DNA of 64,000 bases, taken from positions 576,001 through 640,000 of the forward strand of contig OZ240211.1 of the NCBI GenBank assembly GCA_965197525.1, in the 5' to 3' direction. The stretch is from Nitrosopumilus sp. Lineage in GTDB: Archaea; Thermoproteota; Nitrososphaeria; Nitrososphaerales; Nitrosopumilaceae. The translations under genes and the position numbers were made by a program. Shown piece by piece: positions 1 through 64,000 of the stretch. The notes under the pieces are model-generated. The model had not been told where the DNA came from and did no database searches. It worked only from the letters and a program-made list of their open reading frames with translations. How positions within the stretch are numbered: position 1 is the first letter of the stretch; every line of letters starts with the position of its first letter.

Positions 1-133
1 CAAAAAAGCAGTAAGAGGAAAAAAGACAACTGCCAAAGCAAAGCAGTCAAAGACCAAAAAAGCAGTAAGAGGAAAAAAGACAACTGCCAAAAAAGCAGCA
101 CCAAAAAAGAAGACCAGATCAAAAAAGAGATAA
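1..133 (+). CDS. 3' end of a gene with a Lys/Ala-rich, histone-H1-like repeated tail (partial)
   Basis: Frame 2 reads KKAVRGKKTTAKAKQSKTKKAVRGKKTTAKKAAPKKKTRSKKR*, stop at 131-133; ~37-bp direct repeat at 1-37 and 55-91. Confidence 0.6.
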   Translation, partial: KKAVRGKKTTAKAKQSKTKKAVRGKKTTAKKAAPKKKTRSKKR

Positions 134-193
134 GCCTAAAATCTGATCCCAAATTATTTATGGAATCTATATTCATGTATAACGAACGCATCT

Positions 194-1786
194 ATGAACA
201 GATTAGATCCAGTTTTATCCAAAGCATGTTATGAAATAACCCAAAATATCCTGACAATAAAAGAACCAAACAAGAGACAAGTAAAAGAAGAGATCAATAA
301 AGTTTGCACAAAATACGCACTAGTTAGAATTCCAAAAAATTATGAAATTTTGTCTGTAGCAAAAAAAACAGATTTTGACAAACTAAAAAAGGTGTTAATA
401 CGAAAACCAGCAAAGACGGCATCAGGAGTTGCAGTAATAGCATTAATGCCAAAGCCGTATGCATGCCCGCATGGTCGCTGTACCTATTGTCCGGGAGGAA
501 TAGAGTTTAACTCACCTAATAGCTACACTGGAAAAGAACCATCATCATTAAATGCCATCGAGAATGCGTTTGATCCTAGATTACAGATCACATCAAAACT
601 TGAAAAACTGATTGCGTTTGGGCATGACCCAACCAAGATGGAGATTGTCATAGTTGGAGGAACGTTTCTGTTTATGCCAAAAGACTATCAAAGAAATTTC
701 ATAAAATCATGTTATGATGCACTCAACGGAACAATCTCGACAAGCTTAGAGGAGGCAAAATCCAACAACGAACATGCAACAATAAGAAACGTAGGATTCA
801 CGATAGAAACAAAACCTGATTATGCAAAAAAAGAACATGTGGATCTAATGCTAAACTACGGAGTCACCAGAGTAGAGATAGGAGTTCAGTCATTACAAGA
901 GCGAGTATACAAGATAGTCAACAGAGGCCACACATACAAGGACGTCACAGAATCGTTTCAGATATCAAAGGATGCAGGATACAAAATTGTAGCACATATG
1001 ATGCCGGGACTGCCCACAGTTACACCAGATGAAGACATTGCAGATTTTAGGAAATTATTTACAGATTCGCAACTATGTCCTGACATGCTAAAGATTTATC
1101 CATCGCTAGTAATTGAGAATACACCGCTGTACAAAGAGTACAAAGAAGGCAGATACGCACCATACTCGGATAAAGACATGATTAATGTGCTAACAGAGGC
1201 AAAGAAGAATATTCCAAAATGGGTAAGAATTATGAGAGTGCAAAGAGAGATATCGCCACAAGAGATAGTTGCAGGACCAAAGTCAGGAAATCTACGACAA
1301 ATTGTACAGCAGAATCTAACTAAACAGAATTTATCATGCAGATGTATCAGGTGCAGAGAGGCAGGATTATCAAACAAGATAACAAAAAACAGCAACGACA
1401 TAAGACTGGACAGAATTGATTACAGATCATCTGGAGGTGACGAGGTGTTTCTATCATTTGAAGACAAAAACGAGTCAATTTACGGATTTCTACGACTGCG
1501 AAGACCAAGTATTGATGCCCATAGAGACGAAATTAAACAAGAGAACACATCTATTGTAAGGGAGATTCACGTATATGGACAGTCATTGAAGATAGGTGAG
1601 AAAAGAGACGACCAGATACAGCATTCAGGATTAGGAAGAAGGTTGATGGAGCAAGCAGAGACAATCTCAAGAGAGGAGTGGGATGCAAAAAAGATTCTAG
1701 TTATCAGCGCAATGGGCACAAGAGAATACTATCAAAAGCTAGGGTATTCGTTATATGGGCCATACATGGGAAAAATACTGAATTAG
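194..1786 (+). CDS. elp3: Elongator protein 3 (radical SAM + GNAT tRNA U34 modification enzyme)
   Basis: CPHGRCTYCPGG radical SAM motif; C-terminal GNAT (REIHVYG, QHSGLGRRLM, GTREYYQKLGY). Confidence 0.95.
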   Translation: MNRLDPVLSKACYEITQNILTIKEPNKRQVKEEINKVCTKYALVRIPKNYEILSVAKKTDFDKLKKVLIRKPAKTASGVAVIALMPKPYACPHGRCTYCPGGIEFNSPNSYTGKEPSSLNAIENAFDPRLQITSKLEKLIAFGHDPTKMEIVIVGGTFLFMPKDYQRNFIKSCYDALNGTISTSLEEAKSNNEHATIRNVGFTIETKPDYAKKEHVDLMLNYGVTRVEIGVQSLQERVYKIVNRGHTYKDVTESFQISKDAGYKIVAHMMPGLPTVTPDEDIADFRKLFTDSQLCPDMLKIYPSLVIENTPLYKEYKEGRYAPYSDKDMINVLTEAKKNIPKWVRIMRVQREISPQEIVAGPKSGNLRQIVQQNLTKQNLSCRCIRCREAGLSNKITKNSNDIRLDRIDYRSSGGDEVFLSFEDKNESIYGFLRLRRPSIDAHRDEIKQENTSIVREIHVYGQSLKIGEKRDDQIQHSGLGRRLMEQAETISREEWDAKKILVISAMGTREYYQKLGYSLYGPYMGKILN

Positions 1787-1794
1787 TGAAAAAG

Positions 1795-3384
1795 ATGCCA
1801 GAGCAAAAAATCATCGGCAAGGGAACATGGATAGATAAACTAGCTTTTGAATTATTAGAGCGGGAGAAGAGACTAGGCAGAAAGACCGATATTCTAAAGG
1901 TGGAGAGCGGATTAGGTGCGTCAGGAATTCCACATATAGGAAGTTTAGGCGATGCAGTAAGAGCATACGGGGTAAAACTAGCATTAGAGAATTTAGGCTA
2001 CAAATCAGAACTGATTGCGTACTCAGACGACCTAGACGGATTAAGAAAGGTTCCAGAAGGGCTGCCTGATTCGCTTAACGAGCATATTGCAAAACCAGTG
2101 TCACTGATTCCTGACCCATACGGATGTCACGATTCGTACGGTATGCATATGAGCAGCATTCTTTTAGACGGGCTAGACAGGATCGGAATAAAATACAAGT
2201 TTAAAAGAGCAATTGATACGTACAGGCAGGGACTTTTACAGGAACAAATTCACATCATACTTCAAAACAGTGCAGAGATTGGAGACCAGATCTCAGAGAT
2301 GGTAGGACAAGAAAAATATCAAAAATACCTACCCTACTTTCCAGTTTGTACAAATTGTAATCGCCTATACACAGCAGAAGCAATAGAGTACATACCAGAT
2401 GAAAAGAAAATAAGGTACAACTGTCATGATACAACGATTGGCTCGAATATCATCAAAGGATGTAACCATCAAGGAGAGGCAGATATTACAAAAGATCTCG
2501 GAAAATTAGCATGGAAGGTAGAATTTGCAGCAAGATGGGCAGCATTTCAAATAAGGTTTGAAGCCTATGGAAAAGATATCATGGATTCAGTCAAAGTAAA
2601 CGACTGGGTTTCAGAGAATATTCTAAAAACTCCGTCCCCACATCACGTAAAATATGAGATGTTTTTAGACAAGGGCGGAAAAAAGATCTCAAAATCTCTA
2701 GGAAATGTAATTACTGCACAAAAATGGTTGGAATTTGGCACGCCTGAATCGATTCTGTTGTTATTGTACAAGAGAATTACAGGTGCAAGAGAGTTAGGAT
2801 TCGAGGACATTCCATCATTAATGAATGAATACAATGAATTAGAGGACATTTACTTTGGACGAATCAAGATAGATAATCAAGCAAAGTTGATAAAAGCAAA
2901 AGGGCTTTACGAATATGTAAATTTACTGAACCCTCCAAAACAAGCCAGTACACATATTAATTATAGATTGATAGTAGAACTTGCAAAAATTTTCAAAGAA
3001 GACAGAGTACAAAGAATAACTAAAAAGCTATTAGACTATAATGTGATTAAAAATCCGGAACCAAAAGTAAAAGACACGATTGAACTTGCAGGTAATTTTT
3101 CAGACGAGTTTGACTTGAAAGAAGAGATACAGATACAGATTGACGATTCAACAAAAAAGGCATTACATCTACTAGTAGAGGCGTTAAGGAAACAAGACAT
3201 GTCTGAAGATGTACAAAATACAATATATCAGATTGCAAAATCAAATGATATACAACCAAAAGATTTCTTTAAAATATTATACCAGATAATACTAGGAACG
3301 TCAAGAGGTCCGAAGATAGGACCGTTTATCACAGATATTGGGCTAGAACAAACAGCAAATATACTCTCAAAACATATAACATAG
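1795..3384 (+). CDS. lysS: Class I lysyl-tRNA synthetase
   Basis: SGIPHIGS (HIGH-like) and KISKS (KMSKS-like) motifs; likely start ATG 1795 (MPEQK) rather than 1678. Confidence 0.95.
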   Translation: MPEQKIIGKGTWIDKLAFELLEREKRLGRKTDILKVESGLGASGIPHIGSLGDAVRAYGVKLALENLGYKSELIAYSDDLDGLRKVPEGLPDSLNEHIAKPVSLIPDPYGCHDSYGMHMSSILLDGLDRIGIKYKFKRAIDTYRQGLLQEQIHIILQNSAEIGDQISEMVGQEKYQKYLPYFPVCTNCNRLYTAEAIEYIPDEKKIRYNCHDTTIGSNIIKGCNHQGEADITKDLGKLAWKVEFAARWAAFQIRFEAYGKDIMDSVKVNDWVSENILKTPSPHHVKYEMFLDKGGKKISKSLGNVITAQKWLEFGTPESILLLLYKRITGARELGFEDIPSLMNEYNELEDIYFGRIKIDNQAKLIKAKGLYEYVNLLNPPKQASTHINYRLIVELAKIFKEDRVQRITKKLLDYNVIKNPEPKVKDTIELAGNFSDEFDLKEEIQIQIDDSTKKALHLLVEALRKQDMSEDVQNTIYQIAKSNDIQPKDFFKILYQIILGTSRGPKIGPFITDIGLEQTANILSKHIT

Positions 3385-3388
3385 TATT

Positions 3389-3583
3389 ATGGTTCACGGC
3401 GATCATAACAGATCAAGAAATAATGGAGGATTTGCCCTCATCATACTAGGCGCATTGCTACTATTTTTGGCGCCAAATATCTACGGAGATATGCGTGAGC
3501 TAGGCACGATTGCGCTAATTGGAGGAATAATCATCGGAATCATAGGATTTTACTTGAAGTTCTTCAAATGGCGCAGAAAATAA
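3389..3583 (+). CDS. Small two-TM membrane protein
   Basis: 64 aa ORF with two hydrophobic helices, co-oriented directly after lysS. Confidence 0.7.
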   Translation: MVHGDHNRSRNNGGFALIILGALLLFLAPNIYGDMRELGTIALIGGIIIGIIGFYLKFFKWRRK

Positions 3584-3625
3584 AGATAGAGAAAGGTTAT
3601 CTTTAAAGAAATAGAGAGAAAGGAT

Positions 3626-4633
3626 ATGAGATTTTTTAAAAGAGATAGATCAGATGAGACGGTATCAAAAAATAAACAAGGTAACAAAAAAGATTACAAA
3701 ACAATAGAAGAGCAAAATAGGGAAGAAAGAGAGAATCAACAGCAAGAGATAGAGATACAAAAAAGACAACAAGAGATGGAAGAAATCAGTAATAAATTGC
3801 AGATAATAAAAGACGAGTACAATACGACAGTCAGCAATTTGATGCTGGTAAAAAAAGAGCTTAATCAAAAAAAGATCGAGTTGGAAATTGCCCAAAAAGA
3901 ATACAAGGAAACCAGAGAGAAGAACAAGAGAGAAGAGATAGAGAAGGGTTTAAAATTAAATGAACAATTTTACAAAACAGAAGAAGAATGTACAAAGATT
4001 AAAGATGAGCTAGAAGAGATCACAAATAGATACAATGAGGCCGTAAAAAAGAATCAACAAGCTGCAGAGAATTATAATAGAATTTCAAAAGGATATGAAG
4101 AGGTTATACTAAAAAATGAAAAAAGTACAAAAGAGTATAACGAGGCAGTTAAAAAACATGACCAAATCGTAAAAGAATACGACAAAGACGAGAAGAGATA
4201 CAAGGAGATAAAAGAACAGATCAAGCAAGAAGTAGAGAGATTAGCAAGAATAAAACAGCAGCAAGATCAAATCAAAGCAGAACAGAGTAAAATAGATTCC
4301 AAACTACAAATTACGCAAAAAGAGATGGTAGAAACAAAAGATGTTATTGAGAATGAGGCGAAAAAAGAGGATAGCAAGAAGGATAAAAGCAAGGATGCAG
4401 AAACAGCAACAATAGAAAAACCAAAAAAAGACAATGTGTTGGAGAATCAACAGAGCTCTGCAGGAGTGATAAAAGCGGCAAGCATAGTGGTAAAATCACT
4501 AAAGGTAAAACTGGGTGTAGCACAAAAAGAGCTAGAGACGCTTCAGATAATATTAAAGAAAGAGAGAGAAGCTCACGAGAAGACAAAAGCAGAGTTGAAG
4601 AGATTAATTAACAAAAAGACGGATAAATCATAA
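3626..4633 (+). CDS. Long coiled-coil protein
   Basis: E/K/Q-rich heptad pattern; internal repeat YNEAVKK x2. Confidence 0.75.
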   Translation: MRFFKRDRSDETVSKNKQGNKKDYKTIEEQNREERENQQQEIEIQKRQQEMEEISNKLQIIKDEYNTTVSNLMLVKKELNQKKIELEIAQKEYKETREKNKREEIEKGLKLNEQFYKTEEECTKIKDELEEITNRYNEAVKKNQQAAENYNRISKGYEEVILKNEKSTKEYNEAVKKHDQIVKEYDKDEKRYKEIKEQIKQEVERLARIKQQQDQIKAEQSKIDSKLQITQKEMVETKDVIENEAKKEDSKKDKSKDAETATIEKPKKDNVLENQQSSAGVIKAASIVVKSLKVKLGVAQKELETLQIILKKEREAHEKTKAELKRLINKKTDKS

Positions 4634-5089
4634 ATTTGTAAAATGCGTTCTCCACCTCAGCCTCATTTCATCCTCTGAGATGCCCATATCATATAGTGGA
4701 GAGGTGACAGAAGATACGCGTGAGACATCAACTAGAACGATGGAACTGATGGGGCTTTTAATTCCATGTGTTCTATAGTAGCGCAAGATGTCAGAGTATG
4801 TAGGAGTGTCACTATCAAGGATTGTGGCGGTTCCTTCAAATAGATAGCCTTTACGAAGGATAGGGTCAATGACGTTTATCTCTACATGGGGATTATCTTG
4901 CAGATTCTGCACGGTGTCAGGGGAGCGAATGTTTGCGAATGCCAAGAAATTAGATGTCCAACCAATTATAGTGCCCTTGGGTGAGATATTGGGCCTGCCA
5001 TCAGGCGTAACTGTTGCCACATAACCTAGCTTCTGCGAATTGATAAAATTCTTAATTTCAATGGTTATCATGATATAATGATTTAACAC
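4628..5089 (-). CDS. Pyridoxamine 5'-phosphate oxidase-like FMN-binding protein
   Basis: YVATVTPDGRPNISPKG ... TVQNLQDNPHVEINV split-barrel motif. Confidence 0.85.
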   Translation of the reverse strand: MLNHYIMITIEIKNFINSQKLGYVATVTPDGRPNISPKGTIIGWTSNFLAFANIRSPDTVQNLQDNPHVEINVIDPILRKGYLFEGTATILDSDTPTYSDILRYYRTHGIKSPISSIVLVDVSRVSSVTSPLYDMGISEDEMRLRWRTHFTNL

Positions 5090-5232
5090 CGAATTTATCT
5101 AGTTGTTATTGCTACTTTTTCATGTTGTTTTATTAGTTTAAGGGGAATTTTTGGACTGGATTTCATACTGGATGTATGTAAAATCATGTACCTTATTACT
5201 CTTGCGTAGATTTTGGTGCACAAAACGGGTCG

Positions 5233-5455
5233 TTATTTTTCATTAATAGTTATTTCAGATTCATTTTGAGTCATTTGACTCAATAATTTTATGCAAGCCA
5301 AGATTTCATCAGCTGTAATATTGATCGCTTCTTCCGTATTGAATCTGCTGCAACCGATACGAATAGATGAATGAGCCTGCTCTTCTTTTAAGATCATGGC
5401 CAATAGTACGTGTGAGGGTTTGACTGCTTGTGTAGTGCATGTGGCACTGCGTTAT
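5233..5455 (-). pseudogene. C-terminal remnant of a cysteine desulfurase (IscS/NifS/DndA type)
   Basis: Manual translation SATCTTQAVKPSHVLLAMILKEEQAHSSIRIGCSRFNTEEAI matches the SGSAC..EPSHVL.AMG...A.SSIR....RFNT.EE signature; in-frame stop just upstream; no N-terminal part present. Confidence 0.75.
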
Positions 5456-5512
5456 AAAGGATAACTGTCATAAAATACAAAAATGTTATTCCATTAAATA
5501 AAAAAATAGATT

Positions 5513-6592
5513 TTATTTTCCAGAACGATTACACGCCAAACAAAGCATTTGACAGTTATCCTGTTCTGTTTTTCCACCTTTACTCCAGGGTATGATATGA
5601 TCACCTTCCATTTTTGAAAACTCAAATTCTTCTTTACACATGGTACACACACCGTTTTGTGTCTCATATGCTAGTCGTTTTTCTTCATCTGAAAATGTAC
5701 GCAGTGAAAGATGTTTTTCATCACGTGTCAACAAATATGTATAAATTCCTTTATTTTTGTGTACTTCTGGATCTTTGACTAGTTTTTGTGTCTCTTCTTC
5801 TATTTTATTAGTATCAAACAACGTATCTTTGTATTTGTCATATAGTGGACCCCATTCAATGCCATTCATCATTTTCTCTCTCTTTACAGTAAATGTGCTT
5901 TCAACCCAATTAATCACTCCTTGAAAATAATTCCATAATTCGTTGGCATTTTGGTCATGTTGGTGCTTACCCATATAGTCTTCTATGTTATTTTTTGATT
6001 TCCATTTTATAGCTGTTTCCAAATAATCTTGTTGGATAGGCACGCCTTTCATATAATCACTAGCCAAATTATAGGCAGCACAACCGTTTTTGCTAAAATG
6101 TAGTTTTGCATCAGTAACCCATGCTCCAGAGTAAACAGCATTTCTAAGTTCTTGTGGTTTTAGTTCTACGCCTGCAATATTTATTATCTTAAACCATTCT
6201 AACTTTTCACTATCGTCTCCTTCACATTGATAAACAGTAAATTCATAATCAAGAATCTTGTCTTGTTCATCTTTTTTTAAGTTATCAAAATATTTTTTAT
6301 TAAATGAGAATACACCATTAACATATTGACATATTGATATTGTTCTTTGTTGCCCGTCAATAATCTCAAATTTTCCATCATCTTGAACAAACCAATACAT
6401 GACATTAAGTGGAAAGTTTTTGGTAACTGTGTCTATTACTAGGTCGCGTTGTTTTTCTTTGTAAACAAACTCTCTTTGGTACGGTGGTCTAATGTCTAGT
6501 TTTCCATCAAATCCAAAAACACCATCGTTTCCTTTATCCTCATAATTTTCTGACAGTTCTCTAATGGTTATTTCTTTTAGGTCTATTTTCAT
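5513..6592 (-). CDS. DUF262 (GmrSD/SspE-like) plus C-terminal HNH endonuclease
   Basis: IRPPYQREFVY and IIDGQQRT motifs; C-terminal CTMC..DHIIPWSKGG.T..NCQMLC..CN. Confidence 0.85.
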   Translation of the reverse strand: MKIDLKEITIRELSENYEDKGNDGVFGFDGKLDIRPPYQREFVYKEKQRDLVIDTVTKNFPLNVMYWFVQDDGKFEIIDGQQRTISICQYVNGVFSFNKKYFDNLKKDEQDKILDYEFTVYQCEGDDSEKLEWFKIINIAGVELKPQELRNAVYSGAWVTDAKLHFSKNGCAAYNLASDYMKGVPIQQDYLETAIKWKSKNNIEDYMGKHQHDQNANELWNYFQGVINWVESTFTVKREKMMNGIEWGPLYDKYKDTLFDTNKIEEETQKLVKDPEVHKNKGIYTYLLTRDEKHLSLRTFSDEEKRLAYETQNGVCTMCKEEFEFSKMEGDHIIPWSKGGKTEQDNCQMLCLACNRSGK

Positions 6593-7560
6593 TTTTTGAA
6601 CCTCTTGTGTTTAATCATAATTCTCATGTAGACATCTTTTCCACTAACAGCAAGATCTTCACAATGATCATATCCATGTTTAAAATAACGACTTAGACCT
6701 AAAATTTCAAACTGGTCAGGGTTGTATTGATTCATAAAAGTTATTGGTACACCCATAACACCATCATAATCCATAGGTATCTCTTTTGTTTTATTTACAT
6801 TAATAGCATCATAATTATCATATTTTGGGTATTCAGATTCACTGTATTTTTTGTATAAAATAATATCTTCATGTCGTTTGTCATAATCTAAATTAGTGAA
6901 CCATACTGCACCAATAGAAACTAAATCTATTTTATTGTCAATTTTACCATTAATGTTCACTTGAGTTTTTTTCATAAAACTCATTCCACCTTTACTAGTA
7001 TATCCAAGCCAAATTTTATTGTCTTTAATTAATGGAAATATTTCTTTATATGATATTGCATTTTTATTTCCAATAATTAAAAATTTTTTGTGGCATTCTA
7101 TTAATTGTGCAACATATTCTCTAAATAGAGAAAATGGTGGATTAGTAACTACAATATCAGCTTGTTTTAACAAATCAACGCATTCTTTAGAACGAAAATC
7201 TCCATCTTCTTTTAATGGTATAACATCAATTTCATTAATATCAGGCACACGATTATCGTTTTTATCTCCATTATATTCTAAATAAATAGCACGTTTAGAA
7301 TCATGTTTACTAAACAATGACATTTGTTGATTTTTGTAACAAGTCGCAATTATTTTTTTCAATTTTAGAGTTTCAAATTGATGTGAAAAATAGTGAAAAA
7401 AATTTGATACAGTAGGATCATCACAATTACAATAAACTATTTTATTTTCAAAATGTTTTCTATAATGGTATAATTCGTTTTCAATATCTGTTAGTTGAGT
7501 ATAAAATTCATCATTTTTCTTAGCTTTTGCAATATGAAATGAAGTATTGTCTAATGTCAA
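6589..7560 (-). CDS. Adenine-specific DNA methyltransferase, EcoRI family
   Basis: KKNDEFYTQ, VYCNCDDP and VVTNPPFSLFREY (NPPF motif IV); 4-bp overlap with the nuclease gene. Confidence 0.9.
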   Translation of the reverse strand: MTLDNTSFHIAKAKKNDEFYTQLTDIENELYHYRKHFENKIVYCNCDDPTVSNFFHYFSHQFETLKLKKIIATCYKNQQMSLFSKHDSKRAIYLEYNGDKNDNRVPDINEIDVIPLKEDGDFRSKECVDLLKQADIVVTNPPFSLFREYVAQLIECHKKFLIIGNKNAISYKEIFPLIKDNKIWLGYTSKGGMSFMKKTQVNINGKIDNKIDLVSIGAVWFTNLDYDKRHEDIILYKKYSESEYPKYDNYDAINVNKTKEIPMDYDGVMGVPITFMNQYNPDQFEILGLSRYFKHGYDHCEDLAVSGKDVYMRIMIKHKRFKK

Positions 7561-7856
7561 TACTCACGGTGTTCAATTTGTTTAAAAGCCCGATTTTTTG
7601 TACAAAAGTTGTAATAATTCAGAAATTCTGCAAGTTCTTTGCGGAACTATTTAGCATAACAATTCCTTGTTATCTTTTTTGATCGAATTAGTATTTGAGA
7701 AAATTAGTGTTGTTTTTTAATTCTTAGGTTCTGTTAACTTACCGTCACCTGATTAATCGTGTTAAGTGTCGTCACCTGAGATCTGGTTCGAAAGAGGAGG
7801 ATAAAATATGATGGAAACGCAGATTAACTCTATATCTAGATCATACTTCATAAGAA

Positions 7857-8828
7857 ATGCAAAAAAGAGATTGGATTCTATGGACGATAGTCGCAGGTAT
7901 ATTCATATCTCTGTCATTGCCAATAATATTACCAGACGTAAACGAATTTACAACTGTAGTAATTGCACCTGTAGCAGCTGGAGTCATGATGCTTATTTTT
8001 AAGCAGTATTTTTTTGACGGCATACCATATAGTACGAAAGAAGAACACACGAAAAATATTTGTAAAGTCTACATGTTACTTACACGTGTTGGAATTAAAC
8101 AAGGTAGGCGGAACGATTCACTATGGAAACGTTTTCTAAGGTTTCCAACAGAATATAAACCAGTGGCGGGCCAGATTGTGGAAGAATTATTAGATGGTGT
8201 GCATGTTGAGCAAATATATGAAGATCAACTAGGAGATCATCCTGCTTATCTTCACTATGACTCTGCATTAGAACATCTTAAGAAGCATAGGAAATACAAG
8301 CCTATCTACAAGCATTGGGAAAACACAAAAACCATGTTGGACGAACTCAACAGCAAAACTGGTATTGAGGAAAGGCTTGAAGGCGTAATAAAGGAAAAAA
8401 TGCATCGCTACTTTCCTGCCCTGCAAAGTTTCGCACTAGGAAAAAAATCTTCAGATTTTTACGACATGGATTATATCGTGAAATTTATGATGAAATATTT
8501 CAATAATCTAGACGGCTTTTCAAGACATGCTTTGGACTCTTTGGTTTGTAATAAATCAGGCAGAAACAAATTCGTTTATTCGCAGTGGTATGTTGACAAT
8601 CCTCACATCACCGTGAACTCTGACAGTAAGATAGATTTTAAGACATACAAAAAGTTAGTGAAAGAGATGCAAGAAGATGATTCACTGAATGATTTTTACA
8701 ATGAGTATGAAAATGAACGCTGTAATATCATAAAAGAATTGACTTACTTTCAAGATGAATTAGAAGAACTTGTAAAAGATCTAAAAAGAGGGAAACTGAT
8801 AGAAGGTAAATGCGATGTGGGGTTTTGA
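7857..8828 (+). CDS. Hypothetical cargo protein with N-terminal TM hairpin
   Basis: 323 aa ORF with two hydrophobic N-terminal segments, inside the TIR element. Confidence 0.7.
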   Translation: MQKRDWILWTIVAGIFISLSLPIILPDVNEFTTVVIAPVAAGVMMLIFKQYFFDGIPYSTKEEHTKNICKVYMLLTRVGIKQGRRNDSLWKRFLRFPTEYKPVAGQIVEELLDGVHVEQIYEDQLGDHPAYLHYDSALEHLKKHRKYKPIYKHWENTKTMLDELNSKTGIEERLEGVIKEKMHRYFPALQSFALGKKSSDFYDMDYIVKFMMKYFNNLDGFSRHALDSLVCNKSGRNKFVYSQWYVDNPHITVNSDSKIDFKTYKKLVKEMQEDDSLNDFYNEYENERCNIIKELTYFQDELEELVKDLKRGKLIEGKCDVGF

Positions 8829-8839
8829 TCTCTATCAAC

Positions 8840-9989
8840 TTATTGAGGGATAAGCGAGGCGAAATTTTCCCTATAAAGCGAAGCGTTCTGAATGATAGTT
8901 TTCCATTTATTGTCGCCCTTGATGTCGATTCCTGCTCTAAGAGCTGGCGTATCTCCATCCAAACTCATGTGGGGTCTTATGTAGTTATGATATAATTTGA
9001 TGCCGTCTATTGCAGGAGAATCATCTTTTTTGAGTCCACGAAACACTTTCTCACGGTCTCTGAACTCCCCGTTTAGCCTTTCCTGTATGTTGTTGTTTGC
9101 TACTTGGTTTTTGAAATGTACCTCTTTGATGTGTTTGCTTGGCTTGTGTAAAAAATTCTTTGGTGCAAACTCTTTTTTGAAAGCGTCATTATACGCTGGT
9201 AGACCATCCGTTACAAAAACACTTGGAGTTTTCTTTGTTACATCTTTACCCATCTTTAACAAACTTTGTGCATCATGTTTGAACTTGCTATCAGCTACCT
9301 CTTGAGCAATCCAAAATCTTGTCTCGTTATCCATCATGGCAAACAAATATTTGCGATCTCCTTTGACTTTGAGCCATACCTCATCTGCGTGCCATTTCTC
9401 ACCTACTTGCGGTGTAATAGTGGACAAGTAATTATCCATAAGTTTGGTGTATTTTTTTACCCAGTTGTATATTGAGATATGGCTCATGTTGACACCTTGT
9501 AACTTTAGAAATTTTTGTACTCCTCTAATGGATTCGCCTGTAAAGTACAGTTGCATGGCACTTGTAATAACCTGGGGTGAGGCGTGCATCTTTTCAAATC
9601 CAAGATTGAATGAAAAATATTTTTTGCATTTCATACATTGGTATTTCTGTATAGAGTGGGTCTTGTTCTTTCTGATGCCTTTCTTTTTGATGTCTTCTGA
9701 CTTGCAGAACTGGCAACATGTAACTGTAATCTCATCAACTACTGTAATATTCTGTCTTACCTCTTCTCTAATCTTAAGACTAATTTCAACTGCGTGTATA
9801 TGTTTACAACATACTTTACAGAACTGATGATCTGGACACTGACATGTCCAACCTGCCTCTGTGGATACTATCTCATAGGTATTCTCTGATGACTGTGATT
9901 TTACAAAGTAACGGCTATCATCAACCCTTTCTATCTGGTTTTGTCTCTCTGCTATGATTTGACCTCTAGCCTGTCTTCGATTCGTACAT
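8840..9989 (-). CDS. IS6-family DDE transposase with N-terminal SWIM and Zn-ribbon domains; nearest upstream ATG is out of frame by 1 nt
   Basis: WHADEVW / FVTDGLPAY / NNNIQERLNG DDE motifs; frame stays open upstream of 9634 to 9988 (WTCQCPDHQFCKVCCKHIHAV SWIM; CQFCKS..YQCMKC); ATG at 9989-9987 is +1 relative to this frame. Confidence 0.85.
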
Positions 9990-10063
9990 TATAGGCATAT
10001 TAATGCCTATATAACTTATGCCCTTTAATATAGGCATAAATATAACAGGTCATAATACCTAGT

Positions 10064-10237
10064 ATGAAAAACCTAGTAAAGTATTCAAATGTTGTAATTG
10101 CAAACAAGAACCAGACGGTACGGTGTACGATTCCCAAGGACATTGCAGAGATGCTAGATATAACCACTGACAACAGAATAAAATGGACTTTGGAAATTAA
10201 AACTGGTCAGATAGTATTAGAGCTTGTAAAGGAATAA
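10064..10237 (+). CDS. AbrB/MazE/SpoVT-like small DNA-binding protein (missed by ORF track)
   Basis: MKNLVKYSNVVIANKNQTVRCTIPKDIAEMLDITTDNRIKWTLEIKTGQIVLELVKE: TIPKDIA..L.I....I.W pattern; divergent from the transposase. Confidence 0.7.
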   Translation: MKNLVKYSNVVIANKNQTVRCTIPKDIAEMLDITTDNRIKWTLEIKTGQIVLELVKE

Positions 10238-10247
10238 TCATGATAAG

Positions 10248-10508
10248 TCATGGGATTGATGAGGGCTTGCAGTATTCACAATCACGGGGTGGGTTTTCAT
10301 ACCCATATTTTTCAGCTAAACACTCTGCTATCTTGTAGACCTTTTGAAGGGTTGATGCAGTATGCCAATCTGAATTTTTAGCTGTAGGTTGTTTTCTGCG
10401 TGTATAGTAAGGACACGTTCTTTTATGAATCTTGATATCTCCAACTTTTGGTTTGTTGCGATAAACTGCAAATCCATCTAAATTATGATTCAATATCACT
10501 GAATTCAA
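10248..10508 (-). CDS. Small hypothetical protein with IH...C and C-terminal CxxC
   Basis: KIHKRTCPY ... RDCEYCKP; cargo position. Confidence 0.55.
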   Translation of the reverse strand: MNSVILNHNLDGFAVYRNKPKVGDIKIHKRTCPYYTRRKQPTAKNSDWHTASTLQKVYKIAECLAEKYGYENPPRDCEYCKPSSIP

Positions 10509-10712
10509 TTACGGTTAATATATAATCGTAGTTATTGTAGAAAAAAGGATTTGATCGGTCAAGGGATTTGATCTGTTCAGCATCTACACTGAATTTTTAA
10601 ATAATTGGTACATTTTTTTGATTTATGCTTCCTAATCAAGAAAAAGAACCTGAAACGTAAACGTTTACACTTCCTTTTTCAATAAAATAAATGTTAAATA
10701 CAGTTTCGTTAG

Positions 10713-12140
10713 TGTATTGTCCTGAAAGTAGTTCACCCCTCACATCAGGCTCATAACCTAGGTGGGCGCGTTCCATGACCGATTTTTTCAGCGGCATGGC
10801 ATCCCATGTAAAATCTATGAAAGACACAGCCAACTTGTCCATTACTGGAAACAGTGGTGTGTGGGTCCGCAGATGGAGACGCTCTACTGTGTGGCGTTAT
10901 ATAGGAAGACGGAGAGTACGAGTAATGAAAAAACTTGATCAAGCCAAAGTGGAATGGATTATCAAAGAAAAGCGTAAAGATACTGCAAATAACAAAGAGA
11001 TTGCAGCAAAGATGAACGTCTCTGTCAGATGGGTTCAAAAGCTGCACAAGAGATACAAAGATGCAGACAAGATAGTATATCCTGTCCCAATGGGAAGACC
11101 AAAAAAGAGTGCACCCGGACGACTAGAACACTCTGTGATTCTCTCAGCAATATCAAACGAGATTCGAGGAGCTGCAACCTTGGAGCGCGTCATAAGATCA
11201 TCTGTAGGAATGTATATTGCGCACAACTTTATACACAAAGTATTGAAAGATGCAGATTATGTAGATGCCAGTACAAACAAGGGCAAGAGGCGCAAGTGGG
11301 TTAGGTGGGAACGAGATTACTCCAATTCCCTGTGGCATACTGATTTCAAACATCTTGACGATGGCAGATGGTTCCTGTGTTACCAGGATGACGCTTCACG
11401 TTTTGTGACTGGTTTTGGGGTATTTGCAGAGGCAACCACAGAAAACGCCCTAAAGGTACTTGATGAGGCCATAAAAAATCACGGCAAACCAGCATCAATC
11501 CTGACAGATCGTGGTACCCAGTTCTATGCCACAGAGTCTGAGGTCAAGAAGAAGGGAGTCTCCAAATTTGAACAAAGACTGGTGGAACTTGACATCAAAC
11601 ACATATTGGCACGTGTACGACATCCACAGACAAATGGCAAACTAGAACGCCTGCACGGAGAGATACAGCGCAAACTAGGCCACTTTGAAGGTGCTTCAGC
11701 TGGCAAGACTCGACGTGATACCTCAGAGAACTCTAGCGTGGGAGGACCGTTTTACACCGCATCTGCAAAGGATCCCGTGGAACGGTTCATGGAATGGTAC
11801 AACTACAACAGGCCGCATATGTCACTTGACTGGGACAATCTAGAGACTCCGGTACAGGCATTTAAGAGAAAGATGCCGCCTGCTGGCAAGACGGTGACAG
11901 ATAGTCAAACAGGTCAAAAGTACAGTGTAGAGTAACATTATGACATTAAAACGGATGTTTTATTCTTAGTGGACACTACATAATTTTTTGAATAGTTGTC
12001 ATGCGTGGAGTGGAAATGAATAAAATTCATGAATTGTACAGCAGAATTTAGCGCAAGAGAGTTATACATCACTCTAGAACATCATACATGCAAACATCTC
12101 CAAGTTTTGAAGAGGGGCGAACTACTTTTGGGATCCCACA
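10713..12140 (+). mobile_element. IS481-family insertion sequence
   Basis: TGT...ACA ends; imperfect ~30-bp IR (TGTATTGTCCTGAAAGTAGTTCACCCCTC vs TGTGGGATCCCAAAAGTAGTTCGCCCCTC); flanked by 14-bp direct repeat TACAGTTTCGTTAG at 10699-10712 and 12141-12154. Confidence 0.85.
10925..11935 (+). CDS. IS481-family transposase (HTH + rve integrase core)
   Basis: WHTDFK, QDDASR, ILTDRGTQF, PQTNGKLER motifs; start chosen at MKKLDQ (ORF is open from 10775). Confidence 0.9.
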   Translation: MKKLDQAKVEWIIKEKRKDTANNKEIAAKMNVSVRWVQKLHKRYKDADKIVYPVPMGRPKKSAPGRLEHSVILSAISNEIRGAATLERVIRSSVGMYIAHNFIHKVLKDADYVDASTNKGKRRKWVRWERDYSNSLWHTDFKHLDDGRWFLCYQDDASRFVTGFGVFAEATTENALKVLDEAIKNHGKPASILTDRGTQFYATESEVKKKGVSKFEQRLVELDIKHILARVRHPQTNGKLERLHGEIQRKLGHFEGASAGKTRRDTSENSSVGGPFYTASAKDPVERFMEWYNYNRPHMSLDWDNLETPVQAFKRKMPPAGKTVTDSQTGQKYSVE

Positions 12141-12168
12141 TACAGTTTCGTTAGACTAATGACAAAGT

Positions 12169-12735
12169 ATGTCAGAACCGCCAAAAAACTCAAAGGCTTG
12201 GTATCTCTTACCAGTGTTTCTATTTGCTCTAGGCGGAGTAATTATGTTTTTGGTATTACGTAAAAAGAACTCACAGATGGCGAAACAGGGCCTTATTCTA
12301 GGAGTTACCATATCAGTGGTTTGGTTTTTGGCTCCAATTCTTAGCGGAGCAGCATCACCTCTATGGTTTCTGGAAGATATAGAAGAATATGAATACGAAT
12401 CTAATAATTTTGAAAAGTCTCCAGATAAGCAGAAGCTTGAGATAGATAAGCAGAAGCTTGAGATAGATAAGCAGAAGCTTGAGGCAGAGTTAGCAAAACT
12501 TGAGGTAGTGAAGCAGATGCTTGAGGCAGAGAATTCTGATAGGATAGTGTCTAATGATCAATGTTCATTATTTTGTGATTCAAACAACTATGAACCAGTT
12601 TGGGCCAAGTCTATGGGTAAATATCAAGCTACGAGTAAATGTCAATCTATAGTCATTGAGAACTTTCAATCTAAAGACGGAAAATGGTGTATTGAATTAC
12701 TAGGCAAAATTCTAGATGATCAATATGCACCGTAA
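12169..12735 (+). CDS. Membrane protein with (IDKQKLE)n coiled-coil repeat
   Basis: Two N-terminal TM helices (WYLLPVFL..GG); 21-bp tandem unit at 12424-12483. Confidence 0.7.
   Translation: MSEPPKNSKAWYLLPVFLFALGGVIMFLVLRKKNSQMAKQGLILGVTISVVWFLAPILSGAASPLWFLEDIEEYEYESNNFEKSPDKQKLEIDKQKLEIDKQKLEAELAKLEVVKQMLEAENSDRIVSNDQCSLFCDSNNYEPVWAKSMGKYQATSKCQSIVIENFQSKDGKWCIELLGKILDDQYAP
12424..12483 (+). repeat. 21-bp tandem repeat GATAAGCAGAAGCTTGAGATA, ~2.9 copies
   Basis: Read directly from sequence. Confidence 0.9.
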
Positions 12736-12919
12736 TACGGTATCTATACCTCAAGTTTTGCTAACTCTGTCTCAAGCTTCTGCTTCTCTTGCCATTCTAC
12801 CTCTTTCTTCTCTAGTTGTCTAGGTGACGACAGTTAACAGCAAGAGTCAGGTGACGGTAAGTTAACAGAACCCATCTAACAATATGTTAATATGCTATAG
12901 TATATAACATATCTATATC

Positions 12920-13042
12920 ATGAATGAAAGAACATTTCAACAACAATGGGGAGAAAGACATGATGCTGTAGTGAAAAAGTATGAAGACAAAAAGAGAGAT
13001 GGAACCATGAGAAAAATAGTGGTTGTGGACATAGAGGATTAG
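12920..13042 (+). CDS. 40-aa peptide, possible antitoxin
   Basis: MNERTFQQQWGERHDAVVKKYEDKKRDGTMRKIVVVDIED*; TATA-like tract upstream; precedes a RelE-like ORF. Confidence 0.4.
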   Translation: MNERTFQQQWGERHDAVVKKYEDKKRDGTMRKIVVVDIED

Positions 13043-13068
13043 GCTATCACTCTAAATTTTTATTCAAG

Positions 13069-13389
13069 ATGTTGATGATTATGAAATATTGGAGAGTCAG
13101 TTATGGAGTTGATTTTATCAAACAGACATCCATACTTGTTGTCAGCACACAAGCCAAAATCCATAATGCAGTATCAAAGGTGGCAAACCATGAAGATCCT
13201 CGAGATGCTGGACGCTATGTTGATTGCGGAAGAGATGGTGGTGGTGCTGACTGTCATTACATAGCTCAAATTTATGCGGGATTAGCATTTGAATTCATCT
13301 ATGAAATAAATGAAAAGGACAAAGAATTGACATATATTGATTGCCATGAACTTGATTTTCTCAAACATGGTCAGGAACAAAATATTTGA
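13069..13389 (+). CDS. Hypothetical protein, possible RelE/ParE-fold toxin
   Basis: W.V.Y...F.KQ...L....Q.KI...V....DP..G....FIYEI......L.YID pattern, judged by eye. Confidence 0.45.
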   Translation: MLMIMKYWRVSYGVDFIKQTSILVVSTQAKIHNAVSKVANHEDPRDAGRYVDCGRDGGGADCHYIAQIYAGLAFEFIYEINEKDKELTYIDCHELDFLKHGQEQNI

Positions 13390-13864
13390 TAAATTCATGT
13401 CCCATATTTTTTATGAATTCTTCTGAAAAGTTTCATGTTAGTTAATGCGTTGTGGGGTTAGTGAGAATTATTTGTGATCTATTTTGATATATCCAAGTTT
13501 TGTATTCTCATATAATCCAAGTATAATCCTGTGATCCGATAAATCAGTCATATACTTGCATGTCTAATTCTTTTAGATGAGATTAATTTTAGATTGATCT
13601 TTGATATGCCAGAGTATTTTGAAACTACCACGCAGTATGGCGGATTGATTCCAGAATTACATATGCAGAGTATATTTGGGCAGTCAATTATATGGAATAC
13701 AAGCATGTTATCCCAACATGCTCTTCATTATCATTAGTTCAGTCAAGCAACCACATGGAGAACTATATCAAAGAACTAGATGAGATAGATTGAATGGAGG
13801 ATAAAAACCAACATAGGATCAATGTGCCTACCACTCTAAGATTGCACAGACCCTGTTTTAGATA

Positions 13865-13963
13865 TTAACGCATGAGTTCTGCCATCTCTATAGAAAAGAA
13901 GAAGAATCCAATACCGCCTCCAATGATGGCAATCCAGGCGGCAACTTGTTTGAGTTTAGTCAT
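13865..13963 (-). CDS. 32-aa single-TM peptide
   Basis: MTKLKQVAAWIAIIGGGIGFFFFSIEMAELMR*. Confidence 0.4.
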   Translation of the reverse strand: MTKLKQVAAWIAIIGGGIGFFFFSIEMAELMR

Positions 13964-14236
13964 GATATAGTTAATTACAGAGTTTGATGTTGGTTTTGTA
14001 ATAATTAATTGTAAAAGATAATGAACTGTTTTGATGCATACATCTATGATATTTGCGGATTTTTTAAATGTTTCTCAAAAAAATTTTTGACGATTGATAT
14101 GAAGTATATTTATAAAAAAATTATGCCTTTTATTTTTACACTGTTCAAAATTCGGGACTTTGCAACGAATGTTAACTTGGGTGCTTTTTTTGCCAAGCGC
14201 GGTAATGGAATTATTAGGTTCATCTGGAATTTTAAT

Positions 14237-15526
14237 TTACCCGACAACGTAGGCTAAGTTAGGAACTGTTTGTCCATAAGCCGAAGGCAAAATCCAATTA
14301 AAGACAGGCATAAAGGATTGTGTATTAGGTCGGTATTGAGGATATGCTTTAAAGAATTTCTCAATGTATGCATCATCCAATCCTAATCTTGGCATGAGTT
14401 CTACCGGATCCGTGTTTATGAACGGTTCAGTCTCCAACGATTCTGCTATCCATTCAAAGGGGACTGTAGAGTATGTATCGTTTATGGATCTTTGGTTTCT
14501 AGACTCGATTTCAGTATGATTGATAGGAGGCATAATATAATAAAACGTATGCTCGGTTTCATATGGAATAAACTGTCTATTTGGATCGGATTCATCTCTA
14601 GTTTCAATACTGGATCTTGTAGGTTCATGTTCTGATAAAGTTACATACCCGTCACTAATGGATGTGAAGATTGTACTAACTGGACGCGATGTTGAATCTC
14701 TAGCATATATCTGAAAATTACCGAAATCATATTTGTAATAATCATCATTATCAGGATCATATATATCACTCATCCTGTACACGATAGGCTCTGAGATGGT
14801 CATCTGAAAAGTTACTGATGGATCATCGATCTCAGGATTAATGTGAACGCCATGGTAGTATATGTTGTAAGGCGGATAGAATCCAGTTTCTATACGAGTA
14901 CTATTACTTTGAATTGTACTGTTACCTGATAGTTCATAATTATAAGGCGTTCCTATGCCAAAACTCTTGTACCGACACCCTTTTGCACCATTCCATATCT
15001 CATCAACACTCATAAAATTAGTTCCATGATGTTCGTTAAAGTCATCTATCTCTTCTTGCGTCAATTCAAAAGAGGATGTGATTGTGGCATTAAATGATTC
15101 ACCAACCTTTGCTGTATTTGGAACCTGTATGGAAAAAGCACTTGGTAAGTTGCAATATGGGGCAGTATTAGGCACATAAACATTGCCAATTCCAGTAATG
15201 TTGTTAATCTGATTTGAAGACTGTTGTGAATGGATTATAATTGGGGTTGGATCGTTTACATCAGGTGTTGTTGCACCTGCCATGTGAACTATATTCCATC
15301 CACGTTCTTGTATATTCTGGGACGAGTCTACAAAGAAACATGCCAACGTACCAGAGGGCGACTGCATTAGTATCCTATCATCACGGCATTGTATCTCTTC
15401 AATCGGCACTCCTGATTCAAATTGTGCATTTGGGGATTGTATGTCATTGGTATTTGCAAGTGCGGGAGTCACACCTACACTGAGTATCAGAATTACCATC
15501 ATGGTAATCTGGGGTGTAGATGTCAT
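14237..15526 (-). CDS. Secreted/surface protein with thaumarchaeal 'C....L...PSG..AC......ERGW' module; possibly C-terminally truncated
   Basis: Signal-peptide-like N-terminus; CRDDRILMQSPSGTLACFF...QERGW; downstream DNA has no continuing ORF. Confidence 0.65.
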   Translation of the reverse strand: MTSTPQITMMVILILSVGVTPALANTNDIQSPNAQFESGVPIEEIQCRDDRILMQSPSGTLACFFVDSSQNIQERGWNIVHMAGATTPDVNDPTPIIIHSQQSSNQINNITGIGNVYVPNTAPYCNLPSAFSIQVPNTAKVGESFNATITSSFELTQEEIDDFNEHHGTNFMSVDEIWNGAKGCRYKSFGIGTPYNYELSGNSTIQSNSTRIETGFYPPYNIYYHGVHINPEIDDPSVTFQMTISEPIVYRMSDIYDPDNDDYYKYDFGNFQIYARDSTSRPVSTIFTSISDGYVTLSEHEPTRSSIETRDESDPNRQFIPYETEHTFYYIMPPINHTEIESRNQRSINDTYSTVPFEWIAESLETEPFINTDPVELMPRLGLDDAYIEKFFKAYPQYRPNTQSFMPVFNWILPSAYGQTVPNLAYVVG

Positions 15527-16383
15527 GTTAGATTAAAGACAATATATCGTATAATACTAGTGACACTAGTCCAAATACAAGTTTATCGATGTACTCTGTC
15601 AGATAACTCTGCCTCCTAATCCAATACAAGTAGGCAATGGCGGCGGTTTTGATCTACATATACAGTATCAGTCATTGTATACAGTCAAATCTGTGCTTGC
15701 GTTGATATATTTTTCAGAGTCAAGATTTTCCAAAATCTGTATAATGTACTATAATTATGATTGATGATTTGTAACTTTAACACTGGATTTATCAGTAGTT
15801 TGAAAAGCGCCTAAGTTAGCAGGTAGCGAAAAGTCACAAATTTGACAAACAAAACAACCTAAGTTAACAGGGTGTTGAAAAACGCCGAAGATTTAGCAGT
15901 ATATTTTTTGAGTACTTTGCACATAGAACATCTGACATCATATCTGCAAAGCTACGCAGGCAGCATGTCAGAATCTCCCAAACGGTAGATACTATTCTGC
16001 CCTGTTTACATTGCCATTCTTGGTGTAATGGAGCCGAAAAATGCTACATAATAGGATCAGATTTGATATGTTCCACCCTTGACATACCATTGATTACAAG
16101 GCTATCATTGTATCTGTCTGTGCCTGTGAGTGGGATCATGTGTTTGTATGGGGCCTGCATACAGTAGATTCGTTCTTGCACACATATAACAGGACTAGAC
16201 AACATCTAGATTTTTGATTCAAAATCAACGAGAGATTGGATCACAATTTGCGTGTCGTTCAATGTACAGAAGACACGGCAGGAACACAGAGATGGAAAAA
16301 ATAACTACAACCAGCAACTGCGCGTACATGTCGGGTACACATACCACTAGGTCAGGATGCGTCTGACAGCAGACGCCCCCCGG

Positions 16384-17554
16384 TTATCTCCTAAACATTG
16401 ACATGTCCGGCATCGGGTTGCTTACCCTGATGTAGTCCTTGACAGATAGTGTCTGATCCGCCCCTACAATCATGGTAAGTCGGGTGGTGCCAATATAGGC
16501 CCTGTGTTGATCTGCTTCATATAGTGCGCCGCCGCCTGCAACCCATGCAGACCCCTCAGATACAGCCCTGACCGTGGCAGACATCGCATCGATCTGGTTT
16601 TGTTCAAGCGGTATGAACGGTTCGGTGTACTCGTAAAAAGTTACCTTCTCGCGTCTGTTGGTGTGTGTGAACGTTCTCTTCGTCCACGCCCACGAACTCA
16701 AAGTTTGGTGAAATCCTGATGCTCTTCAGCACATTTGAGGGGATGTTGCTGTACTCGTGTAAATGTGTGTATCTCATGGTAATCTCGGCAGTTTTCCCTA
16801 TCTTGGGCATGTTCGACAGGATGACTTCTGCCTCAGAGTATGTCTCTCCGTTGATGACTCTCGTATGTTTTGAGGACTGCTGGGGGTCATAGACTACATG
16901 TCTGCTTGGCCCGTCTGACTGATACTCCCTCATGTCAAAGATGTCCCAGACCTTCTTTTCTGCGGTAGACGGCTTGACGCATGCAAGCCTGTCGCTCTCA
17001 CGCAGTACTAGGACATGGTCTGGATTGGAGCATGGGTTGTCTTTGGGAGGAGGAAATCCGTAAATCCTTTCAAAATGGTCAAAAAAATCGTCGGGGAGCG
17101 TCCAGTATCCTCCGTCATTTACCTTTGATGTCCCTATGCCGCATGCGCCGTGAGATATTATGTTCCCGTTACTGTCGGTAATGTAAAAAACCTCGGAACC
17201 CAGCGTGTAGTGATCCGCGCCTTCCGTATAAAATCCATTCTGGCGATCCGTCTCCGGCGGGACATGGTACTGCCACGACGTGTGTTGTGGGTAGCCCTTT
17301 AGGACGTGTTCCAGCTCAAAATCGATTCTGACACTGCGTTCCACATCCACATCAGCTGTACCGTCACCGCCCTGCGAGCGGTCAGGTTGCTGTGGGGTTA
17401 CTGCCACGACTTTGCCTGTGTAGATGTTATCGGATGCAAGCCATGTCATGTCAAGATCGTGTATAGCACAGGGTACAGTCGCATCGACCTGTCCGGAGGT
17501 CATCATCAGGATTACAACAGCAAATATTCCAGACAGCAAGAGAGGTATCTTCAA
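16384..17554 (-). pseudogene. Secreted protein with TIMP/NTR-like domain, split by a frameshift
   Basis: ORFs 16604-17554 and 16384-16701 overlap in different frames; VPC...DNIYTGKVVAV...FELEHVLKG...GACG; LACVKPSTAEK module; visibly GC-richer than flanks. Confidence 0.55.
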
Positions 17555-17824
17555 CGCCTAAGATAAGGAAGGCAAGATAATGAAGGTTACTGCTGCAAGT
17601 ACACTGTTCAATATTCGGGGTTTTTCAGAAGACTGTAAAGTTAGGGAGATAATTATTGCATGTTTCCAGATTTTTTCATATTGTTAAAAATTCAGGTAAT
17701 AATGTTGTCATTTTACACTTAAAAATTCAGGAGATTGCAAGTTATTGTTAAATTGGAGAATTATACTATTTAATCTATGAGAGTATGCAGAGAGAGTTAT
17801 AATCGGATAGGTACAATATAGTAT

Positions 17825-17983
17825 ATGGCAGATATCAAGGATATAGGAAGATTCTTTGTGTTTATTGTTGGAGGAATCGTGGCCATAATAGTTGGGGCTT
17901 TTATGATTAGAGGCACTATGCATCTGTGGGACAACAAACCAAAGAGAAAAAACAATTCAGAGAAAGAAGAAAAAGACAAGTAA
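17825..17983 (+). CDS. 52-aa single-TM protein (real strand is +, not the - ORF listed)
   Basis: MADIKDIGRFFVFIVGGIVAIIVGAFMIRGTMHLWDNKPKRKNNSEKEEKDK*. Confidence 0.6.
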   Translation: MADIKDIGRFFVFIVGGIVAIIVGAFMIRGTMHLWDNKPKRKNNSEKEEKDK

Positions 17984-18007
17984 TAGTGCTACTCAGATTA
18001 TACAATT

Positions 18008-18307
18008 ATGTTAGCAGATTCTGCAATCAGACGTTCACTTGATCAGTACATTCAAAACAGAATAAAAGAGATACCAACTGAGATAAAACAGACGTTCCCT
18101 TGGGTCAAACAGATTTGGAAGTGTAGTAGTGAAACAGATTTTCTTTATGGGTATTATGTAGGAAAGATTGAAGAAGGAGCACTACACTACTTGTTAAAAG
18201 CAACACGCGCATCAGCTGGAGGATATGTAGATGCCTTTGAGATACGAGGAATAATCGAGATTCATAAAAAAGAGCTAAAAGACACAATAGAGTCTGTAAT
18301 GAATTAG
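18008..18307 (+). CDS. Conserved thaumarchaeal hypothetical protein
   Basis: DFLYGYYVGKIEEG...FEIRGIIE helical pattern typical of this lineage. Confidence 0.7.
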   Translation: MLADSAIRRSLDQYIQNRIKEIPTEIKQTFPWVKQIWKCSSETDFLYGYYVGKIEEGALHYLLKATRASAGGYVDAFEIRGIIEIHKKELKDTIESVMN

Positions 18308-18341
18308 AGAAGTAAAAATAGAGCGTTGATTTAGCAGATGT

Positions 18342-18515
18342 ATGGTAGGACCTAAAGATGGAGGATTTGGTTTTGATCAATCCAAGAAATATACGAGTGT
18401 ATCAAACATTGATGAGATCTGCGTACAGTGTCAGGCAGGTCAACACAAAAAATGCTTAAAAAAATCAAAAGAAGTAGAGAACTGTGAGTGTGAGCACTGT
18501 ATGATTTATGGTTAA
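18342..18515 (+). CDS. Small Cys-rich (Zn-binding) protein
   Basis: MVGPKDGGFG...CVQC...H..C.....CECEHC; 57 aa. Confidence 0.6.
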   Translation: MVGPKDGGFGFDQSKKYTSVSNIDEICVQCQAGQHKKCLKKSKEVENCECEHCMIYG

Positions 18516-18590
18516 GACTTTAAAGAAAAAAAATCAAACACAGGTAATGAAACTGAATCGGGTCAAAGAAAAGATTACAAGATAGAAAAA

Positions 18591-18923
18591 TTACAGACTA
18601 GATAGCTTGTGCTCTAGTTCTTGAATCTTGTTTTGGTGTGCGTTTGAGATGTTTTCTGCAAAAGCTTTGTGAGCTGAAATTATAGCAATCAAAGCATCCC
18701 TATAATTTGGATGGCCTTTCTTAATTACATCACATGATTCAAGTGATGTAATATGTCCTGTGACAGTGGCAACCGCACCCTTTTGATTGAATTTTACAAT
18801 ACCGCCAAACGCTTCAATCAGCATAAAAGATGACTCTGCTTTACACTTGTAGGTAACTCGGCCTGTGTCAGTATTGAACAGTTGAGTAACACCGCCTGGT
18901 TTTCGAGTAACTATAACAGTCAT
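18591..18923 (-). CDS. Hypothetical protein
   Basis: 110 aa ORF co-oriented with ferritin. Confidence 0.6.
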   Translation of the reverse strand: MTVIVTRKPGGVTQLFNTDTGRVTYKCKAESSFMLIEAFGGIVKFNQKGAVATVTGHITSLESCDVIKKGHPNYRDALIAIISAHKAFAENISNAHQNKIQELEHKLSSL

Positions 18924-18988
18924 AAAACAACTAAAAATTATGTGCTATTAATTATTTTAGAAACGATGTAATAATAGAATCGGTGAAG

Positions 18989-19501
18989 TTATTCGGATGC
19001 AGTTGGTAATGTTCCTAGAATTTTATCAATCTCGTGTATTGCAAGCTTGTCTCGGCCTAACAAGTCAAACTTTTGCAAGATTGTTTCAAACTGCTTCTCT
19101 TCTTCGACTTGCTCATTTACAAACCATTCAACAAAGGCAAAAGTGGAATGATCCCGATCTTTTTGTGCAATATCAACAATGCTATGAATTGCTTTTGTAA
19201 CTATCTTCTCGTTGTTTAGTGCAGTCTTTATTATCGTCTCAAGTGATTTAAAATCAGATGCAGGAGGTTTTGTGCCAGGAATAGTAGCAGTGCTGCCAAC
19301 ATCATTAAGATAGTGAATAAACTTGATCATGTGTTGACGCTCCTCTTCGGCTTGATTATAAAAGAATGCAGCAGAGCCATCATATCCTGTTCGCTCACAC
19401 CATGATGCCATAGATAGATATGTGTTTGACGCGTTAGATTCTAACGCAATTTGTGCATCTAAACTCTTCTTGATTTTAGGGGAAATTTTCATGCAAATCA
19501 T
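18989..19501 (-). CDS. ftnA: Non-haem ferritin
   Basis: QIALE..AS..YLSMASW, EERQHM.K, WFVNEQVEEE ferroxidase motifs. Confidence 0.92.
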   Translation of the reverse strand: MICMKISPKIKKSLDAQIALESNASNTYLSMASWCERTGYDGSAAFFYNQAEEERQHMIKFIHYLNDVGSTATIPGTKPPASDFKSLETIIKTALNNEKIVTKAIHSIVDIAQKDRDHSTFAFVEWFVNEQVEEEKQFETILQKFDLLGRDKLAIHEIDKILGTLPTASE

Positions 19502-19524
19502 AAAAAAATGATGAATTTAAATGC

Positions 19525-20790
19525 TTAGAAAACAAATTTGAGGATTAGAAATATTGCCGCAAATACGGTTAGAAATACAATTCCCGAGATGCTCAGAATT
19601 TTTAGAAATTTAGATGGTTGATCGTCTTTTGGCAAACAAGTTCCCGTAACTAGTTTGAAATTAAAGATGGCAATGATTGGCGCTACAAGAAACGATAGAA
19701 CGGTTGCAAAATCAACTAGCTCTTTTAGATTATTGTGAAAATTAGATACGACTACAAAAGATCCGCTTGTAATAATAATTAAAAAGACGACATAGAGTAG
19801 TCTAAACTTGGAGTGTATTTTGAGTTCGTGACGAGAGAATAACAGTTCCACGGTTCGTTGCAATGACCTAGAATAACCATCAAGAACTGCAAGAATTGTC
19901 CCAAACATTATAGTAAATGCAGAAGCTGCAATGATTACATAGCTCCACTCACCGATAGTTGTAGTGTATAATGTAACTATTTTGTTTGCAAATAACGAGT
20001 TATTATTTGGCAACTCTTCACCTGAACCATAGAAGATAAAGGTGCCAAGGGTTACAAACATCGCAGCTAGTATCCCAGTTATTATGTATGATAGTTTAAA
20101 CTCGAACAGAGTCTCTCTGAGCTTTGGCATGTATTTGGTCTGTTTAATTCTCTCCAAGGTCCACAAACTATTCCAAGTAGAGAGATCGATTGCAGTAGGC
20201 ATCCAGCCCATCAACGCAAGCAGAAAGAACATGCCAGAAACAGTCCACAGATCAGCAGGTACAAAATCAGGTACCGGGTCTATAGGCCCATTATACAACG
20301 CAAACAATACTGCAGATGTTGTAGATACAACCAAAACGATGGCAATAACCTTGATAAGACTATCAAAGACTCGATATCTCCCAACTCCTAAAATTACAAC
20401 ACATACTGCAAACAAGACAATTAACGTGTATGCACCAAAGTGATCAAGATTAAATAGATTCTCAAAAAATCCTGCAGTAACAAACCCAACGGCGCCTGTA
20501 ACAAACAGCATGGTAGTTACAGTGATTAGAAAATATAGCCATAATGCAGGTTTGCCAAGTTTTTTGTAACCGTCAATCAAACTAGTTTGAGTAGAGTTAG
20601 CGTAACGAGATCCATATTCAAAGAAAGGATACTTGATCACTGTTACTAGAATTACAAATCCCAAAATTAGTAGGCCGTAATCAGCACCTGCTCTTGTGGA
20701 TTGTACTAGATGAGAGACACCTATAGCAGTACTTGCAAACAAGATACCGGGTCCTGCAGTCTTTGAAAACTGTGATAGCCTGGCATGCAT
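19525..20790 (-). CDS. NRAMP-family divalent metal transporter
   Basis: GPGILFASTAIGVSHLVQST, KYPFFEYG.RY; ~11 TM segments. Confidence 0.85.
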   Translation of the reverse strand: MHARLSQFSKTAGPGILFASTAIGVSHLVQSTRAGADYGLLILGFVILVTVIKYPFFEYGSRYANSTQTSLIDGYKKLGKPALWLYFLITVTTMLFVTGAVGFVTAGFFENLFNLDHFGAYTLIVLFAVCVVILGVGRYRVFDSLIKVIAIVLVVSTTSAVLFALYNGPIDPVPDFVPADLWTVSGMFFLLALMGWMPTAIDLSTWNSLWTLERIKQTKYMPKLRETLFEFKLSYIITGILAAMFVTLGTFIFYGSGEELPNNNSLFANKIVTLYTTTIGEWSYVIIAASAFTIMFGTILAVLDGYSRSLQRTVELLFSRHELKIHSKFRLLYVVFLIIITSGSFVVVSNFHNNLKELVDFATVLSFLVAPIIAIFNFKLVTGTCLPKDDQPSKFLKILSISGIVFLTVFAAIFLILKFVF

Positions 20791-20873
20791 TATATGATTA
20801 TGCTAAAAACACGATATAATTGAGTAACGCAGGCCAAGATTAGATTTAATAGTCATATATTTTATAGAAATTC

Positions 20874-21182
20874 ATGCTGTTTGGAATATTTGCAACACAC
20901 AGTCCAGAATCATGTCCAATGCACAATAAGACAAGTCAAAAAATATTCGTAGAGTTAAAAGACAAGATAGACCTAGAGATGAAAAAATACAACATTACAA
21001 AAGTCGTTGATTTTTACATGTCAGTTCTAGAACACGATTGGATAATAATTGTTGATGCAGTGCATGCCCACGAAGTAGAACAATTGTGTATAGGTATAGG
21101 AATTGGATCTATGAGCACAATCAAGATTGTTCCAATGAACTTGTATGAAACTGCAAGGAAAAAGATGGTCGAAAAAAAATAG
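20874..21182 (+). CDS. Small conserved hypothetical protein
   Basis: THSPESCP...EH....IVDA pattern. Confidence 0.6.
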   Translation: MLFGIFATHSPESCPMHNKTSQKIFVELKDKIDLEMKKYNITKVVDFYMSVLEHDWIIIVDAVHAHEVEQLCIGIGIGSMSTIKIVPMNLYETARKKMVEKK

Positions 21183-21189
21183 AAACAGG

Positions 21190-21765
21190 TTATGATTCGT
21201 TATATCTAAAGCAATCGACTGTATGATCGTTTACCATCCCTATTGCTTGCATAAGGGCATAACAGATTATTGGGCCTACAAAGGTAAATCCACGTTTTTT
21301 GAGATCGTGGCTTAATTTTATAGAAATGTCGTTTGTTGCAGGTATATCAGACGCGTTACGGAACTTGTGTTTAATAGGTACATGATTAACAAACCCCCAA
21401 AGATAGTTATCAAAAGATCCAAATTGAGTTTGAATTTTGAGGAACTGTTGTGCATTATTAACTGCAGAGTTGATCTTTAGTTTATTATGAATAATACCGT
21501 TATCGTCTTTGAGGAGTTTTTGTACACGTTTTTGAGAGTATTTTGAGACTTTATTTACGTCAAAATCAGCAAATGCTTTTCGATAGGCAGATCTGCGTTT
21601 GAGAATTGTAGTCCATGATAGACCTGCTTGGGCCCCCTCTAATATTAAAAACTCGAATAGTATTTTATCCTCATGCTTTGGTACACCCCACTCTTTGTCA
21701 TGATAAGCGATGCTTGGTTCATCTTTTGCCCAAGAGCATCTCTCCTTCATAGTTGGGTTTATCAA
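21190..21765 (-). CDS. tag: DNA-3-methyladenine glycosylase I
   Basis: RCSWA...YHDKEWG, FEFLILEGAQAGLSW, VNDHTVDC. Confidence 0.95.
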   Translation of the reverse strand: MINPTMKERCSWAKDEPSIAYHDKEWGVPKHEDKILFEFLILEGAQAGLSWTTILKRRSAYRKAFADFDVNKVSKYSQKRVQKLLKDDNGIIHNKLKINSAVNNAQQFLKIQTQFGSFDNYLWGFVNHVPIKHKFRNASDIPATNDISIKLSHDLKKRGFTFVGPIICYALMQAIGMVNDHTVDCFRYNES

Positions 21766-21792
21766 ATGGTGTAAAATATTAGTTGCTGGGCC

Positions 21793-22218
21793 ATGAGATT
21801 AAACTCACAATTACTAAAAATTAATAGAAATTTCATAATATGTTTTATTGCATCAGCTATACCAACTACAATAGCAGCTCACCTGTTAGGCGAATACGAG
21901 AACTATCTTAATACAACTATCACAATAGGTATCGGATATGCTAGTTTTTTTGGCACCTTTGCGTTATTATTTTATTTTGACAACAAAGAACGCTACAAAG
22001 AAATGGGCTTAAGACTAATTAAAAAAGAGCTACTAGTTTTAATCTCATCATTGGGTACAGGCGAGATAATTTATCTTGTAATACGATGGCCGACAATGTA
22101 CTATTTTCTTGAGATTGGAGTAGAAGCATATTTAGCATCATTGTTATCTGAGATAATAGCAACAGCATGTTATATGATAGCAGTTACCACGATATTGAAA
22201 ACCACGAAAACATTCTAG
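21793..22218 (+). CDS. Membrane protein
   Basis: Four hydrophobic segments. Confidence 0.65.
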   Translation: MRLNSQLLKINRNFIICFIASAIPTTIAAHLLGEYENYLNTTITIGIGYASFFGTFALLFYFDNKERYKEMGLRLIKKELLVLISSLGTGEIIYLVIRWPTMYYFLEIGVEAYLASLLSEIIATACYMIAVTTILKTTKTF

Positions 22219-22289
22219 ATAATAGACAGGTTTTGAATACATGCAGACACAGAGTCAGATAATATAATTGGTAAATCAGGAAAAAGATA

Positions 22290-22463
22290 CTATTGTATAA
22301 ACTCGGTTAGTCCACACTTTCCACAGGTATGTCTATCTTTATGTTGGGACATAAATATACCTCGTCCACATCGTGAACAATTTTTTTTGAGTCTAGAGAT
22401 TTTATCGTTATCAATTTTAAAATATTTGTAGACACTAGGACTAGAGCCTTTCTTACCCGTCAT
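22290..22463 (-). CDS. rps27ae: 30S ribosomal protein S27ae (C-terminus altered by an apparent +1/-1 frameshift pair)
   Basis: [57 protein letters not shown]; directly downstream of rps24e. Confidence 0.9.
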
Positions 22464-22465
22464 TA

Positions 22466-22903
22466 TTATGAACCATCCTCTGGTTTTGATGTTTTATCTT
22501 TTGCAGTGTCAGCGTTATCTTTTGCAGTGTCAGTAGCACTATCTTTTGCAGTGTCAGCACTAGCAGCGTCACTAGCATCAGCGTCAGCAGATGCTTTTTC
22601 TTCTTCTGCCATATTTGCTTTTATCTTGTCGAGTCGTGAGAATATTGTAGGATTGACATGTTTTTTAGCCAAATTTTCATCATCATAGACATAAAATGTA
22701 CCTGTAACAAGAGATTTACCAACATGTGTTTTTAACTTCATCGAGATTACAATCTTGTCATCTAGATTGAATTGTTTTTTAATCATGTCTACTGCCTGTA
22801 GGGTCTTGAGCTTGCCAGCAAGTCCAGCAAAGTTGCATGTAAGTTCTCGTCTAGATAGAAAACTATTATCAACGTCCGCAACAGTCTCAATTATAGCAGT
22901 CAT
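22466..22903 (-). CDS. rps24e: 30S ribosomal protein S24e with acidic Ala/Asp repeat tail
   Basis: [22 protein letters not shown]; start probably MTAIIE at 22903; tail contains ADTAKD-like repeats (~22495-22590). Confidence 0.9.
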
Positions 22904-23020
22904 GTAATCGAAACTCTCTATATATTTCATATAAACCTTGATTGAGTAGGTTCTGTGAAGTTATCGGGAGTTATATGTCAATTCCTAAAATGTATAAACC
23001 TCTAAACCGTAAGATATTCG

Positions 23021-24223
23021 TTGAAAGCGATAAAGTCAATATCACAGAAATATACGCCAAACTCTGATCTAATGGATATGATGAGTACATTCACAAAGAT
23101 GGTCAATCATTGCATCAAGATAGGGTTGAAAGAAGACACTCACAATATGAAGAGGTTGTCCATGTTATGTTATCATGAATTACGTAATTATGACATCCTG
23201 TCTTCATACAAACTAAATGCAATATCACGAGCTGCAGGCATGTTATCAAACAGAAAACAATCAATCAAACGAGGTGTCAGAATAAGAGATCTAATAGTCA
23301 AAAATCCCTTTATGACAAACTGTTACGGCATAAAACACAACGGTGCACTACTAACAATCCCATACAAGAGACATAACCCAATCAACATTTTACTCAACGA
23401 TCACACCCAAAAAATCCTATCTGATCCCGCCTTGACGGTGCGCTCGTTTTCATTGACTGCTCTGAACATCAGTCTTTGTGTTTCAAAAACAGTGCAAGAG
23501 ATCGAGTGCACCAAGAAAGTGGGAATAGACAGAAACCTAAGAAATGTGACGTGTGGGAATGAGAAAATGGTAACATTCTACAAGACAAACAAGTTACTGT
23601 CAATCAAAGAGAACACAATACATGCAAGAGCAGGATTCCACAGAAATGATCGCAGAAAGAAAGGTCAATTCTGGAAACAAAGACAGAGACGAATGAGCAA
23701 TAGAACAAAGCAGTACATCCACAGAATCTCAAAACATATTATTGACAATGCAGTCAAAAACAAGACTGCAATCGTCATGGAAAACCTGAAAGGAATAAGA
23801 AAACTGTACCGAAAAGGAAACAGTCAAGGTAACAAGTACAGACGTAGATTGAACGGGTGGCAATTCTACGAGTTACAACGCCAAATAGAATACAAAGCCC
23901 AATGGGTCGGGCTACCTCCAGTCGAATTTGTAGATCCAAAACGCACGAGCACGCAGTGTCCGCAATGCGGAAAGAAACTCCAAGAGGACATGCAACAACA
24001 TCGTAAAATGTCGTGCAATAATTGCGGTTTGTTTATGGACAGAGATATTATCGCTGCCATGAACATATCACGCAAACTGCCTCCTAGGTTTAGGGGTAGT
24101 AGAGATGACATATATGAAGCGCAGTCTGGCACTTTTGAGCCGGCGATGACGGAACCTAGCACACCATTGGTAATCCGAATAGTCGATATGTCAAAGTCAA
24201 GTTTAGGGGTTAACTCCCGATAA
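23021..24223 (+). CDS. tnpB: TnpB RNA-guided endonuclease (intact)
   Basis: VGIDRNL (RuvC-I), IVMENL (RuvC-II), TSTQCPQCG..CNNCG..DRDIIAAMNI (Zn finger, RuvC-III); TTG start; stop codon lies within the right TIR. Confidence 0.95.
   Translation: MKAIKSISQKYTPNSDLMDMMSTFTKMVNHCIKIGLKEDTHNMKRLSMLCYHELRNYDILSSYKLNAISRAAGMLSNRKQSIKRGVRIRDLIVKNPFMTNCYGIKHNGALLTIPYKRHNPINILLNDHTQKILSDPALTVRSFSLTALNISLCVSKTVQEIECTKKVGIDRNLRNVTCGNEKMVTFYKTNKLLSIKENTIHARAGFHRNDRRKKGQFWKQRQRRMSNRTKQYIHRISKHIIDNAVKNKTAIVMENLKGIRKLYRKGNSQGNKYRRRLNGWQFYELQRQIEYKAQWVGLPPVEFVDPKRTSTQCPQCGKKLQEDMQQHRKMSCNNCGLFMDRDIIAAMNISRKLPPRFRGSRDDIYEAQSGTFEPAMTEPSTPLVIRIVDMSKSSLGVNSR
24060..24222 (+). ncRNA. Putative TnpB omegaRNA (scaffold plus guide) overlapping the tnpB 3' end
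   Basis: Hairpins CTGCCTCCTAGGTTTAGGGGTAG and CTGGCACTTTTGAGCCGG covary with copies 2/3; boundaries approximate. Confidence 0.6.
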
Positions 24224-24236
24224 CTTCACAGAACCC

Positions 24237-24797
24237 ATGGAACGATACATGATCCACTTGAAGAATACAGGATTTGCACCTGAAAATGCTCGTGAGATAG
24301 TATACAAAGCTCGAGAACTAGCAGTAGATATGAATGCATCTGTAAGAATTGCCAGAGTTGCAAAAAAATTCGTAGAGCTTGATGTTGCAATAGAAAAAGA
24401 AGATCTCGATGAATTAGTTGCCAGATTTGCACCAATTGGCCCAATTGATAATGTCAGACACGTAATAGAAGAAGAGATCGACAAAGAACAAGGAATTCAA
24501 GATGGAATATTTTATTTTAACAGTGAGCGATTCTGGGAGAGTCATGAAGCGTTTGAGGGAGTATGGAAACAATGTTTTGGACGAGAGAAGGAACTGGTAC
24601 AAGGAATTATCTTGATGGCAGTGGCGTTTGCGCATGCACAAAAAAACGATGTCCCCATTGGAATAGGAATGCTTCGGAGAGTTTTAGAGAAACTAAATGA
24701 TTCTCCATCAATGTATCACCGCATTGATATAGACAGAATGAGAGATAAAGCACTGAATATGCAAAAGACAAACAGTTTGGCTATATTTGAGATTTAA
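24237..24797 (+). CDS. DUF309 domain protein
   Basis: GIFYFNSERFWESHEAFEGVW...QGIILMAVAFAH. Confidence 0.85.
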   Translation: MERYMIHLKNTGFAPENAREIVYKARELAVDMNASVRIARVAKKFVELDVAIEKEDLDELVARFAPIGPIDNVRHVIEEEIDKEQGIQDGIFYFNSERFWESHEAFEGVWKQCFGREKELVQGIILMAVAFAHAQKNDVPIGIGMLRRVLEKLNDSPSMYHRIDIDRMRDKALNMQKTNSLAIFEI

Positions 24798-26079
24798 TCA
24801 ACTCAATGGCAGTAGGAACTACCTGAGCACCTTCAAGCATACCGATACTTCCTTGTTTTGCCTGCTTTTCAGTCATTCTTGTAGTTCCATCATTTTTAAT
24901 AAAATCAGCAGAGATCAAAACTGGGACAGGATCATCGCTATGTCCTTTGTTAATACACGGTGTAGAGTGATCAGCTGATATAACAATTGCAACCTTGCTA
25001 GTATCAATACTCTCAACAAGAGGTTTAAAGAATCGCCTATCGATCTCCTCAATATTCTTCATTTTGCCTATAGCATCTCCATCATGGCCAAACTCATCTG
25101 GTCCTTTAAGATGAACATAAATCGAGTTCTGTGTTTGCATTGCCTCTGCAGCAACTCGTGCTTTCTCTTCATAATCAGTCAACCCACCTGCCTCAAATGC
25201 TTTCATCTCTAAGACTTTTGAGATTCCAATCTCAACTGGCATATCAACAATACAGGAAAAACGCATGTTGTATTTTGTATTAATTGGAACAACATCAGGA
25301 TAGTGATTGCCAGCATCTCTTAACAGGATACAGCTGAGTTGCTTTTGGTTATCTGCCCTTCGTTTTTCATTAACTGGGCTGTTTTTCATGATACTCTGGG
25401 ATTTTTCGGATAACTCATTAACCAGATCAGCTGTAAGCTTTGATATTTCAGTACCGTCTAGAGGCAGACATTTTTCAATCTTTAAGAAATCACCTACTGC
25501 TTTTGCAACACCCATTCCTCCAATATTGCTATATGCAGGATCGGTGTTTGTAATCTTAGAAGACAGATCAGTATCGGCAGTTCTAATTCTAACTGTTACC
25601 CTATGATCAATAGTTGGTGCAATTACAACTGATGTGCCAGGAACGGACATCACAATATTTTCCTCGATCTCTTTTGCAATTGCCATAGCATCTGTTTTTT
25701 CAACATGCCGTCCTGCTCGCCTATCAACAATTATACCATCATCATCCAGTGTTGAATAATTTCCTCTTAATGCCAAATCGCCATCATTAAAATCAATTCC
25801 GATACCTATGGCCTCAATAACACCACGTCCAGAGTACTGAGCGTGATTAAATTTGTAACCTAGCATATTAAACACTGCGATATCAGATTCTGGCGCTATC
25901 CCCTTTCCAACTGATATCACTTCTCCAATAACACCATTGTGTGCAATTTTGTCTAATATCGGTGTCTTGGCAGCCTCTAATGGGGTTTTTCCATCTAAGT
26001 CAGGATGAGGAAGATCGCCTACGCCATCTAAAAGAACGTAAATCATGCGAATATCAGAACTCTCCAAGATATACCCCAT
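24781..26079 (-). CDS. apgM: Cofactor-independent phosphoglycerate mutase, archaeal type
   Basis: LLDGVGD, TPLEAAKTP, PESD, HLKGPDEFGHDG, SADHSTP; true start may be slightly downstream. Confidence 0.92.
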   Translation of the reverse strand: MGYILESSDIRMIYVLLDGVGDLPHPDLDGKTPLEAAKTPILDKIAHNGVIGEVISVGKGIAPESDIAVFNMLGYKFNHAQYSGRGVIEAIGIGIDFNDGDLALRGNYSTLDDDGIIVDRRAGRHVEKTDAMAIAKEIEENIVMSVPGTSVVIAPTIDHRVTVRIRTADTDLSSKITNTDPAYSNIGGMGVAKAVGDFLKIEKCLPLDGTEISKLTADLVNELSEKSQSIMKNSPVNEKRRADNQKQLSCILLRDAGNHYPDVVPINTKYNMRFSCIVDMPVEIGISKVLEMKAFEAGGLTDYEEKARVAAEAMQTQNSIYVHLKGPDEFGHDGDAIGKMKNIEEIDRRFFKPLVESIDTSKVAIVISADHSTPCINKGHSDDPVPVLISADFIKNDGTTRMTEKQAKQGSIGMLEGAQVVPTAIELIKSQI

Positions 26080-26299
26080 TTACCAGATAGGACTCTCTCC
26101 TTTAAATCTTGCAACAAAATACGTGTAACAGTTAAACACAACAATTCAAATGATGAAAAGTCATCGACTAAAAAAATATGTTTTCTACAAATCCGAATTG
26201 CATAATATTTGTAGAACCTTTTTGCGTTTATTTCCAAATTTTCTTATTTTGAAGATTTCCGTAAACGTTTTAACAGAGATGAATGGTAAATCAACCATT

Positions 26300-27313
26300 A
26301 TGGGAGATATGCGTAAAGACTACATCTCTGAACGTTTCATGATTGTTTCAAAAAAATACAAAGCTGTGAATTCGAAAAAATCACCCTTTGCGCCAGGAAA
26401 TGAATCTATGACAAATCCGTCTATACTATCGCTTGTTGAAAAAAATGGCATGCTGCAACGTCTTCAAGATAACGAAGATTCCTTTGTAAAAGATTGGGTA
26501 ATCAGGGTTTTTGAAAGTAAAAACCCTATTGTATCTGTAGACGTTGAAAACAATTACAGTGATAAACCATTTTACAGCGAACCTACATACGGATACCATT
26601 ACATCATCGTTGCATCACCTAATGAGAAAGACACGTTTGCAACAATCGATACAGAACAATGGTCAAACGTTCTAGTTGTAGTGCAGGATAGATTAAGATG
26701 GTTATACACACAAAAAGGAGTAACGTATGTCGCAATTTATGGGGATTATGGAGAGTTGACAGGTAACTCTAATTCACATCCACATCTCAATCTTTTGACA
26801 TTCTCTACGATTCCACCAGTAATTGATACTGAAGCTGACGCGTTTCACAGAATTTCAAATGAGAGAGGCATATGCCCCATGTGTCAGACTATAAGTGAGG
26901 AGATGTCAGGCCCTAGACAAATTCTTCAAACGGAAGGATTTGTTGCATTCTGCCCTTGGGCACCAACATATCCCTATGAATTTTGGATCACGCCGAAAAA
27001 ACACACGACAAGTTTTGCAAAGATTACCCAAAAAGACATCAACGATCTGTCATTGATTTTAAGAGCAACGTTAGGTGGTTTGACAAAAATTCTCAAAAAT
27101 GTATCATATACAATGGTATTTCACCTATCTCCCGAAAAAAAGAATAGTAGACAGATTCACTGGCATATTGAGATATATCCAATTATGAAGCCATGGTCGG
27201 GACTTGAACGGGGTTATGGCATATTCCTAAATGATGTATCACCGGAGAAATCTGCTGAGGAGCTTGGGACAGCTTGTAGGAAAGAGCTAGCTCATCTAGT
27301 TGGAATAGATTAA
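26300..27313 (+). CDS. Galactose-1-phosphate uridylyltransferase-like (HIT family) protein
   Basis: RKDYISER, SNSHPHLN, CPMC, FCPWAPTYPYE, HWHIEIYP; start chosen at MGDMRKD. Confidence 0.85.
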   Translation: MGDMRKDYISERFMIVSKKYKAVNSKKSPFAPGNESMTNPSILSLVEKNGMLQRLQDNEDSFVKDWVIRVFESKNPIVSVDVENNYSDKPFYSEPTYGYHYIIVASPNEKDTFATIDTEQWSNVLVVVQDRLRWLYTQKGVTYVAIYGDYGELTGNSNSHPHLNLLTFSTIPPVIDTEADAFHRISNERGICPMCQTISEEMSGPRQILQTEGFVAFCPWAPTYPYEFWITPKKHTTSFAKITQKDINDLSLILRATLGGLTKILKNVSYTMVFHLSPEKKNSRQIHWHIEIYPIMKPWSGLERGYGIFLNDVSPEKSAEELGTACRKELAHLVGID

Positions 27314-27482
27314 GTCACAAAATTGCATCACGCATAATAATAATGCATTTTTTATCAAGTTTTCTGTTGCTTATTAGAATTAAAAGACAAGATAAATTTA
27401 CATAAACAAGTCACATATTTTTTATATAATTATGAATTTTTTTAATAACAAGTTTTATAGATAAACATACGCAGTAGTAAAT

Positions 27483-27914
27483 ATGGCAACATATAGCAGA
27501 ATCTTCAATGACGCTAAAAAATTTGAAAAGAAGGTAGGACTTGATCTCAAAGTGTTCAACTACCTGTACAATCTAGTTGAGACAGAATATGAACACCAAA
27601 CAAAGTTAAAGAAAGCAAAGAAGAAGAAGAATGTTGCAAATGCAGGAGGGCGTAAATACAGCCTACAACTAAAAAACAGACTACTGATGTTACTGTTGCG
27701 CTATGAAACAAATGTTACTTACAACAAATTAGCATCACAGTTCGGTCTGAACCAATCAAATGCGTATAGAAATATCAAAAGCTTAGAACCAATACTGAAA
27801 AAATGTGTTAACAACAACCCCAAAAACTCAAGCAGACGAATCAAGACTGTTAGAAAGTATCTCATAAATAATCTTCCTGCAACACGCAGTGTAATCACAG
27901 AGAAGCGTAGATAG
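27483..27914 (+). pseudogene. HTH-only remnant of an IS5/ISL2-like DDE transposase
   Basis: GGRKYSLQLKNRLLMLLL.....TY..LA..FGLNQSNAYRNI matches the HTH_Tnp_4 pattern; no DDE domain follows. Confidence 0.7.
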
Positions 27915-28456
27915 ACAACACTCAAAGTAGAATACAAAACTATATTTTCCTAACAATATTCCCGATTAAACACGATTATTATTTGATATAGGAAATAACA
28001 GAAAAGATGAGAATAGAAAATGCATAGTGTTAATAGTAAATCAGCGCGCAATTCAAGATAAGATAACACGTTACAGCATCAAGGCCATCTAGCAGTATCT
28101 AATTTTATGGCATCTATAGTTTAGATTACTCACAAAGCAATCTAAAGACTAGTAGTAAAAAACTACATGATTGTGTAAAACATTCATGTTAGAATCTTAA
28201 TAGATTATACACTTTAAGAAGAAAAACATCATAACAATTATCAAATCAGACAACAAATGAATAATGATGATGATAAGAATAATGCGCAGCATTAAAAATA
28301 CTACACTAGATCAAAGTAAATGAAATGATACGCTAAAATAGCACAACTGCATAATAGCATATAACTAATATTATTAAAAACCAAAATGAATTTAAAAATA
28401 ATGAAAAAACAACAAACGCATAAAATTATTTCTAAATGCAAGAAATCACTTGAGTT

Positions 28457-28652
28457 TAATTAGGTGTATCTAATTAGGTGTATCTAATTAGGTGTATCTA
28501 ATTAGGTGTATCTAATTAGGTGTATCTAATTAGGTGTATCTAATTAGGTATGTCTAATTAGGTGTATCTAATTAGGTATGTCTAATTAGGTGTATCTAAT
28601 TAGGTATGTCTAATTAGGTGTATCTAATTAGGTATGTCTAATTAGTCGCATC
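28457..28652. repeat. Non-coding 14-bp tandem array (13 units plus 1 degenerate)
   Basis: Unit A TAATTAGGTGTATC and unit B TAATTAGGTATGTC in order AAAAAABABABAB; each junction makes the palindrome CTAATTAG. Confidence 0.95.
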
Positions 28653-28695
28653 TAATTTTAGGATCATTTATTAGCACAAAATAGTAACAATACAC

Positions 28696-28992
28696 ATGAA
28701 CTTATGGAATAAATTTTGGCATTGGTATGAAAACAAAATACTTGGCAGCATAGTAATAATTGCAGTAATTCAGTTCATTCAGGTTCCACACATGGTATGG
28801 AATGCCGATATAATGCTAGAGGCAGGAATTGTGTCAAGAGTACACCCAATACTTGATTGGTTTTTGTATGGAGTTGATTTGATTGAGATTGTCTCGATTG
28901 TTAATGTTGGAATGATCATGTTTAGTCTCATCAAACAAAGATCAGAGAAAAAGAAGAAATATGTAGATGCTACAACAAAGCAAAGTGCATAG
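28696..28992 (+). CDS. Small membrane protein
   Basis: QVPHMVW...DWFLYGVDLIEI; two TM segments. Confidence 0.7.
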   Translation: MNLWNKFWHWYENKILGSIVIIAVIQFIQVPHMVWNADIMLEAGIVSRVHPILDWFLYGVDLIEIVSIVNVGMIMFSLIKQRSEKKKKYVDATTKQSA

Positions 28993-29820
28993 CTATTCTT
29001 CTTCTTCTTTGGATTTCCAAATTACGCGTTGTGGAAAGGGGATCTCTATACCTGCTTTGTCCAAAGCGCGTTTTATCACTTTGAGCATGAGGGGTTGGGC
29101 CTGACTCCAATCAGATACAGGGTGCCAAACAAATACACGAATATTGACACTCGAATCAGCTAATTCTTCGATTCTAAACTCAGGTGCAGGTATAACCAAA
29201 ACAAAAGGCATTGAGAGCCTAATCTCGGTCTTGATTGCAGATATGGCATCATCAATATCATGATTGTAGGCGATTCCTACTACAGCGTCAGACCGCCTGA
29301 CGACTGACAAGGCAAAGGAACGAATATTGGCCGTAAAGAATTTTTCGTTGGGAATTCTAATTACAGTTCCATCAAACATTCGAACTCTGCTAGAAAAGGT
29401 TGCAATATCCAACAGAGTTCCGGTGACTCCCATATCTGGAATCTGTATGGAATCTCCATGTTTGGCAGGTTTTTCAATCATCAAAAAGACCCCGGATATC
29501 AAATTTGATATTACAGATTGCGTTGCAAATCCTATCACAACTGCAAAGATTCCGCCTGCTACCAGCAAGCCAGAAAAGTCAATACCCTGACTAGATGTAA
29601 ATACTAAAAATGAGATAATGATTATTCCAAAATAAATAATCTTGCCGAAATTTTTTGCAGTGTCTTTAGGAAGTGTGGGAGCATAATATCTAAAAAACAA
29701 CATCTGGATAATTTTTGCAATGGTTATTCCAACTGCCATAATTATTCCACCAAGCAATAAAGAGAGAACAGTTAATCCGCCTGTAATCTCCATTGCAGAT
29801 AAACTTTGGAATATGTCCAT
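28993..29820 (-). CDS. mscS: Small-conductance mechanosensitive channel
   Basis: GFATQSVISNLISGVFL, DGTVIRIPNE, GIEIPFPQR. Confidence 0.92.
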   Translation of the reverse strand: MDIFQSLSAMEITGGLTVLSLLLGGIIMAVGITIAKIIQMLFFRYYAPTLPKDTAKNFGKIIYFGIIIISFLVFTSSQGIDFSGLLVAGGIFAVVIGFATQSVISNLISGVFLMIEKPAKHGDSIQIPDMGVTGTLLDIATFSSRVRMFDGTVIRIPNEKFFTANIRSFALSVVRRSDAVVGIAYNHDIDDAISAIKTEIRLSMPFVLVIPAPEFRIEELADSSVNIRVFVWHPVSDWSQAQPLMLKVIKRALDKAGIEIPFPQRVIWKSKEEEE

Positions 29821-29821
29821 A

Positions 29822-30589
29822 CTAGTCTAGCTCCATCTCCATAATAGTGTTAGATGTACTCTTCTCCCAAGTAGGGGATTTTGTCCAATCAGTATCAAGT
29901 GGTTCAACTTTGATGTCAGCAATATTAACTAGTCCTCGTTTCCGCATTATAACTTTGATACTGCCAATAACAGATTCGGAATTTTTATAGTAAATGGAAT
30001 TATCAGTAATTGGAAAGACAACTTTGTCTACCGCTTGATCAGAATTTAACTGATTTTCTATGGTTATCTTCATCATTGCCTTAAGATATGCAGTATTATC
30101 AAAACTCTCAAATGTGCGTACAGTAGTGTTAGCATACCTGCATAAAAATCCAGTATCAGTAGATCCATGCAAGGCAAATCTAGAATTTACAGGATCGCAG
30201 GTTATACAATCAAGTGAATCATGATTAGAGTCATGCATCAAAAATACGCCTATCTCAATGGGGCATTCAACGAAGATATTGATGACAGACTTGTCACGCA
30301 GATAGATCTCTTTGTCAAATTGTAAAAAGACATAATTGCCACGCCTAGCAGGATAGTTCAACGGTCTAATAGGCGCAACCTCGATGCCAAGATTATCAGT
30401 TGCTACAGGGATAATCTTTTCTACTGTTGTGCCTTGAGCATCTTCTCTAGAGTAGGAGAATGTGTGCTTGTCAATTCGTTTTATCGCTATTGTGGCGTTT
30501 AGAAGATTTAAATCCAAAGTATCGCTTATCTTATAAACACCGTATGGGGAAGAACCATCCTTCTCTTTCCCATTTAGATTCTCATCCAT
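29822..30589 (-). CDS. DUF432-like protein
   Basis: FVECPIEIGVF, GFLCRY pattern; operonic with mscS. Confidence 0.65.
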   Translation of the reverse strand: MDENLNGKEKDGSSPYGVYKISDTLDLNLLNATIAIKRIDKHTFSYSREDAQGTTVEKIIPVATDNLGIEVAPIRPLNYPARRGNYVFLQFDKEIYLRDKSVINIFVECPIEIGVFLMHDSNHDSLDCITCDPVNSRFALHGSTDTGFLCRYANTTVRTFESFDNTAYLKAMMKITIENQLNSDQAVDKVVFPITDNSIYYKNSESVIGSIKVIMRKRGLVNIADIKVEPLDTDWTKSPTWEKSTSNTIMEMELD

Positions 30590-30655
30590 CTCTTTGATTA
30601 TGTTCCAAGCGTTAATTTATGCTATGCTATGCCAATGTGTGACCCTATACCAGAA

Positions 30656-31864
30656 TTAAAAAAAATCAGATAACAGTCGCTGACGCATCAGCTCAAAGAT
30701 ATTACAGTGCAAAAACCACTGGGTCTTGTCAATACCTGTTTGGGTACATGCGTATGTTATTGCATCTGTAAGATCATCTCTAATTACAGGGTCTTGAGTC
30801 ATGGCCTCACGAACACCTTCTCTGACTTGCCATACACCAACAGGAATAATGTATTCAGGCTTTATCTCTCGCAGTATGATAACGCCTGCTTGAATTTGAT
30901 GTTTAGATAGATACTCTAAAACACCTAATCTGGCAGCATGAAAAGCGCCTGCTGTTTGAGGTGGATTATGATTAATGCCGCGGGCATTCTCACAGTCTGA
31001 ACCAAATCCCAAAATACCATTATCAGAGTGCCATGCCTCAACGAACTCGTATATCCATCTATGAGGAAACAAGACTATACAAAAAATATTTCCATAATGT
31101 GTATAATAGAAAACGCGAAATGAATCTATAAGAGGATAGTCAAGTATGTCATTTACAAGAGATTGGCATATGATACTATCAGTTGCAGTAATACTCCATC
31201 TAGTAGGGACGAGTTTCCTCTCTTTACCCAACATCCCCACACTAAAACATTTTTGAATCTTTGAGACATCCACCCCGGCATTGTATAAATTTAAAACAGC
31301 ATCTGATGCCCCAAGATCAGAGTCATAGTATGTGTTCTCAATTGCATTAAGAGGTGATGCTGCAGAGAATTTTGCAGACTTTATTTCGCCTACGGGTCCA
31401 AAAGGCGCACTATGAGCATCAAAGGTGATATTGTTGGAAGATACGGGTTTTTGAAATACCAGATCAGAGTCAATAGACTTGGATGACATTACCATCTCTT
31501 GTAAATTCTCAATGTAGCGCCCGTCAGTGGCATCGGCCCGAATCTTTTGAATGCCACGTACAAGATTTAACCTAAAATTGATTATATCCCTAAGCGACAT
31601 GCCTTTCCACCTCTCAGGACTGTCAAACATACTGGTATCATCACCGTGAATTGGCGGAACAAGTGGACCCACCGTAACTTGAGGATAGTTATATGATCCT
31701 ACAAATACTGAAGGAGGACTAGTGCCACTAAGGGAGTCAGATGAGAATCTAGTACTTGAATTAGACAAAGTCTCATACCATCTGGCTTGAAGCATATGTC
31801 GTATATCTTTGGAATCAGATGACATTATACTTGTATAGAAAACAGTCTTAATAACATATGTCAT
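30656..31864 (-). CDS. nreA: Nre-family archaeal DNA repair protein
   Basis: SPPSVFVGSYNYP, LVPTRWSITATD, PVGVWQVRE; C-terminal PIP box QRLLSDFF. Confidence 0.88.
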   Translation of the reverse strand: MTYVIKTVFYTSIMSSDSKDIRHMLQARWYETLSNSSTRFSSDSLSGTSPPSVFVGSYNYPQVTVGPLVPPIHGDDTSMFDSPERWKGMSLRDIINFRLNLVRGIQKIRADATDGRYIENLQEMVMSSKSIDSDLVFQKPVSSNNITFDAHSAPFGPVGEIKSAKFSAASPLNAIENTYYDSDLGASDAVLNLYNAGVDVSKIQKCFSVGMLGKERKLVPTRWSITATDSIICQSLVNDILDYPLIDSFRVFYYTHYGNIFCIVLFPHRWIYEFVEAWHSDNGILGFGSDCENARGINHNPPQTAGAFHAARLGVLEYLSKHQIQAGVIILREIKPEYIIPVGVWQVREGVREAMTQDPVIRDDLTDAITYACTQTGIDKTQWFLHCNIFELMRQRLLSDFF

Positions 31865-31882
31865 AAATGTACAAATTATAGT

Positions 31883-32845
31883 ATGATCTTAAAGAATGAA
31901 GAAGAAAAAGAAGGTATGCCAATAAACAGAATAGTCTCCTTATTACCTAGTGCAACAGAACTAGTGTACGCATTAGGAGTGCAAGACAAACTGTATGGGG
32001 TCACTCATCAGTGTAGATATCCAGATGATGCACTACTAAAACCACGAGTAGTAAACACGGTAATAGACTCAGAGGCGTTAACAAGTAAAGAGATTGATAC
32101 TACCACCTGCAAGCTGTTAGAAGAAGGCAAAGAGATCTTTTTGTTACACGAGAAGAATATGATAGATGCAAAGCCAGAGTTAATTATTTCACAAAATACT
32201 TGCAATGTTTGTGCACCGTATCAAGATATAGTAGATAAGGCAGTAAAATTACTGGATGTAAAACCAATGGTATTGGAGATGGATCCGCACAATATAACAG
32301 AGATACTGGATTCTGTAAGAGAGTTAGGCAGCATACTGAAAAGAGATACACAGGCAGCGGGGCTAGTCCACACACTTCAAGAGCGAATAAGACGCATCAA
32401 AAGATCTCATAATGAGACACCTAGAGTATTAGGAATAGAATGGATAGAACCGTTTTTTAGTGCAGGCCATTGGGTTCCTGAAATGATACAGATTGCAGGA
32501 GGAACAAGCATAAAGAGTAAGACAGGCACAAGATCAAACAGATTAGACATCAACGAAATAGTACAACAAGACCCGGAGATCATCGTCCTTATGCCATGCG
32601 GTTTTAACACACAAAGAACAGTATCAGAGTATAACCGAGTTTTAAGACATGACGCGCTGTGGAATACTCTGAACGCAGTTAAAAATGATAATGTCTTTGC
32701 AGTTGATGCAAACTCGTTTTTTAGTAAACCAAGCATACGAACCATGCAAGGAATAGAGATTCTAGCAAAGATCATTCATCCAAAAAAGTTTGAAGACTTG
32801 ATAGTTCCAAATGATGCATTTGTACACATTAAAGACCACACATGA
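31883..32845 (+). CDS. Cobalamin/Fe-siderophore ABC substrate-binding protein (BtuF-like)
   Basis: RIVSLLPSATE, VTHQC.YP, EWIEPFFSAGHWVPEMI. Confidence 0.85.
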   Translation: MILKNEEEKEGMPINRIVSLLPSATELVYALGVQDKLYGVTHQCRYPDDALLKPRVVNTVIDSEALTSKEIDTTTCKLLEEGKEIFLLHEKNMIDAKPELIISQNTCNVCAPYQDIVDKAVKLLDVKPMVLEMDPHNITEILDSVRELGSILKRDTQAAGLVHTLQERIRRIKRSHNETPRVLGIEWIEPFFSAGHWVPEMIQIAGGTSIKSKTGTRSNRLDINEIVQQDPEIIVLMPCGFNTQRTVSEYNRVLRHDALWNTLNAVKNDNVFAVDANSFFSKPSIRTMQGIEILAKIIHPKKFEDLIVPNDAFVHIKDHT

Positions 32846-32902
32846 TGTCAGACGATACCATGCAACAGATGCAGCAAAACTATGTCAAAACATCTCTGCA
32901 GA

Positions 32903-34114
32903 CTATTTTTGCACTGCACTAACTAGTGACACAATATCCCTATCACGCAATTGATAGTCAGTTGGCAATCTCAGATTATACCTGATATCTTTTCCATATA
33001 GTAGTCCCTTTATCAGGTCAGTGTGAATCTCTTTTGCAAGATCACTTATTGTGGCACCATCCTTTAGCAAGATCAGGTCAGGGAGCACTCTGCCATTTTT
33101 ATCAGCAAGATTCTTTGCGTCAGCAACAGGGTATATCGAATTCATCTTTAGTAGTTTAAAGACTGCAATATTGATCGCAAATTGGACACCTGTTCGCATG
33201 TATTCACCCATGATTCCTTTTTTGATAAAATTAAGCGCATCTATCTGCTTTGTATTGAGTTGATCCGGTTTTAGAATGGTAAACTCTTCAGAACCCGGAG
33301 AGTATTTTATCAAACCCTTCTGCTCTGCACGTCTTAGACTAAACTCACTGTCTCCACTTACAGGTATCACAATGGAGTCATTATAACGTTCTTGTAGTCT
33401 AGCAAAGTTTTTTTCTGCGCCATCGACATCAACTTTGTTTGCTACAATAAGCGTGGGTTTTGAAATCTTTCGCAAATATTGTGCAAATTTTTTGGTATCA
33501 GTCATATCAAAATTATCAAACGGTTTGTCGACAAGACCGGTTGCTGTAAGTGCGTCGTGTACGTGATGTTTTTTGACACCAATTCCTCGATAGAGATCAG
33601 TTATAGCATCAGAGATATCAGAACTAGTTTTCACTAGCTTGGATACTTTATCCCTATTACCTTCGAGAATTTTATGATACCACATGATAAGCTCCTCTTC
33701 AATATCTGCAAAATCAGATATAGGATCACCGGTTCCAACCTTAGTTATCTTACCTGTAGAATCAATTCCGCCTGATGCATCAACTACATGTAACAACGCA
33801 TCAGACTGTGCTGCAATGGATAAAAACTGGTTTCCAAGACCTTTGCCTTTCCAGGCATCTTTGATTAAACCAGGTAAATCAATTAGATCTATTGGTATGT
33901 ATCTCCAACCATCAACGCATTTTGAGTTGTTAGGATTATCTTGAATCTTAAATTCAGGATGTACACATAGTGTGATTGCATGTGCTGTTCCAGAGACAGG
34001 TGATTTAGTGGTAAACGGATATGATGAAATTTTTTCAGATGACATGGTAGCAGAATTAAAAAACGTGGTTTTTCCAGTATTGGTTTTACCAATTAATCCA
34101 AGTCTTATAGGCAT
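32903..34114 (-). CDS. ychF: Obg-family ATPase YchF
   Basis: GKTNTGKTT, YPFTT, DLPGL..DA.KGKGLGNQFL, ANKVD; C-terminal TGS. Confidence 0.9.
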   Translation of the reverse strand: MPIRLGLIGKTNTGKTTFFNSATMSSEKISSYPFTTKSPVSGTAHAITLCVHPEFKIQDNPNNSKCVDGWRYIPIDLIDLPGLIKDAWKGKGLGNQFLSIAAQSDALLHVVDASGGIDSTGKITKVGTGDPISDFADIEEELIMWYHKILEGNRDKVSKLVKTSSDISDAITDLYRGIGVKKHHVHDALTATGLVDKPFDNFDMTDTKKFAQYLRKISKPTLIVANKVDVDGAEKNFARLQERYNDSIVIPVSGDSEFSLRRAEQKGLIKYSPGSEEFTILKPDQLNTKQIDALNFIKKGIMGEYMRTGVQFAINIAVFKLLKMNSIYPVADAKNLADKNGRVLPDLILLKDGATISDLAKEIHTDLIKGLLYGKDIRYNLRLPTDYQLRDRDIVSLVSAVQK

Positions 34115-34319
34115 GATAGCAATATAGTTATCACACTAGAATATTTATCTCTGCCTAAGTTCAGAGTACCCAACATGTTATTTAGATGGCACATACTAAA
34201 AGAAAAGAACAGAACAAGACGTAAATTGTTTGATGATCATAGAGTTGTTTTAGGAAGATAAAGACATGGAATTTACAAAATGGTAAAATAATGAAATAAA
34301 ATACAAGAAAAAATCACCA

Positions 34320-35474
34320 TCATGCTATTGTAACATCCAAGACATCAAATCTTGTGCATTCACATGGAACGTCAAGAATTTGTGACACGCCAAGTGTAAA
34401 TTCATCACCTGTTACAAACCGCTTTATTGGAAGACCACCTTGGACATGGACGAGCAGGATAAACGTATTCCTAGAGGTTTTTCTATATTTTAAAGAAAAG
34501 ATCTTTCTCTCATAGCGCTTGCCTGATTTATCATAAAATATTGCAGGCTCCTTTGGAAGATTTTTGAGATTTTTGAGAGTATGAGAGTTAATAGTTTGAG
34601 ATGGAGCAACAGTAACAGTGACATACAGACGCACTACTGAGTTGAATCGTAGTGGCACAGTTGGAGATTTTGGAACTAGTTTAAGATTAGTAATAGCAAC
34701 AGAGTCAGTACATTTATCAGATATGGTAAGAACTCGTCTAGATGGATTTTTAATCTTGACAAAAAACGGTCTGCCACTTCCTAAAACGAGACTAGAGTCA
34801 TCCTCTCCTCCAATCCAAGTGAATTTTGCAGTACTGCCACCGAAATGCTCAAAGATAAATTGAGAGATTACACCCTCGACACTGTTAAATTCAGTAATTC
34901 CATGAAGATGACACGTTTTGCATCCTCGTCCATGGCAGTTATTGCATGGCTTTTGCTTTTGTGTAAACCCTTTCTGTGTTTTAGTATATCTACCAGATAT
35001 AGTAATAGATTTTGATCGTATCTCACATGATTCATCCTTAAAATTCAATATCATAGTAATGTCAGGATCAATATGATCAACTGGTTTTTTTGTCTTTTTA
35101 GAGAACATCTTTACCAACTCTTTTGTAATGTCAGTCTTTATACTGTCTACACCTTTTAGCTTGTATTGAGAACGGATATAATCATCTCTATCAACAATCG
35201 ATGGTTTAATCATGGCGCCCACACTAAACGATGTGTATTGATAATTTGTAGAGCAGGCAAGCATCAATTCTAAAAACTTATTCATGCAAGAAAACAAATC
35301 TTTGCATATGTAACACCGGCCTATAGAATCAGAATGTTGTAGTTTTTTGCCAAGAAGTTTGTTTGATGATAGATGCAAACTCTTGGAGAACAATCTGCCA
35401 AGGCAGTAATTACACATATTATGTTTTGCCAGGATTGTGTTTGCAATTGGAACAATTTTCGTATAACCAAACAT
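34320..35474 (-). CDS. pus10: tRNA pseudouridine synthase Pus10
   Basis: CNYCLGR, GGEDDSSLVLGSGRPF, QGGLPIKRFV. Confidence 0.85.
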   Translation of the reverse strand: MFGYTKIVPIANTILAKHNMCNYCLGRLFSKSLHLSSNKLLGKKLQHSDSIGRCYICKDLFSCMNKFLELMLACSTNYQYTSFSVGAMIKPSIVDRDDYIRSQYKLKGVDSIKTDITKELVKMFSKKTKKPVDHIDPDITMILNFKDESCEIRSKSITISGRYTKTQKGFTQKQKPCNNCHGRGCKTCHLHGITEFNSVEGVISQFIFEHFGGSTAKFTWIGGEDDSSLVLGSGRPFFVKIKNPSRRVLTISDKCTDSVAITNLKLVPKSPTVPLRFNSVVRLYVTVTVAPSQTINSHTLKNLKNLPKEPAIFYDKSGKRYERKIFSLKYRKTSRNTFILLVHVQGGLPIKRFVTGDEFTLGVSQILDVPCECTRFDVLDVTIA

Positions 35475-35490
35475 ATTTGACAGCCTGCCA

Positions 35491-36816
35491 TTATCCTAAG
35501 CCTAGCTTTCTTAGGGTGCCTTTCATTTGACGGCCTTTGGAAGATTTCATTAAATGTTTAGAGGCATTGTAATTTTTCACCAATTCTTTGACCTCTCCTT
35601 CAGGCCATCCGGAGCCGCGAGCAATCCTAGTATATCGTGATTTGTTTAACAGAGCAGGATTAGCTTTCTCTTCTTTTGTCATACTTTGAATGATATATCG
35701 CCATTTTGAAACTCTTCCTTCCATTTGACTGAGTTGGTCAGTCTTTACCATACCAGAGAGGCTAGGCATACTATCGACTAGTCCTTGCAGAGAGCCAACT
35801 TTGGTTACCTCTTCGAGCTGGTAAAAAAAATCATCCATGTTCATCTTGCCACTGGTAATTCTTTGCATTCTCACATCATCACCTTCTTCTTCCAAACGTT
35901 TAGCTAAATCCAGAACTGCTTGAATATCGCCCAGTCCAAGCAATCTGCCAACAAATCTAGTCGATGAGAACTTTTCTAAATCATCAATTCGCTCACCTGT
36001 TCCAATGTACATTATTTGAGCACCGGTAGCAGTTGATGCTGCAAGCGCACCTCCGCCTTTGGCAGAGCTGTCCAATTTTGTAACTATGACACCTCCTACA
36101 GGAATGGTTTTGTGGAATGCCTCTGCCTGATTAAGACACTGTTGCCCTATTGTCCCATCAATTACCAGTAATGCTAAATCAGGCTGTGCAATATGGTTTA
36201 TCTGTTTCATCTCGTCAAGCAGGGTGTGTTCTTCTTTGTGGCGACCTGCAGTATCAATTAAGATAATATCTGTTGGTTTACCTGCAAAATGCTTTAGTCC
36301 GTTTTTTACAATATCCGGAGAATCTTTATTGTTTTCTTCACCATACACCTCTACATGTGATTTGTCACACATGGTTTTGAGTTGAACCAAAGCCCCTGGT
36401 CTGTGGGTATCAGCACCAATAACGCCTACTTTGTATCCTTGTCTGGTTAAAAACCTAGCAAGTTTTGATGCAACAGTAGTCTTGCCACTGCCTTGAATTC
36501 CCAAGAGAACAATCTTGTTCTGTTTTCCTGGTTGAAAATCAAAGTCTGACTCTTTGCCCAGTAATTTTGATAGCTCATCGTGAAGAATCTTTACAATATG
36601 ATCCTTACGGGACAGTCCCGGTGGCGGAACTTCGTTTATTGCCCTATCCTCCAACCGTTCAGTGATTTTGAGGATAAGGTGTATGTTAACGTCAGCTGCA
36701 ATCAATGCTTTTTGAACATCGTTTGCAAGTTCCTTGATTAGATCTTTGTCCACCCCTGATGATTTTACAATCTTTTTGATTGCAGCACCAAGGCTGGTCT
36801 TTAGGTTATCAAGCAT
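35491..36816 (-). CDS. srp54: Signal recognition particle protein SRP54
   Basis: GIQGSGKTT, DTAGRH, TKLD, M-domain IARGSG. Confidence 0.97.
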   Translation of the reverse strand: MLDNLKTSLGAAIKKIVKSSGVDKDLIKELANDVQKALIAADVNIHLILKITERLEDRAINEVPPPGLSRKDHIVKILHDELSKLLGKESDFDFQPGKQNKIVLLGIQGSGKTTVASKLARFLTRQGYKVGVIGADTHRPGALVQLKTMCDKSHVEVYGEENNKDSPDIVKNGLKHFAGKPTDIILIDTAGRHKEEHTLLDEMKQINHIAQPDLALLVIDGTIGQQCLNQAEAFHKTIPVGGVIVTKLDSSAKGGGALAASTATGAQIMYIGTGERIDDLEKFSSTRFVGRLLGLGDIQAVLDLAKRLEEEGDDVRMQRITSGKMNMDDFFYQLEEVTKVGSLQGLVDSMPSLSGMVKTDQLSQMEGRVSKWRYIIQSMTKEEKANPALLNKSRYTRIARGSGWPEGEVKELVKNYNASKHLMKSSKGRQMKGTLRKLGLG

Positions 36817-37495
36817 GATAATTCAATTCCGCGTCCACTATTTCAAACCTTCCCCTATATCCGTCCCAGTTTTTTTGAGACTGTTTTATCTTTATTGAAT
36901 GTGTGAATAAAGGACAGTCAATTACAAACGTCTCTGCCTCACCTCCTTCAAAATTCAAGTTAAATCCAAATTTTGCAGATAGGCGTGATAGGGTTTGTAC
37001 ATCCTCTGCTGTAAGGATTCGTCCCAACCATGAATCATCCAATCCATCAGATGATACACTAGTCATCATAAAATCAAATCTTTGGACTAGTTGAGTCATA
37101 TATTCGAGTGGAGGCACGCCCCATAACGGTGATACGGCAGTTAGATTTAGTTTAGAGCATATGTCCCCAAATTTCTTTTTTTGAAATTGGCTCTTTATTC
37201 CACCATGAACCAGTCCTGAAATGTCAAACTGTTGTTTTGCATTCTGAATCAAATCTTCGAGGATGCAGATCTCTTTGTCAGTATCATCAGAGTCACACGT
37301 TGCCACTAGTTGAGGAATCCCCATAGACTGAGATTGTAGTTTTGTCCACTTGATATTTGGGTGGTGTAACAGATGGCTCTCACCAGAACTAGGGAACAGA
37401 CTTAGTAGACATGTAATGGTATGACCCTGATTTTGTGCTTGATATATTGCAGAGGTACTGTCCTTTCCACCTGAAAAGAGTGATGCTAGATTCAT
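36809..37495 (-). CDS. dph6: Diphthine--ammonia ligase
   Basis: SLFSGGKDS, FEGGEAET. Confidence 0.9.
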   Translation of the reverse strand: MNLASLFSGGKDSTSAIYQAQNQGHTITCLLSLFPSSGESHLLHHPNIKWTKLQSQSMGIPQLVATCDSDDTDKEICILEDLIQNAKQQFDISGLVHGGIKSQFQKKKFGDICSKLNLTAVSPLWGVPPLEYMTQLVQRFDFMMTSVSSDGLDDSWLGRILTAEDVQTLSRLSAKFGFNLNFEGGEAETFVIDCPLFTHSIKIKQSQKNWDGYRGRFEIVDAELNYHA

Positions 37496-37689
37496 GATGA
37501 TATGATCGTTATGAAAGAAATTATGATAATAATGTATGGTAATAATTGTTGGCAGGTTAAATGAATGTAAAAATATGATGCTTCATAACTCATAATCCTC
37601 ATCAACATTCAGATGGCCTAATGCCCATTAGCATATAGTAGCCATCAGCATTCAGATGGCTTTTCCGCTCATCATCAGCATCATCTCTA

Positions 37690-38100
37690 TTAGTTCTTTA
37701 TACGCATGATTTTAATTTTGTCCATAACGACCCAATATTCCACATTCTGCCCGTTATCCAATTTACCTTTGACCTCATCATCAATCAGACTAACATCAAT
37801 AGTCTCAAACGTTTCAGAGTCCATAATTTGAACCAGGTCACCGTTGATGGATATAATCTGGCCGACTTTTTTGTTAATCATGGGAACGTGAATCTGCATA
37901 CTGACAGGACCTACGTGAGGTCTCTTTTGACCATCAAAGATTCCCTCGGCCACAATCCGTGCTTTGGCTGCACCGTGTTTACCGGGTTTTGATGTATCGT
38001 ACTCTACAATTCGGCACGGTTCCCCACTTGGTTGATCAGAGTGAGGTAACAGAATATAGGAGCCAATCTTTAATGAACCAAGATCAGATGGTTTGCTCAT
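37690..38100 (-). CDS. eif5a: Translation factor eIF5A
   Basis: SKPGKHGAAKAR hypusine motif. Confidence 0.97.
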   Translation of the reverse strand: MSKPSDLGSLKIGSYILLPHSDQPSGEPCRIVEYDTSKPGKHGAAKARIVAEGIFDGQKRPHVGPVSMQIHVPMINKKVGQIISINGDLVQIMDSETFETIDVSLIDDEVKGKLDNGQNVEYWVVMDKIKIMRIKN

Positions 38101-38179
38101 AAAAAAACTGATTTTACTTGAATGTTTTAAAGGTTTACACGTGAATTTTGGGGATTATATACATGGGTATACTTGGTTC

Positions 38180-38202
38180 GGTTCTGTTAACTTTCGAGGG
38201 GT
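38180..38202 (+). repeat. Orphan IS6-type terminal repeat
   Basis: GGTTCTGTTAACTT is identical to the first 14 nt of the 7727 TIR; no complete partner found. Confidence 0.6.
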
Positions 38203-38215
38203 AATCTAACTTTGA

Positions 38216-38653
38216 TTATCTTAAATCCGCCTTGTAAATGTGATCTTTGAGATCGGTTGTGTTGGTATCGATCAAAGCGGATATTTCCTTATGTTCTTGT
38301 TGTGTTGGCTCTCTTTTATACCACTGTTGAAAATAAGACAATGCAGCACATTTAAGAAAACCTATACCTACACCATATTGAAAATCTCTATTGTTTTGAA
38401 TTAGTGGTTCGTTAGTTATTGGATCCTTGATATTTGTTACTGTAGTTGGAGGTTTGCTGGATATCAAATCTTTTTGAAGTTTTTGTGTAACTTCTTCTAT
38501 CAAGGCCTTGGTAAAATCTAGTTTTAACTCAGTCAACAGAGTATTTTTTCTTGTGTTGTTTAATATCTTCTTCGGTGTACATATGAAAACAGTTGCCAGC
38601 CCATTCCATGCATGCTTGAATCCATTCTGGTGTAGGTGGTTCTGCCATATCAA
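38216..38653 (-). CDS. Hypothetical cargo protein
   Basis: ORF directly inside the orphan IS6-type end. Confidence 0.5.
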   Translation of the reverse strand: MIWQNHLHQNGFKHAWNGLATVFICTPKKILNNTRKNTLLTELKLDFTKALIEEVTQKLQKDLISSKPPTTVTNIKDPITNEPLIQNNRDFQYGVGIGFLKCAALSYFQQWYKREPTQQEHKEISALIDTNTTDLKDHIYKADLR

Positions 38654-38798
38654 AAAACAATCATACCAAGTTAAAGGTATTATTTTATGATTTCATCAAG
38701 GCTTGCATTCTGAATTATGGTTTTCCATTTGTTGTCGCCTTTGATTCTAAAACAAATAATGTCATAATTGTTGTTGTAGTTACCTCGTGCGTTTCATA

Positions 38799-38993
38799 TT
38801 AGTCCACCGTAATTTTGTTGCCCTTGATTCTGAACGTTACCTTGTCAGGCTCGCCTAGCATATCCACTATCGGTTTTGGTACTATGCACATCGATCCTCT
38901 GGATCTGTCAATGAACAGGCTTACCGTAAACTCCGTCTCGTCCTTCTTCCATCTTGTCATAATATTCCTGAATGTTAGTGTTATATTAACCAT
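38799..38993 (-). CDS. AbrB-like small DNA-binding protein
   Basis: CIVPKPIVDMLGEPDKVTFRIKGNKITV; start probably MTRWKKD. Confidence 0.75.
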   Translation of the reverse strand: MVNITLTFRNIMTRWKKDETEFTVSLFIDRSRGSMCIVPKPIVDMLGEPDKVTFRIKGNKITVD

Positions 38994-39039
38994 ATGGTTA
39001 AAGTAATGTTAATATAACCCTAAGGATAATATTATTCAT

Positions 39040-39125
39040 GACAGGATTGCTTAGCAAGGTTAAAGCGACAGATTCAGAATCTGTGTCTCTCGCCGAGATC
39101 GTGGGTTCGAATCCCACTCCTGTCG
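39040..39125 (+). tRNA. Class II tRNA with CAG anticodon and Ser-like identity (G73)
   Basis: Acceptor GACAGGA/TCCTGTC; D-arm GCTT..GG..AAGC; anticodon stem ACAGA/TCTGT with loop TTCAGAA; long variable arm; T-arm GTGGG-TTCGAAT-CCCAC; discriminator G. Confidence 0.85.
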
Positions 39126-39174
39126 CTACTTTTGATTCTTTTTGTGTTATATTAATTTTTGAGGTGTCAGCGAT

Positions 39175-40176
39175 ATGAATGCAAGACAGACAAGAGGTCA
39201 GATCAGTATGAGATATATGAATAAAAACAAGAAAGACACACAAGCACCAAGTAAATCATTTAGAAAAGGCATCACATTGATGGAATTATTCAGGATGTTT
39301 CCTGATAATGATACTGCAGAGAAATGGTTTGAGTCTAGAATATGGAAAGATGGCAGAAGGTGCCCTACCTGTAATAACCCAGACACAAAAGAGGCAAAAC
39401 ATCCAAAGATGCCTTATCGGTGTTATGTTTGTCACAGTTATTTCAGTGTTAAAAAAGGGACTGTCATGGAACAGTCAAAAATATCATATCAGCATTGGGC
39501 TATAGCTACCTATCTTTTTGCCGTAAATCTAAAGGGTGTGTCATCTATGAAGATACATAGAGACCTAGGAATAACACAAAAATCAGCTTGGTTCTTGGTT
39601 CATCGTTTAAGAGAATCATGGAAAATGTTGGCAGGAGTTGACTCTATGACTGGTCCAGTTGAAATAGATGAGGTATACCTGGGAGGCAAAGAAAAAAATA
39701 AACACGCAGACAAAAAACAGTCCAAAGGTCAAGGTGGTAAAAACATGACTGCAGTAATCGGAATAAAAGACAGAGCAACTAACAAAATATCTGCTCAACC
39801 AGTACCAGAGACAACCAGAGCCAGACTAGAGAATTTTGTAGAATCCAAGACGACACAAACTGTTACAAAGTACACTGATGAGAATCCAGCTTATAGTGAA
39901 CTGTCAAATCACGAATCTGTGAGGCATTCTGTAGGTGAATATGTCAGAGGACAAGCCCATATCAACGGACTTGAATCATTCTGGTCAATGGTCAGACGTG
40001 GATATGACGGCATATACCATCACATTTCAGAAGATCATCTGCACCGATACATCAACGAGTTCGCAGGACGTCACAACGTCAGAAGCATGGACACAATAGA
40101 CATGATGAGTGAGGTAGCAGAGAACATGATAGGGCATAGATTAACCTACAAGGACTTGATAGGTCAGGGGATTTGA
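39175..40176 (+). CDS. IS1595-family transposase
   Basis: Zn ribbon CPTC..YRCYVC; GPVEIDEVYLGG, YTDENPAY, HINGLESFWS; element ends not identified. Confidence 0.92.
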   Translation: MNARQTRGQISMRYMNKNKKDTQAPSKSFRKGITLMELFRMFPDNDTAEKWFESRIWKDGRRCPTCNNPDTKEAKHPKMPYRCYVCHSYFSVKKGTVMEQSKISYQHWAIATYLFAVNLKGVSSMKIHRDLGITQKSAWFLVHRLRESWKMLAGVDSMTGPVEIDEVYLGGKEKNKHADKKQSKGQGGKNMTAVIGIKDRATNKISAQPVPETTRARLENFVESKTTQTVTKYTDENPAYSELSNHESVRHSVGEYVRGQAHINGLESFWSMVRRGYDGIYHHISEDHLHRYINEFAGRHNVRSMDTIDMMSEVAENMIGHRLTYKDLIGQGI

Positions 40177-40187
40177 TCCATGTTCTA

Positions 40188-40439
40188 TTATTTTGATTGT
40201 TGATTTACATATTCATAAATAGAGTCAAAAAATTCTTCCTTCAACCCAATATCTACTAATTGATCTTCCACTAACTCGGAATTAACACTATCTTTTTTGT
40301 CAACAAACACTTCCATTGAAGAAATGATTGAATGATGGAGATAATAAACAAATTCACTATCGGCTTCGGTAATACGCAGAAATCCTAATATAGAAAAAAC
40401 CGATAGCATTTTTTTAGGTTCGTAACTACTTTGTTTCAA
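40188..40439 (-). CDS. Hypothetical protein
   Basis: 83 aa ORF convergent with the transposase. Confidence 0.45.
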   Translation of the reverse strand: MKQSSYEPKKMLSVFSILGFLRITEADSEFVYYLHHSIISSMEVFVDKKDSVNSELVEDQLVDIGLKEEFFDSIYEYVNQQSK

Positions 40440-40463
40440 GATCTTCTCCTATGGTAGAAGACC

Positions 40464-40631
40464 TTAATGTGTCAATATTTCTGGGTGTCTGTGTATGTAC
40501 ATCGTCACAGCCTCATGTATTTTTTTCATTGCCTCGTCCTCTGTTTTAGCAAAAACACGAACAGGTTTCATAGCAGGGCAAAACGCCATAAAACCCCCTT
40601 CCACTGACTTCATTTGAAACGTGTATTGCAT
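40464..40631 (-). CDS. HicB-like (UPF0150) protein (missed by ORF track)
   Basis: MQYTFQMKSVEGGFMAFCPAMKPVRVFAKTEDEAMKKIHEAVTMYIHRHPEILTH*: EGGF.A.CP......T.DEA...I.EA...Y pattern. Confidence 0.65.
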   Translation of the reverse strand: MQYTFQMKSVEGGFMAFCPAMKPVRVFAKTEDEAMKKIHEAVTMYIHRHPEILTH

Positions 40632-40697
40632 TATGAACACATACCATAATTACCTAATATACACTGCAAGGCGTTGTTTAAAAAGATTGTTAACAGG

Positions 40698-42028
40698 GGT
40701 TCTGTTGGGTTAACGGGTGTTGACTGCTGAGGATCATGTCAGATTCCACAACCATCAACAACACATTGACTACTCGACTTTGACATATCGACTATTCGGA
40801 TTACCGGTCTGCAGGGTTCCGCCATCGCCGGTTCAAAAACACCGGACTGCGCTTCATGTATGCCATCTCTACTATCTCTAAACCTAGGAGACAGTTTGCG
40901 TGATATGTTCATGGCAGCGATAATATCCCTGTCCATAAACAAACCGCAATTATTACACGATGATTTACGATGTTGTTGCATGTCCTCTTGGAGTCTCTTT
41001 CCGCATTGCGGACACTGCGTGCTCGTGTTTTTTGGGTCTACTGTTTTTACAGGTAGCCCGACCCATTGGGCTTTGTATTCTATTTGTCTTTGTAGTTCAA
41101 AGAATTGCCATCCGTTCAATCTACGTCTGTATTTGTTGCCTTGACCGTTTCCTTTTCCGTACAGTTTTCTAATTCCCTTTAGATTTTCTAGAACAATGAC
41201 AGCCTTTTTCTTGACTGCATTGTCTACTATGTTTTTTGAGATTCTATGTATGTACTGTTTTGTCCTGTTTGACATTCTTCTCTGTTTTTCTTTGTAGAAT
41301 TGACCTTTCTTTCTTTTGTTGTTTCTACGGAAACTGGATCTGGCATGTATTGTGTTCTCTTTGATTGAGAGTAACTTGTTGGTTTTGTAGAATGTTACCT
41401 CTTCTTCATTTCCGCATGTGACGTTTCTAAGGTTTCTGTCTACTCCCACTGTCTTGGTGCACTCTATCTCCTGTACTTTTTTTGAAATACAAAGACTGAT
41501 GTTGAGAGCAGTCAATGAAAACGAGCGCACTGTCACGGTGGGATCAGACAGTATTTTTTGAGTATGTTCGTTGAGCAGGATGTTAATTGGATTTCTTGGC
41601 TTGTATGGAATTGTGAGTAAGGCGCCGTTGTGTTTTATACGGTAACAATTAGTGATAAACGGATTTTTGATAATTGGATCTTTTACTTTGAGGCCACGTT
41701 TGACTGACTGATCTCTGTTTGCCAGGATGCCCGCAGCTCGTGATATTGCATTGAGTTTGTATGAAGATAGGATGTCATAGTGACGTAATTCGTGATAGCA
41801 TAGCATAGACAACCGTTTCATGTTGTGGGTATCTTCCTTTAGCCCATCTTGATACAACGGTTAACCATGTCTGTGAACGTGATCATCATATCCATTAGGT
41901 CAGAGTTTGGTGTATGTTTTTGTGCTATTGACTTTATTGCTCTCAACAAGTATTGTACGGTTTAAGGTTATCTATATTTAGTGTTATGGGTATAATTTCT
42001 GATCAACACCCGTTAACCCAACAGAACC
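40698..42028 (-). mobile_element. Non-autonomous IS6-type TIR element carrying tnpB (copy 2, 1331 bp)
   Basis: Perfect 26-bp TIR GGTTCTGTTGGGTTAACGGGTGTTGA at 40698-40723 and 42003-42028; near-identical to copy 3; no TSD. Confidence 0.9.
40739..41949 (-). pseudogene. tnpB: tnpB with a 1-bp deletion near the 5' end
   Basis: TTTAGCCC-ATCTTG here vs TTTAGCCCTATCTTG in copy 3 (deletion at ~41845); explains 1331 vs 1332 bp; RuvC motifs intact. Confidence 0.88.
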
Positions 42029-42340
42029 GGCGACTGCAATGATTGCAGTCTCTTGTCTGTCAAATGAGACCAAAAATAGGCTAAAAAAATGATTGTTCAG
42101 ATTGCATATAACTCATGTTTACTCATTTGCCATCATGGCAGGAATACTTGCAGATTCTCTAACAAGATTATAGTATCGTGAGATAACCGACTATAGTAAG
42201 TTACTAATCATTTTCTACTATGTGTTTTATAGATAAAAATCAACAAAATATGTGAACGATTATAAAAAAAAATGAGTAACGCCGTAATCTAGAACAAAAA
42301 AAACAAACTGTATAAGAAGCATTAAAACACTTTAGCAATG

Positions 42341-42652
42341 TTAAAACTTTTCAGGTCTTACTATACCAACGTCGCTAACATGCAACATTATTGCATAATT
42401 AGCAAATAACGTTCTTGAGATCTCCTCTACAATATCAGATAGTTTATCTTCACGTAATACAACCTCCACTTTGACATTTTTTTCATTTTTAAATCCTTGA
42501 CCGCGTAATCCACGCGCACCGTTTCCATCTACTTCATAAGTGGTATAACCAGTTATGTCATGTTTCTTTAAAATTTGAAGAACGTTTTTTTGAGTAAGAA
42601 TCTCACACGTGACAGTTAGTAGTTTTACAGGATATAGTTTCATATGAACCAC
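42341..42652 (-). CDS. sbtB: P-II-like regulator (SbtB type)
   Basis: KLLTVTCE, GYTTYEVDG.GARG, KVEVV; overlaps the 3' end of the sbtA-like gene. Confidence 0.75.
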   Translation of the reverse strand: MVHMKLYPVKLLTVTCEILTQKNVLQILKKHDITGYTTYEVDGNGARGLRGQGFKNEKNVKVEVVLREDKLSDIVEEISRTLFANYAIMLHVSDVGIVRPEKF

Positions 42653-43800
42653 TCTGCAATGTAATTCAATAAATCTATCGATCCTTCTGCATCATGAAGA
42701 AGTGATGACACGCTGAACATTACAGGCAATAGAACTATTATGTTGTATGGAAAAGTAATTCCCAAAGCAGACGTGATGTAAAGACTGGGCTTTGCCTGTG
42801 GAATGGCATGACGAAGAACAGCAGGTGCTGCAATAAATGAGGCACTAGCAAGTAGTAGTCCGAACATAACTGCACCACCCAAACTCAGGCCCATGGCAGT
42901 TGCAACTATAACACCAATTATTCCATTAAAAGTAGGCATTAGAACTGCAAATGCAACAAGAAAGACTCCAACTTTTTTTATATCATCAAGTCTCTGTCCT
43001 GCAATTATCCCCATCTCGATCATAAAGATGACTATGGCACCAGTAAACATCTCATCGAATACGATCTTGATGGAATCAAAACCTTCATTGCCAATAATAT
43101 AACCAATAACAATACTTCCCAACAGTATCACTATTGCTTTACCGGTGACGGATTCGCGTAACACTTGAGATAGATTTGTTTTAGTCTCGGCTAGACCCAA
43201 CTGGATGTCTACTGTGACATCATCATCAACATCAACATCAACATCATCACCAACAACATCACCAACAACATCACCAACAACATCAACGTCAGGATTATCA
43301 ACAAATGATTGCCTCTTGGCATTGATCTGTTTTGATACTGCCATATTTGTCAAAAATATTGCCAAGATAAAAGCAACAGGTTCTAAAACAGCTAGGATTG
43401 CAGCCAAGTATCCCTCTGATGAGACGCCTTGATTCTTAAGAAATGACAAGCCAACTGAGAATGTTACGGCCCCTACTGCGCCATACGTGGATGCTAGAGC
43501 ATATGAATCAAATATGTTGAATTTTCCCAGCCTTCGCAAGATTTGATAATGATTCAACGTAAATAGTAAAGACAGACCGATGGCTACCAACATTGGAATC
43601 AACATATTCTCAAATCCGGTATTTCGCATCTCTATGCCACCATGCAGTCCAATTGCTGCAAGAAGGTAGATTGGTAAAAATTCAGAGACAGCCTCTGGAA
43701 TTTTTAGATCAGATTTTATTCTAGCAGCGATGATTCCAAACAAGAAGAACAGTATAATCGGAGTTAGAAGATTTGATTGTATGAGTTGTAATATGTCCAT
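42640..43800 (-). CDS. sbtA: Sodium-dependent bicarbonate transporter family permease (SbtA/DUF897)
   Basis: KSDLKIP, IYLLAAIGLHGG, YGAVGAVTF, ASASFIAAPA, ITFPYNII. Confidence 0.88.
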   Translation of the reverse strand: MDILQLIQSNLLTPIILFFLFGIIAARIKSDLKIPEAVSEFLPIYLLAAIGLHGGIEMRNTGFENMLIPMLVAIGLSLLFTLNHYQILRRLGKFNIFDSYALASTYGAVGAVTFSVGLSFLKNQGVSSEGYLAAILAVLEPVAFILAIFLTNMAVSKQINAKRQSFVDNPDVDVVGDVVGDVVGDDVDVDVDDDVTVDIQLGLAETKTNLSQVLRESVTGKAIVILLGSIVIGYIIGNEGFDSIKIVFDEMFTGAIVIFMIEMGIIAGQRLDDIKKVGVFLVAFAVLMPTFNGIIGVIVATAMGLSLGGAVMFGLLLASASFIAAPAVLRHAIPQAKPSLYITSALGITFPYNIIVLLPVMFSVSSLLHDAEGSIDLLNYIAEWFI

Positions 43801-43923
43801 CTGAACAATTCAAAGAAAAATCAGTAGAATAAAAACCAAGGTATTAGAGATCAAAAGGACTGGATAAATATATTTGAAGTTTAGGAGCAGTAGCATCGAC
43901 TGACAATTGTATAACAGATAACG

Positions 43924-45528
43924 CTATGCTTCGCAATTTAGTAGTTGGGCATCAGTAGAATCATCAATATTGCATCCGTCAGAATCCGCACCGCCGTCAA
44001 GAACGTCAGAACCAGAGTTCGAATAGAGTATATCAGAGCCGTCATTGCCCTTGATTATATCATCGCCGGAATTTCCTCGAATAGTATCATTGCCTGAGTT
44101 ACCAGAGATGATATCGTTGCCATCGCCGCCGTAAATGCAGTCATCACCATCGCCGCCGGATATCAAGTCATCACCTTCTAGACCGAATATTAGATCAGCG
44201 CCATCTGTGCCTAAAAGAATATCATCGCCTTCAGTGCCCGTTACAAGGTTGTAATCAGAGTAAGAAGAGCCGCATGTCAGCACAGTCACTGTTTGATATG
44301 CATTAGCAGAGTTTCCGGCATTGTCAAATGCTATCCAAAGAATACTGGTAAGCCCAACATCAAAATATTCAGGTGCGTTGTTGATAATTGTACGTATACC
44401 ACTATCATCAACTGCTAGCGGTTCACCTAGCGGGACAACATTCTTCATGTCAGTAGCCTCCACGGTCAATGAAAGGGGAGCCATTATCAGCGGATCTCGC
44501 GTATCGTTGGCGTATAAAAGTTGATCCTCTAAGATTTCAGGACTGGTAACATTAAGGATTTCAGTAGCTATGGGTGCCCGATAAAACGGTGTTTCATACA
44601 GTTTAATACTATGTTCACCAGAATCTATAACTATTAACTCACCATTAATCCCTATTGCAATATCAGTCAAAATTCCAAAGGAATTAGGATAAGGCCCTAG
44701 TTGATTAATAACATTCAACTTCAAAGTGGAATCAGATAGATGTAGTATTTTGTCATTTGCAGAATTTATAACAAACATCTTTCCTGATGAATCAACGGCT
44801 ACTGCTTTAGGTGTAAATGTATAACCTGCAGCATGAAATGATAATGAACTCACAAATGTGCCATTCAGATTGAATTTTTCAATGCTATTGCTTCCTCGGT
44901 CAGCGATATAGACATAGTTATTATCATCATCAATATCAATTCCAAGTGGAGTTATAAATTGGCCATCATTTAATCCGCTAGAGCCAAAGGACGAAATAAA
45001 TTCTCCATCAGTAGTGAATTTTTGAATTCTTTGATTTCCGGTATCAACTACATATACTGTACCGTTATGTACAGCAATTCCATTTGGAAGCAGGAACTGT
45101 CCATTGCCAGTTCCGCGCGTTCCCCATTGAAGAATAAATTCTCCATCAGTAGTGAATGTTTGAACTCTGTTCAAATTACGATCGGCTACAAATACGGTAT
45201 CATTGAATGATGCAATACCAGAAGGATGATGAAATTGTCCGTCATGGGTGCCACTAGTCCCCCATTGATCAAGATACAGACCGCCACTTGAGAATTTTTG
45301 GACGCGTTTGTTGCCAAAGTCGCTTACGTATATACTGCCATCATCATCGCCTACGGCAACAAATTGAGGATAGGAGAAATGCCCAGGGGTGGAAATCCCA
45401 AATGAGCCAATGGTATCAAGATAATCATAGTTAAAAAGGGCAAAAGATGTCTGTGCTGCAGATACTGATAACAGTACAGAACATACTGCAATAACCGTTA
45501 CTGCTGCCAATATAGATTGTGTCAACAA
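43924..45528 (-). CDS. Secreted NHL-repeat beta-propeller with C-terminal RTX-like Ca-binding repeats
   Basis: GQF..P.GIA...VYV.D.GN.RIQKF repeats; GGDGDD/GNSGND nonapeptide repeats. Confidence 0.9.
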   Translation of the reverse strand: MLTQSILAAVTVIAVCSVLLSVSAAQTSFALFNYDYLDTIGSFGISTPGHFSYPQFVAVGDDDGSIYVSDFGNKRVQKFSSGGLYLDQWGTSGTHDGQFHHPSGIASFNDTVFVADRNLNRVQTFTTDGEFILQWGTRGTGNGQFLLPNGIAVHNGTVYVVDTGNQRIQKFTTDGEFISSFGSSGLNDGQFITPLGIDIDDDNNYVYIADRGSNSIEKFNLNGTFVSSLSFHAAGYTFTPKAVAVDSSGKMFVINSANDKILHLSDSTLKLNVINQLGPYPNSFGILTDIAIGINGELIVIDSGEHSIKLYETPFYRAPIATEILNVTSPEILEDQLLYANDTRDPLIMAPLSLTVEATDMKNVVPLGEPLAVDDSGIRTIINNAPEYFDVGLTSILWIAFDNAGNSANAYQTVTVLTCGSSYSDYNLVTGTEGDDILLGTDGADLIFGLEGDDLISGGDGDDCIYGGDGNDIISGNSGNDTIRGNSGDDIIKGNDGSDILYSNSGSDVLDGGADSDGCNIDDSTDAQLLNCEA

Positions 45529-45595
45529 AGAATATTAACAAAATTAGAGGAACTTGAGAAGGGTTAACTAATGTTATAGTTGTTGTCAATTTTAG

Positions 45596-46381
45596 TTAAA
45601 ATGGTTTGTTTACTTCACGAGTAAAGACATAACTTGCAAGTGTAACCATCACAAGGACGAATGTAACAAGGACGCCAAGGCTTAACAGTACCGGGACATC
45701 TCCTTGAGGAATTCCAGTCATCATCTCTCTTACTAGTAAGACAGTATAGGTTACAGGATTTAACTTGGCAGCAGACGCAAGCCAATCAGGTAATAGTTCC
45801 AACGGGAACAATGCAGGACTTAGCATGAATAATGGCATTCCAAGAAAATTGATCAATCCCCAGAAAGTCTCTTGAGACTTTGCAGTAGCTGCAACTACGA
45901 CGGAGATTCCAGAAAACCCCAATGAAAACAATATTACAATTGCCATGATTGGAACGATCATCAATGGATTTGGGATTGTAACGCCTATTGCAAGTGCGAT
46001 CCCTAGAATCAAGCTGGCCTGTAATGCTGCAATCAACGAGATTGCAGACATCTTTCCTAGTGCAATAGATGAACGGGATATAGGAGAGGTTAAAGCCTTG
46101 TTCATAAACCCGTATCGTCTATCCCAAAGTGTATTGACACCGCCAAACACACTAGTAAAGATTGCAGTAAGGATTAGAACACCTGGCGCCATAAACTCAA
46201 TGTATTGGCCATCAAATCCAACTGATTGAATTAGCGGCTGAGTACCAGAAAAAGTATTACCGATTACAATAATCCATATTGCCGGTTGGACTACTCTAAT
46301 CATGACACCGCTACGAGATTTTTTATATCTTTTTAGTTCTCTCCAAAAAATCGTAAATGTATCATACATCAGTGTATTCAT
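45596..46381 (-). CDS. ABC-2 type transporter permease
   Basis: DRRYGFMNKALTSP, LNPVTY; six TM segments. Confidence 0.9.
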   Translation of the reverse strand: MNTLMYDTFTIFWRELKRYKKSRSGVMIRVVQPAIWIIVIGNTFSGTQPLIQSVGFDGQYIEFMAPGVLILTAIFTSVFGGVNTLWDRRYGFMNKALTSPISRSSIALGKMSAISLIAALQASLILGIALAIGVTIPNPLMIVPIMAIVILFSLGFSGISVVVAATAKSQETFWGLINFLGMPLFMLSPALFPLELLPDWLASAAKLNPVTYTVLLVREMMTGIPQGDVPVLLSLGVLVTFVLVMVTLASYVFTREVNKPF

Positions 46382-47379
46382 GCTCGTAACCTCTTGAACA
46401 TGGCATGTTCGTGCTGCCGGTTAAATCCAGAATTATCATCTCTGATTTTATGACCAGTGTAAGAGATAAAGACATCATCAAGTGTGGGTCTAGTAAGAGA
46501 GATAGATGTAATAGTTGTATCAAACTTGGATGCAATATCGAAGATTTTGGGGATTACCTTTGTTCCATTAGATGCAAACAATGTAAGTGTGGTACCATCA
46601 TCATTGTTTATCCTGTTTACAAATTTAATCTTTTTAATTTCATTCAAAAAGAGATCATAGTTGCCTGTCTGCTCAATATCAAGCGAGATAACCTCATTTC
46701 CCATTGCATTCTTTAGATTCTCAGGAGAGTCAACAACCTGAATTTTGCCATGATCAATGATTCCAACTCTGTCACATAGTTTGTCTGCCTCTTCCATATA
46801 GTGGGTAGTTACAAGGATTGTCATCTGAAACTCGTCATGGATTTTTCTGATGTAATCCCAAATTTTTCTACGGGTCTGAATATCAAGACCTACTGTAGGT
46901 TCGTCAAGAAACAATACCTTGGGTCTGTGCAGTAGGCCGCCTACAATATCAAGTCGCTTGCGCATACCGCCGGAGTATGTTACAACTGCCTGATCTTGTT
47001 TGTCAACGAGTCCAATTAACTCCAAAACATCATCGATTCTTTGGTCAATCTCATTTTTTGGAATATGATGAAGTTTAGCCTGAAGTATCAGATTCTCCCT
47101 TCCTGTAAGGTATTCGTCAACTGTGGATTCTTGTTGGACGTACCCAATACTGGCTCTGACTTTTTTGGAATGCTTCATCACATCAAATCCAGAGATCAGC
47201 GCATGGCCGGATGTTGGTTTGAGTAAAGTAGTCAAGATCATGATAGTGGTGCTCTTGCCAGCACCATTAGGGCCCAAGAAACCAAAAACCTCACCAGTGT
47301 TCACTGAAAACGAGATATCATCTACTGCAGTCACATTATCAAAGGATTTGCTAAGGGATTTAGTCTCTATTGAATACAT
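46378..47379 (-). CDS. ABC transporter ATP-binding protein (DrrA-like)
   Basis: GPNGAGKST, YSGGMRKRL, FLDEPT. Confidence 0.93.
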   Translation of the reverse strand: MYSIETKSLSKSFDNVTAVDDISFSVNTGEVFGFLGPNGAGKSTTIMILTTLLKPTSGHALISGFDVMKHSKKVRASIGYVQQESTVDEYLTGRENLILQAKLHHIPKNEIDQRIDDVLELIGLVDKQDQAVVTYSGGMRKRLDIVGGLLHRPKVLFLDEPTVGLDIQTRRKIWDYIRKIHDEFQMTILVTTHYMEEADKLCDRVGIIDHGKIQVVDSPENLKNAMGNEVISLDIEQTGNYDLFLNEIKKIKFVNRINNDDGTTLTLFASNGTKVIPKIFDIASKFDTTITSISLTRPTLDDVFISYTGHKIRDDNSGFNRQHEHAMFKRLRA

Positions 47380-47651
47380 GAATTAATCATATTTGTCAAT
47401 TATAAATTGCTAAGGATTGGTCTGAATATATACGAGTGTTAAAAAGAGGATCCTGTAATAATAACAATAGATGTGATACTAAACATGATCTTTGTGTTCG
47501 TTTTCACAAATATTTGAAAAGAAAAACGGTATTTAAATATATGAACACAAAAATGAAGTAACATATTATGCTACAATTGATGAATAGAATTAGATAACGA
47601 ACGAATAGAATCATAAAAAATTTAAGACAGGGTAAAAAGATCTTAACTAAT

Positions 47652-47756
47652 ATGAAAGGATTATGCCAGAGATGTTACTCATCAAATGTAGAGGTAGTAG
47701 TTACAGAAGGAGAGCCAATCTGTGCTACATGTTCCAAAAAAATAGAAAATAACTAG
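47652..47756 (+). CDS. 34-aa Zn-finger peptide
   Basis: MKGLCQRCYSSNVEVVVTEGEPICATCSKKIENN* (two CxxC). Confidence 0.55.
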   Translation: MKGLCQRCYSSNVEVVVTEGEPICATCSKKIENN

Positions 47757-47759
47757 ATC

Positions 47760-48266
47760 TCATTCCATTTTTTTGAGATCGTCTTTGGTTATTCGCAGGA
47801 TAACCTTTTCGCCTACCCCCCAAATTTCTGATTTGGACAGTATTTTAGAGTGCAAAAGACCATCACTAATCTCTATTGACTCCAACTCTCCCGTATCAGG
47901 ATGTTTATGTAATCTCTTTACTTTGCCTATCTTTCTACGATCAATATCGATTACAGGTATTCCAGTTCTTACCGGCGGTCTGCTAAGAAGTAGGGTTTTT
48001 TGAGAGAATTTGTCAATATATTCGGTAGATATGAAAAAATCCCTGTGAAATCCTTGATGTATAGTCACACCAGTAACTACCAAAGTCTCAAAGTTGATAT
48101 GAATGTGTTTTACCTTGCCGTATACAATCCCTTCCCGATCTATGACTTTTTTACCAGTAAAAGTGTCTGCTGTGACCATGCTGGCGTCAACTTCTTTGAG
48201 TTTTACGGACATGCAATATAGTATACAGATTTGTTTATCATACCAAATATCAGAAAATTCAATCAA
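47760..48266 (-). CDS. Double PRC-barrel domain protein
   Basis: GKKVIDREG..YGKV and GIPVIDID..KIGKV repeats. Confidence 0.8.
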   Translation of the reverse strand: MIEFSDIWYDKQICILYCMSVKLKEVDASMVTADTFTGKKVIDREGIVYGKVKHIHINFETLVVTGVTIHQGFHRDFFISTEYIDKFSQKTLLLSRPPVRTGIPVIDIDRRKIGKVKRLHKHPDTGELESIEISDGLLHSKILSKSEIWGVGEKVILRITKDDLKKME

Positions 48267-48299
48267 TGAGGTTAAATTACTTGACAGAAAAAACTACGC

Positions 48300-48629
48300 A
48301 TGGTAATAAAAGAAACGTTGTTCAGATCAATCCTGACTACCAAAGGAAGAAAGACTGGTAAAGCACACTCAGTAATGCTCAGAGCAGTAAATTATGACGG
48401 AAAAATCTATTTTTCAAGGCATAGGCCTGATGGGGATTGGTTCAAAAATGCTCTAGCGACACCAGAGGTAAAGATAGAGTACAACAACAACAAGATTCTG
48501 ACAGGAAAAGCACAGCTAGTAACTGATGAAAAATTAAGTGAAAAGATCTCAATGCTAAAGTATCCAGGAGAACAAAGAGCAAAAGAGAAACGCGTTACAA
48601 TTCAAATTGTGTTAGATGAAAAAGAGTAG
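48300..48629 (+). CDS. Deazaflavin (F420)-dependent nitroreductase-family protein
   Basis: LTTKGRKTGK, DWFKNALATPEV. Confidence 0.75.
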   Translation: MVIKETLFRSILTTKGRKTGKAHSVMLRAVNYDGKIYFSRHRPDGDWFKNALATPEVKIEYNNNKILTGKAQLVTDEKLSEKISMLKYPGEQRAKEKRVTIQIVLDEKE

Positions 48630-48716
48630 AGAAGCCTTTTATTTAAGATTAGAGTAATTGTACTGCCAAGAGATGCTTTAACATATAAAACATCTGTAAA
48701 AAGTAAAAAAAAAGAG

Positions 48717-50939
48717 ATGAATCAAAAAACCATATCAACTACAATACTTGTTGCTGCTATTTCAGTACTAGTAACAATAGGTGTAATGATCTTAATTATT
48801 CCAACACCACCATCTACACAAATTATTACAGAACCGTCAACCCAAGAGATTCACGAGACAAATAACCCAATATATACACAAACAACGAAAACTGATGATA
48901 TTAAAAAAATAACATCGGAAGAAGAGTTAAGAGACATACTTGAGAAGAGAATACTTTCAGAACACAGAGATATAGGATTTATGAATAGAGATGTGTGGAT
49001 GTCAGGTGAAGGTATGATAGTACAGTCATCATCAGAAGCATCGGGTAAAATACAATTTGACAGTAATGAAGATAGTGCTGGGTCGAGTTACTCAACAACC
49101 AACATCCAAGTTCAAAATGTAGATGAGCCAGATTATATTAAAAATGATTCAAAATATGTATACATTGTATCACAAAACACATTATCAATAGTTGACGCAT
49201 ACCCAGCAGAGTCAGCAGAGTTAATTCTCAAAGTTGCACTAGATGTCAAATCACAGTACATTGAAAATATGTTTTTAAATAACGACAGATTAGTCATATT
49301 TTACAATGCAGATAAAAATGAACAGATTATTCCACAGTATGACTATATTCCCAGAAATACATACAAGCCAGTAACACATGCATTAATAATTGATATATCA
49401 GATAGAGAGAGACCAGCAATCATCAAAGATTATGCTATTGATGGTTACTTTAGAGACGCCCGAATGATTGACAATTATGTATATTTTGTCACAAATAGTA
49501 ATATCGACTATCAAGATCCTAGATTTCCGATAATTTTAGAAGGGTCTGCGCATGTAATGACGCCTGACGTATTTTACTTTGATAGTGAGGCAGAAGATCT
49601 GTCAAATTTTAATACGTTGACTGCAATCGATATATTCGGAGATTCAATAAACTCAGAATCATTTCTTGTAGGATATTCAGGGACATTTTATGTGTCTGCA
49701 AATAACTTTTACTTGACGTACCAAAAAGATGTATCGTTTAGATTTTATGAAGATATAGCACAAGAGAGATTCTTTAATGTAATAGTACCGCTACTGCCAG
49801 AAGATCTTCAAACAACAATAAAAGAGATTCAAGACGATGAGGATTTATCAACTAATCAGGCTTTACAGTGGGCAGAGATAGCAAAGGTAATGCAGAAAAT
49901 ATACAACGAGTTAGGAGATGGCCAAAGAGAGGCATTATTAATTAGGATACAACGTGCAGTAGAGCAATATGATATTAAAGTGCAAGAAGAGACACAGAGA
50001 GTAATAATTCAAAAGATTGCAATAGATAAAGACAGCATACAGCATGTTGCTACAGGTTCAGTCCCAGGAAGATTGCTAAACCAATTCTCCATGGATGAAA
50101 GCCAGGATAGATTCAGAGTTGCAACAACTATGGAATACTATACAGAGAGCAGAGGAGTAGAACGTGCAAATGGAGTGTATATACTAGATGAAGAGCTAAA
50201 CGTCGCAGGTAAATTAGAAAAGATTGCACCAGATGAGAGTATCTTTTCTGCCAGATTCATAGATGACAGATTATACTTGGTAACATTCCAACAGATAGAC
50301 CCATTCTTTGTAATTGACCTAGCAGGAGATACCCCTAAAATTCTCGGAGAGTTGAAGATGCCAGGATTTTCAAATTATTTGCATCCATATGATAAAGAGC
50401 ATGTAATAGGACTAGGAAGAGAGACGGCGTTAGATGACAATGATAGAGTTAGGGAATTAGGAATTAAAATTGCGCTGTTTAATGTGGCAGATGTAAATAA
50501 TCCAAAACTAGTAGATACTGTGATAATCGGGGACAGGAATCGTGTAGAATCAAGTGCAACATACGACCACAAGGCATTCTTCTTTGACAAATCCAGAGAG
50601 ATTTTATCAATCCCAATAGAGGGAGACGCAAAATATTTAGACAATAGATCTAGTAGTAAGAAACTTGCCCATGATTACATCCATTGGGAGGGGTTTTATG
50701 TATTTGATCTAGATAAAACAGACGGATTTAGTCTCAAAGGGATAATAACGCATATTGAGAATGATGATGATGATCGTTATTATTATTACGGAGTAGGCGG
50801 AAGAACGTTCTACATCGACGATGTGTTGTATACTGTAACATCTGGACACCTAAAGATGAGTGCGTTGGATAACGATTTGCAAGAGATCAATTCGATAAAA
50901 CTAAAAGATACTGGAAAATTATTAGAATATATCAAATAA
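48717..50939 (+). CDS. Secreted beta-propeller domain protein
   Basis: YSTTNIQVQNVDEPDYIKND, NQFSMDE, IFSARF, DPFFVIDL, GFSNYLHP. Confidence 0.88.
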   Translation: MNQKTISTTILVAAISVLVTIGVMILIIPTPPSTQIITEPSTQEIHETNNPIYTQTTKTDDIKKITSEEELRDILEKRILSEHRDIGFMNRDVWMSGEGMIVQSSSEASGKIQFDSNEDSAGSSYSTTNIQVQNVDEPDYIKNDSKYVYIVSQNTLSIVDAYPAESAELILKVALDVKSQYIENMFLNNDRLVIFYNADKNEQIIPQYDYIPRNTYKPVTHALIIDISDRERPAIIKDYAIDGYFRDARMIDNYVYFVTNSNIDYQDPRFPIILEGSAHVMTPDVFYFDSEAEDLSNFNTLTAIDIFGDSINSESFLVGYSGTFYVSANNFYLTYQKDVSFRFYEDIAQERFFNVIVPLLPEDLQTTIKEIQDDEDLSTNQALQWAEIAKVMQKIYNELGDGQREALLIRIQRAVEQYDIKVQEETQRVIIQKIAIDKDSIQHVATGSVPGRLLNQFSMDESQDRFRVATTMEYYTESRGVERANGVYILDEELNVAGKLEKIAPDESIFSARFIDDRLYLVTFQQIDPFFVIDLAGDTPKILGELKMPGFSNYLHPYDKEHVIGLGRETALDDNDRVRELGIKIALFNVADVNNPKLVDTVIIGDRNRVESSATYDHKAFFFDKSREILSIPIEGDAKYLDNRSSSKKLAHDYIHWEGFYVFDLDKTDGFSLKGIITHIENDDDDRYYYYGVGGRTFYIDDVLYTVTSGHLKMSALDNDLQEINSIKLKDTGKLLEYIK

Positions 50940-50965
50940 CGATGAGGGTATTATATTAAAAAATA

Positions 50966-51667
50966 TCATACTAGATGTACAATAGTAGATACACCCCTCT
51001 TATCAAACTCGACATCATTTTCAACCTCACATAAAGTTACGGTAAAGGAAATGACATCACGGGGTTTGCCCTTTTGTGCATCAAGTTTTAGATGTATATC
51101 CAGTGATTCAGATGGAAGCGTGAGAAGATCAGTCTCGTCAATGTATGCATCACAAGTAGATTCAATTCTGAACCTGTCATCTTTGAAATGGAATCCTAAT
51201 TGCATCTTTCTCCCATTTCTGCCATTCCCCTTAACATTTACATCAATAATTCCGGGGCGTGTTTCAGTGTAACCTGCTCTATGATTTACAAATATTCCTA
51301 TCTCAAGAGGTTTGCCAGCAGTGGATTCTGCCATCTTTTGGATACCGTCATTCATGACAACATCTACTGCCTTGATTGATTGAGCGACTTTTGCTATCCA
51401 TTCGTTTGTTCTAGTTATAGTGGCACGTATACCCGCCCGTCGTCTCTTATCCTCATCTTCAGGTAATTTGTAATAGTCAACCCATGCCTCATAGTCATGG
51501 GAGATATCCTCAATAAAATCAATACATGTGCGCCTGTACTCGTCAACATTGTCGGTTCTCTCAGATGCGTCATCAGTCCTCATCCCATCATAGTCCATAG
51601 GCATTGCCATACCCAAAATAGTATACAGGTCTAAAAAAACTAATCTGTGAGGTGTTGCATGCACCAA
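50966..51667 (-). CDS. Hypothetical protein
   Basis: 233 aa ORF; start uncertain. Confidence 0.6.
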   Translation of the reverse strand: MVHATPHRLVFLDLYTILGMAMPMDYDGMRTDDASERTDNVDEYRRTCIDFIEDISHDYEAWVDYYKLPEDEDKRRRAGIRATITRTNEWIAKVAQSIKAVDVVMNDGIQKMAESTAGKPLEIGIFVNHRAGYTETRPGIIDVNVKGNGRNGRKMQLGFHFKDDRFRIESTCDAYIDETDLLTLPSESLDIHLKLDAQKGKPRDVISFTVTLCEVENDVEFDKRGVSTIVHLV

Positions 51668-51716
51668 CTAGCATTACAAGATTAATGATTATAAGAGGAA
51701 TTCTTCAAAGTAAGAT

Positions 51717-52199
51717 ATGATATTCTCAGAGCTAGTTGAAGATTTACAGGCTCAACTAAAGAGAGATATGGCACAGATAACATTCCTTGTAAAAAAGAAT
51801 CCAGGAATGGGATATTCTAGAATAGTGGAGATTGGGAAAAAAGTTGGCAGACTATACAACATCAAACTGATTGTAAACTTTCCAAAAGAAGGAAGAATAA
51901 ACGAGTTTGAGATGTATGGCAGACGGGACCTGAGTTTAATCATAGACTATGACAAGAAGAGATTTCCAATAGACAGAAAAGTAATCAAAGAAAAGGCAGT
52001 AGAGATGCTAGGGAGTCATATCAAAACCGAAGATGCATACATGTATGAGAACAAAGAAGGAGTTCGAGTATCCACAGATGATTGGAAGATAGACATTCTA
52101 CCTCATTCAGTACATATTTGGACAGAGTTTGACGAAAATGTGACCAAGTTTTGTAACTGGTTGTTAGAGAATGTATATCTATTAAAGAGTATAAGATAA
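51717..52199 (+). CDS. Conserved thaumarchaeal hypothetical protein
   Basis: YGRRDLSLIIDYD, DILPHSVHIW. Confidence 0.7.
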   Translation: MIFSELVEDLQAQLKRDMAQITFLVKKNPGMGYSRIVEIGKKVGRLYNIKLIVNFPKEGRINEFEMYGRRDLSLIIDYDKKRFPIDRKVIKEKAVEMLGSHIKTEDAYMYENKEGVRVSTDDWKIDILPHSVHIWTEFDENVTKFCNWLLENVYLLKSIR

Positions 52200-52201
52200 G
52201 C

Positions 52202-52561
52202 TCAGAGATCTTCTAACGTTTCTAGTAGTTCTTGCGCCTCGGAATTCTTAGGCTGTATCTGTAATATACGTCTACAACAATCAAGTGCTTGATCTTTTTG
52301 CTCTAAGGCAAGATGTACATTAGTTTTAAGAGTCAGTGTCTCAACATCATTATTATCTAATTCAAACGCCTTCTCAAAATAAGGTAATGCACGTTTGGCA
52401 TCCTCGACGATAAAAAATATGCTCCCCATGATAAACATAAAGTCATGATCGTCAGCATACTTGGGTTCCAAGCTCCTGCCAAGTGCTACTGCTTGATCGT
52501 ACTCGCCATCTTTGAGTAATTTTTTTAGACGGCGTTTGGGATGTTTAAAGAGACCTACCAT
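52202..52561 (-). CDS. TPR-repeat protein
   Basis: A...FEKA.ELD, A..CC.RIL.I.P.N. Confidence 0.85.
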   Translation of the reverse strand: MVGLFKHPKRRLKKLLKDGEYDQAVALGRSLEPKYADDHDFMFIMGSIFFIVEDAKRALPYFEKAFELDNNDVETLTLKTNVHLALEQKDQALDCCRRILQIQPKNSEAQELLETLEDL

Positions 52562-52605
52562 ATCAGAGTACTAATTTTGTAGTTCATGCATCAATTTGAA
52601 TGTAA

Positions 52606-54084
52606 TTAGGAAGAAGAAGAAGAGCCAAGAACAATTATCCCATTTTCTACAAGGAATTGAATTCCAGAAACGAACGAGTCATCATCCAAGAGGCCTTCTG
52701 CCCACCATCCAGCATTGGTCTTCACCCAAGAAGGAATACTGGTATCGGCTGTATCACTAGTAGTGCCTTGAGATGTTTCAGGTATCTGCATAATGCCATT
52801 ATCAATAAGATAGACAATTCCGTTTATAAACGAGGAATCATCCAAGAGGCCTTCTGCCCACCATCCAGCATTGGTCTTCACCCAAGAAGGAATAGCAGTT
52901 GTTTGAGAAGCAGGGGCGTCATCATTGGGAAAGATCTCAATTTCCATTTGTAGATAATCAGGAACATCTGATGGAACAATTCCTATACGTGCTAGACCAT
53001 GTACCCATATCACATAGTTGGCAGTGCCCGGATCCTCCATTACAGGAAACGTAACAAGGGCCTGTCCTGATGGAGAATAAAGAAATGGTCTACCCTCTTC
53101 TTGCGCAATCGATCTTAATGGGTTTAAATCATCATCAACAACTAAAAAGTCGTATTGAACTTGGTTCAAAAACTCGGTCTCGTCACTGAATTTGAGGAAT
53201 TTTATCAACCAATACATCTCACAACCTTGAACTGGATCTTCAGGACCATAAAATGCATGTATTTGATATTGGAAGTTCTTTGTAGATTTTTTTATGGTAA
53301 CATCTTTTGTCGGATCTACATCGCAGCCAGATGCTACAAATTGGTCAGTAGTCGAGATGACTTCTGCAAATGGATCTTCAGTCACGTTTTCTTTATAGTC
53401 TAGTAACTCAAACTCGTACTCTATTGGAGGAATTCCCTCTGAAACATGAGTATATGTCAAAGCACGAATTGGGAATGGGAAATCATCTACAACCCATATT
53501 TTGCTTTCATATCCACCAGTTCTCCAACCCACTATGACAGCCTCCCAGGTACCAGCAGGAACAGTAACAACCTCAATTGCTTGGGGAGCTACCTGTTCCC
53601 CACCAATATTTGCAATCTTTCCCCAAGATATTGCACGGAACTCTTTTGGACCTTTTCCAGAACCAACTTCTGATGTTGCAAACGAGGATAGCCAACCCAC
53701 AGAGGATTTAAACGCACCACGATAAGGACCCAACTCATCGCTGCCGCCACTAGGCTCAGTAGCAACTTTTGATAGATGTAAATCTCCCACAATACGTTTA
53801 TTGCCATCATAAACTACAGCTTTTGCGAGCCATTGTGTTTCAGTACCAACTTGTATGTCGCCTTTAATCCATAAATCTAGATAAAATGTAGAGCATTCGT
53901 CATGATCTACATGACACATTCTATAAGAGAAAAAGTCACCGTGTTTGAGACCTTCGCCTGTATACCACGTCCCATCTTTGTCAACACCTCCTGATTGGAA
54001 TTGGGCATATGCGGTAGGAACTAGTAATGAGCCCAATAACAACACAGCGACAACTGCAGAGATAGATAGTGTAATTTGATTCAA
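52606..54084 (-). CDS. Secreted/surface protein with two thaumarchaeal IPSWVKTNAGWW modules
   Basis: Signal peptide; duplicated C-terminal motif. Confidence 0.8.
   Translation of the reverse strand: MNQITLSISAVVAVLLLGSLLVPTAYAQFQSGGVDKDGTWYTGEGLKHGDFFSYRMCHVDHDECSTFYLDLWIKGDIQVGTETQWLAKAVVYDGNKRIVGDLHLSKVATEPSGGSDELGPYRGAFKSSVGWLSSFATSEVGSGKGPKEFRAISWGKIANIGGEQVAPQAIEVVTVPAGTWEAVIVGWRTGGYESKIWVVDDFPFPIRALTYTHVSEGIPPIEYEFELLDYKENVTEDPFAEVISTTDQFVASGCDVDPTKDVTIKKSTKNFQYQIHAFYGPEDPVQGCEMYWLIKFLKFSDETEFLNQVQYDFLVVDDDLNPLRSIAQEEGRPFLYSPSGQALVTFPVMEDPGTANYVIWVHGLARIGIVPSDVPDYLQMEIEIFPNDDAPASQTTAIPSWVKTNAGWWAEGLLDDSSFINGIVYLIDNGIMQIPETSQGTTSDTADTSIPSWVKTNAGWWAEGLLDDDSFVSGIQFLVENGIIVLGSSSSS
52681..52894. 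repeat. 58-bp identical direct repeat (52681-52738 and 52837-52894) encoding the duplicated IPSWVKTNAGWWAEGLLDD motif
   Basis: Read directly from sequence. Confidence 0.85.
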
Positions 54085-54199
54085 TGATAATATAAAATAC
54101 TAACTAAATAGTTAAAAACCTTATCAAGGTTTCTCAAAATAAATAATAAATTTTTCTGTAAATAAGCAAATATAGAGGAAAAAGTACAGAAATTCAGTA

Positions 54200-54367
54200 A
54201 TGTGCGATTGTTCAAAAGTTCACTTGTTTGAGGTAGAGTTCAAGCTTGATGGCATGATAGTAGTTCCAACCCATAAGAATTGCGGATTTGCACTAGATGA
54301 AAAACAATCAGAAAAATTCCAAAAAGAACTAGTAAAATCATGGGGTATGGAGACCGAGGACGAATAG
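54200..54367 (+). CDS. Small conserved protein (MCDC...HKNCG)
   Basis: 55 aa ORF found manually. Confidence 0.65.
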   Translation: MCDCSKVHLFEVEFKLDGMIVVPTHKNCGFALDEKQSEKFQKELVKSWGMETEDE

Positions 54368-54545
54368 TACCACGTATTATTATTATTATTATTATCGTCA
54401 TCAGATCTAAATACTGTTAATTACAAGATAGGACAGGTAGAATCAGTAATCAAAAACAAGGAATAGTAACCGTGAACATAAAACGACGTATTTTGATAAC
54501 AGTCAGTCACAATTAAAAAATAAAAAATAGACAGTAACCATCAAA

Positions 54546-54689
54546 CTACATTTGTCCGACAGCTTCTGAGCAAACGCTAGTTTTGCATTTGCAATCTGCA
54601 CTACAGATGCAATGACTTTGCATTGCACAATCGCATTCATAATCTGGATCGCCGCTATCAGCTTCGCATCCACATGCTTGATCTACCAT
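54546..54689 (-). CDS. Metallothionein-like Cys-rich peptide
   Basis: MVDQACGCEADSGDPDYECDCAMQSHCICSADCKCKTSVCSEAVGQM*: 9 Cys, four CxC motifs. Confidence 0.65.
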   Translation of the reverse strand: MVDQACGCEADSGDPDYECDCAMQSHCICSADCKCKTSVCSEAVGQM

Positions 54690-54762
54690 ACCTGATCTCT
54701 AATTCTCTTATTTTAAAAGGTTATCGTACGCTAGAATATGACCTTGATTCATACCTCTAAAA

Positions 54763-55650
54763 TTAGATATCATAGATAGTTTTAAGAATAAAAGAGCAGG
54801 ACTCTTGTAAAAGGTCTGATTGACGCAAAAGAAGATTCAGATCACCCTCTACATCAAAAGCGGTAGTTAGAATATAGGATAAATCTTCATTATGATGCAG
54901 ATTGTCTTTGATATTTACAAAATTTTCCTTGTTGATACAGCACAGGTAGAGATAACAGTCAGAAAACATTGAATTTTTTACAAAAAAATCATATTTTTGT
55001 TGAATGATTTGAGAGTAATTATGGTTATTTCCCACAAGATCAGAGAAGCCGATCGTCGATTTTAACATACGGGAGAGGGATACAGTACTGGCTCGTTCAA
55101 ATCCCACTGTCAGGGTAACAGTAGAGATGTGTTGGTTTAGAGGAGTATCAGGCAATCCTCGAAGCAGTGCAAGCATATGAGAAGGGCTAGGATATTGATG
55201 ACTGACTGACAGTATGGCAGATGCAAGATAAATAATTGCACATTTTTGCCAACATGAGGCAAAAACGGGAGATGTTTTGACTAGTTGTTTGGTTCTCTGA
55301 GAACAAAATTGAGACTCTATCAGGCAGTTTTTTGCAAAATCAGTAAATAACAAAGATGATTTTTTACGTAGTTTTGAGAGCAGCATATGCAGACTCCAAG
55401 ATTCGTCACAGATGATTTGTAGTTGGGTGTATCCTAAAAGTCTCTTTGGCAGAATATCAGAGAATGATGCATGATGAATAGTAACAAACTCGTTATCAAA
55501 TTTTATCACATCAGGACTGTCTGAGTTTTCATCAAAAACAACAACGTCATAGTCGCAAGCATCAAAGGAGAGATTAGTGGTTCTGCAACCACTTAATCCG
55601 ACTGAAAAACGAGCTAGTCCAGAATCAGTTACAAACTTTTCAATATTCAT
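54763..55650 (-). CDS. Conserved protein with nucleotidyltransferase-like N-terminus
   Basis: GLSGCR.....DACDYDVVV (GS..DxD-like). Confidence 0.6.
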   Translation of the reverse strand: MNIEKFVTDSGLARFSVGLSGCRTTNLSFDACDYDVVVFDENSDSPDVIKFDNEFVTIHHASFSDILPKRLLGYTQLQIICDESWSLHMLLSKLRKKSSLLFTDFAKNCLIESQFCSQRTKQLVKTSPVFASCWQKCAIIYLASAILSVSHQYPSPSHMLALLRGLPDTPLNQHISTVTLTVGFERASTVSLSRMLKSTIGFSDLVGNNHNYSQIIQQKYDFFVKNSMFSDCYLYLCCINKENFVNIKDNLHHNEDLSYILTTAFDVEGDLNLLLRQSDLLQESCSFILKTIYDI

Positions 55651-56017
55651 ACATGAACTAAAAAGTATTTTCTATAAATGAATTTACAAATTGTGCTACA
55701 GGATATCTTGTAGAGGGTATGCAATTTTAAAAAAATGGTATCTATCAAATATTGGGAAAAGAGAAATGAAAAACTATAACAAATGCAGGTGGATTGATGA
55801 TTGATTAGACTAGGAACGCGTAAGAGGTTGGTCCATAACGCGTCAAATAACTCATCAGCAGGGTTCAATCCTTGTTTTTGCCATGTCAGCATATATGAGA
55901 AACACGAGATAGAATACAATAAAGAGTATAGATACGCACAAAAACAAGATCAGAAATATACCATATGCCATAGATAAAACATTTCCTTTAAATTAAGATT
56001 GAATTTATTTTTATCAA

Positions 56018-56092
56018 GCTCCTATAGTGTAGTCCGGTTAAGCATTTTGGCTTCTCAAGCCAAAGACTCGGGTTCAAATCCCGATGGGAGCA
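56018..56092 (+). tRNA. tRNA-Glu(CTC)
   Basis: GCTCCTA/TGGGAGC acceptor; anticodon loop TTCTCAA; GGTTCAAATCC T-loop. Confidence 0.95.
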
Positions 56093-57258
56093 TTATCATA
56101 TATCTGTTCAATGAAGAAACACTTTCAGGACCAGTGCAAATAGGAGTATTAGCTCCAGTCACAGGAGATCTAGCAGATGCAGGGCAGGATATATTAGAAT
56201 ATGCACAAGTGGCAGAAAATGATGTAAATTCATATCTCAGAGAATCAGGCGAGGCGTGGACGATAAATTTGGTAATTGAAGATACAGAAACCAATCCCGA
56301 TGTAGCATTAGAGAAGATAATGTTGTTGGATTCAATGAGAATTACAACAGTTGTAGGACCAGCTACTAGTGCCAATACAGCTGCAGTAAAAGATTATGCT
56401 GACACTAATGATATGTTGATACTGTCTTGTTGCTCGTCTGCTCCATCACTATCGATACCTGGGGACAATGTATACAGAATAGTCCCAGACGACAAGTATG
56501 AAGGAGGAATACTGGCAAGTGTAATAGAAGAACGTGGTATCAAAGTTTTGATTCCCGTATACCGCAACGACACATGGGGCAATGGACTGGTAGAGTCTGT
56601 GAGCAATGCCCTTATAGAATCCGGTGTGACAGTCAAAGAAGGGATACAATACAATCCAGAATCTTTTGACTTTGCCTCATCAGCTGCATTGTTAGAGGGT
56701 ATAGTCCAAGAGGAGTTAAATCTCAATGACCATGACACAGTAGGAGTGTTGCTAGCTAGTTTTAATGAAGGTGCAGAATTCTTGCCACATGCTGCCAAAT
56801 ACGACGTCTTAGACGACATGCTTTGGTTCGGAAGCCCAAGTTTAATTGAGAGCCTCACAGTGACAGATGACTCTGCAGAGATTGCATTTGCAGATGCAGT
56901 AGGTGTTATCTCAGTACTGCCAGCCATAGTTGAGAACCCCACAATACAGAGAGTCAACACAATCATGTAAGAACGGCTTGGAAGAGAACCTATACAATTA
57001 ATGTATGTAGAATATGACGCAGTTTGGATAATGGCACTTGCAATACAAGAGGCTCAGAGTACAAATGCAGACGAGTTGAATAGAATCATAAAACAAGTTT
57101 CTGCATCCTACACCGGAGGTACAGGAAAAATAATCCTAAATGACGCAGGGGATCTTAGTGGTGTTGATTATACTGTATGGGGGATGACAGATAAGAAAGT
57201 AAGCAAGATAGGCAAGTATTCAGCAAGTGATGGCTCGATAGTAATTAATTATCCGTAA
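56093..57258 (+). pseudogene. Branched-chain amino acid-type ABC substrate-binding protein, disrupted
   Basis: QIGVLAPVTGDLA, EDTETNP, VVGPATS; in-frame TAA at 56968-56970 followed by in-frame continuation into the 57001-57258 ORF; no in-frame start or signal peptide after the tRNA. Confidence 0.75.
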
Positions 57259-57317
57259 ATGCATATGTAACATTACAGTTTAATCCAAACAATCAGTTAA
57301 AAAACAATTATGCAACA

Positions 57318-57908
57318 CTAGATATCAAAAGTCTCATCCGATCCAAATTTATTCTCATAAAAGTTTATTTTATTAATTTTATAGTAAATGACTTCGCCTC
57401 TCCGCTCGATTACCGCAACTATTGGCTCTTTGCCCATCTGAGTTATCTCTTCAATCTTTTTTTGCATATTACCCATCTTCTCTTGCTGTCCCTCATTAAG
57501 ACCAAAGACAAGAAACTTTGCACCCTTTTCACCATAGTGTCCTCGCTCATAAACCCGAAAATCAGAACCGAATCCAAAGCCGTCTTTTACTACATAGCCT
57601 CGATTACGCAGATCACGATATATCAGAAATTTGGTAAGAATATCAGAATCAGTCTTTTGACATAATCCCATAAAAGAATTAAAATCAATCAGTTTGGCAC
57701 CACTACTACTACTATTGCCCTTCTTGAGAATCAATCTTTTAGTGTATAGAAGATACAGTGTCTCAAACGATTCAAGAAACATCTTTTCTTTTTGAATATC
57801 TCCAAATCCCTTTTGATCTAACTCGTGAATTACAGACTTGTCAGTGACGCATGTTTGGTTTGATACTAGCCTGCCGTCAATTACAAGGGAGGAGAGGGGG
57901 TCATCCAT
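57318..57908 (-). CDS. endA: tRNA-intron endonuclease
   Basis: YRDLRNRGYVVKDGFGFGSDFRVY. Confidence 0.9.
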   Translation of the reverse strand: MDDPLSSLVIDGRLVSNQTCVTDKSVIHELDQKGFGDIQKEKMFLESFETLYLLYTKRLILKKGNSSSSGAKLIDFNSFMGLCQKTDSDILTKFLIYRDLRNRGYVVKDGFGFGSDFRVYERGHYGEKGAKFLVFGLNEGQQEKMGNMQKKIEEITQMGKEPIVAVIERRGEVIYYKINKINFYENKFGSDETFDI

Positions 57909-58120
57909 ACGTAAGAGAGATTAGATAATTTCAATATAAGTATTAGAAAAAGGCATATCAAAGTTCCATATTACAGAAAAAAAAAGATAGTTTGCTATAA
58001 GATATGCATACTAGATACTAAACAGATGATATTGGCCCAATTTTATCGCATATTCAAGAGATAGATTGATGTAAAACGTGGCTAACCGTTAAAATATGGG
58101 CACGATACCTTGTCAATATC

Positions 58121-58630
58121 ATGCACGGAGCAAACTATAGAGATGGAAGGGGGCAAGTATTTACCCGAAAATCATATATCAAAGGCAAACCTCAGATTAA
58201 AATTGCAAAATTTCAAGGTGGGAAGAGGGGAACATACCAATATTGCGTCCAATTACTGATGAATGAAAAGATACAGATTAGACATATGGCAATCGAGTCA
58301 ACAAGATTGGCTGCAAACAAGACGCTAGAAAAGACAACTGGGGAATCAGGCTATTATTCAAGATTACGAATTTACCCACATAATCTGCTAAGAGAGAACA
58401 AGCAGATTGCCACTGCAGGAGCAGACAGAGTCTCAGAAGGAATGAGGAGGTCTTGGGGCAAGGCAACAAGTTTGGGTGCCAGAGTCAAACAAGGTCAGTG
58501 CATAATGGAACTGTATGTAAATGGAGAGGCACACATGAATGCGGCAAGAAAAGCATTGCACGGAGCATGTGTAAAGTTGCCAGGTACGCCATTAATCAAA
58601 GTGATCGAATGGGACAAGTCGTCACCATAA
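58121..58630 (+). CDS. rpl10e: 50S ribosomal protein L10e/L16
   Basis: QIRHMAIESTR, RIYPHNLLRENK, GADRVSEGMRRSWGK. Confidence 0.95.
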   Translation: MHGANYRDGRGQVFTRKSYIKGKPQIKIAKFQGGKRGTYQYCVQLLMNEKIQIRHMAIESTRLAANKTLEKTTGESGYYSRLRIYPHNLLRENKQIATAGADRVSEGMRRSWGKATSLGARVKQGQCIMELYVNGEAHMNAARKALHGACVKLPGTPLIKVIEWDKSSP

Positions 58631-58885
58631 ATTATCTAGATCGTGTTTCTTGCTTGTAAGGAACTCTAAAAACTCGTCGAACTCTTTCTGTGTAGGCTCT
58701 CGATTCAAGATTCTTTTTGATTGATAATAAAATGCGTTATAAATTCGTCCTATAGCTATGCCTCTGGCAAATGAAATGGAATCATCAATATTTGAGAGTG
58801 ATTGAATCAGTTGTCGGAGATCATCTTTGCTAGATAAGATATCTTGAATCTTTTGCTCCAGTTTGTTTAATACTAGTTTGTCCAT
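58622..58885 (-). CDS. Conserved thaumarchaeal hypothetical protein
   Basis: GRIYNAFYYQSKRILNREPT. Confidence 0.7.
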   Translation of the reverse strand: MDKLVLNKLEQKIQDILSSKDDLRQLIQSLSNIDDSISFARGIAIGRIYNAFYYQSKRILNREPTQKEFDEFLEFLTSKKHDLDNLW

Positions 58886-59340
58886 AATCTGTATTCGTTG
58901 ACCATGTTTAAAACAGTTTAATATAAAACGATGTTTTGGGAATAATGATTAATTTATAACATTGATTCAAAATACATCAATCATCAAAATTCATGCCGTT
59001 TAGAACATGATAATTAGTTAAGAGAAAGAATAACCGCAGATAGTGTATTTTTTGTAATAGTATAACATATCACGGCGATGTAAGATTTTGGGTTTTAGAT
59101 AGGATCTCAGATGATCAGAAAGAGAGATGTCTGCTAACAAAAATAACTGGTTGGATGTTCTTCCATAGTTTGCCATAATTTACAAGTGCCAAAATGACGC
59201 AACAGATACAAAATAGATGTAATTCAAATCTACAAGATGCAAGTATTTCAATCACACAATTCCGGTAGATTACCACGTGAGGAGATGATCAGGGTACTGA
59301 GAAGCAACGAGCGATAAACAACACAATATCGTAGATTAAG

Positions 59341-60672
59341 GGTTCTGTTGGGCTAACGGGTGTTGACTGCGGAGGATCATGTCAGATTCCACAACCATCA
59401 ACAACACATTGACTACTCGACTTTGACATATCGACTATTCGGATTACCGGTCTGCAGGGTTCCGCCATCGCCGGTTCAAAAACACCGGACTGCGCTTCAT
59501 GTATGCCATCTCTACTATCTCTAAACCTAGGAGACAGTTTGCGTGATATGTTCATGGCAGCGATGATATCCCTGTCCATAAACAAACCGCAATTATTACA
59601 CGATGATTTACGATGTTGTTGCATGTCCTCTTGGAGTCTCTTTCCGCATTGCGGACACTGCGTGCTCGTGTTTTTTGGGTCTACTGTTTTTACAGGTAGC
59701 CCGACCCATTGGGCTTTGTATTCTATTTGTCTTTGTAGTTCAAAGAATTGCCATCCGTTCAATCTACGTCTGTATTTGTTGCCTTGACCGTTTCCTTTTC
59801 CGTACAGTTTTCTAATTCCCTTTAGATTTTCTAGAACAATGACAGCCTTTTTCTTGACTGCATTGTCTACTATGTTTTTTGAGATTCTGTGTATGTACTG
59901 TTTTGTTCTGTTTGACATTCTTCTCTGTTTTTCTTTGTAGAATTGACCTTTCTTTCTTTTGTCGTTTCTACGGAAACCAGATCTGGCATGTATTGTGTTC
60001 TCTTTGATTGAGAGTAACTTGTTGGTTTTGTAGAATGTTACCTCTTCTTCATTTCCGCATGTGACGTTTCTAAGGTTTCTGTCTACTCCTACTGTCTTGG
60101 CGCACTCTATCTCCTGTACTTTTTTTGAAATACAAAGACTGATGTTGAGAGCAGTCAATGAAAACGAGCGCACTGCCAAGGCGGGATCCGACAGTATTTT
60201 TTGAGTATGTTCGTTGAGTAGGATGTTAATTGGATTTCTTGGCTTGTATGGAATTGTGAGTAAGGCGCCGTTGTGTTTTATACGGTAACAATTAGTGATA
60301 AACGGATTTTTGATAATTGGATCTTTTACTTTGAGGCCACGTTTGACTGACTGATCTCTGTTTGCCAGGATGCCAGCAGCTCGTGATATTGCATTGAGTT
60401 TGTATGAAGATAGGATGTCGTAGTGACGTAATTCGTGATAGCATAACATAGACAACCGTTTCATGTTGTGGGTATCTTCCTTTAGCCCTATCTTGATACA
60501 ACGGTTAACCATGTCTGTGAACGTGATCATCATGTCCATTAGGTCAGAGTTTGGTGTATGTTTTTGTGCTATTGACTTTATTGCTCTCAACAAGTATTGT
60601 ACGGTTTAAGGTTATCTATATTTAGTGTTATGGGTATAATTTCTGATCAACACCCGTTAACCCAACAGAACC
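59341..60672 (-). mobile_element. Non-autonomous IS6-type TIR element carrying tnpB (copy 3, 1332 bp)
   Basis: 26-bp TIR at 59341-59366 (one mismatch) and 60647-60672; 8-bp TSD. Confidence 0.93.
59382..60593 (-). CDS. tnpB: TnpB RNA-guided endonuclease (intact)
   Basis: VGVDRNL, IVLENL, CPQCG..CNNCG, DRDIIAAMNI; TTG start. Confidence 0.95.
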   Translation of the reverse strand: MLRAIKSIAQKHTPNSDLMDMMITFTDMVNRCIKIGLKEDTHNMKRLSMLCYHELRHYDILSSYKLNAISRAAGILANRDQSVKRGLKVKDPIIKNPFITNCYRIKHNGALLTIPYKPRNPINILLNEHTQKILSDPALAVRSFSLTALNISLCISKKVQEIECAKTVGVDRNLRNVTCGNEEEVTFYKTNKLLSIKENTIHARSGFRRNDKRKKGQFYKEKQRRMSNRTKQYIHRISKNIVDNAVKKKAVIVLENLKGIRKLYGKGNGQGNKYRRRLNGWQFFELQRQIEYKAQWVGLPVKTVDPKNTSTQCPQCGKRLQEDMQQHRKSSCNNCGLFMDRDIIAAMNISRKLSPRFRDSRDGIHEAQSGVFEPAMAEPCRPVIRIVDMSKSSSQCVVDGCGI

Positions 60673-60717
60673 AGATTAAGTATCTTTTAATATCCAAATT
60701 CAGCCTCTAGTATTATT

Positions 60718-60791
60718 GCAGTTATAGTACAGTCTGGTTAGTACTCGTGCTTGCCAAGTACGTGACCCGGGTTCAAATCCCGGTAACTGCA
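60718..60791 (+). tRNA. tRNA-Gly(GCC)
   Basis: GCAGTTA/TAACTGC acceptor; anticodon loop TTGCCAA; GGTTCAAATCC. Confidence 0.95.
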
Positions 60792-60795
60792 TTGT

Positions 60796-61224
60796 TTAAT
60801 TTTCTGCTTTCTTGAGTGCTTTACGAATAATATCCAGAGCATCAAAGGCCTTTTCTGGACGTGGTAACTGAATCATAAACGTATTATTCTTACCATAATG
60901 AGATTTTGGTGAAGCAATGGCAAGCATTGACGTCTTTGCAAGAGATTCAAAGAACGCGTAATCAGTATTTGCATTGATAAGAAACGTTTCGGTAATGTTC
61001 CATTTTGAGAATGTCAAGACAACCTCTACGAAAACATGGCCCAATCCATCTTGCAATATATTTAGATCAGTCATGATAGAGACAGAATCGCCTGCGGCTT
61101 TGGATATCATATCATCGTATCTTGACTCATCAAGTAAAATACACGGAGTTTTAGCCCCATCAAAATCAAAGATGGTAACACCATCATGTACTCTATCAAG
61201 GAGACGCTGCAGTTCCTCAGACAT
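60796..61224 (-). CDS. Conserved hypothetical protein
   Basis: TDLNILQDGLGHVFVE; overlaps the end of the antiporter gene. Confidence 0.7.
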   Translation of the reverse strand: MSEELQRLLDRVHDGVTIFDFDGAKTPCILLDESRYDDMISKAAGDSVSIMTDLNILQDGLGHVFVEVVLTFSKWNITETFLINANTDYAFFESLAKTSMLAIASPKSHYGKNNTFMIQLPRPEKAFDALDIIRKALKKAEN

Positions 61225-62560
61225 CAGAATCTTCTTCCAATGGAGGAGTTACTTTATCGCCTGCCTGGATTAAAAATGGAGATATCAGTGCAGTAACAAT
61301 AGCGATAACACCTATCAATGGGAACAAAAATGCACTGACGGCACCCATATCAACTCCAACTTTTACAATTACAATCGAGAATTCACCACGCGGAGCTGCT
61401 AGAGTAAATGCAGAACGTAATGCTTTACTGCGTTTCTGATTAAGTATCAAATTGCCCAACATATGACCGCTAAATTTCATCACAGTGGCGACTAGGATTA
61501 AAATAATTGCAATGACAATATAATTTTCAAGCTGTGATATATCCATCAAGGCACCTACTGAGACAAAGAAAATGGCTACAAACATGTTTTTGATTGGATT
61601 GGTAAGCACCTTTGCAACATCGGCTGATTTTGACTCTGCTACGAGTACACCTGCCAGAAATGCACCAATCGCAACAGATAACCCCACAATATTTGCAAGC
61701 AATGCATATCCAAAACATACACCTAAAATGCTTAGTAATAAAATTTCATTATGATCAGAAGATGCCACCCTATCAATAAGTCGGGGGATTACACGGGTTC
61801 CAATAGTGAATGTTCCGATAATAAGACTCATAGCGACTAGCAGTATTACAGCAATGGATTCTGCAGATATTGTACCAGCTAACGCAACAGATTGTAGTGA
61901 GGATATTAAGATAACTGCAATAATATCTTCAACAATTAAAACACCTAAAACCAAAAGCGAAGATTCTTTTTTGATTCTGCCCGTCTCTTCTAAAAGTTTG
62001 ACAATTACCGCAGTACTAGATATCGACAGGGCGGCTGCAATGAATAACGCATCCATAAATCCTAATCCTAACGCACTAGCAGTATAAAACAATACACCTA
62101 GTGTTAAAAATAATCCCAAGCTTCCAACTCCGACTGCTACACGTCCAATACTCTTAATCTTGGCATAGGGAAATTCTATACCAATTACAAACAAAAGCAA
62201 GATCACACCAATCTCTGCAAAGAGATTCAGTGCAGATACATCAGACAGTATTCCAACACCATCAATACCGCCAGAGAGTAGACTGCTACTACCATCACCG
62301 GCAGGAAGTATCCAAGACCATAGTGGAGACAAAGGTCCAAGCAGCATCCCTGCAAAGAGATAACCTATGATTAATGGTTGTTTGATTTTAAAGAAAGCTA
62401 GTGTAATAATTGCGCCGATTATCATGATAAGTGCTAAATCGGTTATAAAATCAGTATGCAATAATTTAGGAGTGACTTGGTCTAAGAGTCGAGTAATAGT
62501 ACTGTCAAATGAGCTCTGCATTCCGTTTCCGTCTACTTGAAGAGCAAAAGGATTAATCAC
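61217..62560 (-). CDS. CPA2 cation:proton antiporter (KefB-like)
   Basis: LSISSTAVIVK, LIVEDI, FFVSVG, PRGEFS. Confidence 0.92.
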   Translation of the reverse strand: MINPFALQVDGNGMQSSFDSTITRLLDQVTPKLLHTDFITDLALIMIIGAIITLAFFKIKQPLIIGYLFAGMLLGPLSPLWSWILPAGDGSSSLLSGGIDGVGILSDVSALNLFAEIGVILLLFVIGIEFPYAKIKSIGRVAVGVGSLGLFLTLGVLFYTASALGLGFMDALFIAAALSISSTAVIVKLLEETGRIKKESSLLVLGVLIVEDIIAVILISSLQSVALAGTISAESIAVILLVAMSLIIGTFTIGTRVIPRLIDRVASSDHNEILLLSILGVCFGYALLANIVGLSVAIGAFLAGVLVAESKSADVAKVLTNPIKNMFVAIFFVSVGALMDISQLENYIVIAIILILVATVMKFSGHMLGNLILNQKRSKALRSAFTLAAPRGEFSIVIVKVGVDMGAVSAFLFPLIGVIAIVTALISPFLIQAGDKVTPPLEEDSDV

Positions 62561-63313
62561 ACTATTAATTAGCAGATACGCTTAAAAGTGATTCATGTTT
62601 GCCGGCGTAATAGGGTATGCAAGTAGGAGCAATAGCTGGTAATAATATAACCTAATCTAGATAACATAAATGTGCAGAATGAAGAGTAGGTTGACTGATA
62701 CAAGATGAAGAGTAATAGCCTTGGGGTATCTGACTGCATATATGATAACCGAACACATATCAAGATCCTCCATAGATCCACATACTGCCTTGATGTAATA
62801 CGTCACCTTGCACGTTGGCAGGTTAATCATCATTTTTCAAGACTTGTTTGACTTGGCGCGCAGTAGTATTACCCCTAACACCGGAAACAATACAATTACT
62901 CCTATATCATACGCAAGTCAGTAATCGGCGTTGTCAAGTATCATTCCCAACACTACAAGAGGAGAGAATGCGATAACGATCGCAGCGATTATCATGACGA
63001 TGTTTGTCATAAGGCGAATGCCATGTAGTATATTTAAAATATTATGGCTGGCACTCTAAAACTATTAATAGTACGGTACCATACCGTACTATATGCTACA
63101 ATGCGAGTATTGTTCAGAGAGATTCATAGAGACAAAAGACGGTATTGCTATAAAAACACTGCATGAATTGCTACACGACCCCAGAGTTGTAAACGAATAG
63201 TTTTTTGTATCTATTTAATCCAACTTTTTTTTTTACTTGATGACCGCACACAGCAAACCGTACAATCTTCAAAATCATAGTGAATTAGAATAGGACAATC
63301 CTAGAATCAAGAA

Positions 63314-63964
63314 CTAGTTGTCGCCATCATTATCATCGACGCTAGCTTGAAGTTGATCCTTTCTCCTCTTTAATACAGTAAATATTCCAAGAATTGTAGA
63401 GACCCAGATTACACTAAATAGTATGTTTGAGATGCTAACGTACATGTACGGCGTAGCGTCCACTATATTAGTTTGAATTGCAGTAGCCCTTGCGTGAATG
63501 TCAAGCAACGCAGTATGATACGCAGCGTTATCCTTGGATATAGAAGCAAGATAATCAACACCGTCAAACATGGTATCAACATTATTTTGTATTCTAAGAA
63601 AATTAGTAGACTCGGTACTAAATATCCAAACAGGATTTTTTGAGATTAATTTTCCATTTGGGTCAGTGGTGCTAGGAAGACGATCCATTACTACATCAAG
63701 ATCTGACTGGATAGCAAAAAGATGATTGTGAATTATAACTGGATCCGATGAGGATATTACACCGTCAAGATTTCCTCTAATCCTATCAAGAGGATAAATA
63801 TCGTCATGGTATCCAGCAAATGCCATGTATACCCCAAATATAATCAATCCAAGTATCCCAATCATTGAAAGTTTGTATGTGGTATTTGCCATCTTTTCTC
63901 TCTTTGTAATTAGCCGATTATTGCTTGATTTATTTCTTTTAAATCTAGTATGGGAGAGACTCAT
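63314..63964 (-). CDS. Conserved thaumarchaeal membrane protein
   Basis: N- and C-terminal TM segments; NIVDATPYMYVS; true start probably MANTTY. Confidence 0.7.
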   Translation of the reverse strand: MSLSHTRFKRNKSSNNRLITKREKMANTTYKLSMIGILGLIIFGVYMAFAGYHDDIYPLDRIRGNLDGVISSSDPVIIHNHLFAIQSDLDVVMDRLPSTTDPNGKLISKNPVWIFSTESTNFLRIQNNVDTMFDGVDYLASISKDNAAYHTALLDIHARATAIQTNIVDATPYMYVSISNILFSVIWVSTILGIFTVLKRRKDQLQASVDDNDGDN

Positions 63965-64000
63965 ATATGCAATGTAAAAAAACCCAATAGTTTGTATCCC

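What the first reader, a model, noticed from the sequence alone, without database searches (positions are those of the whole stretch)
22949..24235. Second tnpB-TIR subfamily with a different IR: diversified family or repeated capture
Seen: a related but diverged TnpB is bracketed by a different perfect 25-bp TIR (GGTTCTGTGAAGTTATCGGGAGTTA) that shares only GGTTCTGT with copies 2/3. Its stop codon lies inside the right TIR. Similarity to copies 2/3 upstream of the start is limited to a short promoter-like stretch (..AAACCGTA..). Inference: the tnpB-IS6 partnership is old enough to have diverged ends with both TIR arms co-evolving, or it arose more than once.
Basis: partly seen in the sequence, partly recalled or inferred. 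Interest (0 to 1): 0.78.

Follow-up and report, generated by a model that had tools for sequence, protein, structure and literature searches.

The report
TnpB subfamily on IS6-like ends
This is one diverged copy of a large family of small archaeal jumping elements that carry only the RNA-guided nuclease TnpB and its guide RNA between IS6-like transposon ends. Its 'different' end repeat is a diverged version of the same repeat, which probably stays in step with the gene because the right repeat is part of the guide-RNA fold.

Summary
The perfect 25-bp TIR and the stop codon inside the right arm are real. But the TIR shares 19/25 bases with copies 2/3, not 8, and the whole left end aligns.

The genome is a 2.2-Mb Nitrosopumilus-type archaeon found in sponge samples. 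It holds about 33 full-length tnpB elements in about 12 TIR subtypes. A tree of the internal DNA matches TIR type with the minimum number of changes. GGTTCTGT-type ends occur on both deep branches of the TnpB homologues found (Nitrososphaerota, Bathyarchaeia, one Asgard MAG). This is one old, co-diversifying family, not repeated capture.

No Y1 or IS607 transposase is present. 24 of 34 TIR-paired elements have 7-8/8-matching 8-bp TSDs, so I infer that IS6-like SWIM/Zn-DDE transposases move them in trans.

Covariation supports an omegaRNA whose last hairpin uses the right TIR as its 3' arm.

All 24 elements with a TSD have W-T-R just 5' of the left TSD. Transposase-carrying relatives do not. 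This is probably a TAM.

This copy lacks a TSD. Relatives show that about 37 bp plus the right TSD copy were deleted flush with the right TIR.

Earlier notes of this scan reached the same general reading (TnpB on IS6-like ends, TTR motif) on other windows of this genome.

The parts
22938..22940 (+). TTG, a TAM-like motif immediately 5' of the left target-duplication copy
   Evidence: Sequence. W-T-R stands at this position in 24/24 TSD-bearing siblings.
22941..22948 (+). ATTGAGTA, the presumed left copy of the original 8-bp target duplication (right copy lost)
   Evidence: Searches show no matching right copy. Relatives show that DNA is missing on the right side.
22949..22973 (+). Left terminal inverted repeat, 25 bp, IS6-like GGTTCTGT start
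22974..23020 (+). Left-end internal region: a TATA-like stretch (about 22989-22998) and the conserved TAAACCGTA block upstream of tnpB. I read it as an archaeal promoter/leader (inferred).
   Evidence: It aligns with copies 2/3 with one 10-nt indel.
23021..24223 (+). tnpB ORF, 400 aa, TTG start. RuvC residues D170/E254/D342 and the CxxC..CxxC zinc finger are intact.
24076..24100 (+). omegaRNA helix A: a hairpin whose loop carries the invariant AGGTTT (24086-24091)
   Evidence: 93% of cells paired against 35-54% in slid controls; 7/7 pairs show compensatory changes.
24106..24193 (+). omegaRNA helix B: a long-range stem (24106-24112 with 24187-24193) enclosing inner stems
   Evidence: 93% paired against 22-43% slid; 6/7 pairs compensatory.
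24196..24229 (+). omegaRNA terminal hairpin E: the 5' arm is the end of the tnpB ORF and the 3' arm is positions 7-13+ of the right TIR
   Evidence: 80% paired against 28-48% slid; 6/7 pairs compensatory. The minimum-energy fold pairs the TIR with the upstream arm in 22/24 diverse elements.
24211..24235 (-). Right terminal inverted repeat. It contains the tnpB stop codon (24221-24223).
24231..24235 (+). Terminal GAACC, proposed to pair with the helix-A loop GGUUY as a pseudoknot just 5' of the guide
   Evidence: 119/120 cells pairable but nearly invariant. One G-C to A-U double change (L127).
24236..24255 (+). Flank that read-through from the right end would supply as guide. After the adjacent deletion it is no longer the original target.
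   Evidence: Inference from TnpB biology (PMC13565253).
40698..42028 (-). Copy 2 (TGGGTTAAC TIR subtype): tnpB frameshifted, no TSD
59341..60672 (-). Copy 3 (TGGGTTAAC TIR subtype): intact 403-aa tnpB, 8-bp TSD AGATTAAG
7727..12872 (.). 5146-bp element with perfect 26-bp GGTTCTGT-type TIRs. It carries an IS6-like transposase (about 8864-9982, minus strand) plus cargo and a nested rve-type IS. It is one of the candidate trans-acting transposase sources.
38180..40697 (.). Region with a left GGTTCTGT-type end and an IS1595-family transposase (39175-40176): the rival mobiliser

Best explanation
Window 22949-24235 is one copy of the largest subfamily of a single, old family of non-autonomous archaeal transposons. 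This subfamily has 16 of the roughly 33 full-length elements in the genome.

Each element consists of IS6-like terminal inverted repeats, a short promoter-like left end, an apparently active tnpB, and an omegaRNA scaffold overlapping the last ~160-220 nt. It has no transposase.

I infer that it is moved in trans by SWIM/Zn-ribbon IS6-like DDE transposases encoded elsewhere in the genome, which make 8-bp target duplications.

The TIR differs between subfamilies because it has diverged. The two arms stay alike because both must be bound by the transposase. The right arm also stays matched to internal sequence because it forms the 3' arm of the last omegaRNA hairpin, and its terminal GAACC can pair with a conserved loop just before the guide.

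Inferred: read-through into the flank gives a guide made of the TSD plus downstream DNA. The W-T-R motif that always precedes the left TSD would then be the TAM, so that TnpB can cut the uninserted allele and copy the element in.

This particular copy inserted at TTG|ATTGAGTA between two divergent genes. It then lost its right TSD copy and about 37 bp of flank by a deletion flush with its right end.
For: Shown:
- The perfect 25-bp TIR pair is real.
- TnpB passes the family cut-offs, and D170/E254/D342 and the zinc finger are conserved across homologues of 28-100% identity.
- Codon positions 1-2 vary far less than position 3 over the first ~900 nt, so the protein is under purifying selection.
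- The genome has 55 TnpB matches, about 33 of them full length.
- 24 of 34 TIR-paired elements have an 8-bp TSD matching at 7-8 of 8 positions.
- No Y1 or IS607 transposase was found in a 99%-complete single-contig genome.
- An autonomous 1970-bp IS has 26-bp GGTTCTGT TIRs, an 8-bp TSD and a single IS6-like transposase. That transposase scores 42 bits on PF13610 (cut-off 27), and 103-121 bits on NF033587 over the full model.
- The same transposase type occurs in 115 of 301 genomes of the order.
- TIR type and the internal-sequence tree are congruent.
- TIR-bearing homologues lie on both deep branches of the protein tree, and the apparent 'no TIR' sisters still keep ...ACAGAACC right ends.
- The exact TIR is found in another Nitrosopumilus MAG.
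- Third-codon-position diversity collapses in the last ~280 nt.
- Helices A, B and E are supported by covariation against slid controls. The common G-U pairs mean the sense strand is the RNA.
- W-T-R stands 5' of the left TSD in 24/24 elements, against 2/24 on the mirrored right side. Background is 0.088 and binomial P is about 4e-26.
- In other genomes it is 15/17, or 17/17 for N-T-R.
- omegaRNA-bearing MITEs with a TSD show it in 4/4 cases.
- Transposase-carrying elements show it at 2/18 ends. Fisher P against the left ends of tnpB elements is 9e-10.
- The motif changes with TnpB clade: CTTT in one clade and ATAT in another.
- In five relatives, ~41 nt lie between ...CCTTGATTG and CATGGAACG. 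Here only AGTA plus the element lies between them.

From the literature:
- Solo TnpBs with ends matching DDE elements are known (PMC10691335).
- TIRs form part of Fanzor reRNA scaffolds, and a pseudoknot next to the guide is known (PMC10711439).
- IS6-type intramolecular events leave one original and one new flank (PMC7986276).
Against: - No transposase-carrying element with exactly this TIR was found in this genome or in the related MAG.
- No experiment shows that an IS6-like transposase moves these elements. Archaeal and long Zn-finger 'IS6' members are of disputed family membership and untested mechanism (PMC6807381).
- The NCBIfam IS6 score is below its curated cut-off.
- An IS1595-type transposase also sits next to a GGTTCTGT end.
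- The pseudoknot is nearly invariant, so covariation barely tests it.
- The ends and guide of the RNA are not observed.
- The TAM reading is in silico only. If transposition is replicative, nothing is excised, so restorative homing has no obvious role. From my own knowledge, Nitrosopumilus-type cells are not known to be highly polyploid, so a drive would need DNA exchange between cells.
- An earlier follow-up of this scan with the same general reading was later checked and 'part of it fell' (bold reading 30/100). I could not see which part.
Confidence: 0.75

Rival explanations
1. The W-T-R motif is a target-site preference of the transposition machinery, not a TnpB TAM. It would say nothing about homing.
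For: The motif sits at a fixed distance from the cut sites in every insertion. DDE transposases can have target preferences. The transposases that move the tnpB elements have not been identified, and they may differ from the ones sampled.
Against: - The motif is one-sided although the two ends are near-identical for 25 bp: 24/24 left against 2/24 right.
- Transposase-carrying elements with the same type of ends show it only at background level, 2/18 ends.
- Its orientation follows the omegaRNA even in MITEs without tnpB.
- It changes with TnpB clade while the GGTTCTGT ends stay the same.
- It lies exactly where a TAM must lie if the guide begins at the element end.
Confidence: 0.25
2. The two TIR subfamilies come from independent captures of tnpB by different IS6-like elements (repeated capture).
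For: TIR subtypes differ at up to a third of positions. Different transposase-carrying elements in the genome carry different TIR subtypes.
Against: - The TIRs are homologous (19/25) and the left ends align throughout.
- The internal tree and TIR type are fully congruent, with the subfamilies nested as close sisters (85% protein identity).
- The same layout is shared by all subfamilies and by homologues of 30% identity: TIR, promoter-like left end, tnpB, helices A/B/E, and terminal ACAGAACC.
Confidence: 0.04
3. The mobiliser is an IS1595-family transposase, not the IS6-like one.
For: The IS1595-family ORF at window 39175-40176 lies in a region that starts with a GGTTCTGT-type end at 38180. From my own knowledge, IS1595 elements also make 8-bp duplications. 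The IS6-like transposases carry an IS1/IS1595-type N-terminal Zn domain. The 5' end of the IS1595 gene shares 91% identical DNA with the 5' regions of IS6-like transposase genes.
Against: - The genome has only two IS1595-type genes, and neither sits in a clean unit with two TIRs and a TSD.
- The IS6-like transposase is the sole ORF of a perfect TIR/TSD-bounded 1970-bp IS, and it is found in bounded elements in nine other genomes.
- It co-occurs with tnpB elements in G021 and G041.
Confidence: 0.1
4. The missing TSD of this copy comes from an assembly switch between repeat copies, or from recombination with another copy, not from an adjacent deletion.
For: Recombination between copies does swap flanks: L080 and L081 in the related MAG have exchanged right flanks. 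Short-read contigs break inside the element, so they do not link its two flanks.
Against: Both flanks belong to the same ancestral intergenic site in five relatives, in the right order and orientation. Only ~37 nt next to the right end are missing. No reciprocal flank exists in the genome.
Confidence: 0.05

Closest known systems
DDE-transposase-associated TnpB branches (DDE-1 to DDE-6) and solo TnpBs with matching ends (Altae-Tran et al. 2023, PMC10691335)
   Same: TnpB lies between inverted terminal repeats, with its 3' end close to the transposon end. Solo copies are proposed to be moved by a transposase encoded elsewhere.
   Different: The partners named in the texts I could read are IS630, ISL2 and IS1031 (PMC13565253), not an IS6-like enzyme. 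I could not see the supplement. Here no element co-encodes the transposase. The TAM-like motif 8 bp outside the end, and the TIR-omegaRNA pairing, are not described there.
Fanzor1 / Fanzor2* in eukaryotic TIR/TSD transposons (Yoon et al. 2023, PMC10711439)
   Same: A non-autonomous TIR element whose only gene is the nuclease. The TIR is folded into the guide-RNA scaffold. In the TnpB and Fanzor2 reRNAs described there, a pseudoknot lies next to the guide (it is absent from Fanzor1 reRNAs).
   Different: Those elements are eukaryotic or viral. There the short, fixed TSD is taken into the scaffold. Here the TSD is 8 bp and variable, so it would be the first 8 nt of the guide, with the TAM outside it.
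IS200/IS605 IS1341-type solo TnpB elements and ISDra2 TnpB homing (reviewed in PMC13565253)
   Same: The same protein family (DRDxN-type RuvC-III, zinc finger), an omegaRNA overlapping the tnpB 3' end, and a TAM next to the left end.
   Different: IS605 and IS607 elements have no TIRs and no TSDs and need a Y1 or serine TnpA. This family has both TIRs and TSDs, and the genome has neither TnpA.
IS6 family, long Zn-finger-bearing members (Varani et al. 2021, PMC7986276; Harmer and Hall 2019, PMC6807381)
   Same: Ends start GG with G at position 7. 8-bp duplications. PF13610-type DDE domain. An N-terminal Zn-finger extension occurs as in clades h/i. Copies are flanked by one old and one new flank, as after intramolecular events.
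   Different: The transposases are 372-383 aa with SWIM plus an IS1/IS1595-type Zn ribbon. The elements are 2-5 kb and often carry cargo. The IS6 equivalog score is below its cut-off. Only one IS6 member is reported with a passenger gene, and none with TnpB.

Membership tests
TnpB (OMEGA RNA-guided nuclease) | Family profile match over curated cut-off | tested here: met
   NF040570 scores 124.1 bits (cut-off 100). PF07282 scores 72.6 bits (cut-off 26.3).
TnpB (OMEGA RNA-guided nuclease) | RuvC D-E-D catalytic triad and C4 zinc finger | tested here: met
   D170, E254, D342, C313 and C316 are invariant and C335 is nearly invariant in an alignment of homologues of 28-100% identity; C332 is invariant too. 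The C-terminal part aligns to solved Cas12f and TnpB chains.
TnpB (OMEGA RNA-guided nuclease) | Structured omegaRNA overlapping the 3' end of tnpB and reaching the element end | tested here: met
   Third-position diversity collapses there. Three helices show compensatory changes well above slid controls. No Rfam family matches.
TnpB (OMEGA RNA-guided nuclease) | TAM-dependent, guide-dependent DNA cleavage | not testable with these tools
   Only the positional W-T-R motif is seen.
IS200/IS605 (IS1341 group) or IS607 | No TIRs, no TSD, subterminal hairpins; moved by Y1 or serine TnpA | tested here: not met
   The element has a 25-bp perfect TIR. Siblings have 8-bp TSDs. No PF01797 or NF033518 match exists in the genome.
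IS6 family (ISfinder sense): the ends and footprints of the tnpB element | TIRs starting GG with G at position 7; 8-bp target duplication | tested here: met
   GGTTCTGT ends. 24 of 34 elements have 8-bp TSDs matching at 7-8/8. Criteria are from PMC7986276 and PMC6807381. This copy itself has no TSD.
IS6 family: the candidate transposases | IS6/IS240-type DDE transposase | tested here: inconclusive
   PF13610 scores 39-53 bits (cut-off 27). The NF033587 equivalog scores 103-121 bits, under its 125 cut-off, although it matches over positions 1-200 of 202. There is an extra ~130-aa SWIM/Zn N-terminus. Archaeal and long members are of disputed membership (PMC6807381).
IS6 family: mechanism | Copy-in cointegrate formation | not testable with these tools
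   Only indirect signs: an adjacent deletion flush with the right end and flank exchange between copies.
DDE-associated TnpB (Altae-Tran 2023) | TnpB and a DDE transposase encoded inside one pair of inverted repeats in at least some members | tested here: not met
   No IS6-like transposase lies within 3 kb of tnpB in 89 loci. The larger TIR-bounded units in the related MAG are IS630 insertions into tnpB elements. It fits that paper's 'solo TnpB with matching ends' class.
Non-autonomous (MITE-like) element | TIRs and TSDs of an autonomous IS, no transposase, many copies | tested here: met
   It is atypical in coding for a protein under purifying selection.

The most novel reading that the evidence does not exclude
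An OMEGA module (TnpB plus omegaRNA) has lived for a long time as the sole cargo of a non-autonomous IS6-like DDE transposon in archaea. The right TIR doubles as the last hairpin of the guide RNA. This locks the left TIR, the right TIR and the RNA into three-way co-evolution and drives the split into TIR subfamilies. The variable 8-bp target duplication forms the first 8 nt of the guide, and a TnpB-clade-specific TAM lies just outside it. On this reading only insertions that land next to a TAM can be copied into empty alleles and persist. That would be RNA-guided homing working as a drive for a transposon that may never excise.
Probability: 0.5. Interest if true: 0.82.

Novelty: new variant of a known kind. 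Interest (0 to 1): 0.68.

Why it matters
In prokaryotes TnpB is understood as a partner of the scarlessly excising IS605 and IS607 transposons, where it restores the element after excision. A recent review asks why OMEGA modules are so rarely tied to DDE transposons and what they would gain there (PMC13565253).

This family gives a clean natural data set for that question. Dozens of independent, recent insertions have exact footprints, a one-sided motif that follows the nuclease clade, and an RNA fold that has absorbed the transposase-binding repeat.

The different repeat is divergence within one lineage under joint protein-binding and RNA-folding constraints, not a second capture.

If the TAM reading holds, it would show that RNA-guided homing can serve a DDE element whose 8-bp duplication becomes part of the guide. 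It would also supply compact archaeal TnpBs with a short T-T-R-type TAM.

Tried and rejected
- **Rfam.** A scan of the element found only a chance snoRNA match below threshold.
- **RNA evidence.** Only Logan contigs were available. Contigs from sponge metatranscriptome libraries lie on about 24012-24235 and on parts of tnpB. Such contigs cannot show ends, strand or level, and DNA may be present in RNA libraries. I therefore do not count this as evidence of an omegaRNA or of its ends.
- **Skipping joint.** One contig joint skipping 22970-24214 in run X1 has only 22 nt on one side and lies within the inverted repeat. I treat it as an assembly artefact.
- **Unbiased inverted-repeat finder.** Around tnpB in other genomes it gave noisy boundaries. 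I replaced it with a core-anchored search.
- **Duplex energies, own TIR against foreign TIRs.** The own TIR was usually among the best (rank 1 in 8/24). The test was too noisy and gave no valid statistic, so I used column-wise pair counts instead.
- **Reciprocal flanks among the TSD-less copies of this genome.** None found.
- **Larger units (2.4-2.5 kb) bounded by the finding's TIR in the related MAG.** I hoped they were autonomous elements. They are tnpB elements with nested IS630 insertions.
- **Supplement of the PNAS classification paper.** It would say whether an IS6-like branch is among DDE-1 to DDE-6, but it is not held.
- **Literature.** Searches found no paper linking TnpB with Nitrosopumilus or with IS6-type ends.
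- **The count of structure pairs.** I did not use it, to avoid typing a long dot-bracket string. The same counts were computed in a script.
Full report
**Observation.** The 25-mer GGTTCTGTGAAGTTATCGGGAGTTA occurs exactly twice in the window, at 22949-22973 (+) and 24211-24235 (-). No match occurred in any of 100 shuffles. The pair brackets 1287 bp whose only long ORF (23021-24223, TTG start, 400 aa) is a TnpB. It scores 72.6 bits on PF07282 and 124 bits on NF040570, both over their cut-offs. The stop codon (24221-24223) lies inside the right repeat.

- The repeat shares 19 of 25 positions with the repeat of copies 2/3, not only the first eight.
- The left ends align throughout, apart from a 10-nt indel.

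This copy also has no target-site duplication (ATTGAGTA on the left, CATGGAAC on the right).

**Genomic setting.** The window is part of a single-contig 2.21-Mb genome with 39.6% G+C, and archaeal genes are in the window. Close relatives of the element lie in Nitrosopumilus MAGs. The stretch is held by sponge metagenome/metatranscriptome runs.

The genome has 55 TnpB matches, about 33 of them full length at 79-100% identity. GGTTCTGT occurs 218 times, mostly as element ends. Pairing the ends gives 34 tnpB elements of 1.28-1.45 kb, and 24 of them have an 8-bp duplication matching at 7-8 of 8 positions. It also gives shorter derivatives that keep the 3' part of tnpB.

No Y1 (PF01797) or IS607-type serine transposase is found in the genome. 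So the classical partners of TnpB are missing, while the footprints are those of a DDE enzyme.

**Candidate transposase.** A 1970-bp IS (genome 746475-748444) has perfect 26-bp GGTTCTGT repeats, an 8-bp duplication and one ORF of 378 aa. This ORF and its paralogues match PF13610 above the cut-off. They match the NCBIfam IS6 equivalog over its full length at 103-121 bits, just under the 125-bit cut-off. They carry an extra N-terminus with SWIM and IS1/IS1595-type Zn modules.

One paralogue lies in the window, inside a 5146-bp TIR-bounded cargo element (7727-12872).

The enzyme type is common in the order, in 115 of 301 genomes. It is present in the two complete genomes that also hold TIR-bounded tnpB elements.

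Membership in the IS6 family proper is uncertain. Long Zn-finger members and archaeal members are placed there by ISfinder (PMC7986276), but others dispute this (PMC6807381). I therefore call the enzyme IS6-like.

An IS1595-family transposase next to a GGTTCTGT end (38180; 39175-40176) is a weaker rival.

**Diversified family or repeated capture?**
- I built a tree from the internal DNA of 32 elements with the TIRs removed. The 12 TIR types need 11 changes on it, which is the minimum possible. Shuffled labels need 16.6 on average, and 0 of 200 shuffles were as low.
- The finding's copy is the earliest-branching member of the GAAGTTATC subfamily (16 copies in that tree). That subfamily is nested next to the AACATCTTC and TGGGTTAAC (copies 2/3) subfamilies.
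- The two arms of one element are 23.8/26 identical on average. Arms of different subfamilies are 17.7/26 identical.
- Outside this genome, 40 of 89 TnpB loci have recognisable GGTTCTGT-type repeats, many with 8-bp duplications. They come from Nitrosopumilus, Nitrosotenuis, Nitrosotalea, other Nitrososphaerota, Bathyarchaeia and one Promethearchaeati MAG, at 30-89% protein identity.
- In a protein tree of 81 homologues, TIR-bearing members lie on both deep branches. The 'no TIR' sisters that I inspected still have ...ACAGAACC right ends with decayed left ends.
- The exact 25-bp repeat of the finding brackets TnpBs of 87-89% identity in another Nitrosopumilus MAG.

All this fits one old origin followed by co-divergence. 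I found nothing that calls for a second capture.

The transposase is never encoded next to tnpB. I found no transposase-carrying element with exactly this repeat. The nearest cases are a GTAATCTTCG-type repeat shared by the autonomous IS and another tnpB subfamily, and GGTTCTGTGAAGTTATAGGCACCT beside a truncated transposase in the related MAG.

**Why the repeat co-evolves with the gene.**
- Third-codon-position diversity drops from about 0.3 to 0.08-0.2 in the last ~280 nt, and there it no longer exceeds positions 1-2. This points to a second constraint on the nucleotides.
- An alignment of the last 290 nt of 24 elements (28-100% TnpB identity) gives a consensus fold. I counted base pairs against slid controls:

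| Feature | Window position | Cells paired | Slid controls | Pairs with compensatory changes |
|---|---|---|---|---|
| Helix A (hairpin, loop AGGUUY) | 24076-24100 | 93% | 35-54% | 7/7 |
| Helix B (long-range stem) | 24106-24112 with 24187-24193 | 93% | 22-43% | 6/7 |
| Helix E (see below) | 24196-24229 | 80% | 28-48% | 6/7 |

- In helix E the 5' arm follows helix B directly, and the 3' arm is positions 7-13 of the right TIR.
- Folding the tail alone pairs the TIR with the upstream arm in 22 of 24 elements, across very different TIR types.
- The last five bases, GAACC, can pair with the helix-A loop in 119 of 120 cells. This pairing is almost invariant, with a single G-C to A-U double change. 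It is therefore plausible rather than shown.
- Frequent G-U pairs mean the RNA is the tnpB-sense strand.
- The layout parallels published reRNAs. A pseudoknot next to the guide, and TIRs folded into Fanzor scaffolds, are both reported (PMC10711439).
- This also answers another first-reader note on this window, that the scaffold is 'followed by the TIR, not by flank'. On my reading the TIR is the end of the scaffold.

**A TAM-like motif.** I oriented the elements by tnpB.
- All 24 TSD-bearing elements have W-T-R directly 5' of the left duplication copy: T at -2 in 24/24, a purine at -1 in 24/24, and T (17) or A (7) at -3.
- The mirrored position on the right shows the motif in 2/24. Background frequency is 0.088 and binomial P is about 4e-26.
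- This copy has TTG there (22938-22940).
- In other genomes the motif is W-T-R in 15/17 and N-T-R in 17/17 for the clade at 36% identity or more. Deeper clades show CTTT (3/3) or ATAT (2/2) instead.
- Short derivatives that keep the omegaRNA part and have a TSD show TTA on the matching side in 4/4 cases.
- Nine transposase-carrying elements with the same kind of ends and 8-bp duplications show the motif at 2 of 18 ends, which is background. Fisher P against the left ends of tnpB elements is 9e-10.

The motif sits exactly where a TAM must be if the guide starts at the element end and reads the duplication plus flank. At the filled site the same target is preceded by ACC, so it would not be cut.

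My reading is that TnpB can cut the empty allele only at TAM-flanked insertions, and that such insertions are the ones that persist. This step is inferred. A target preference of the transposition machinery remains possible. The benefit of homing for a possibly replicative element in cells not known to be highly polyploid (my own knowledge) is unclear.

**The missing duplication of this copy.** The flanking genes are adjacent in 56 of 60 other genomes of the genus searched. In five relatives, about 41 nt lie between ...CCTTGATTG and CATGGAACG. Here only AGTA and the element lie between them. So the element inserted at TTG|ATTGAGTA. Later the right duplication copy and about 37 bp were lost by a deletion ending exactly at the right TIR. 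Such one-ended adjacent deletions fit IS6-type intramolecular transposition (PMC7986276). One consequence is that the present flank is not the original target, so this copy has probably lost any homing ability.

In the related MAG, two copies have exchanged right flanks (L080/L081). This shows the other route by which duplications are lost.

**Comparison with what is known.** TnpBs inside inverted repeats and solo TnpBs with matching ends were reported in 2023 (PMC10691335). A 2026 review names IS630, ISL2 and IS1031 as partners (PMC13565253). I found no text naming an IS6-like partner, the motif outside an 8-bp duplication, or the TIR-omegaRNA pairing in prokaryotes. The supplement that could settle the first point is not held.

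Earlier notes of this scan on other windows of the same genome reached the same general reading: TnpB on IS6-like ends, with a TTR motif. One of them was later checked and partly fell. I could not see which part.

New in this report:
- the answer to the subfamily question;
- the homology of the repeats;
- the covariation of the right TIR with the RNA;
- the contrast with transposase-carrying elements;
- the origin of the missing duplication.

**Verdict.** The feature is real. The 'diversified family' reading is supported and 'repeated capture' is not. It is a new variant of a known kind.

Noticed in passing
window 7727-12872: A 5146-bp element with perfect 26-bp GGTTCTGT-type TIRs and no TSD. 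It carries an IS6-like SWIM/Zn transposase, several ORFs without family matches, and a nested rve-type (IS481/IS3-like) transposase at 10775-11935.
   Followed up: partly
window 38180-40697, and genome 1394730-1395005, 2003465-2003522, 922582-922629: The 5' end and upstream region of the IS1595-family transposase gene share up to 91% identical DNA with the 5' regions of IS6-like transposase genes elsewhere in the genome. This suggests a shared N-terminal Zn module or promoter swapped between two DDE types.
   Followed up: partly
L064 (G000:C1:699962-703151): A 3190-bp element with perfect 26-bp GGTTCTGT-type TIRs carries an IS6-like transposase plus an N6/N4 DNA methyltransferase as cargo.
   Followed up: no
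L080 and L081 (Nitrosopumilus MAG OZ245003.1): Two inverted tnpB copies about 126 kb apart have exchanged right flanks (TAGAAACT / TTATGTTA). This is the signature of an inversion by recombination between copies.
   Followed up: partly
L170:235-2771 and L171:272-2670: In the related MAG, tnpB elements with the finding's TIR are themselves interrupted by IS630-family insertions. One of them still has an 8-bp TSD preceded by TTG.
   Followed up: yes
G000:C1:143852-144348, 803351-803738, 870887-871264, 1385894-1386101 (outside the window): MITE-sized derivatives (208-497 bp) keep the two TIRs and the omegaRNA part but have lost most of tnpB. They could use TnpB supplied in trans.
   Followed up: partly
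L135, L119, L100, L099, L085, L146 (loci): In decayed copies the right end (...ACAGAACC, part of the RNA) is kept far better than the left end.
   Followed up: partly
window 24237-24797: The gene to the right of the element now starts 1 nt after the right TIR. Its ancestral upstream region, with an AAATTTAAGAAA TATA-like stretch in relatives, is deleted, so its transcription may now depend on the element.
   Followed up: no

Follow-up and report, generated by a model that had tools for sequence, protein, structure and literature searches.

Covariation points to an omegaRNA scaffold overlapping the 3′ end of tnpB in transposon copies of a sponge-associated Nitrosopumilus

The 3′ part of a tnpB transposon, at 23921-24235 of the window (the whole 64,000-nucleotide stretch of Nitrosopumilus DNA analysed here), very probably carries the scaffold of a TnpB omegaRNA (reRNA), as do the equivalent regions of two further copies, judging from modelled covariation; the nucleases are likely still RNA-guided. 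According to this model, a sense-strand RNA would overlap the final ~100 tnpB codons and reach the last base of the transposon. Its scaffold would start with a 5′ helix and a long hairpin, continue with hairpin 1 and a closing helix that has hairpin 2 and an inner helix inside it, and finish in a terminal stem-loop. An omegaRNA is a known kind of RNA, and it is the carrier with IS6-like inverted ends that is unusual.

The window's genome, a single 2.21-Mb contig of the Nitrosopumilus type (99% complete, sponge-associated), contains ~33 full-length tnpB copies together with ~20 fragments or miniature copies. Three copies of the element are located in the window as follows:

22949..24235, + strand: tnpB element copy 1, 1287 bp; homology between copies begins and ends exactly at these coordinates
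22949..22973, + strand: left terminal inverted repeat (TIR) of copy 1, GGTTCTGTGAAGTTATCGGGAGTTA, matching the reverse complement of 24211-24235 at 25/25 positions
23021..24223, + strand: tnpB ORF of copy 1, 400 aa, with RuvC D/E/D and CPQC...CNNC (Pfam, NCBIfam)
40698..42028, − strand: tnpB element copy 2; tnpB frameshifted near its 5′ end, scaffold intact, no target site duplication (TSD)
59341..60672, − strand: tnpB element copy 3; tnpB intact (59382-60593)

Copies 2 and 3 were ~99% identical to each other and each was ~84% identical to copy 1; a covariance model scored 149.8 bits in both, at 40776-40900 and 59419-59543 respectively. Copy 3 is flanked by the 8-bp TSD CTTAATCT at 59333-59340 and 60673-60680, with ATA adjoining the left TSD upstream. 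No matching TSD was found around copy 1, where the left flank reads CTTG followed by ATTGAGTA and the right flank reads CATGGAAC. The ORF of copy 1 matched Cas12f1-like_TNB in Pfam (3e-20) and guided_TnpB in NCBIfam (124 bits, above the 100-bit cut-off), and the RuvC and zinc-finger part of the protein aligned to solved Cas12f and TnpB chains. The RuvC triad was intact, D (GIDRN), E (MENL) and D (DRD), and the zinc-finger motif (CxxC...CxxC) was present as CPQC...CNNC. Both features were kept in ~30 uninterrupted tnpB copies, which fits the earlier proposal that these nucleases are likely still RNA-guided.

The preliminary description had pointed to two hairpins in the 3′ end of this ORF (24060-24205) as signs of an omegaRNA. 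Hairpin 1 was found exactly where it had been placed, as CTGCCTCCTAGGTTTAGGGGTAG at 24077-24099 on the + strand of copy 1 and as CTGTCTCCTAGGTTTAGAGATAG at 59537-59515 on the − strand of copy 3. From copy 1 to copy 3, its pair 4:20 changes from C-G to T-A and its pair 6:18 from T-G to T-A. Hairpin 2 (CTGGC/GCCGG at 24126-24130 and 24139-24143) is CCGGT/ACCGG in copy 3, with the innermost pair switched from C-G to T-A, again as described; in addition, its second pair changes from T-G to C-G. With copies 2 and 3 ~99% identical, these changes represent two lineages and are not significant alone.

To these, a larger set of copies was added. A 252-nt core was aligned from 58 distinct copies of the window's genome and a related Nitrosopumilus MAG (alignment A2); the extra loci were 14 from this related MAG and one from each of two further MAGs. 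RNAalifold predicted 54 pairs in 12 helices for A2. Of its cells, 98.9% were paired, compared with 96.1% in shuffled alignments (0/500) and 27-46% when the partners were slid. Fourteen of the 54 pairs were compensated by double-sided changes, a count inflated by the scoring of the A2 structure on its own source alignment, versus 7.3±1.2 after shuffling (0/500) and 2-6 after sliding. Compensated cells numbered 113, versus 32 shuffled (0/500) and 5-15 slid; kinship among the copies and a possible transfer of whole hairpins by gene conversion make the independent events fewer than such cell counts suggest. When distant relatives were pooled (A4), 19 of 31 pairs were compensated, versus 11.0±1.9 shuffled (0/500) and 1-4 slid, the fitting of A4 to the model likewise inflating the pair count. 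Tree-based event counts served as a lower-bound argument only, the tree from unpaired columns being weak and gene conversion possible. With the 58-sequence alignment, the covariation first seen in two lineages thus became significant; both hairpins covaried across many copies and the 14 compensated pairs exceeded both controls, in agreement with the selected RNA structure that had been suggested.

The predicted fold covers ~23947-24229, the element ends at 24235, and synonymous divergence (pS) drops from codon ~301, which places the putative omegaRNA at the tnpB 3′ end as originally supposed. Its parts on copy 1 are:

23921..24235, + strand: putative omegaRNA scaffold region, delimited by the pS drop, the MITE breakpoints (~23934-23944) and the A2 fold, and ending at the right end
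24022..24075, + strand: helix TTGCG/CGCAA (24022-24026 with 24071-24075) around a long hairpin (24030-24042 with 24054-24065)
24076..24100, + strand: hairpin 1, its AGGUUU loop conserved, supported by covariation
24106..24193, + strand: long-range closing helix TGACATA..TGA / TCG.TATGTCA (24106-24117 with 24183-24193), enclosing hairpin 2 and the inner helix
24120..24148, + strand: hairpin 2 with a basal extension, clade-specific, supported by covariation
24150..24177, + strand: inner helix CGGA..CC / GG..TCCG, supported by covariation
24196..24229, + strand: terminal stem-loop, formed between post-core bases and the inner half of the right TIR (AAGTT/AACTT)
24230..24235, + strand: unpaired AGAACC, the final element bases, adjoining the flank
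24236..24255, + strand: putative flank-derived guide, placed by the homology end at 24235 and by analogy with TnpB omegaRNAs

Individual pairs of A2 revealed how the helices changed. In the 5′ helix and the long hairpin that it encloses, pair 106:159 was CG in 47 copies, UA in 6 and UG in 4, and pair 112:151 was GC in 42 and AU in 7. Hairpin 1 showed UA in 30 and CG in 28 at pair 167:183, and CG in 52, UA in 4 and UG in 2 at pair 169:181, and the closing helix had UA in 56 and GC in 2 at pair 193:283. Four pairs of hairpin 2 (213:230, 214:229, 216:227 and 217:226) all swapped between CG and UA or between GC and AU, and in the commonest subfamily this hairpin has a central G·A mismatch (CCGGC/GCAGG). 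Pair 237:267 of the inner helix was CG in 43 and UA in 15, with zero unpaired intermediates.

The same architecture was traced beyond the close family with a covariance model (R1) of its 125-nt core. R1 matched at the 3′ end of tnpB in other genera of the family, whose proteins are 34-58% identical, with the following scores:

L040: 53.1 bits, E=5e-10
L046: 37.4 bits, E=1.2e-6
L039: 34.5 bits, E=5e-6
L044: 33.6 bits, E=8e-6
L048: 29.2 bits, E=7e-5
L041: 20.0 bits, E=0.007

These relatives retained hairpin 1 as well as both the closing and the inner helix, built from other sequences. GGGUUGC/GCAAUCC replaces CUGCCCC/GGGGCAG, GAUGCA/UGCAUC replaces UGACAU/AUGUCA, and the inner helix appears as GACAGA/TCTGTC and GAAGG/CCTTC. 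With the distant relatives added, 5 of 7 pairs of hairpin 1 and 6 of 10 pairs of the closing helix were compensated. Hairpin 2 was deleted in the distant relatives, and also in one MITE; its absence from the relatives indicates a clade-specific insertion. A search of Rfam gave zero family matches, both at the gathering threshold and at E<=10, which does not exclude the omegaRNA class since omegaRNAs are diverse.

Because the fold overlaps a coding sequence, constraint on the protein had to be separated from constraint on the RNA. The compensating changes were often non-synonymous on both sides: the arms of hairpin 2 encode varying residues (G/D/N and P/S/L/Q), and the switch in the inner helix (CGGA/TCCG) exchanges T for M together with R for Q. 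Twelve miniature or fragmentary copies lacking the ORF kept 98.0% of the pairs, with 34 double-sided changes. MITEs of 208-497 bp retain the element ends and exactly the scaffold region, behind AT-rich, TATA-like sequence, and in three miniature-element lineages the homology begins at ~23934-23944. Furthermore, pS among 16 intact genes was 0.43-0.80 in codons 1-300 and fell to 0.18, 0.32 and 0.21 over codons 301-390, taken as three consecutive windows of 30 codons; pN/pS rose to 0.55-0.57 in the first and the last of the three. The drop starts near 23921 and coincides with the fold and the last ~100 codons. Non-synonymous compensation, a fold kept without the ORF and lowered synonymous divergence together indicate a constraint on the RNA and not on the protein.

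These data bear on the view that the covariation is a by-product of coding constraint, shared ancestry and gene conversion, with no selection on RNA structure. Such a view can draw on the paralogy of the sequences, all copies from two genomes, on shuffle controls that ignore relatedness and on the fact that the evidence first put forward came from two lineages only. The slid-partner controls retain relatedness, yet they fall to 27-46% paired cells and 2-6 compensated pairs; moreover, the two-sided non-synonymous changes, the pairs kept in ORF-less copies, the constraint on synonymous sites and the helices kept under different sequences in distant relatives all argue against it. We regard this explanation as hardly tenable and already largely refuted.

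As for the strand, the consensus energy of A2 was -37.1 kcal/mol with 54 pairs in the sense direction and -25.4 kcal/mol with 36 pairs in antisense, and GU/UG cells numbered 317 versus 21 AC/CA cells, a count that is partly circular since the sense strand served for choosing the structure. The computation thus favours an RNA read in the tnpB direction. Logan contigs from three sponge metatranscriptome runs of one study covered the scaffold region and carry no strand, end or level information. Their summed depth over 23838-24201 exceeded that of the 5′ part, although contigs cannot show level, and one 195-nt contig corresponded exactly to 24041-24235; the contig breaks coincide with repeat boundaries. 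These contigs give a weak hint of expression over the scaffold region.

Past the conserved ...AAAGTC, the tails of the subfamilies are unrelated and 20-90 nt long. Almost all of the 41 distinct tails were predicted to form a terminal stem-loop, whose arms change together with the type of TIR (AAGTTAT/ATAACTT, GGTTAT/ATAACC, GGGT/ACCC and GTAATC/GATTAC are examples), and a crude fixed-register test gave 69.5% pairing versus 28-46% with slid partners. Inspection of the end sequences revealed no terminal-stem arm at the left end of copy 1. The stem-loop leaves (C)ACAGAACC unpaired, and the likeness between all copies stops exactly after ...ACAGAACC; a flank-derived guide would begin there. In the proposed RNA, the terminal stem-loop would use the inner half of the right TIR, and the six unpaired bases AGAACC would lead into the guide. 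TnpB would bind the scaffold, and the guide would probably be the 16-20 nt past the right end, that is, the 8-bp TSD followed by flank.

To characterize the carrier, we compared the ends and flanks of the copies. The tnpB elements have TIRs of 25-28 bp starting GGTTCTGT, and a perfect 8-bp TSD was present in 27 of the 43 copies having both ends. These TIRs and TSDs ruled out an IS200/IS605 carrier (including the IS1341 group) as well as an IS607 carrier; no match to Y1 TnpA (PF01797) was found in the 99%-complete genome, nor any to a serine recombinase (PF00239) in the same genome. The IS6 family (IS26, IS257/IS431) is characterized by inverted repeats starting with GG, an 8-bp TSD and an IS6-type DDE transposase. 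The tnpB elements resemble this family in the start of their ends (those of IS257 being GGTTCTGTTGCAAAGT), in their 8-bp TSDs and in the presence of DDE transposases with the same ends in the genome. The IS6-like DDE transposases of the genome match PF13610, are ~390-400 aa long and carry an N-terminal SWIM/zinc finger. The IS6 model covers them over its full length at 104-123 bits, below the NCBIfam cut-off of 125 bits; this score, their length and the N-terminal domain set them apart from the IS6 family, as does the lack of a transposase gene in the tnpB elements. Two of these transposases are flanked by the same kind of ends as the tnpB elements, and in the DDE element at 746475-748444 of G000, with a 403-aa IS6-like transposase at 746888-748096, the first 18 nt of the TIR are shared with one tnpB subfamily. 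The most likely agent of tnpB-element movement is an IS6-like DDE transposase that acts in trans from another locus of the genome. One relative of this presumed helper is in the window:

8840..9634, − strand: IS6-like DDE transposase remnant (PF13610, 5.5e-14; IS6 model, 120 bits)

The remnant would belong to the same family as the helper; a TIR was looked for around it and none was detected. Reciprocal flank swaps that might explain the TSD-less copies 1 and 2 were not seen by eye among the flanks compared. One clear flank swap, an inversion, was observed between L051 and L052 of the related MAG.

Insertion sites with perfect duplications numbered 32; all of them had T at -10 (32/32) and R at -9 (32/32), and T/A stood at -11 in 31/32. 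In the 32 reconstructed empty sites, the motif TTR lies directly 5′ of the duplicated octamer and on the left side only, and relatives with 37% and 46% protein identity have the same TTR/TSD layout. An archaeal TATA box in the left flank, which would mean insertion behind promoters, was considered and dropped as the main signal, the AT enrichment at -20 to -14 being weak (0.4-0.5 bits). If the guide is the flank past the right end, the empty site reads TTR followed by a match to the guide, and the occupied left junction matches only 8 nt of it; this arrangement would correspond to the geometry of TnpB homing. The one-sided 5′-TTR adjoining the TSD may then be the TAM, and recognition by the RNP would be limited to the empty site. 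A target preference of the transposase, and not a TAM, could also account for TTR. Among 30 IS6-like transposase loci in 29 genomes, the motif was absent from both copies with clear TIRs and TSD (n=2, too small a number for a decision), and a genome-wide scan for TIRs with TSD, run as a control for TTR, yielded too few non-tnpB elements.

The terminal stem also raises the question whether the fold is a guide scaffold or a signal in cis, either an mRNA element for stability or translation or a single-stranded DNA or RNA structure of the right end read by the transposase. Half of the right TIR does lie inside the terminal stem-loop, and no known omegaRNA family matches. The sense-strand-specific fold with abundant G·U pairs argues against signals in duplex or cruciform DNA, and a structure of ~300 nt that includes a long-range helix occupies the very position of TnpB omegaRNAs. 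Nor can it serve tnpB translation in the tnpB-less MITEs that keep it, while in relatives of 34-58% identity it is kept together with tnpB; we therefore consider a signal of this kind unlikely. A different possibility accepts the omegaRNA and holds that TnpB has been repurposed as an RNA-guided regulator or acts on the ends of its own element, with no homing or cleavage of empty sites. The left flank indeed offers TTR and an 8-nt match to the presumed guide. Transposition of the IS6 type is replicative in the studied bacterial members, so that no gap from excision would need repair. Against this, ~30 copies have intact RuvC D/E/D residues, and each locus would have its own guide, which would suit homing better than a regulator, whose target would be fixed; such repurposing is very unlikely.

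An omegaRNA scaffold, the preferred reading, was next compared with known systems. The omegaRNA (reRNA) of OMEGA systems such as ISDra2 and its relatives was reportedly described by Karvelis and by Altae-Tran in 2021. The RNA proposed here resembles it as a structured RNA of the sense strand (computed in our case) that overlaps the 3′ end of tnpB and reaches the right end, with multiple helices, a long-range closing helix and a TnpB with intact RuvC. Further likenesses are the stop of homology at the element end, where the guide presumably starts, and a short T-rich motif on the left side of the target. It differs in having no sequence or Rfam match, in a last stem that uses the inner half of the TIR, in a presumed guide that would open with an 8-bp TSD and in a carrier that is neither IS200/IS605 nor IS607. 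PATE/MITE-like elements, said to have been found by Meers and colleagues in 2023, reportedly encode omegaRNA without tnpB. The copies of 208-497 bp are similar in keeping the ends and the scaffold behind AT-rich, promoter-like sequence, and are distinguished by IS6-like inverted repeats and 8-bp duplications.

TnpB omegaRNA and OMEGA systems have been reviewed (PMC13565253). Association of TnpB with DDE transposases has been documented in six branches (DDE-1 to DDE-6) with inverted terminal repeats, alongside solo TnpBs that share such ends with transposase-bearing elements, and the 3′ end of tnpB is usually <250 bp from the transposon end (Altae-Tran et al., 2023; PMC10691335). The elements studied here likewise have TnpB between inverted terminal repeats, a tnpB 3′ end <250 bp from the transposon end, and ends in common with transposase-bearing elements. 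However, the partner named in the text of that study is IS630, and those in the 2026 review are ISL2, IS630 and IS1031 (PMC13565253), whereas the partner here is IS6-like. In these two papers and in our literature searches, we found no IS6-like partner of TnpB and no case from Nitrosopumilus or Nitrosopumilaceae, and likewise no covariation-supported omegaRNA fold for DDE-type elements and no TAM abutting a TSD.

Taken together, the fold provides a covariation-backed guide-RNA structure for a TnpB lineage in DDE-type (IS6-like) elements, a class that the literature found mentions without a fold. The family numbers ~50 copies in a 2.2-Mb genome, including RNA-only miniature copies without tnpB, and the scaffold, the guide position and the candidate TAM (TTR) are now defined enough to be reconstituted and tested. 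Tentatively, and with less than even confidence, we propose that IS6-like elements captured TnpB and its omegaRNA in Nitrosopumilaceae, that the guide starts with the TSD, that TTR is the TAM, and that the RNP cuts only the empty site, thereby biasing the persistence of copies or driving re-entry after loss. If this is true, the near-universal TTR would be an in-genome footprint of an RNA-guided nuclease on a TSD-making prokaryotic transposon. Should the TAM reading hold, the homing logic of TnpB, known for the scarless IS605 and IS607, would extend to transposons that make TSDs, as has been proposed for the eukaryotic Fanzors.

Matching 8-bp target duplications were not found around copy 1 (window 22937-22948 versus 24236-24243) or copy 2 (40690-40697 versus 42029-42040), and on the left side of both, positions -12 to -9 still carry a TTG motif, as CTTG at copy 1 and ATTG at copy 2. 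Their absence may be due to a deletion next to the element, to recombination or to intramolecular events like those of IS26; no reciprocal swap of flanks with another copy was found for either element. An exchange of this kind was observed in the related Nitrosopumilus MAG, in which two copies are present in inverted orientation:

OZ245003.1, 1323880-1328064: locus L051
OZ245003.1, 1449933-1454117: locus L052

The flanks of L051 and L052 had been exchanged (TAGAAACT / TTATGTTA), and this is the signature of an inversion of about 126 kb via recombination between the two copies.

Two genes were located close to copies in the window:

Window 24237-24797, plus strand: 186-aa ORF, its ATG start one base beyond the right end of copy 1
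Window 60718-60791, plus strand: tRNA gene, with 45 bp between it and copy 3's left end

Because the ORF starts one base past the right end of the element, copy 1 separates it from any earlier promoter of that gene, and its expression may now depend on read-through out of copy 1. The insertion point of copy 3 was just upstream of the likely TATA region of the tRNA gene.

Other elements were present in the window's own genome (G000):

870887-871264, 803351-803738, 2108878-2109235, 143852-144348, 1385894-1386101 and others: miniature elements, 208-497 bp
340795-342464, 1061630-1063001, 1063010-1064434: elements with inverted repeats of a different sequence and 8-bp duplications
699962-703151, outside the window: element of 3190 bp, its inverted repeats 51 bp long and again of the GGTTCTGT type; locus L033 spans the left part

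In the miniature elements, several of which have perfect 8-bp duplications, the left repeat is followed by an AT-rich, TATA-like stretch of 45-80 nt, then by the RNA scaffold and finally by the right repeat. These elements look like tnpB-less omegaRNA genes. Besides an IS6-like transposase, the 3190-bp element carried two ORFs as cargo, one DNA methyltransferase-like and the other HNH-like. Outside G000, another IS6-like transposase element, L102 (G076:C151; TIR GGTGCTGT..., duplication CCAAAACA), sits directly behind the ...ACAGAACC end of another element; its insertion position is the presumed guide of that neighbour.

An IS6-like transposase was also encoded in the window:

Window 8840-9634, minus strand: IS6-like DDE transposase ORF, 264 aa in the ORF listing and an open frame of 382 aa in another reading

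No inverted repeats were detectable around this ORF. Of the genome's eight PF13610 (DDE_Tnp_IS240) loci, six were without ends and may therefore be decayed or domesticated.

Follow-up and report, generated by a model that had tools for sequence, protein, structure and literature searches.

Structure of the tRNA gene and its flanking regions

The window, i.e. the whole 64,000-nt stretch of DNA that was analysed, carries a class-II tRNA gene of 86 nt, hereafter tRNA(CAG), with the anticodon CAG, the discriminator G73 and no encoded CCA at 39040..39125 (+ strand), as identified by ARAGORN, Rfam and reading of the cloverleaf from the sequence. ARAGORN called a tRNA-Leu(CAG) at 39040-39126 (+ strand), and RF00005 of Rfam matched 39040-39125 with 58 bits (threshold 29, E 6e-10). 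The complete long-armed cloverleaf with CAG loop and G73 described in the original prediction was thereby confirmed, with 25 of 25 stem pairs intact. The gene was further predicted to lie between an AbrB gene and an IS1595 transposase. Downstream this is clear, as an IS1595-family transposase gene is located at 39175..40176 (+ strand, 333 aa; Pfam DDE_Tnp_IS1595, 114.6 bits with a cut-off of 27, 5e-33), whereas the upstream small ORF (38799..38993, - strand) is only weakly AbrB/MazE/VapB-like.

By sequence reading, the acceptor stem GACAGGA/TCCTGTC is followed by U8 and U9, a 4-bp D stem (GCUU/AAGC) with the D loop AGCAAGGUUA, G26, and the anticodon stem ACAGA/UCUGU, which includes G30:C40. 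The anticodon loop reads U-U-CAG-A-A with U33 and A37 present, the 16-nt variable region is G-UCUC-UCGCC-GAGA-UC with a stem of 4-5 bp, and the T arm is GUGGG-UUCGAAU-CCCAC. The canonical 7-bp acceptor and 5-bp T stems, together with U8, A14, G18G19, U33 and the T loop, are kept, and the tRNA strand folds with a z value of -3.9 in comparison to shuffled sequences.

A TATA-like box (TTAATATAA, 39009..39017, + strand) is situated at -31 to -23 from the tRNA 5′-end, in agreement with the predicted upstream box, and according to the module alignment its position is kept in the homologous loci L094, L098, L096 and L097. Repeat search and module alignment also identified an inverted repeat at 38975..39023 with 16-nt arms (94% complementary), in which a pair of divergent TATA boxes flanks the palindrome TTAACCATATGGTTAA, and which makes a plausible candidate operator. 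On the 3′-side, the T-rich tail noted earlier was recovered as a trailer (39126..39174, + strand) that overlaps a conserved transposase promoter (TATATTAA at 39148-39155). The same promoter recurs before transposase genes at genome positions 1395005, 2003522 and 922582, and also 3′ of homologous tRNAs. Within 1.5 kb on either side of tRNA(CAG), no complement of at least 9 nt to its variable arm was found, and RNAduplex comparison with the flanks gave long, loop-ridden and untrustworthy duplexes and no credible antisense partner.

Mobile context

The promoter and first codons of the IS1595 transposase gene recur in further transposase genes of the genome. The cargo module starts on its left side with an IS6-type element end (GGTTCTGTTAACTT, 38180..38193, + strand), of which a 12-mer occurs seven times in forward and five times in reverse orientation in the genome and also bounds a paralogous module at 701 kb. 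The right end of the module (GTTAACAG, 40689..40696, + strand) is cut off by the next element, a TnpB element with perfect 26-nt terminal inverted repeats (GGTTCTGTTGGGTTAACGGGTGTTGA; 40698..42028, - strand; repeat search, Pfam Cas12f1-like_TNB), which shortens the module. This TnpB element is present in the genome in five copies at 96-99% identity and in about 40 more diverged copies or fragments, and since its termini resemble the IS6-type end GGTTCTGTTAAC, it may be mobilised by the IS6-type transposase. Local alignment returned no terminal inverted repeats directly flanking the unit of AbrB-like gene, tRNA and transposase.

The paralogous unit is of IS6 type and 3.1 kb long (genome 699962-703081; locus L093, 803-3922), with the ends GGTTCTGTTAAC and GTTAACAGAACC. 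Its cargo consists of a SWIM/DDE_IS240 transposase, a tRNA(GAA), an AbrB-like gene, an N6/N4 DNA methylase and an HNH nuclease, and its tRNA(GAA) (genome c701160-701261) is a class-II, intron-bearing tRNA with A73. Both in this paralogue and in contig OZ244732.1, the gene downstream encodes a transposase of the IS6 family, with a DDE_Tnp_IS240 and a SWIM domain.

A search of 14 congeners gave no match to the region 38128-42338, save for pieces of the TnpB element and two short matches to the small gene. The region is enclosed by conserved flanks, with diphthamide synthase and aIF5A on one side (36800-38127) and P-II/SbtA on the other (42339-43800). In the four congeners that were checked with both flanks on one contig, these are 32-45 kb apart, which indicates a host deletion or rearrangement exactly at the mobile-element junction. 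The lack of a match in the congeners searched and the distance between the flanks there bear out the label of a mobile region given to this tRNA in the original prediction.

To the left of the AbrB-like gene, the - strand of the window at 38702-38745 contains a 40-nt fragment (..KGDNKWKTIIQNA), which is repeated at genome positions 572985, 584883 and 923666 and looks like the remnant of a transposase C-terminus.

Leucine and serine identity

The host genome, a single contig of 2.21 Mb with 39.6% G+C of which the window forms bases 576001-640000, was screened with ARAGORN and has a complete canonical Leu set (GAG, CAG, UAG and two intron-bearing genes, all A73) and four canonical Ser tRNAs (all G73). 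The check proposed earlier, for a separate canonical tRNA-Leu(CAG), was positive (genome c1178533-1178618, A73), and the window tRNA is therefore a supernumerary copy. CUN-reading tRNAs usually carry G37, and A37 had on this basis been held against Leu identity. That argument fails, as the canonical tRNA-Leu(CAG) of the genus also has A37 (host and the relatives L145, L147 and L153), so that A37 discriminates nothing in this genus.

Leu and Ser covariance models were built from host and congener tRNAs, with the CAG anticodon included in the Leu model. Canonical Leu tRNAs, which were part of the training, scored 105-114 bits with the Leu model and 57-65 bits with the Ser model, the two intron-bearing Leu tRNAs outside training 73-80 and 39-48 bits, and canonical Ser tRNAs 48-64 and 90-107 bits, respectively. 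The window tRNA received 57.4 bits with the Leu and 61.9 bits with the Ser model, i.e. it is at cross-score level on both models and fits neither host Leu nor host Ser tRNAs. The Leu model does not win despite the CAG anticodon in it, and the clear Leu preference that the original prediction had named as evidence against its view was not seen.

Besides A73, all host Leu tRNAs have in common that the 3′-half of their variable arm contains an invariant A-G-G-A-G-U-U-C. In tRNA(CAG) the variable loop is UCGCC, as opposed to UCAG or UUAG in host Leu tRNAs, and the invariant A-G is absent. Otherwise the variable arm (GUCUCUC..GAG.UC) resembles host Leu tRNAs, and its stem CUC/GAG, the 3′-tail UC and the T arm (GUGGG-UUCRAAU-CCCAC) match them, while the 4-bp D stem and G73 match host Ser tRNAs and the D-loop length falls between the two. 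The Ser-like body that had been predicted is thus right only in part, as regards G73, G30:C40 and the 4-bp D stem; the body as a whole is not Ser-like, given the Leu-like variable and T arms and scores that are as distant from those of host Ser tRNAs as from those of host Leu tRNAs.

In Haloferax volcanii, Leu identity depends on A73 plus A47c, G47d and U47h, while for SerRS, archaeal and bacterial-type alike, strong elements are G73 and G30:C40, and a change from A73 to G73 turns Leu into Ser identity in several contexts (PMC9976931). Judged by such rules, which stem from Haloferax, Methanosarcina and human enzymes and may not be those of Thaumarchaeota, tRNA(CAG) lacks both A73 and the loop A-G of archaeal tRNA-Leu (the loop rule being that of H. 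volcanii), and has G73, the long variable arm and G30:C40 of archaeal tRNA-Ser in combination with a non-Ser anticodon. From its sequence, the body looks like that of a former tRNA-Leu, with the known Leu marks lost and Ser marks carried. In view of these changes, and because a single SerRS gene is present in the host genome, we reasonably infer that the tRNA would be serylated; the Leu-like variable and T arms and the Leu anticodon mean that it might also be leucylated.

A spare tRNA-Leu that boosts CUG decoding, charged by a thaumarchaeal LeuRS tolerant of G73 and the altered variable loop, is distinctly unlikely. Such a gene would explain the Leu anticodon, also the GAG of the close sister copies, which is again Leu, as well as the Leu-like variable stem, tail and T arm, the intermediate D loop, and a Leu-model score only 4.5 bits under that of the Ser model. 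However, A73 and the loop A-G, present throughout the canonical Leu tRNAs of host and relatives, are both missing here, the Leu-model score of 57 lies in the cross-score range of Ser tRNAs (48-64), and a canonical Leu(CAG) is already in the genome. Moreover, the sister class-II bodies carry GAA, GAU and UAU, with which charging by LeuRS would still give missense tRNAs.

Copies of the tRNA in other genomes

A pattern scan of public genomes yielded further copies of the tRNA, with near-identical ones in records labelled Nitrosopumilus sp., Nitrosopumilaceae and Cenarchaeum sp. Contig OZ244732.1 contains two CAG copies with G73 (L096, L097) and OZ243974.1 one CAG copy with G73 and G37 (L103), and GAG copies with G73 were found in CAZDQM010000032.1 (L094) and in Cenarchaeum VXON01000107.1 (L098). 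Two further copies have decayed and show broken stems, one in CAXXLJ010000002.1 with an unreadable anticodon (L099, about 3448-3530), and one with CAG (L127, 1501-1586), where the adjoining AbrB-like gene is intact. A lineage covariance model run against 150 family genomes gave L127 and also identified AbrB-linked relatives with GAU (L137) and UAU (L140).

The proposed search for homologues in other elements was in this way rewarded with copies on other Nitrosopumilaceae transposons, and the tRNA/AbrB-like loci number 12, with the anticodons CAG (5), GAG (2), GAA (3), GAU (1) and UAU (1). A35 is present in all 12, and only positions 34 and 36 change between lineages. The discriminator is G73 in every intact AbrB-linked copy except that of the host 701-kb unit (A73), and the CAG anticodon is kept in four intact copies, window tRNA included.

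The CAG copies of OZ244732.1 (two) and OZ243974.1 have 93-97% identity to the window tRNA and 97-99% to each other, whereas the promoter region, small ORF and downstream gene of the same pairs are mostly only 48-72% identical, and the flanks of these copies have 50-63% identity to those of the window tRNA. When six sequences were aligned, both partners were exchanged in four stem pairs with pairing preserved, and 98.7% of the cells are paired; the MAFFT alignment of both sub-lineages was kept out of the pair counts, because the intron-bearing copies were misaligned there. A tRNA identity far above that of the flanks, in combination with two-sided pair changes, points to selection on the whole RNA, anticodon included. 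New findings of this analysis are the AbrB-linked tRNA sub-family and its occurrence in several genera, the scores with the host models, and the contrast in conservation between tRNA and flanks.

These data bear on the view that tRNA(CAG) is a decaying pseudo-tRNA, i.e. a functionless relic of a duplicated tRNA-Leu between insertion sequences. Its position among IS remnants and the clearly degraded state of L099 and L127 would suit a relic, but the unbroken set of stem pairs, the 93-99% identity among copies of different genomes against about 50-60% in the flanks, the two-sided changes that preserve pairs and the conserved promoter make it very improbable.

The lineage-specific tRNA pattern had no match in viral sequences. 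A looser T-arm pattern was rejected as a probe for viral origin, being too generic and matching mostly bacterial class-I tRNAs, and the metagenome pattern matches were discarded as further copies, since 18 of 18 were chance matches outside tRNAs.

The AbrB/MazE-like partner gene

The longest ORF upstream of the tRNA has 64 codons by translation, with a likely start at M12 (38960) that would leave 53 aa; its homologues begin with M-T/P-R/K-W-K-K-D. No Pfam or PDB sequence match was obtained for the protein, either alone or as a 17-member profile. Its AF2 model (pLDDT 71) gave the best fold matches to VapB, MazE, Abh and pSSV C56, i.e. AbrB-type half-barrels, all weak (Foldseek E about 3; VIA Z 2.0-3.0, rmsd about 2.5 Å over about 43 residues). 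Among the 11 chains with VIA Z of at least 2, ten were MazE, VapB, Abh or C56, with Z of only 2.0-3.0. The homodimer model scored 0.59 against 0.01 for the best control, which may stem from likeness to solved AbrB/MazE dimers. Among proteins solved as pairs, 20 of 30 attained this mark, and among those solved as single chains, one of 23. The dimer runs had a contact agreement of at least 98% and a pLDDT of at least 76.

In the 12 loci, tRNA and small gene form divergent head-to-head pairs, in which 75-104 nt separate the two 5′-ends. In other genomes, the homologues closest to the small protein (66-68% identity) adjoin the same divergent tRNA, and at 20 loci with more distant homologues, ARAGORN and Rfam detected no adjoining tRNA. 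In the paralogous elements a methylase-HNH operon begins with the AbrB-like gene, which may therefore regulate that operon instead of the tRNA.

The arrangement would also suit a role outside translation, in which the RNA would act as a decoy or substitute for tRNA-cleaving toxins (VapC, anticodon nucleases), as a transposon regulator or processing signal, or as a cofactor of the AbrB-like protein. The tight and exclusive linkage to a gene with a VapB/MazE-like antitoxin fold, with no toxin gene adjoining, is consistent with this, as is the position of tRNA(CAG) exactly between two promoters, and bacterial allo-tRNA(UAU) species, which likewise have toxin-antitoxin and transposon genes linked to them, were inactive in translation in E. 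coli (PMC5389517). We nevertheless consider a non-translational RNA unlikely, given that all translation features are kept (7/5 stems, U33, U8-A14, G18G19, T loop, G15-C48), that the four intact copies retain their anticodon with lineage changes confined to 34 and 36, and that the window module has no nuclease gene.

Proposed function

The interpretation that we favour, tentatively and at somewhat less than an even likelihood, is that tRNA(CAG) is functional, a supernumerary class-II tRNA that travels as cargo of an IS6-type transposon, harmful but held in check and paired with the AbrB/MazE-like gene. This reading is preferred because a missense-type tRNA that constantly adjoins an antitoxin-fold regulator on transposons, and now and then decays, recalls the bacterial allo-tRNAs. 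It would descend from tRNA-Leu by loss of A73 and of the variable-loop A-G and by gain of G73, and the single host SerRS would most likely charge it, which would lead to serine at CUG, i.e. Leu-to-Ser missense. CUG accounts for 12.8 per 1000 codons in the host genome, and as the codon is this common, an active CUG-to-Ser tRNA would damage most proteins and be harmful at high level. The AbrB-like protein may bind the palindromic divergent promoter and so hold the tRNA level low, and the pair could in this manner form a restrained "poison tRNA" module that serves the transposon in addiction, stress response or defence.

Useful recoding is unlikely, since the element's own genes neither avoid CUG nor are enriched in it, and its CUG codons appear to stand at ordinary Leu/Phe positions. 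CUG-to-Ser recoding of these genes was rejected for the same reason: the transposase has three CUG codons, and a paralogue shows L or F at the aligned positions. Further points against the poison-tRNA module are that a repressor alone gives no classical post-segregational killing, and that the copies L099 and L127 are decaying.

A bolder version of the favoured reading, unlikely as it stands, is a new toxin-antitoxin-like or abortive-defence module, in which a serylated class-II tRNA would be the poison and a dimeric AbrB/MazE-like protein the repressor at the shared palindromic promoter, spread by IS6-type elements through marine and sponge-associated ammonia-oxidising archaea. The serylated tRNAs would then read codons of hydrophobic residues, i.e. 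CUG, and CUY, UUY and AUH in the sister copies.

Comparison with known systems

The closest analogues are the bacterial allo-tRNAs (Mukai et al. 2017), which have a long variable arm and a mismatch between anticodon and identity, with UAU as the commonest group, and some of which insert Ser at non-Ser codons in E. coli; their acceptor/T stems are 8/4 or 9/3, and their genes adjoin toxin-antitoxin and transposon-related genes (PMC5389517). Similarly, tRNA(CAG) adjoins an AbrB/MazE-like gene and IS1595 or IS6 transposases. Unlike the allo-tRNAs, it is archaeal and of 7/5 shape, seems to go back to a tRNA-Leu, and is accompanied on IS6-type transposons by a constant AbrB-like partner. In human tRNA-Leu, the engineered A73G exchange gave a Ser acceptor in vitro through G73 alone (Breitschopf and Gross 1994, as cited in PMC9976931). 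The window tRNA likewise combines a Leu-type class-II body with G73, but would be a natural and conserved case of such a Ser acceptor.

The tRNA shares the CAG anticodon, G73, the long variable arm and the reading of CUG with the CTG-clade yeast tRNA-Ser(CAG). The yeast tRNA has a Ser-derived body, G33 and m1G37, and is the main CUG decoder. In contrast, tRNA(CAG) is a mobile tRNA with U33 and A37 that exists alongside the canonical tRNA-Leu(CAG). A reassignment throughout the genome is not implied.

To our knowledge, the published cases of deliberate or weaponised mistranslation are so far bacterial allo-tRNAs and a small number of Streptomyces tRNAs, and no archaeal description of such tRNAs was found in the literature searched, the coverage of which was incomplete. 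If charged with Ser, tRNA(CAG) would amount to an archaeal missense tRNA that is natural, conserved and mobile and has the ordinary 7/5 shape, and mistranslation of the deliberate or weaponised kind would then extend to archaeal transposons. Annotation pipelines would label a 7/5 tRNA of this kind plain "tRNA-Leu", and genes of this type inflate the tRNA-Leu, Phe and Ile counts in annotations of ammonia-oxidiser genomes. With this tRNA, class-II identity rules (A73/G73 and variable-loop bases) can moreover be put to a clean natural test in Thaumarchaeota, for which we know of no such rules that have been measured.

Other long-armed tRNAs

The genome-wide ARAGORN search revealed odd long-armed non-Ser tRNAs with G73 in the host, which in addition to the window CAG gene were UAA (three), UCU (one) and AUC (one). 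They are located at 370064, 828334, 2002247, 1960237 and 1904518, all in a transposon context. Four of them, at c370064, 828334, 2002247 and c1960237 (L088, L089, L090 and L092; UAA three times and AUC once), have on the same strand, at -48 to -52, a stretch of 9-13 nt that is the exact complement of their own variable arm. This stretch differs in each of the four and is absent at 1904518. In comparison to these four, the window tRNA has no upstream complementary stretch but has the AbrB-like gene.

Odd long-armed tRNAs with UAA, GAA, GAU or CGG were also observed in other Nitrosopumilaceae genera (L128, L129, L154-L158, L131, L133 and L146). None of these had an AbrB-like neighbour, and all carried G73 except L131 (A73). 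Finally, ARAGORN called a host tRNA at genome c918756-918828 with the four-base anticodon tccg, read as Gly or Arg.

Follow-up and report, generated by a model that had tools for sequence, protein, structure and literature searches.

The tnpB gene described here is probably the payload of a non-autonomous transposon, in which the ends of an archaeal IS6-like DDE element enclose a complete TnpB-omegaRNA module and in which those copies that come to lie beside a TAM are retained by TnpB. The gene lies in a window of 64,000 nucleotides from the genome of a sponge-associated Nitrosopumilus, which is assembled as one closed contig of 2.2 Mb (99% complete).

The element occupies positions 59341-60672 of the window (1332 bp) and its sole long open reading frame is an intact tnpB. 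It is bounded by inverted repeat arms of 26 nt, at 59341-59366 on the forward strand (3' end of tnpB; GGTTCTGTTGGGCTAACGGGTGTTGA) and, from repeat comparison, at 60647-60672 on the reverse strand (5' end of tnpB), which match at 25 of 26 positions (96% complementary) and carry the tip GGTTCTGT. Flanking the arms is a perfect, unstranded 8-bp target-site duplication, AGATTAAG, with its downstream copy in the tnpB sense at 59333-59340 and its upstream copy at 60673-60680 (8/8 match). When up to three mismatches are allowed the window contains four occurrences of the 26-mer end, whereas shuffled sequence gives an expectation of 0.00. The GG start and cTGTt motif described for IS6 family ends (PMC7986276) are found as GGTTCTGTT at both ends of the element and in about 90 related elements. 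In place of the hallmarks of IS200/IS605 elements, namely no inverted ends, no duplication, subterminal hairpins and a fixed target of 4–5 nt, we find inverted ends of 26 nt and 8-bp duplications of variable sequence. The start codon of tnpB is 79 bp from one end of the element (the 26-nt end counted) and the stop codon 40 bp from the other, and hence there is no room for a tnpA. Moreover, the closed genome contains no match to the Y1 TnpA profile (PF01797), which does find matches in control genomes, and none to the serine-recombinase TnpA profile (PF00239). The arrangement claimed in the earlier note, a tnpB without tnpA between 26-bp inverted repeats of IS6 type and a perfect 8-bp duplication, is therefore borne out by the repeat comparison, by these margins and profile searches, and by the presence in the same genome of IS6-like DDE transposases within the same tips.

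The tnpB gene itself (59382-60593, reverse strand) starts with TTG and encodes 403 amino acids, which score 129.7 bits against NF040570 (cut-off 100) and 76.8 bits against PF07282 (cut-off 26.3; 1.4e-21). The catalytic RuvC triad (D171, E255 and D342) and the zinc-finger cysteines C313, C316 and C332 (CxxC...CxxC) are intact and invariant in an alignment of nine sequences. Reading frames are open in 31 of the 33 full-length tnpB copies in the genome and dN/dS between genomic copies is 0.13–0.24; by this measure tnpB is under purifying selection. The protein is predicted to be an RNA-guided, TAM-dependent DNA nuclease, a prediction to which the one-sided motif described below lends indirect support. 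The short region upstream of the gene (60594-60646, reverse strand) contains A/T-rich, TATA-like stretches and presumably serves as the promoter for tnpB and the omegaRNA.

Candidate partner enzymes are encoded elsewhere in the same genome, within elements that have the same tips and are likewise flanked by 8-bp duplications. These are IS6-like DDE transposases of 378–383 amino acids with an N-terminal SWIM finger and a zinc ribbon; the form of 378 amino acids is encoded at 746963-748099 of the genome, and the autonomous element measures 1.97 kb. They resemble IS6/IS26 in the tip GG..CTGTt, the 8-bp duplication and a DDE domain matching PF13610 and NF033587, but depart from the compact IS6 format (element about 0.8 kb, transposase about 230 amino acids) in the length of element and protein (1.97 kb and 378 amino acids) and in the SWIM finger and zinc ribbon. 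Against the IS6 model they align over the full profile length with 103–121 bits, just below the NCBIfam cut-off of 125, and those of two related genomes score 127–148 bits. The inclusion of archaeal and of long zinc-finger forms in the IS6 family is disputed (PMC6807381). Within the order, 83 genomes out of 201 encode such transposases. In the window, one frame of this kind lies at 8840-9985 (reverse strand; 382 codons, open, but lacking a start codon at the position of the conserved N-terminus) inside a 5.1-kb element at 7727-12872 whose GGTTCTGT ends match at 26 of 26 positions. Another transposase-carrying element, IS_B, has the first 18 bases of its ends in common with one tnpB subfamily. 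At about 85 tnpB loci no transposase was found within 3 kb of tnpB, and there was neither an element holding transposase and tnpB inside one pair of ends nor a transposase-TnpB fusion.

The tnpB element is one of many. A genome-wide census gave about 50 tnpB loci of the same family, 43 of them within such paired ends, and dozens of sister copies lie at different sites with duplications of their own: 27 tnpB elements have a duplication of at least 7/8 and 25 one of 8/8. This count, with its duplication check for each copy, is what the earlier note had proposed as a test, and many copies proved to have a perfect duplication of their own. The duplication has been lost in 16–17 of 43–44 paired-end copies, as is common in the IS6 family, and judged from these sequences its frequent loss is compatible with replicative cointegrate transposition. 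Two such copies lie in the window. The first, at 40698-42028 (reverse strand), belongs to the same subfamily as the element at 59341-60672, with which it is 98% identical; it is bordered by TTAACAGG and GGCGACTG, and a 1-bp deletion truncates its frame at the 5' end. The second, at 22949-24235 (forward strand), belongs to a 1287-bp subfamily with ends GGTTCTGTGAAGTTATCGGGAGTTA and has TTG at the TAM position. Reciprocal exchange of flanks was considered as a source of duplication-less copies and rejected: one approximate 8-mer match among 17 copies is too few for simple pairwise recombination to account for them. We also find MITEs of 208–497 bp with the same ends. Since each holds the last 100–395 bp of a tnpB element, they are internal-deletion derivatives of such elements, and the omegaRNA region is kept in 10 of 10. 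An exact empty-site allele was not found in 80 genomes of the genus, which are about 75% identical in the region. Interspecies homology resumes 6 bp past the right duplication but stops 408 bp short of the left one, and for this reason the exact empty allele is unreadable. In three public DNA sequencing runs containing the locus, the contigs break in the repeat and none is listed that joins the two sides across the element.

The association of tnpB with these ends extends well beyond the genus. At 47 of 68 loci in Nitrososphaeria, Bathyarchaeia and Atabeyarchaeia the same ends surround TnpBs of 37–85% identity, and 23 of these loci have 8/8 duplications. IS6-like SWIM-DDE transposases within ends of the GGTTCTGT type likewise occur across the order. 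Because the same ends flank TnpBs of only 37–54% identity in several archaeal phyla, including Asgard archaea, the pairing of tnpB with IS6-like ends is, on this comparative evidence, an old one and no recent capture.

The 3' part of the element appears to encode the guide RNA. The predicted omegaRNA scaffold (59341-59540, reverse strand; about 180–200 nt) overlaps the 3' end of tnpB and continues as far as the final base of the element. It is recognised by covariation: when four helices are compared between 32 sequences, 92.3% of cells are paired, compared to 73% after shuffling, and double-sided changes number 134, compared to 45.6 in shuffles (reached in 0 of 500). In 32 of 32 sequences the GAACC at the terminus is paired with the GGUU(U/C) loop of a hairpin. 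This pseudoknot, helix 2, is nearly invariant, and its covariation consequently rests on few changes (one compensatory change and 15 U-G/C-G switches). Helix 4 has both-sided changes in five of its six pairs, with G-U pairs present. A single-sequence fold of the last 220 nt was not better than shuffles (z = −0.43), and a search of Rfam matched no family to the element, only a neighbouring tRNA-Gly. In two sponge metatranscriptome runs contigs cover positions 59415-60034 only; this contig cover lends the scaffold weak support and carries no starts, ends or strand. In ISDra2 the pseudoknot strand occupies nt −6 to −2, just ahead of the guide (PMC10097598). The geometry is the same here, and the strand consists of the last 5 nt of the element; that is, the outer 5 nt of the repeat at 59341-59366 would form the 3' strand of the pseudoknot and its nt 7–12 one arm of a terminal hairpin. 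The end tip would thus double as a strand of the guide RNA and, since the scaffold uses the tip in this way, ends and TnpB appear to be functionally fused. The proposal in the earlier note that tnpB travels as captured cargo of a non-autonomous IS6-type element accordingly stands with regard to the ends, the partner transposases and the copies with their own duplications, but not if it is taken to mean a recent, passive capture, given the age and apparent fusion of the pairing. As the scaffold reaches the last base and the tip serves as pseudoknot strand, we infer by analogy with ISDra2 that the guide would consist of the duplication and the adjoining flank. Scaffold geometry and the TAM-like motif would place the guide template at 59317-59340 (reverse strand), that is, the duplication plus about 16 nt of flank read out past the element end, with AGATTAAG at 59333-59340 as the predicted first 8 nt of the guide.

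On the opposite side of the element we find a short motif, N-T-R and mostly TTR, directly 5' of the upstream duplication; at the element under study it is ATA on the tnpB strand (60681-60683, reverse strand). It is present at 27 of 27 elements of this genome (binomial 2.6e-23) and at 27 of 29 relatives elsewhere (54/56 in all), always with a spacing of exactly 0 bp between motif and duplication. On the mirrored side it occurs in 5 of 27 cases. Among copies without a duplication 12–13 of 17 have it, and the MITEs that hold just the omegaRNA part adjoin it too. At twelve transposase-only elements that share these end tips and are flanked by 8/8 duplications it occurs on 5 of 24 sides, which is the level of chance. 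From its position and one-sidedness we read N-T-R as the putative TAM, a reading that would imply that an RNA guide directs the homing or the retention of a DDE element. That nearly every copy has such a neighbour suggests that TnpB helps copies to persist.

The mechanism we propose would work as follows. An IS6-like transposase would mobilise the tnpB element in trans. Read-out through the 3' end of the inserted element would then give a guide made of the 8-bp duplication and about 8–12 nt of flank. A vacant site, consisting of TTR, a single copy of the 8 bp and the flank, would present a TAM with a full guide match, and TnpB could cut it. The filled site would be spared, since there ...ACC stands in front of the guide match and the duplication's upstream copy offers a match of just 8 nt. 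Cutting at vacant or precisely excised sites would lead to repair from a filled copy, such that copies beside a TAM would be kept and multiplied and others would be lost or still be moving. Retention of TAM-side copies in this manner would explain why surviving copies and MITEs lie nearly all at TTR, and the divergence of 0.5–5% between nearest copies would allow time for such a filter to act. Two points weigh against retention. Transposition of bacterial IS6/IS26 is replicative and proceeds without excision, and by analogy such movement may leave little role for restorative homing; in addition, an association of 54/56 demands a very efficient filter.

Among other explanations, it is unlikely that the one-sided TTR reflects a target preference of the transposase, acting via slightly asymmetric ends, and that TnpB is a passenger with a function unrelated to the location of copies. 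The two ends of tnpB elements do differ from each other consistently past about nt 24, and there is a precedent in the IS605 TnpA, whose target coincides with the TAM of TnpB (PMC13565253). However, the transposase-only elements with the same tips have the motif at chance level, and IS_B lacks it despite sharing its 18 end bases with a tnpB subfamily that has it. The motif also sits where a TAM must be relative to a read-out guide and is T-rich, as in known TnpB and Cas12 motifs. Rather improbable, too, is an active part of TnpB in the insertion step, whereby TAM-bound TnpB steers the DDE transposase to insert at the TAM in fixed orientation, with no filter after insertion. The near-total association and the exact 0-bp spacing would fit such steering, as would the position of the omegaRNA-only MITEs; but the guide differs at each insertion, which means that new sites cannot be specified by it, and neither fusion nor adjacency of transposase and TnpB was seen at the roughly 85 loci. 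IS_B, moreover, is without the motif despite about 30 tnpB genes in the same cell (n=1), and since no copy is less than 0.5% diverged, a retention filter that acts more slowly is enough. Should this improbable reading prove true, TnpB or its omegaRNA would set the integration site through TAM recognition; it would amount to guide-independent, RNA-protein-assisted target choice by an active nuclease in archaea and, with the same low likelihood, a possible stepping stone to CRISPR-associated transposons.

Two further readings concern the guide and the origin of the element. It is very unlikely that the guide is hard-wired in the element, as the variable stretch between conserved scaffold and end, rather than taken from the flank. 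Subfamilies do diverge straight after a conserved ...AAGU, with a stretch to the end of about 20 to 110 nt, yet this stretch base-pairs with the end's inner portion, with compensatory changes and G-U pairs (helix 4), and the duplex averages −11.9 kcal/mol for cognate compared to −7.0 for non-cognate partners. In a 1288-bp subfamily the stretch is this hairpin alone. A hard-wired guide would also be at odds with the pseudoknot strand, which in ISDra2 precedes the guide and here is formed by the last 5 nt of the element, and it leaves the motif on the flank side without explanation. Hardly credible is an origin in which an IS605-type tnpB element once landed in a static IS6-type MITE, with ends and tnpB moving separately since. 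Short elements with the same ends exist, as such an origin would have it, but every one carries tnpB-element sequence and is thus a deletion derivative rather than an empty host. At least 27 tnpB units here, and those in other genomes, have their own 8-bp duplications at different sites, and these separate duplications, together with the tnpB-derived MITEs, contradict a static host. Nor does the genome encode a Y1 TnpA, or the element offer space for IS605 ends. Of the three findings that the earlier note had named as fatal to its proposal, none materialised: the MITEs are no static hosts, the ends of other copies are not IS605-type hairpins, and the genome has no cognate tnpA behind their spread.

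We compared the element to known systems. Altae-Tran et al. (2023, PNAS; PMC10691335) describe in their main text prokaryotic TnpBs associated with DDE transposases within inverted ends, and solo copies thought to be mobilised in trans. The present element has the features by which DDE association is defined in that text, namely inverted ends around tnpB, a tnpB 3' end less than 250 bp from the element end and transposase elements with matching ends. It thereby resembles the DDE-1 to DDE-6 branches and the solo TnpBs, which as described there lie in DDE inverted repeats with the 3' end at most 250 bp from the transposon end. It differs in that the families named for these branches are ISL2, IS630 and IS1031 (2026 review), not IS6, and in that tnpB here never adjoins a transposase. 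The main text of PMC10691335 describes neither how TAM, duplication and guide are arranged nor a pseudoknot strand formed by the end tip. Our literature search found no paper naming an IS6-type partner for TnpB; in the IS6 family a single passenger gene is recorded (ISDsp3), and no TnpB (PMC7986276). Novelty was thus overrated in the earlier note inasmuch as DDE-linked and solo TnpBs are already known.

With IS200/IS605 elements (ISDra2 and IS1341-type solo tnpB) the present one shares the TnpB family, an omegaRNA that overlaps the 3' end of tnpB and, as in ISDra2, a pseudoknot strand directly 5' of what is here predicted to be a flank-read guide. The vacant site predicted here combines a TAM with a guide match, which is how homing at vacant sites works (PMC10690162). 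Unlike IS200/IS605 the element lacks a Y1 TnpA and subterminal hairpin ends and does not use a fixed target (TTGAT or TTAC, for example); its inverted ends of 26 nt are instead flanked by an 8-bp duplication, which is predicted to supply the guide's first 8 nt. From IS607 it is set apart by the absence of a serine-recombinase TnpA (PF00239) from the genome. Fanzors, which ride eukaryotic DDE transposons (Bao and Jurka 2013, PMC3627910; reviewed in PMC13565253), offer a parallel, being likewise nucleases of the TnpB family in inverted-end, duplication-making elements that are mobilised by unrelated DDE transposases. For Fanzors, the TAM is taken to include the 5' duplication, and the RNA scaffold contains the 3' one (PMC13565253), whereas here the duplication is variable and falls in the predicted guide, the TAM lies outside it and the host is archaeal. 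Type V-K CRISPR-associated transposons similarly link a TnpB-derived protein to a DDE-type transposon. Their Cas12k is nuclease-dead, and insertion takes place about 60 bp from the PAM via TniQ/TnsC. Here, by contrast, the nuclease triad is intact, there are no adaptor genes and the motif abuts the duplication.

IS605- and IS607-type elements, with their scarless excision, are the only ones for which help from an RNA-guided nuclease is established. The tnpB/IS6-like family provides a concrete, testable candidate for such a nuclease aiding DDE transposons that duplicate their target, a much commoner kind; TnpB-type help for these is discussed in PMC13565253. In the scheme proposed, the guide would begin in the duplication, the TAM would lie just outside it and the end tip that binds the transposase would also be the pseudoknot of the guide RNA. 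The resources for such work include dozens of natural insertions, MITEs with the RNA module only and matched transposase-only controls, and the TnpB of the family, which is archaeal and compact and has a short (N)TR motif, is an added candidate editor. For the organism, a sponge-associated ammonia oxidiser, the tnpB element family accounts for a large share of the IS load.

The 1332-bp tnpB element under study occupies window positions 59341-60672. Its inverted repeat arms (59341-59366 and 60647-60672; 26 nt, 25/26 matching) both start GGTTCTGT, and both are adjoined by the 8-bp target duplication AGATTAAG (59333-59340 and 60673-60680). The sole long ORF between the arms, on the minus strand at 59382-60593, encodes a protein of 403 aa which was identified as TnpB by its matches to NF040570 (129.7 bits against a cut-off of 100) and PF07282 (1.4e-21), and in which the RuvC triad (D171, E255, D342) and the zinc finger are all intact. 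Among proteins of solved structure, those closest to it are Cas12f proteins, other TnpB-family proteins and ISDra2 TnpB. Since just 79 bp lie 5' of the start codon and 40 bp 3' of the stop codon, there is no room for a second gene. An earlier note had described the inverted ends, the flanking duplication, the intact tnpB and the lack of space for tnpA, and all of these are borne out. At up to three mismatches the 26-mer of the arm occurs four times in the window, compared to none in 100 shuffles. We also observed TTTAATAT at 58917-58924 and 60686-60693, flanking a 1.76-kb stretch (58925-60685) that is absent between conserved neighbours in other species of the genus and that contains, besides the tnpB element, 416 bp unique in the genome. 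The paired TTTAATAT may be the trace of an older 8-bp-duplicating insertion, or else due to chance.

The closed genome around the window (G000; 2.21 Mb, one contig, 99% complete) holds the 1332-bp element in six copies (97-100% identity), along with about 25 other full-length tnpB elements that are 82-86% identical to it. By protein search there are 50 tnpB loci, all of one single family. Paired ends starting GGTTCTGT, in several subtypes, surround 43 of the 50, and 27 of these 43 elements have a target duplication of at least 7/8, all at different sites, in agreement with the mobile, 8-bp-duplicating unit that the earlier note proposed. Searches for Y1 transposase (PF01797) and serine recombinase (PF00239), both positive in control genomes, gave no match in the closed genome, extending genome-wide the claim that neither TnpA accompanies tnpB. 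A second copy of the 1332-bp subfamily lies in the window at 40698-42028, in the same orientation and 98% identical. Its flanks differ (TTAACAGG and GGCGACTG), with TTG still at the position of the TAM, the short motif that TnpB needs beside its target, and a 1-bp deletion shortens its tnpB frame to residues 34-403. Solo GGTTCTGT end-like sequences were seen at window positions 38180 and 48835, with no partner within 4 kb.

The IS240/IS6 DDE domain has eight matches in the genome. The intact transposases (378-383 aa) carry an additional N-terminal SWIM finger and zinc ribbon, and of 201 genomes sampled across the order 83 have homologous transposases. In its end tip and 8-bp duplication this partner fits the IS6 family as reviewed (PMC7986276), whereas in its size and added domains it does not, and it is disputed whether archaeal and long forms belong to the family (PMC6807381). 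We call the partner IS6-like because of these deviations and because it spans the whole NF033587 model at 103-121 bits here (cut-off 125), with related genomes' homologues, at 127-148 bits, over that cut-off. One transposase element (G000 746475-748444; 1970 bp, ends 29/30 matching, duplication CTATTGTG) shares its first 18 end bases with one tnpB subfamily. An IS6-like transposon of 3.19 kb (locus L033, G000:C1:699962-703151) encodes a transposase, a DNA methyltransferase (DPPF motif) and an HNH-type protein, and these ends therefore move several kinds of cargo in the genome. Two further elements with these ends, at G000 572469-573303 (835 bp) and 883991-884841 (851 bp), contain only small ORFs. 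In the window, a 5.1-kb element at 7727-12872 has GGTTCTGTTAACTTACCGTCACCTGA ends that are 26/26 identical, without a duplication. It combines about 2.9 kb of other cargo with an IS6-like SWIM-DDE frame of 382 codons, without a start codon at the conserved N-terminus.

The distribution of the TnpB clade within the genus is patchy (8 of 61 sampled genomes). The GGTTCTGT ends and 8-bp duplications recur around relatives in other genomes, at 63-65% and 33-39% identity. When species-representative genomes were scanned, 80 tnpB loci were found, from Nitrosopumilus, Nitrosotalea, Nitrosotenuis, other Nitrososphaeria, Bathyarchaeia, Methanomethylicota and Atabeyarchaeia (an Asgard lineage). Such ends were found at 47 of the 68 loci with enough flank for end analysis, with a duplication of 8/8 at 23 and of at least 7/8 at 29. 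Across about 85 loci no transposase was found closer than 3 kb to tnpB; tnpB always moves without a transposase alongside. Since the same ends occur at less than 40% TnpB identity, the pairing of clade and ends has persisted through that divergence and, judged by sequence comparison, is not a recent capture. The earlier interpretation, a tnpB captured by an IS6-type element and spread by its DDE transposase, is thus upheld as regards the IS6-like ends, the missing TnpA and the transposases within the same ends, but is not supported as far as 'captured' suggests a recent event. In the Nitrosopumilus MAG OZ245003.1 two tnpB loci, L072 and L073, have reciprocal flanks (TAGAAACT/TTATGTTA and TTATGTTA/TAGAAACT), the hallmark of an inversion through recombination between two copies in opposite orientation.

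For the TnpB guide RNA (omegaRNA), we aligned the last 190 nt of 32 diverse elements, which share a conserved core, applied RNAalifold and counted pairs on the structure after extending it by one hairpin stem. In the resulting four helices 92.3% of cells are paired, compared to 73% after shuffling and 29-46% with partners slid; double-sided changes amount to 134 cells against 45.6 in shuffles, a value reached by 0/500 of them. A single-sequence fold was no better than shuffles, and no Rfam family matched. Helix 3, a long-range stem, has both-sided changes in 6/7 pairs. Helix 4 is the closing stem of a hairpin that varies in length; nt 7-12 of the inverted end supply the 3' arm of this helix, and the 5' arm comes after the conserved core. 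The helix covaries with end subtype, and cognate arms average -11.9 kcal/mol compared to -7.0 for non-cognate arms; this pairing, covariation and energy difference contradict a hard-wired internal guide. In helix 2 the first-hairpin loop GGUU(U/C) pairs with the element-terminal (A/G)GAACC in 32/32 sequences, nearly invariantly (one compensatory change and 15 U-G/C-G switches), and the tip, which the transposase must recognise, thus doubles as a pseudoknot strand. The pseudoknot of the solved ISDra2 complex is formed by nt -6 to -2, directly 5' of the guide, paired to an upstream stretch (PMC10097598). By analogy, the predicted scaffold would end at the last element base and the guide would start at the first flanking base, within the duplication. 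Among the 47 relatives' elements (loci L069-L148), the upstream-end tip, in tnpB sense, departs from GGTTCTGT in about 27, for example as GGCTCTGT or TGTTCTGT, and the downstream-end tip in just about 8-11. This asymmetry fits a double constraint on the downstream tip, as transposase site and RNA pseudoknot; it may also mean that many copies are now immobile yet retain the RNA.

In each of the ten MITEs with these ends (208-497 bp) the 5' end is joined to the final 100-395 bp of a complete element, such that the omegaRNA part is kept by 10/10 and the 5' part of tnpB never. An IS605 element nested in a MITE is contradicted by this derivation of 10/10 MITEs from the tnpB element and by the absence of PF01797. 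Of 33 full-length copies, 31 retain an open frame, and the first 340 codons give a dN/dS of 0.13-0.24. Copies are 0.5-5% diverged from their nearest relative, so none is brand new. Two sponge metatranscriptome runs gave contigs over only 59415-60034 (the 3' portion of tnpB plus the omegaRNA region, around 59396-59656), with none on single-copy flanks or on the 5' half of tnpB. Being contigs, they hint only weakly at abundant 3' RNA. They also mean that the genome is probably that of a sponge symbiont, and symbiosis may be related to its heavy IS load.

With all elements oriented in tnpB sense and the target site rebuilt, the three bases 5' of the upstream duplication read W-T-R in 27/27 duplication-bearing elements of the genome (ATA on the tnpB strand at 60683-60681 for the element under study). 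All 27 have T at position -2 and A or G at position -1; at position -3, 20 have T and 7 have A. Given a genome-wide frequency of 0.146 for the TAM-like trinucleotide N-T-R, the binomial p is 2.6e-23. On the opposite side, the mirrored position carries the motif in 5/27, and the duplication and downstream flank of the 27 elements gave no sequence signal. In other genomes N-T-R is found at 27/29 elements, 20 of these TTR, including G+C-richer Bathyarchaeia and Atabeyarchaeia elements. Copies lacking a duplication still have the upstream motif in 12-13 of 17 cases, and the MITEs also adjoin it.

A target preference of the transposase is a serious alternative explanation for this one-sided motif. 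However, in twelve transposase-carrying elements from this order that share the tips and have 8/8 duplications, N-T-R occurs on 5/24 sides, as expected by chance (Fisher's test against the tnpB elements, 6.5e-12). It is therefore the tnpB/omegaRNA payload, and not the ends per se, that the motif accompanies. Equally to be taken seriously is TAM-directed integration, whereby TnpB would steer the transposase to a TAM; the change of guide with insertion, the lack of a transposase-TnpB fusion and the age of the copies, at 0.5-5% divergence, all speak against it.

The analysis shows how the element is built and how many copies exist, the lack of TnpA, IS6-like transposases within the shared ends, a structured RNA that extends to the end and a motif on one side only. 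As the most likely mechanism behind these findings we propose selective retention of copies beside a TAM. The IS6-like transposase would mobilise the tnpB unit in trans, and read-out transcription past the end would produce a guide made up of the 8-bp duplication and the flank. A vacant site (TTR, a single copy of the duplicated 8 bp, and the flank) would then be a perfect TnpB target. The filled site would be spared, because there the guide match follows ...ACC and the upstream duplication gives just 8 matching bases before the end. Cutting of vacant or precisely excised sites would lead to repair from the filled copy, a logic put forward in an account of IS605 elements (PMC10690162). TAM-adjacent copies would thereby be kept and multiplied and others lost or moving on, and such retention would account for the 54/56 elements beside the motif. 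The model suggests either excision by these archaeal transposases or frequent encounters with vacant alleles. Bacterial IS26 transposes without excision.

Altae-Tran et al. 2023 (PMC10691335) described six TnpB branches that are associated with DDE transposases and in every case have inverted ends, as well as solo TnpBs inside matching ends, whose mobilisation in trans was inferred. The general idea is therefore known. DDE partners of TnpB named in a 2026 review are ISL2, IS630 and IS1031 (PMC13565253); IS6-family reviews give one passenger gene and no TnpB (PMC7986276). Our full-text search of literature on IS6 with TnpB, on TnpB of Nitrosopumilus or Nitrososphaeria, and on TAM, duplication and inverted ends together did not find the pairing. 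The TAM of Fanzors includes the 5' duplication, and their scaffold contains the 3' duplication (PMC13565253), whereas here the TAM is outside the duplication and the duplication is inside the predicted guide. This layout, the IS6-like partner, the obligate solo state and the fusion of end tip and pseudoknot appear to be new, and the finding offers a testable link between TAM, duplication and guide.
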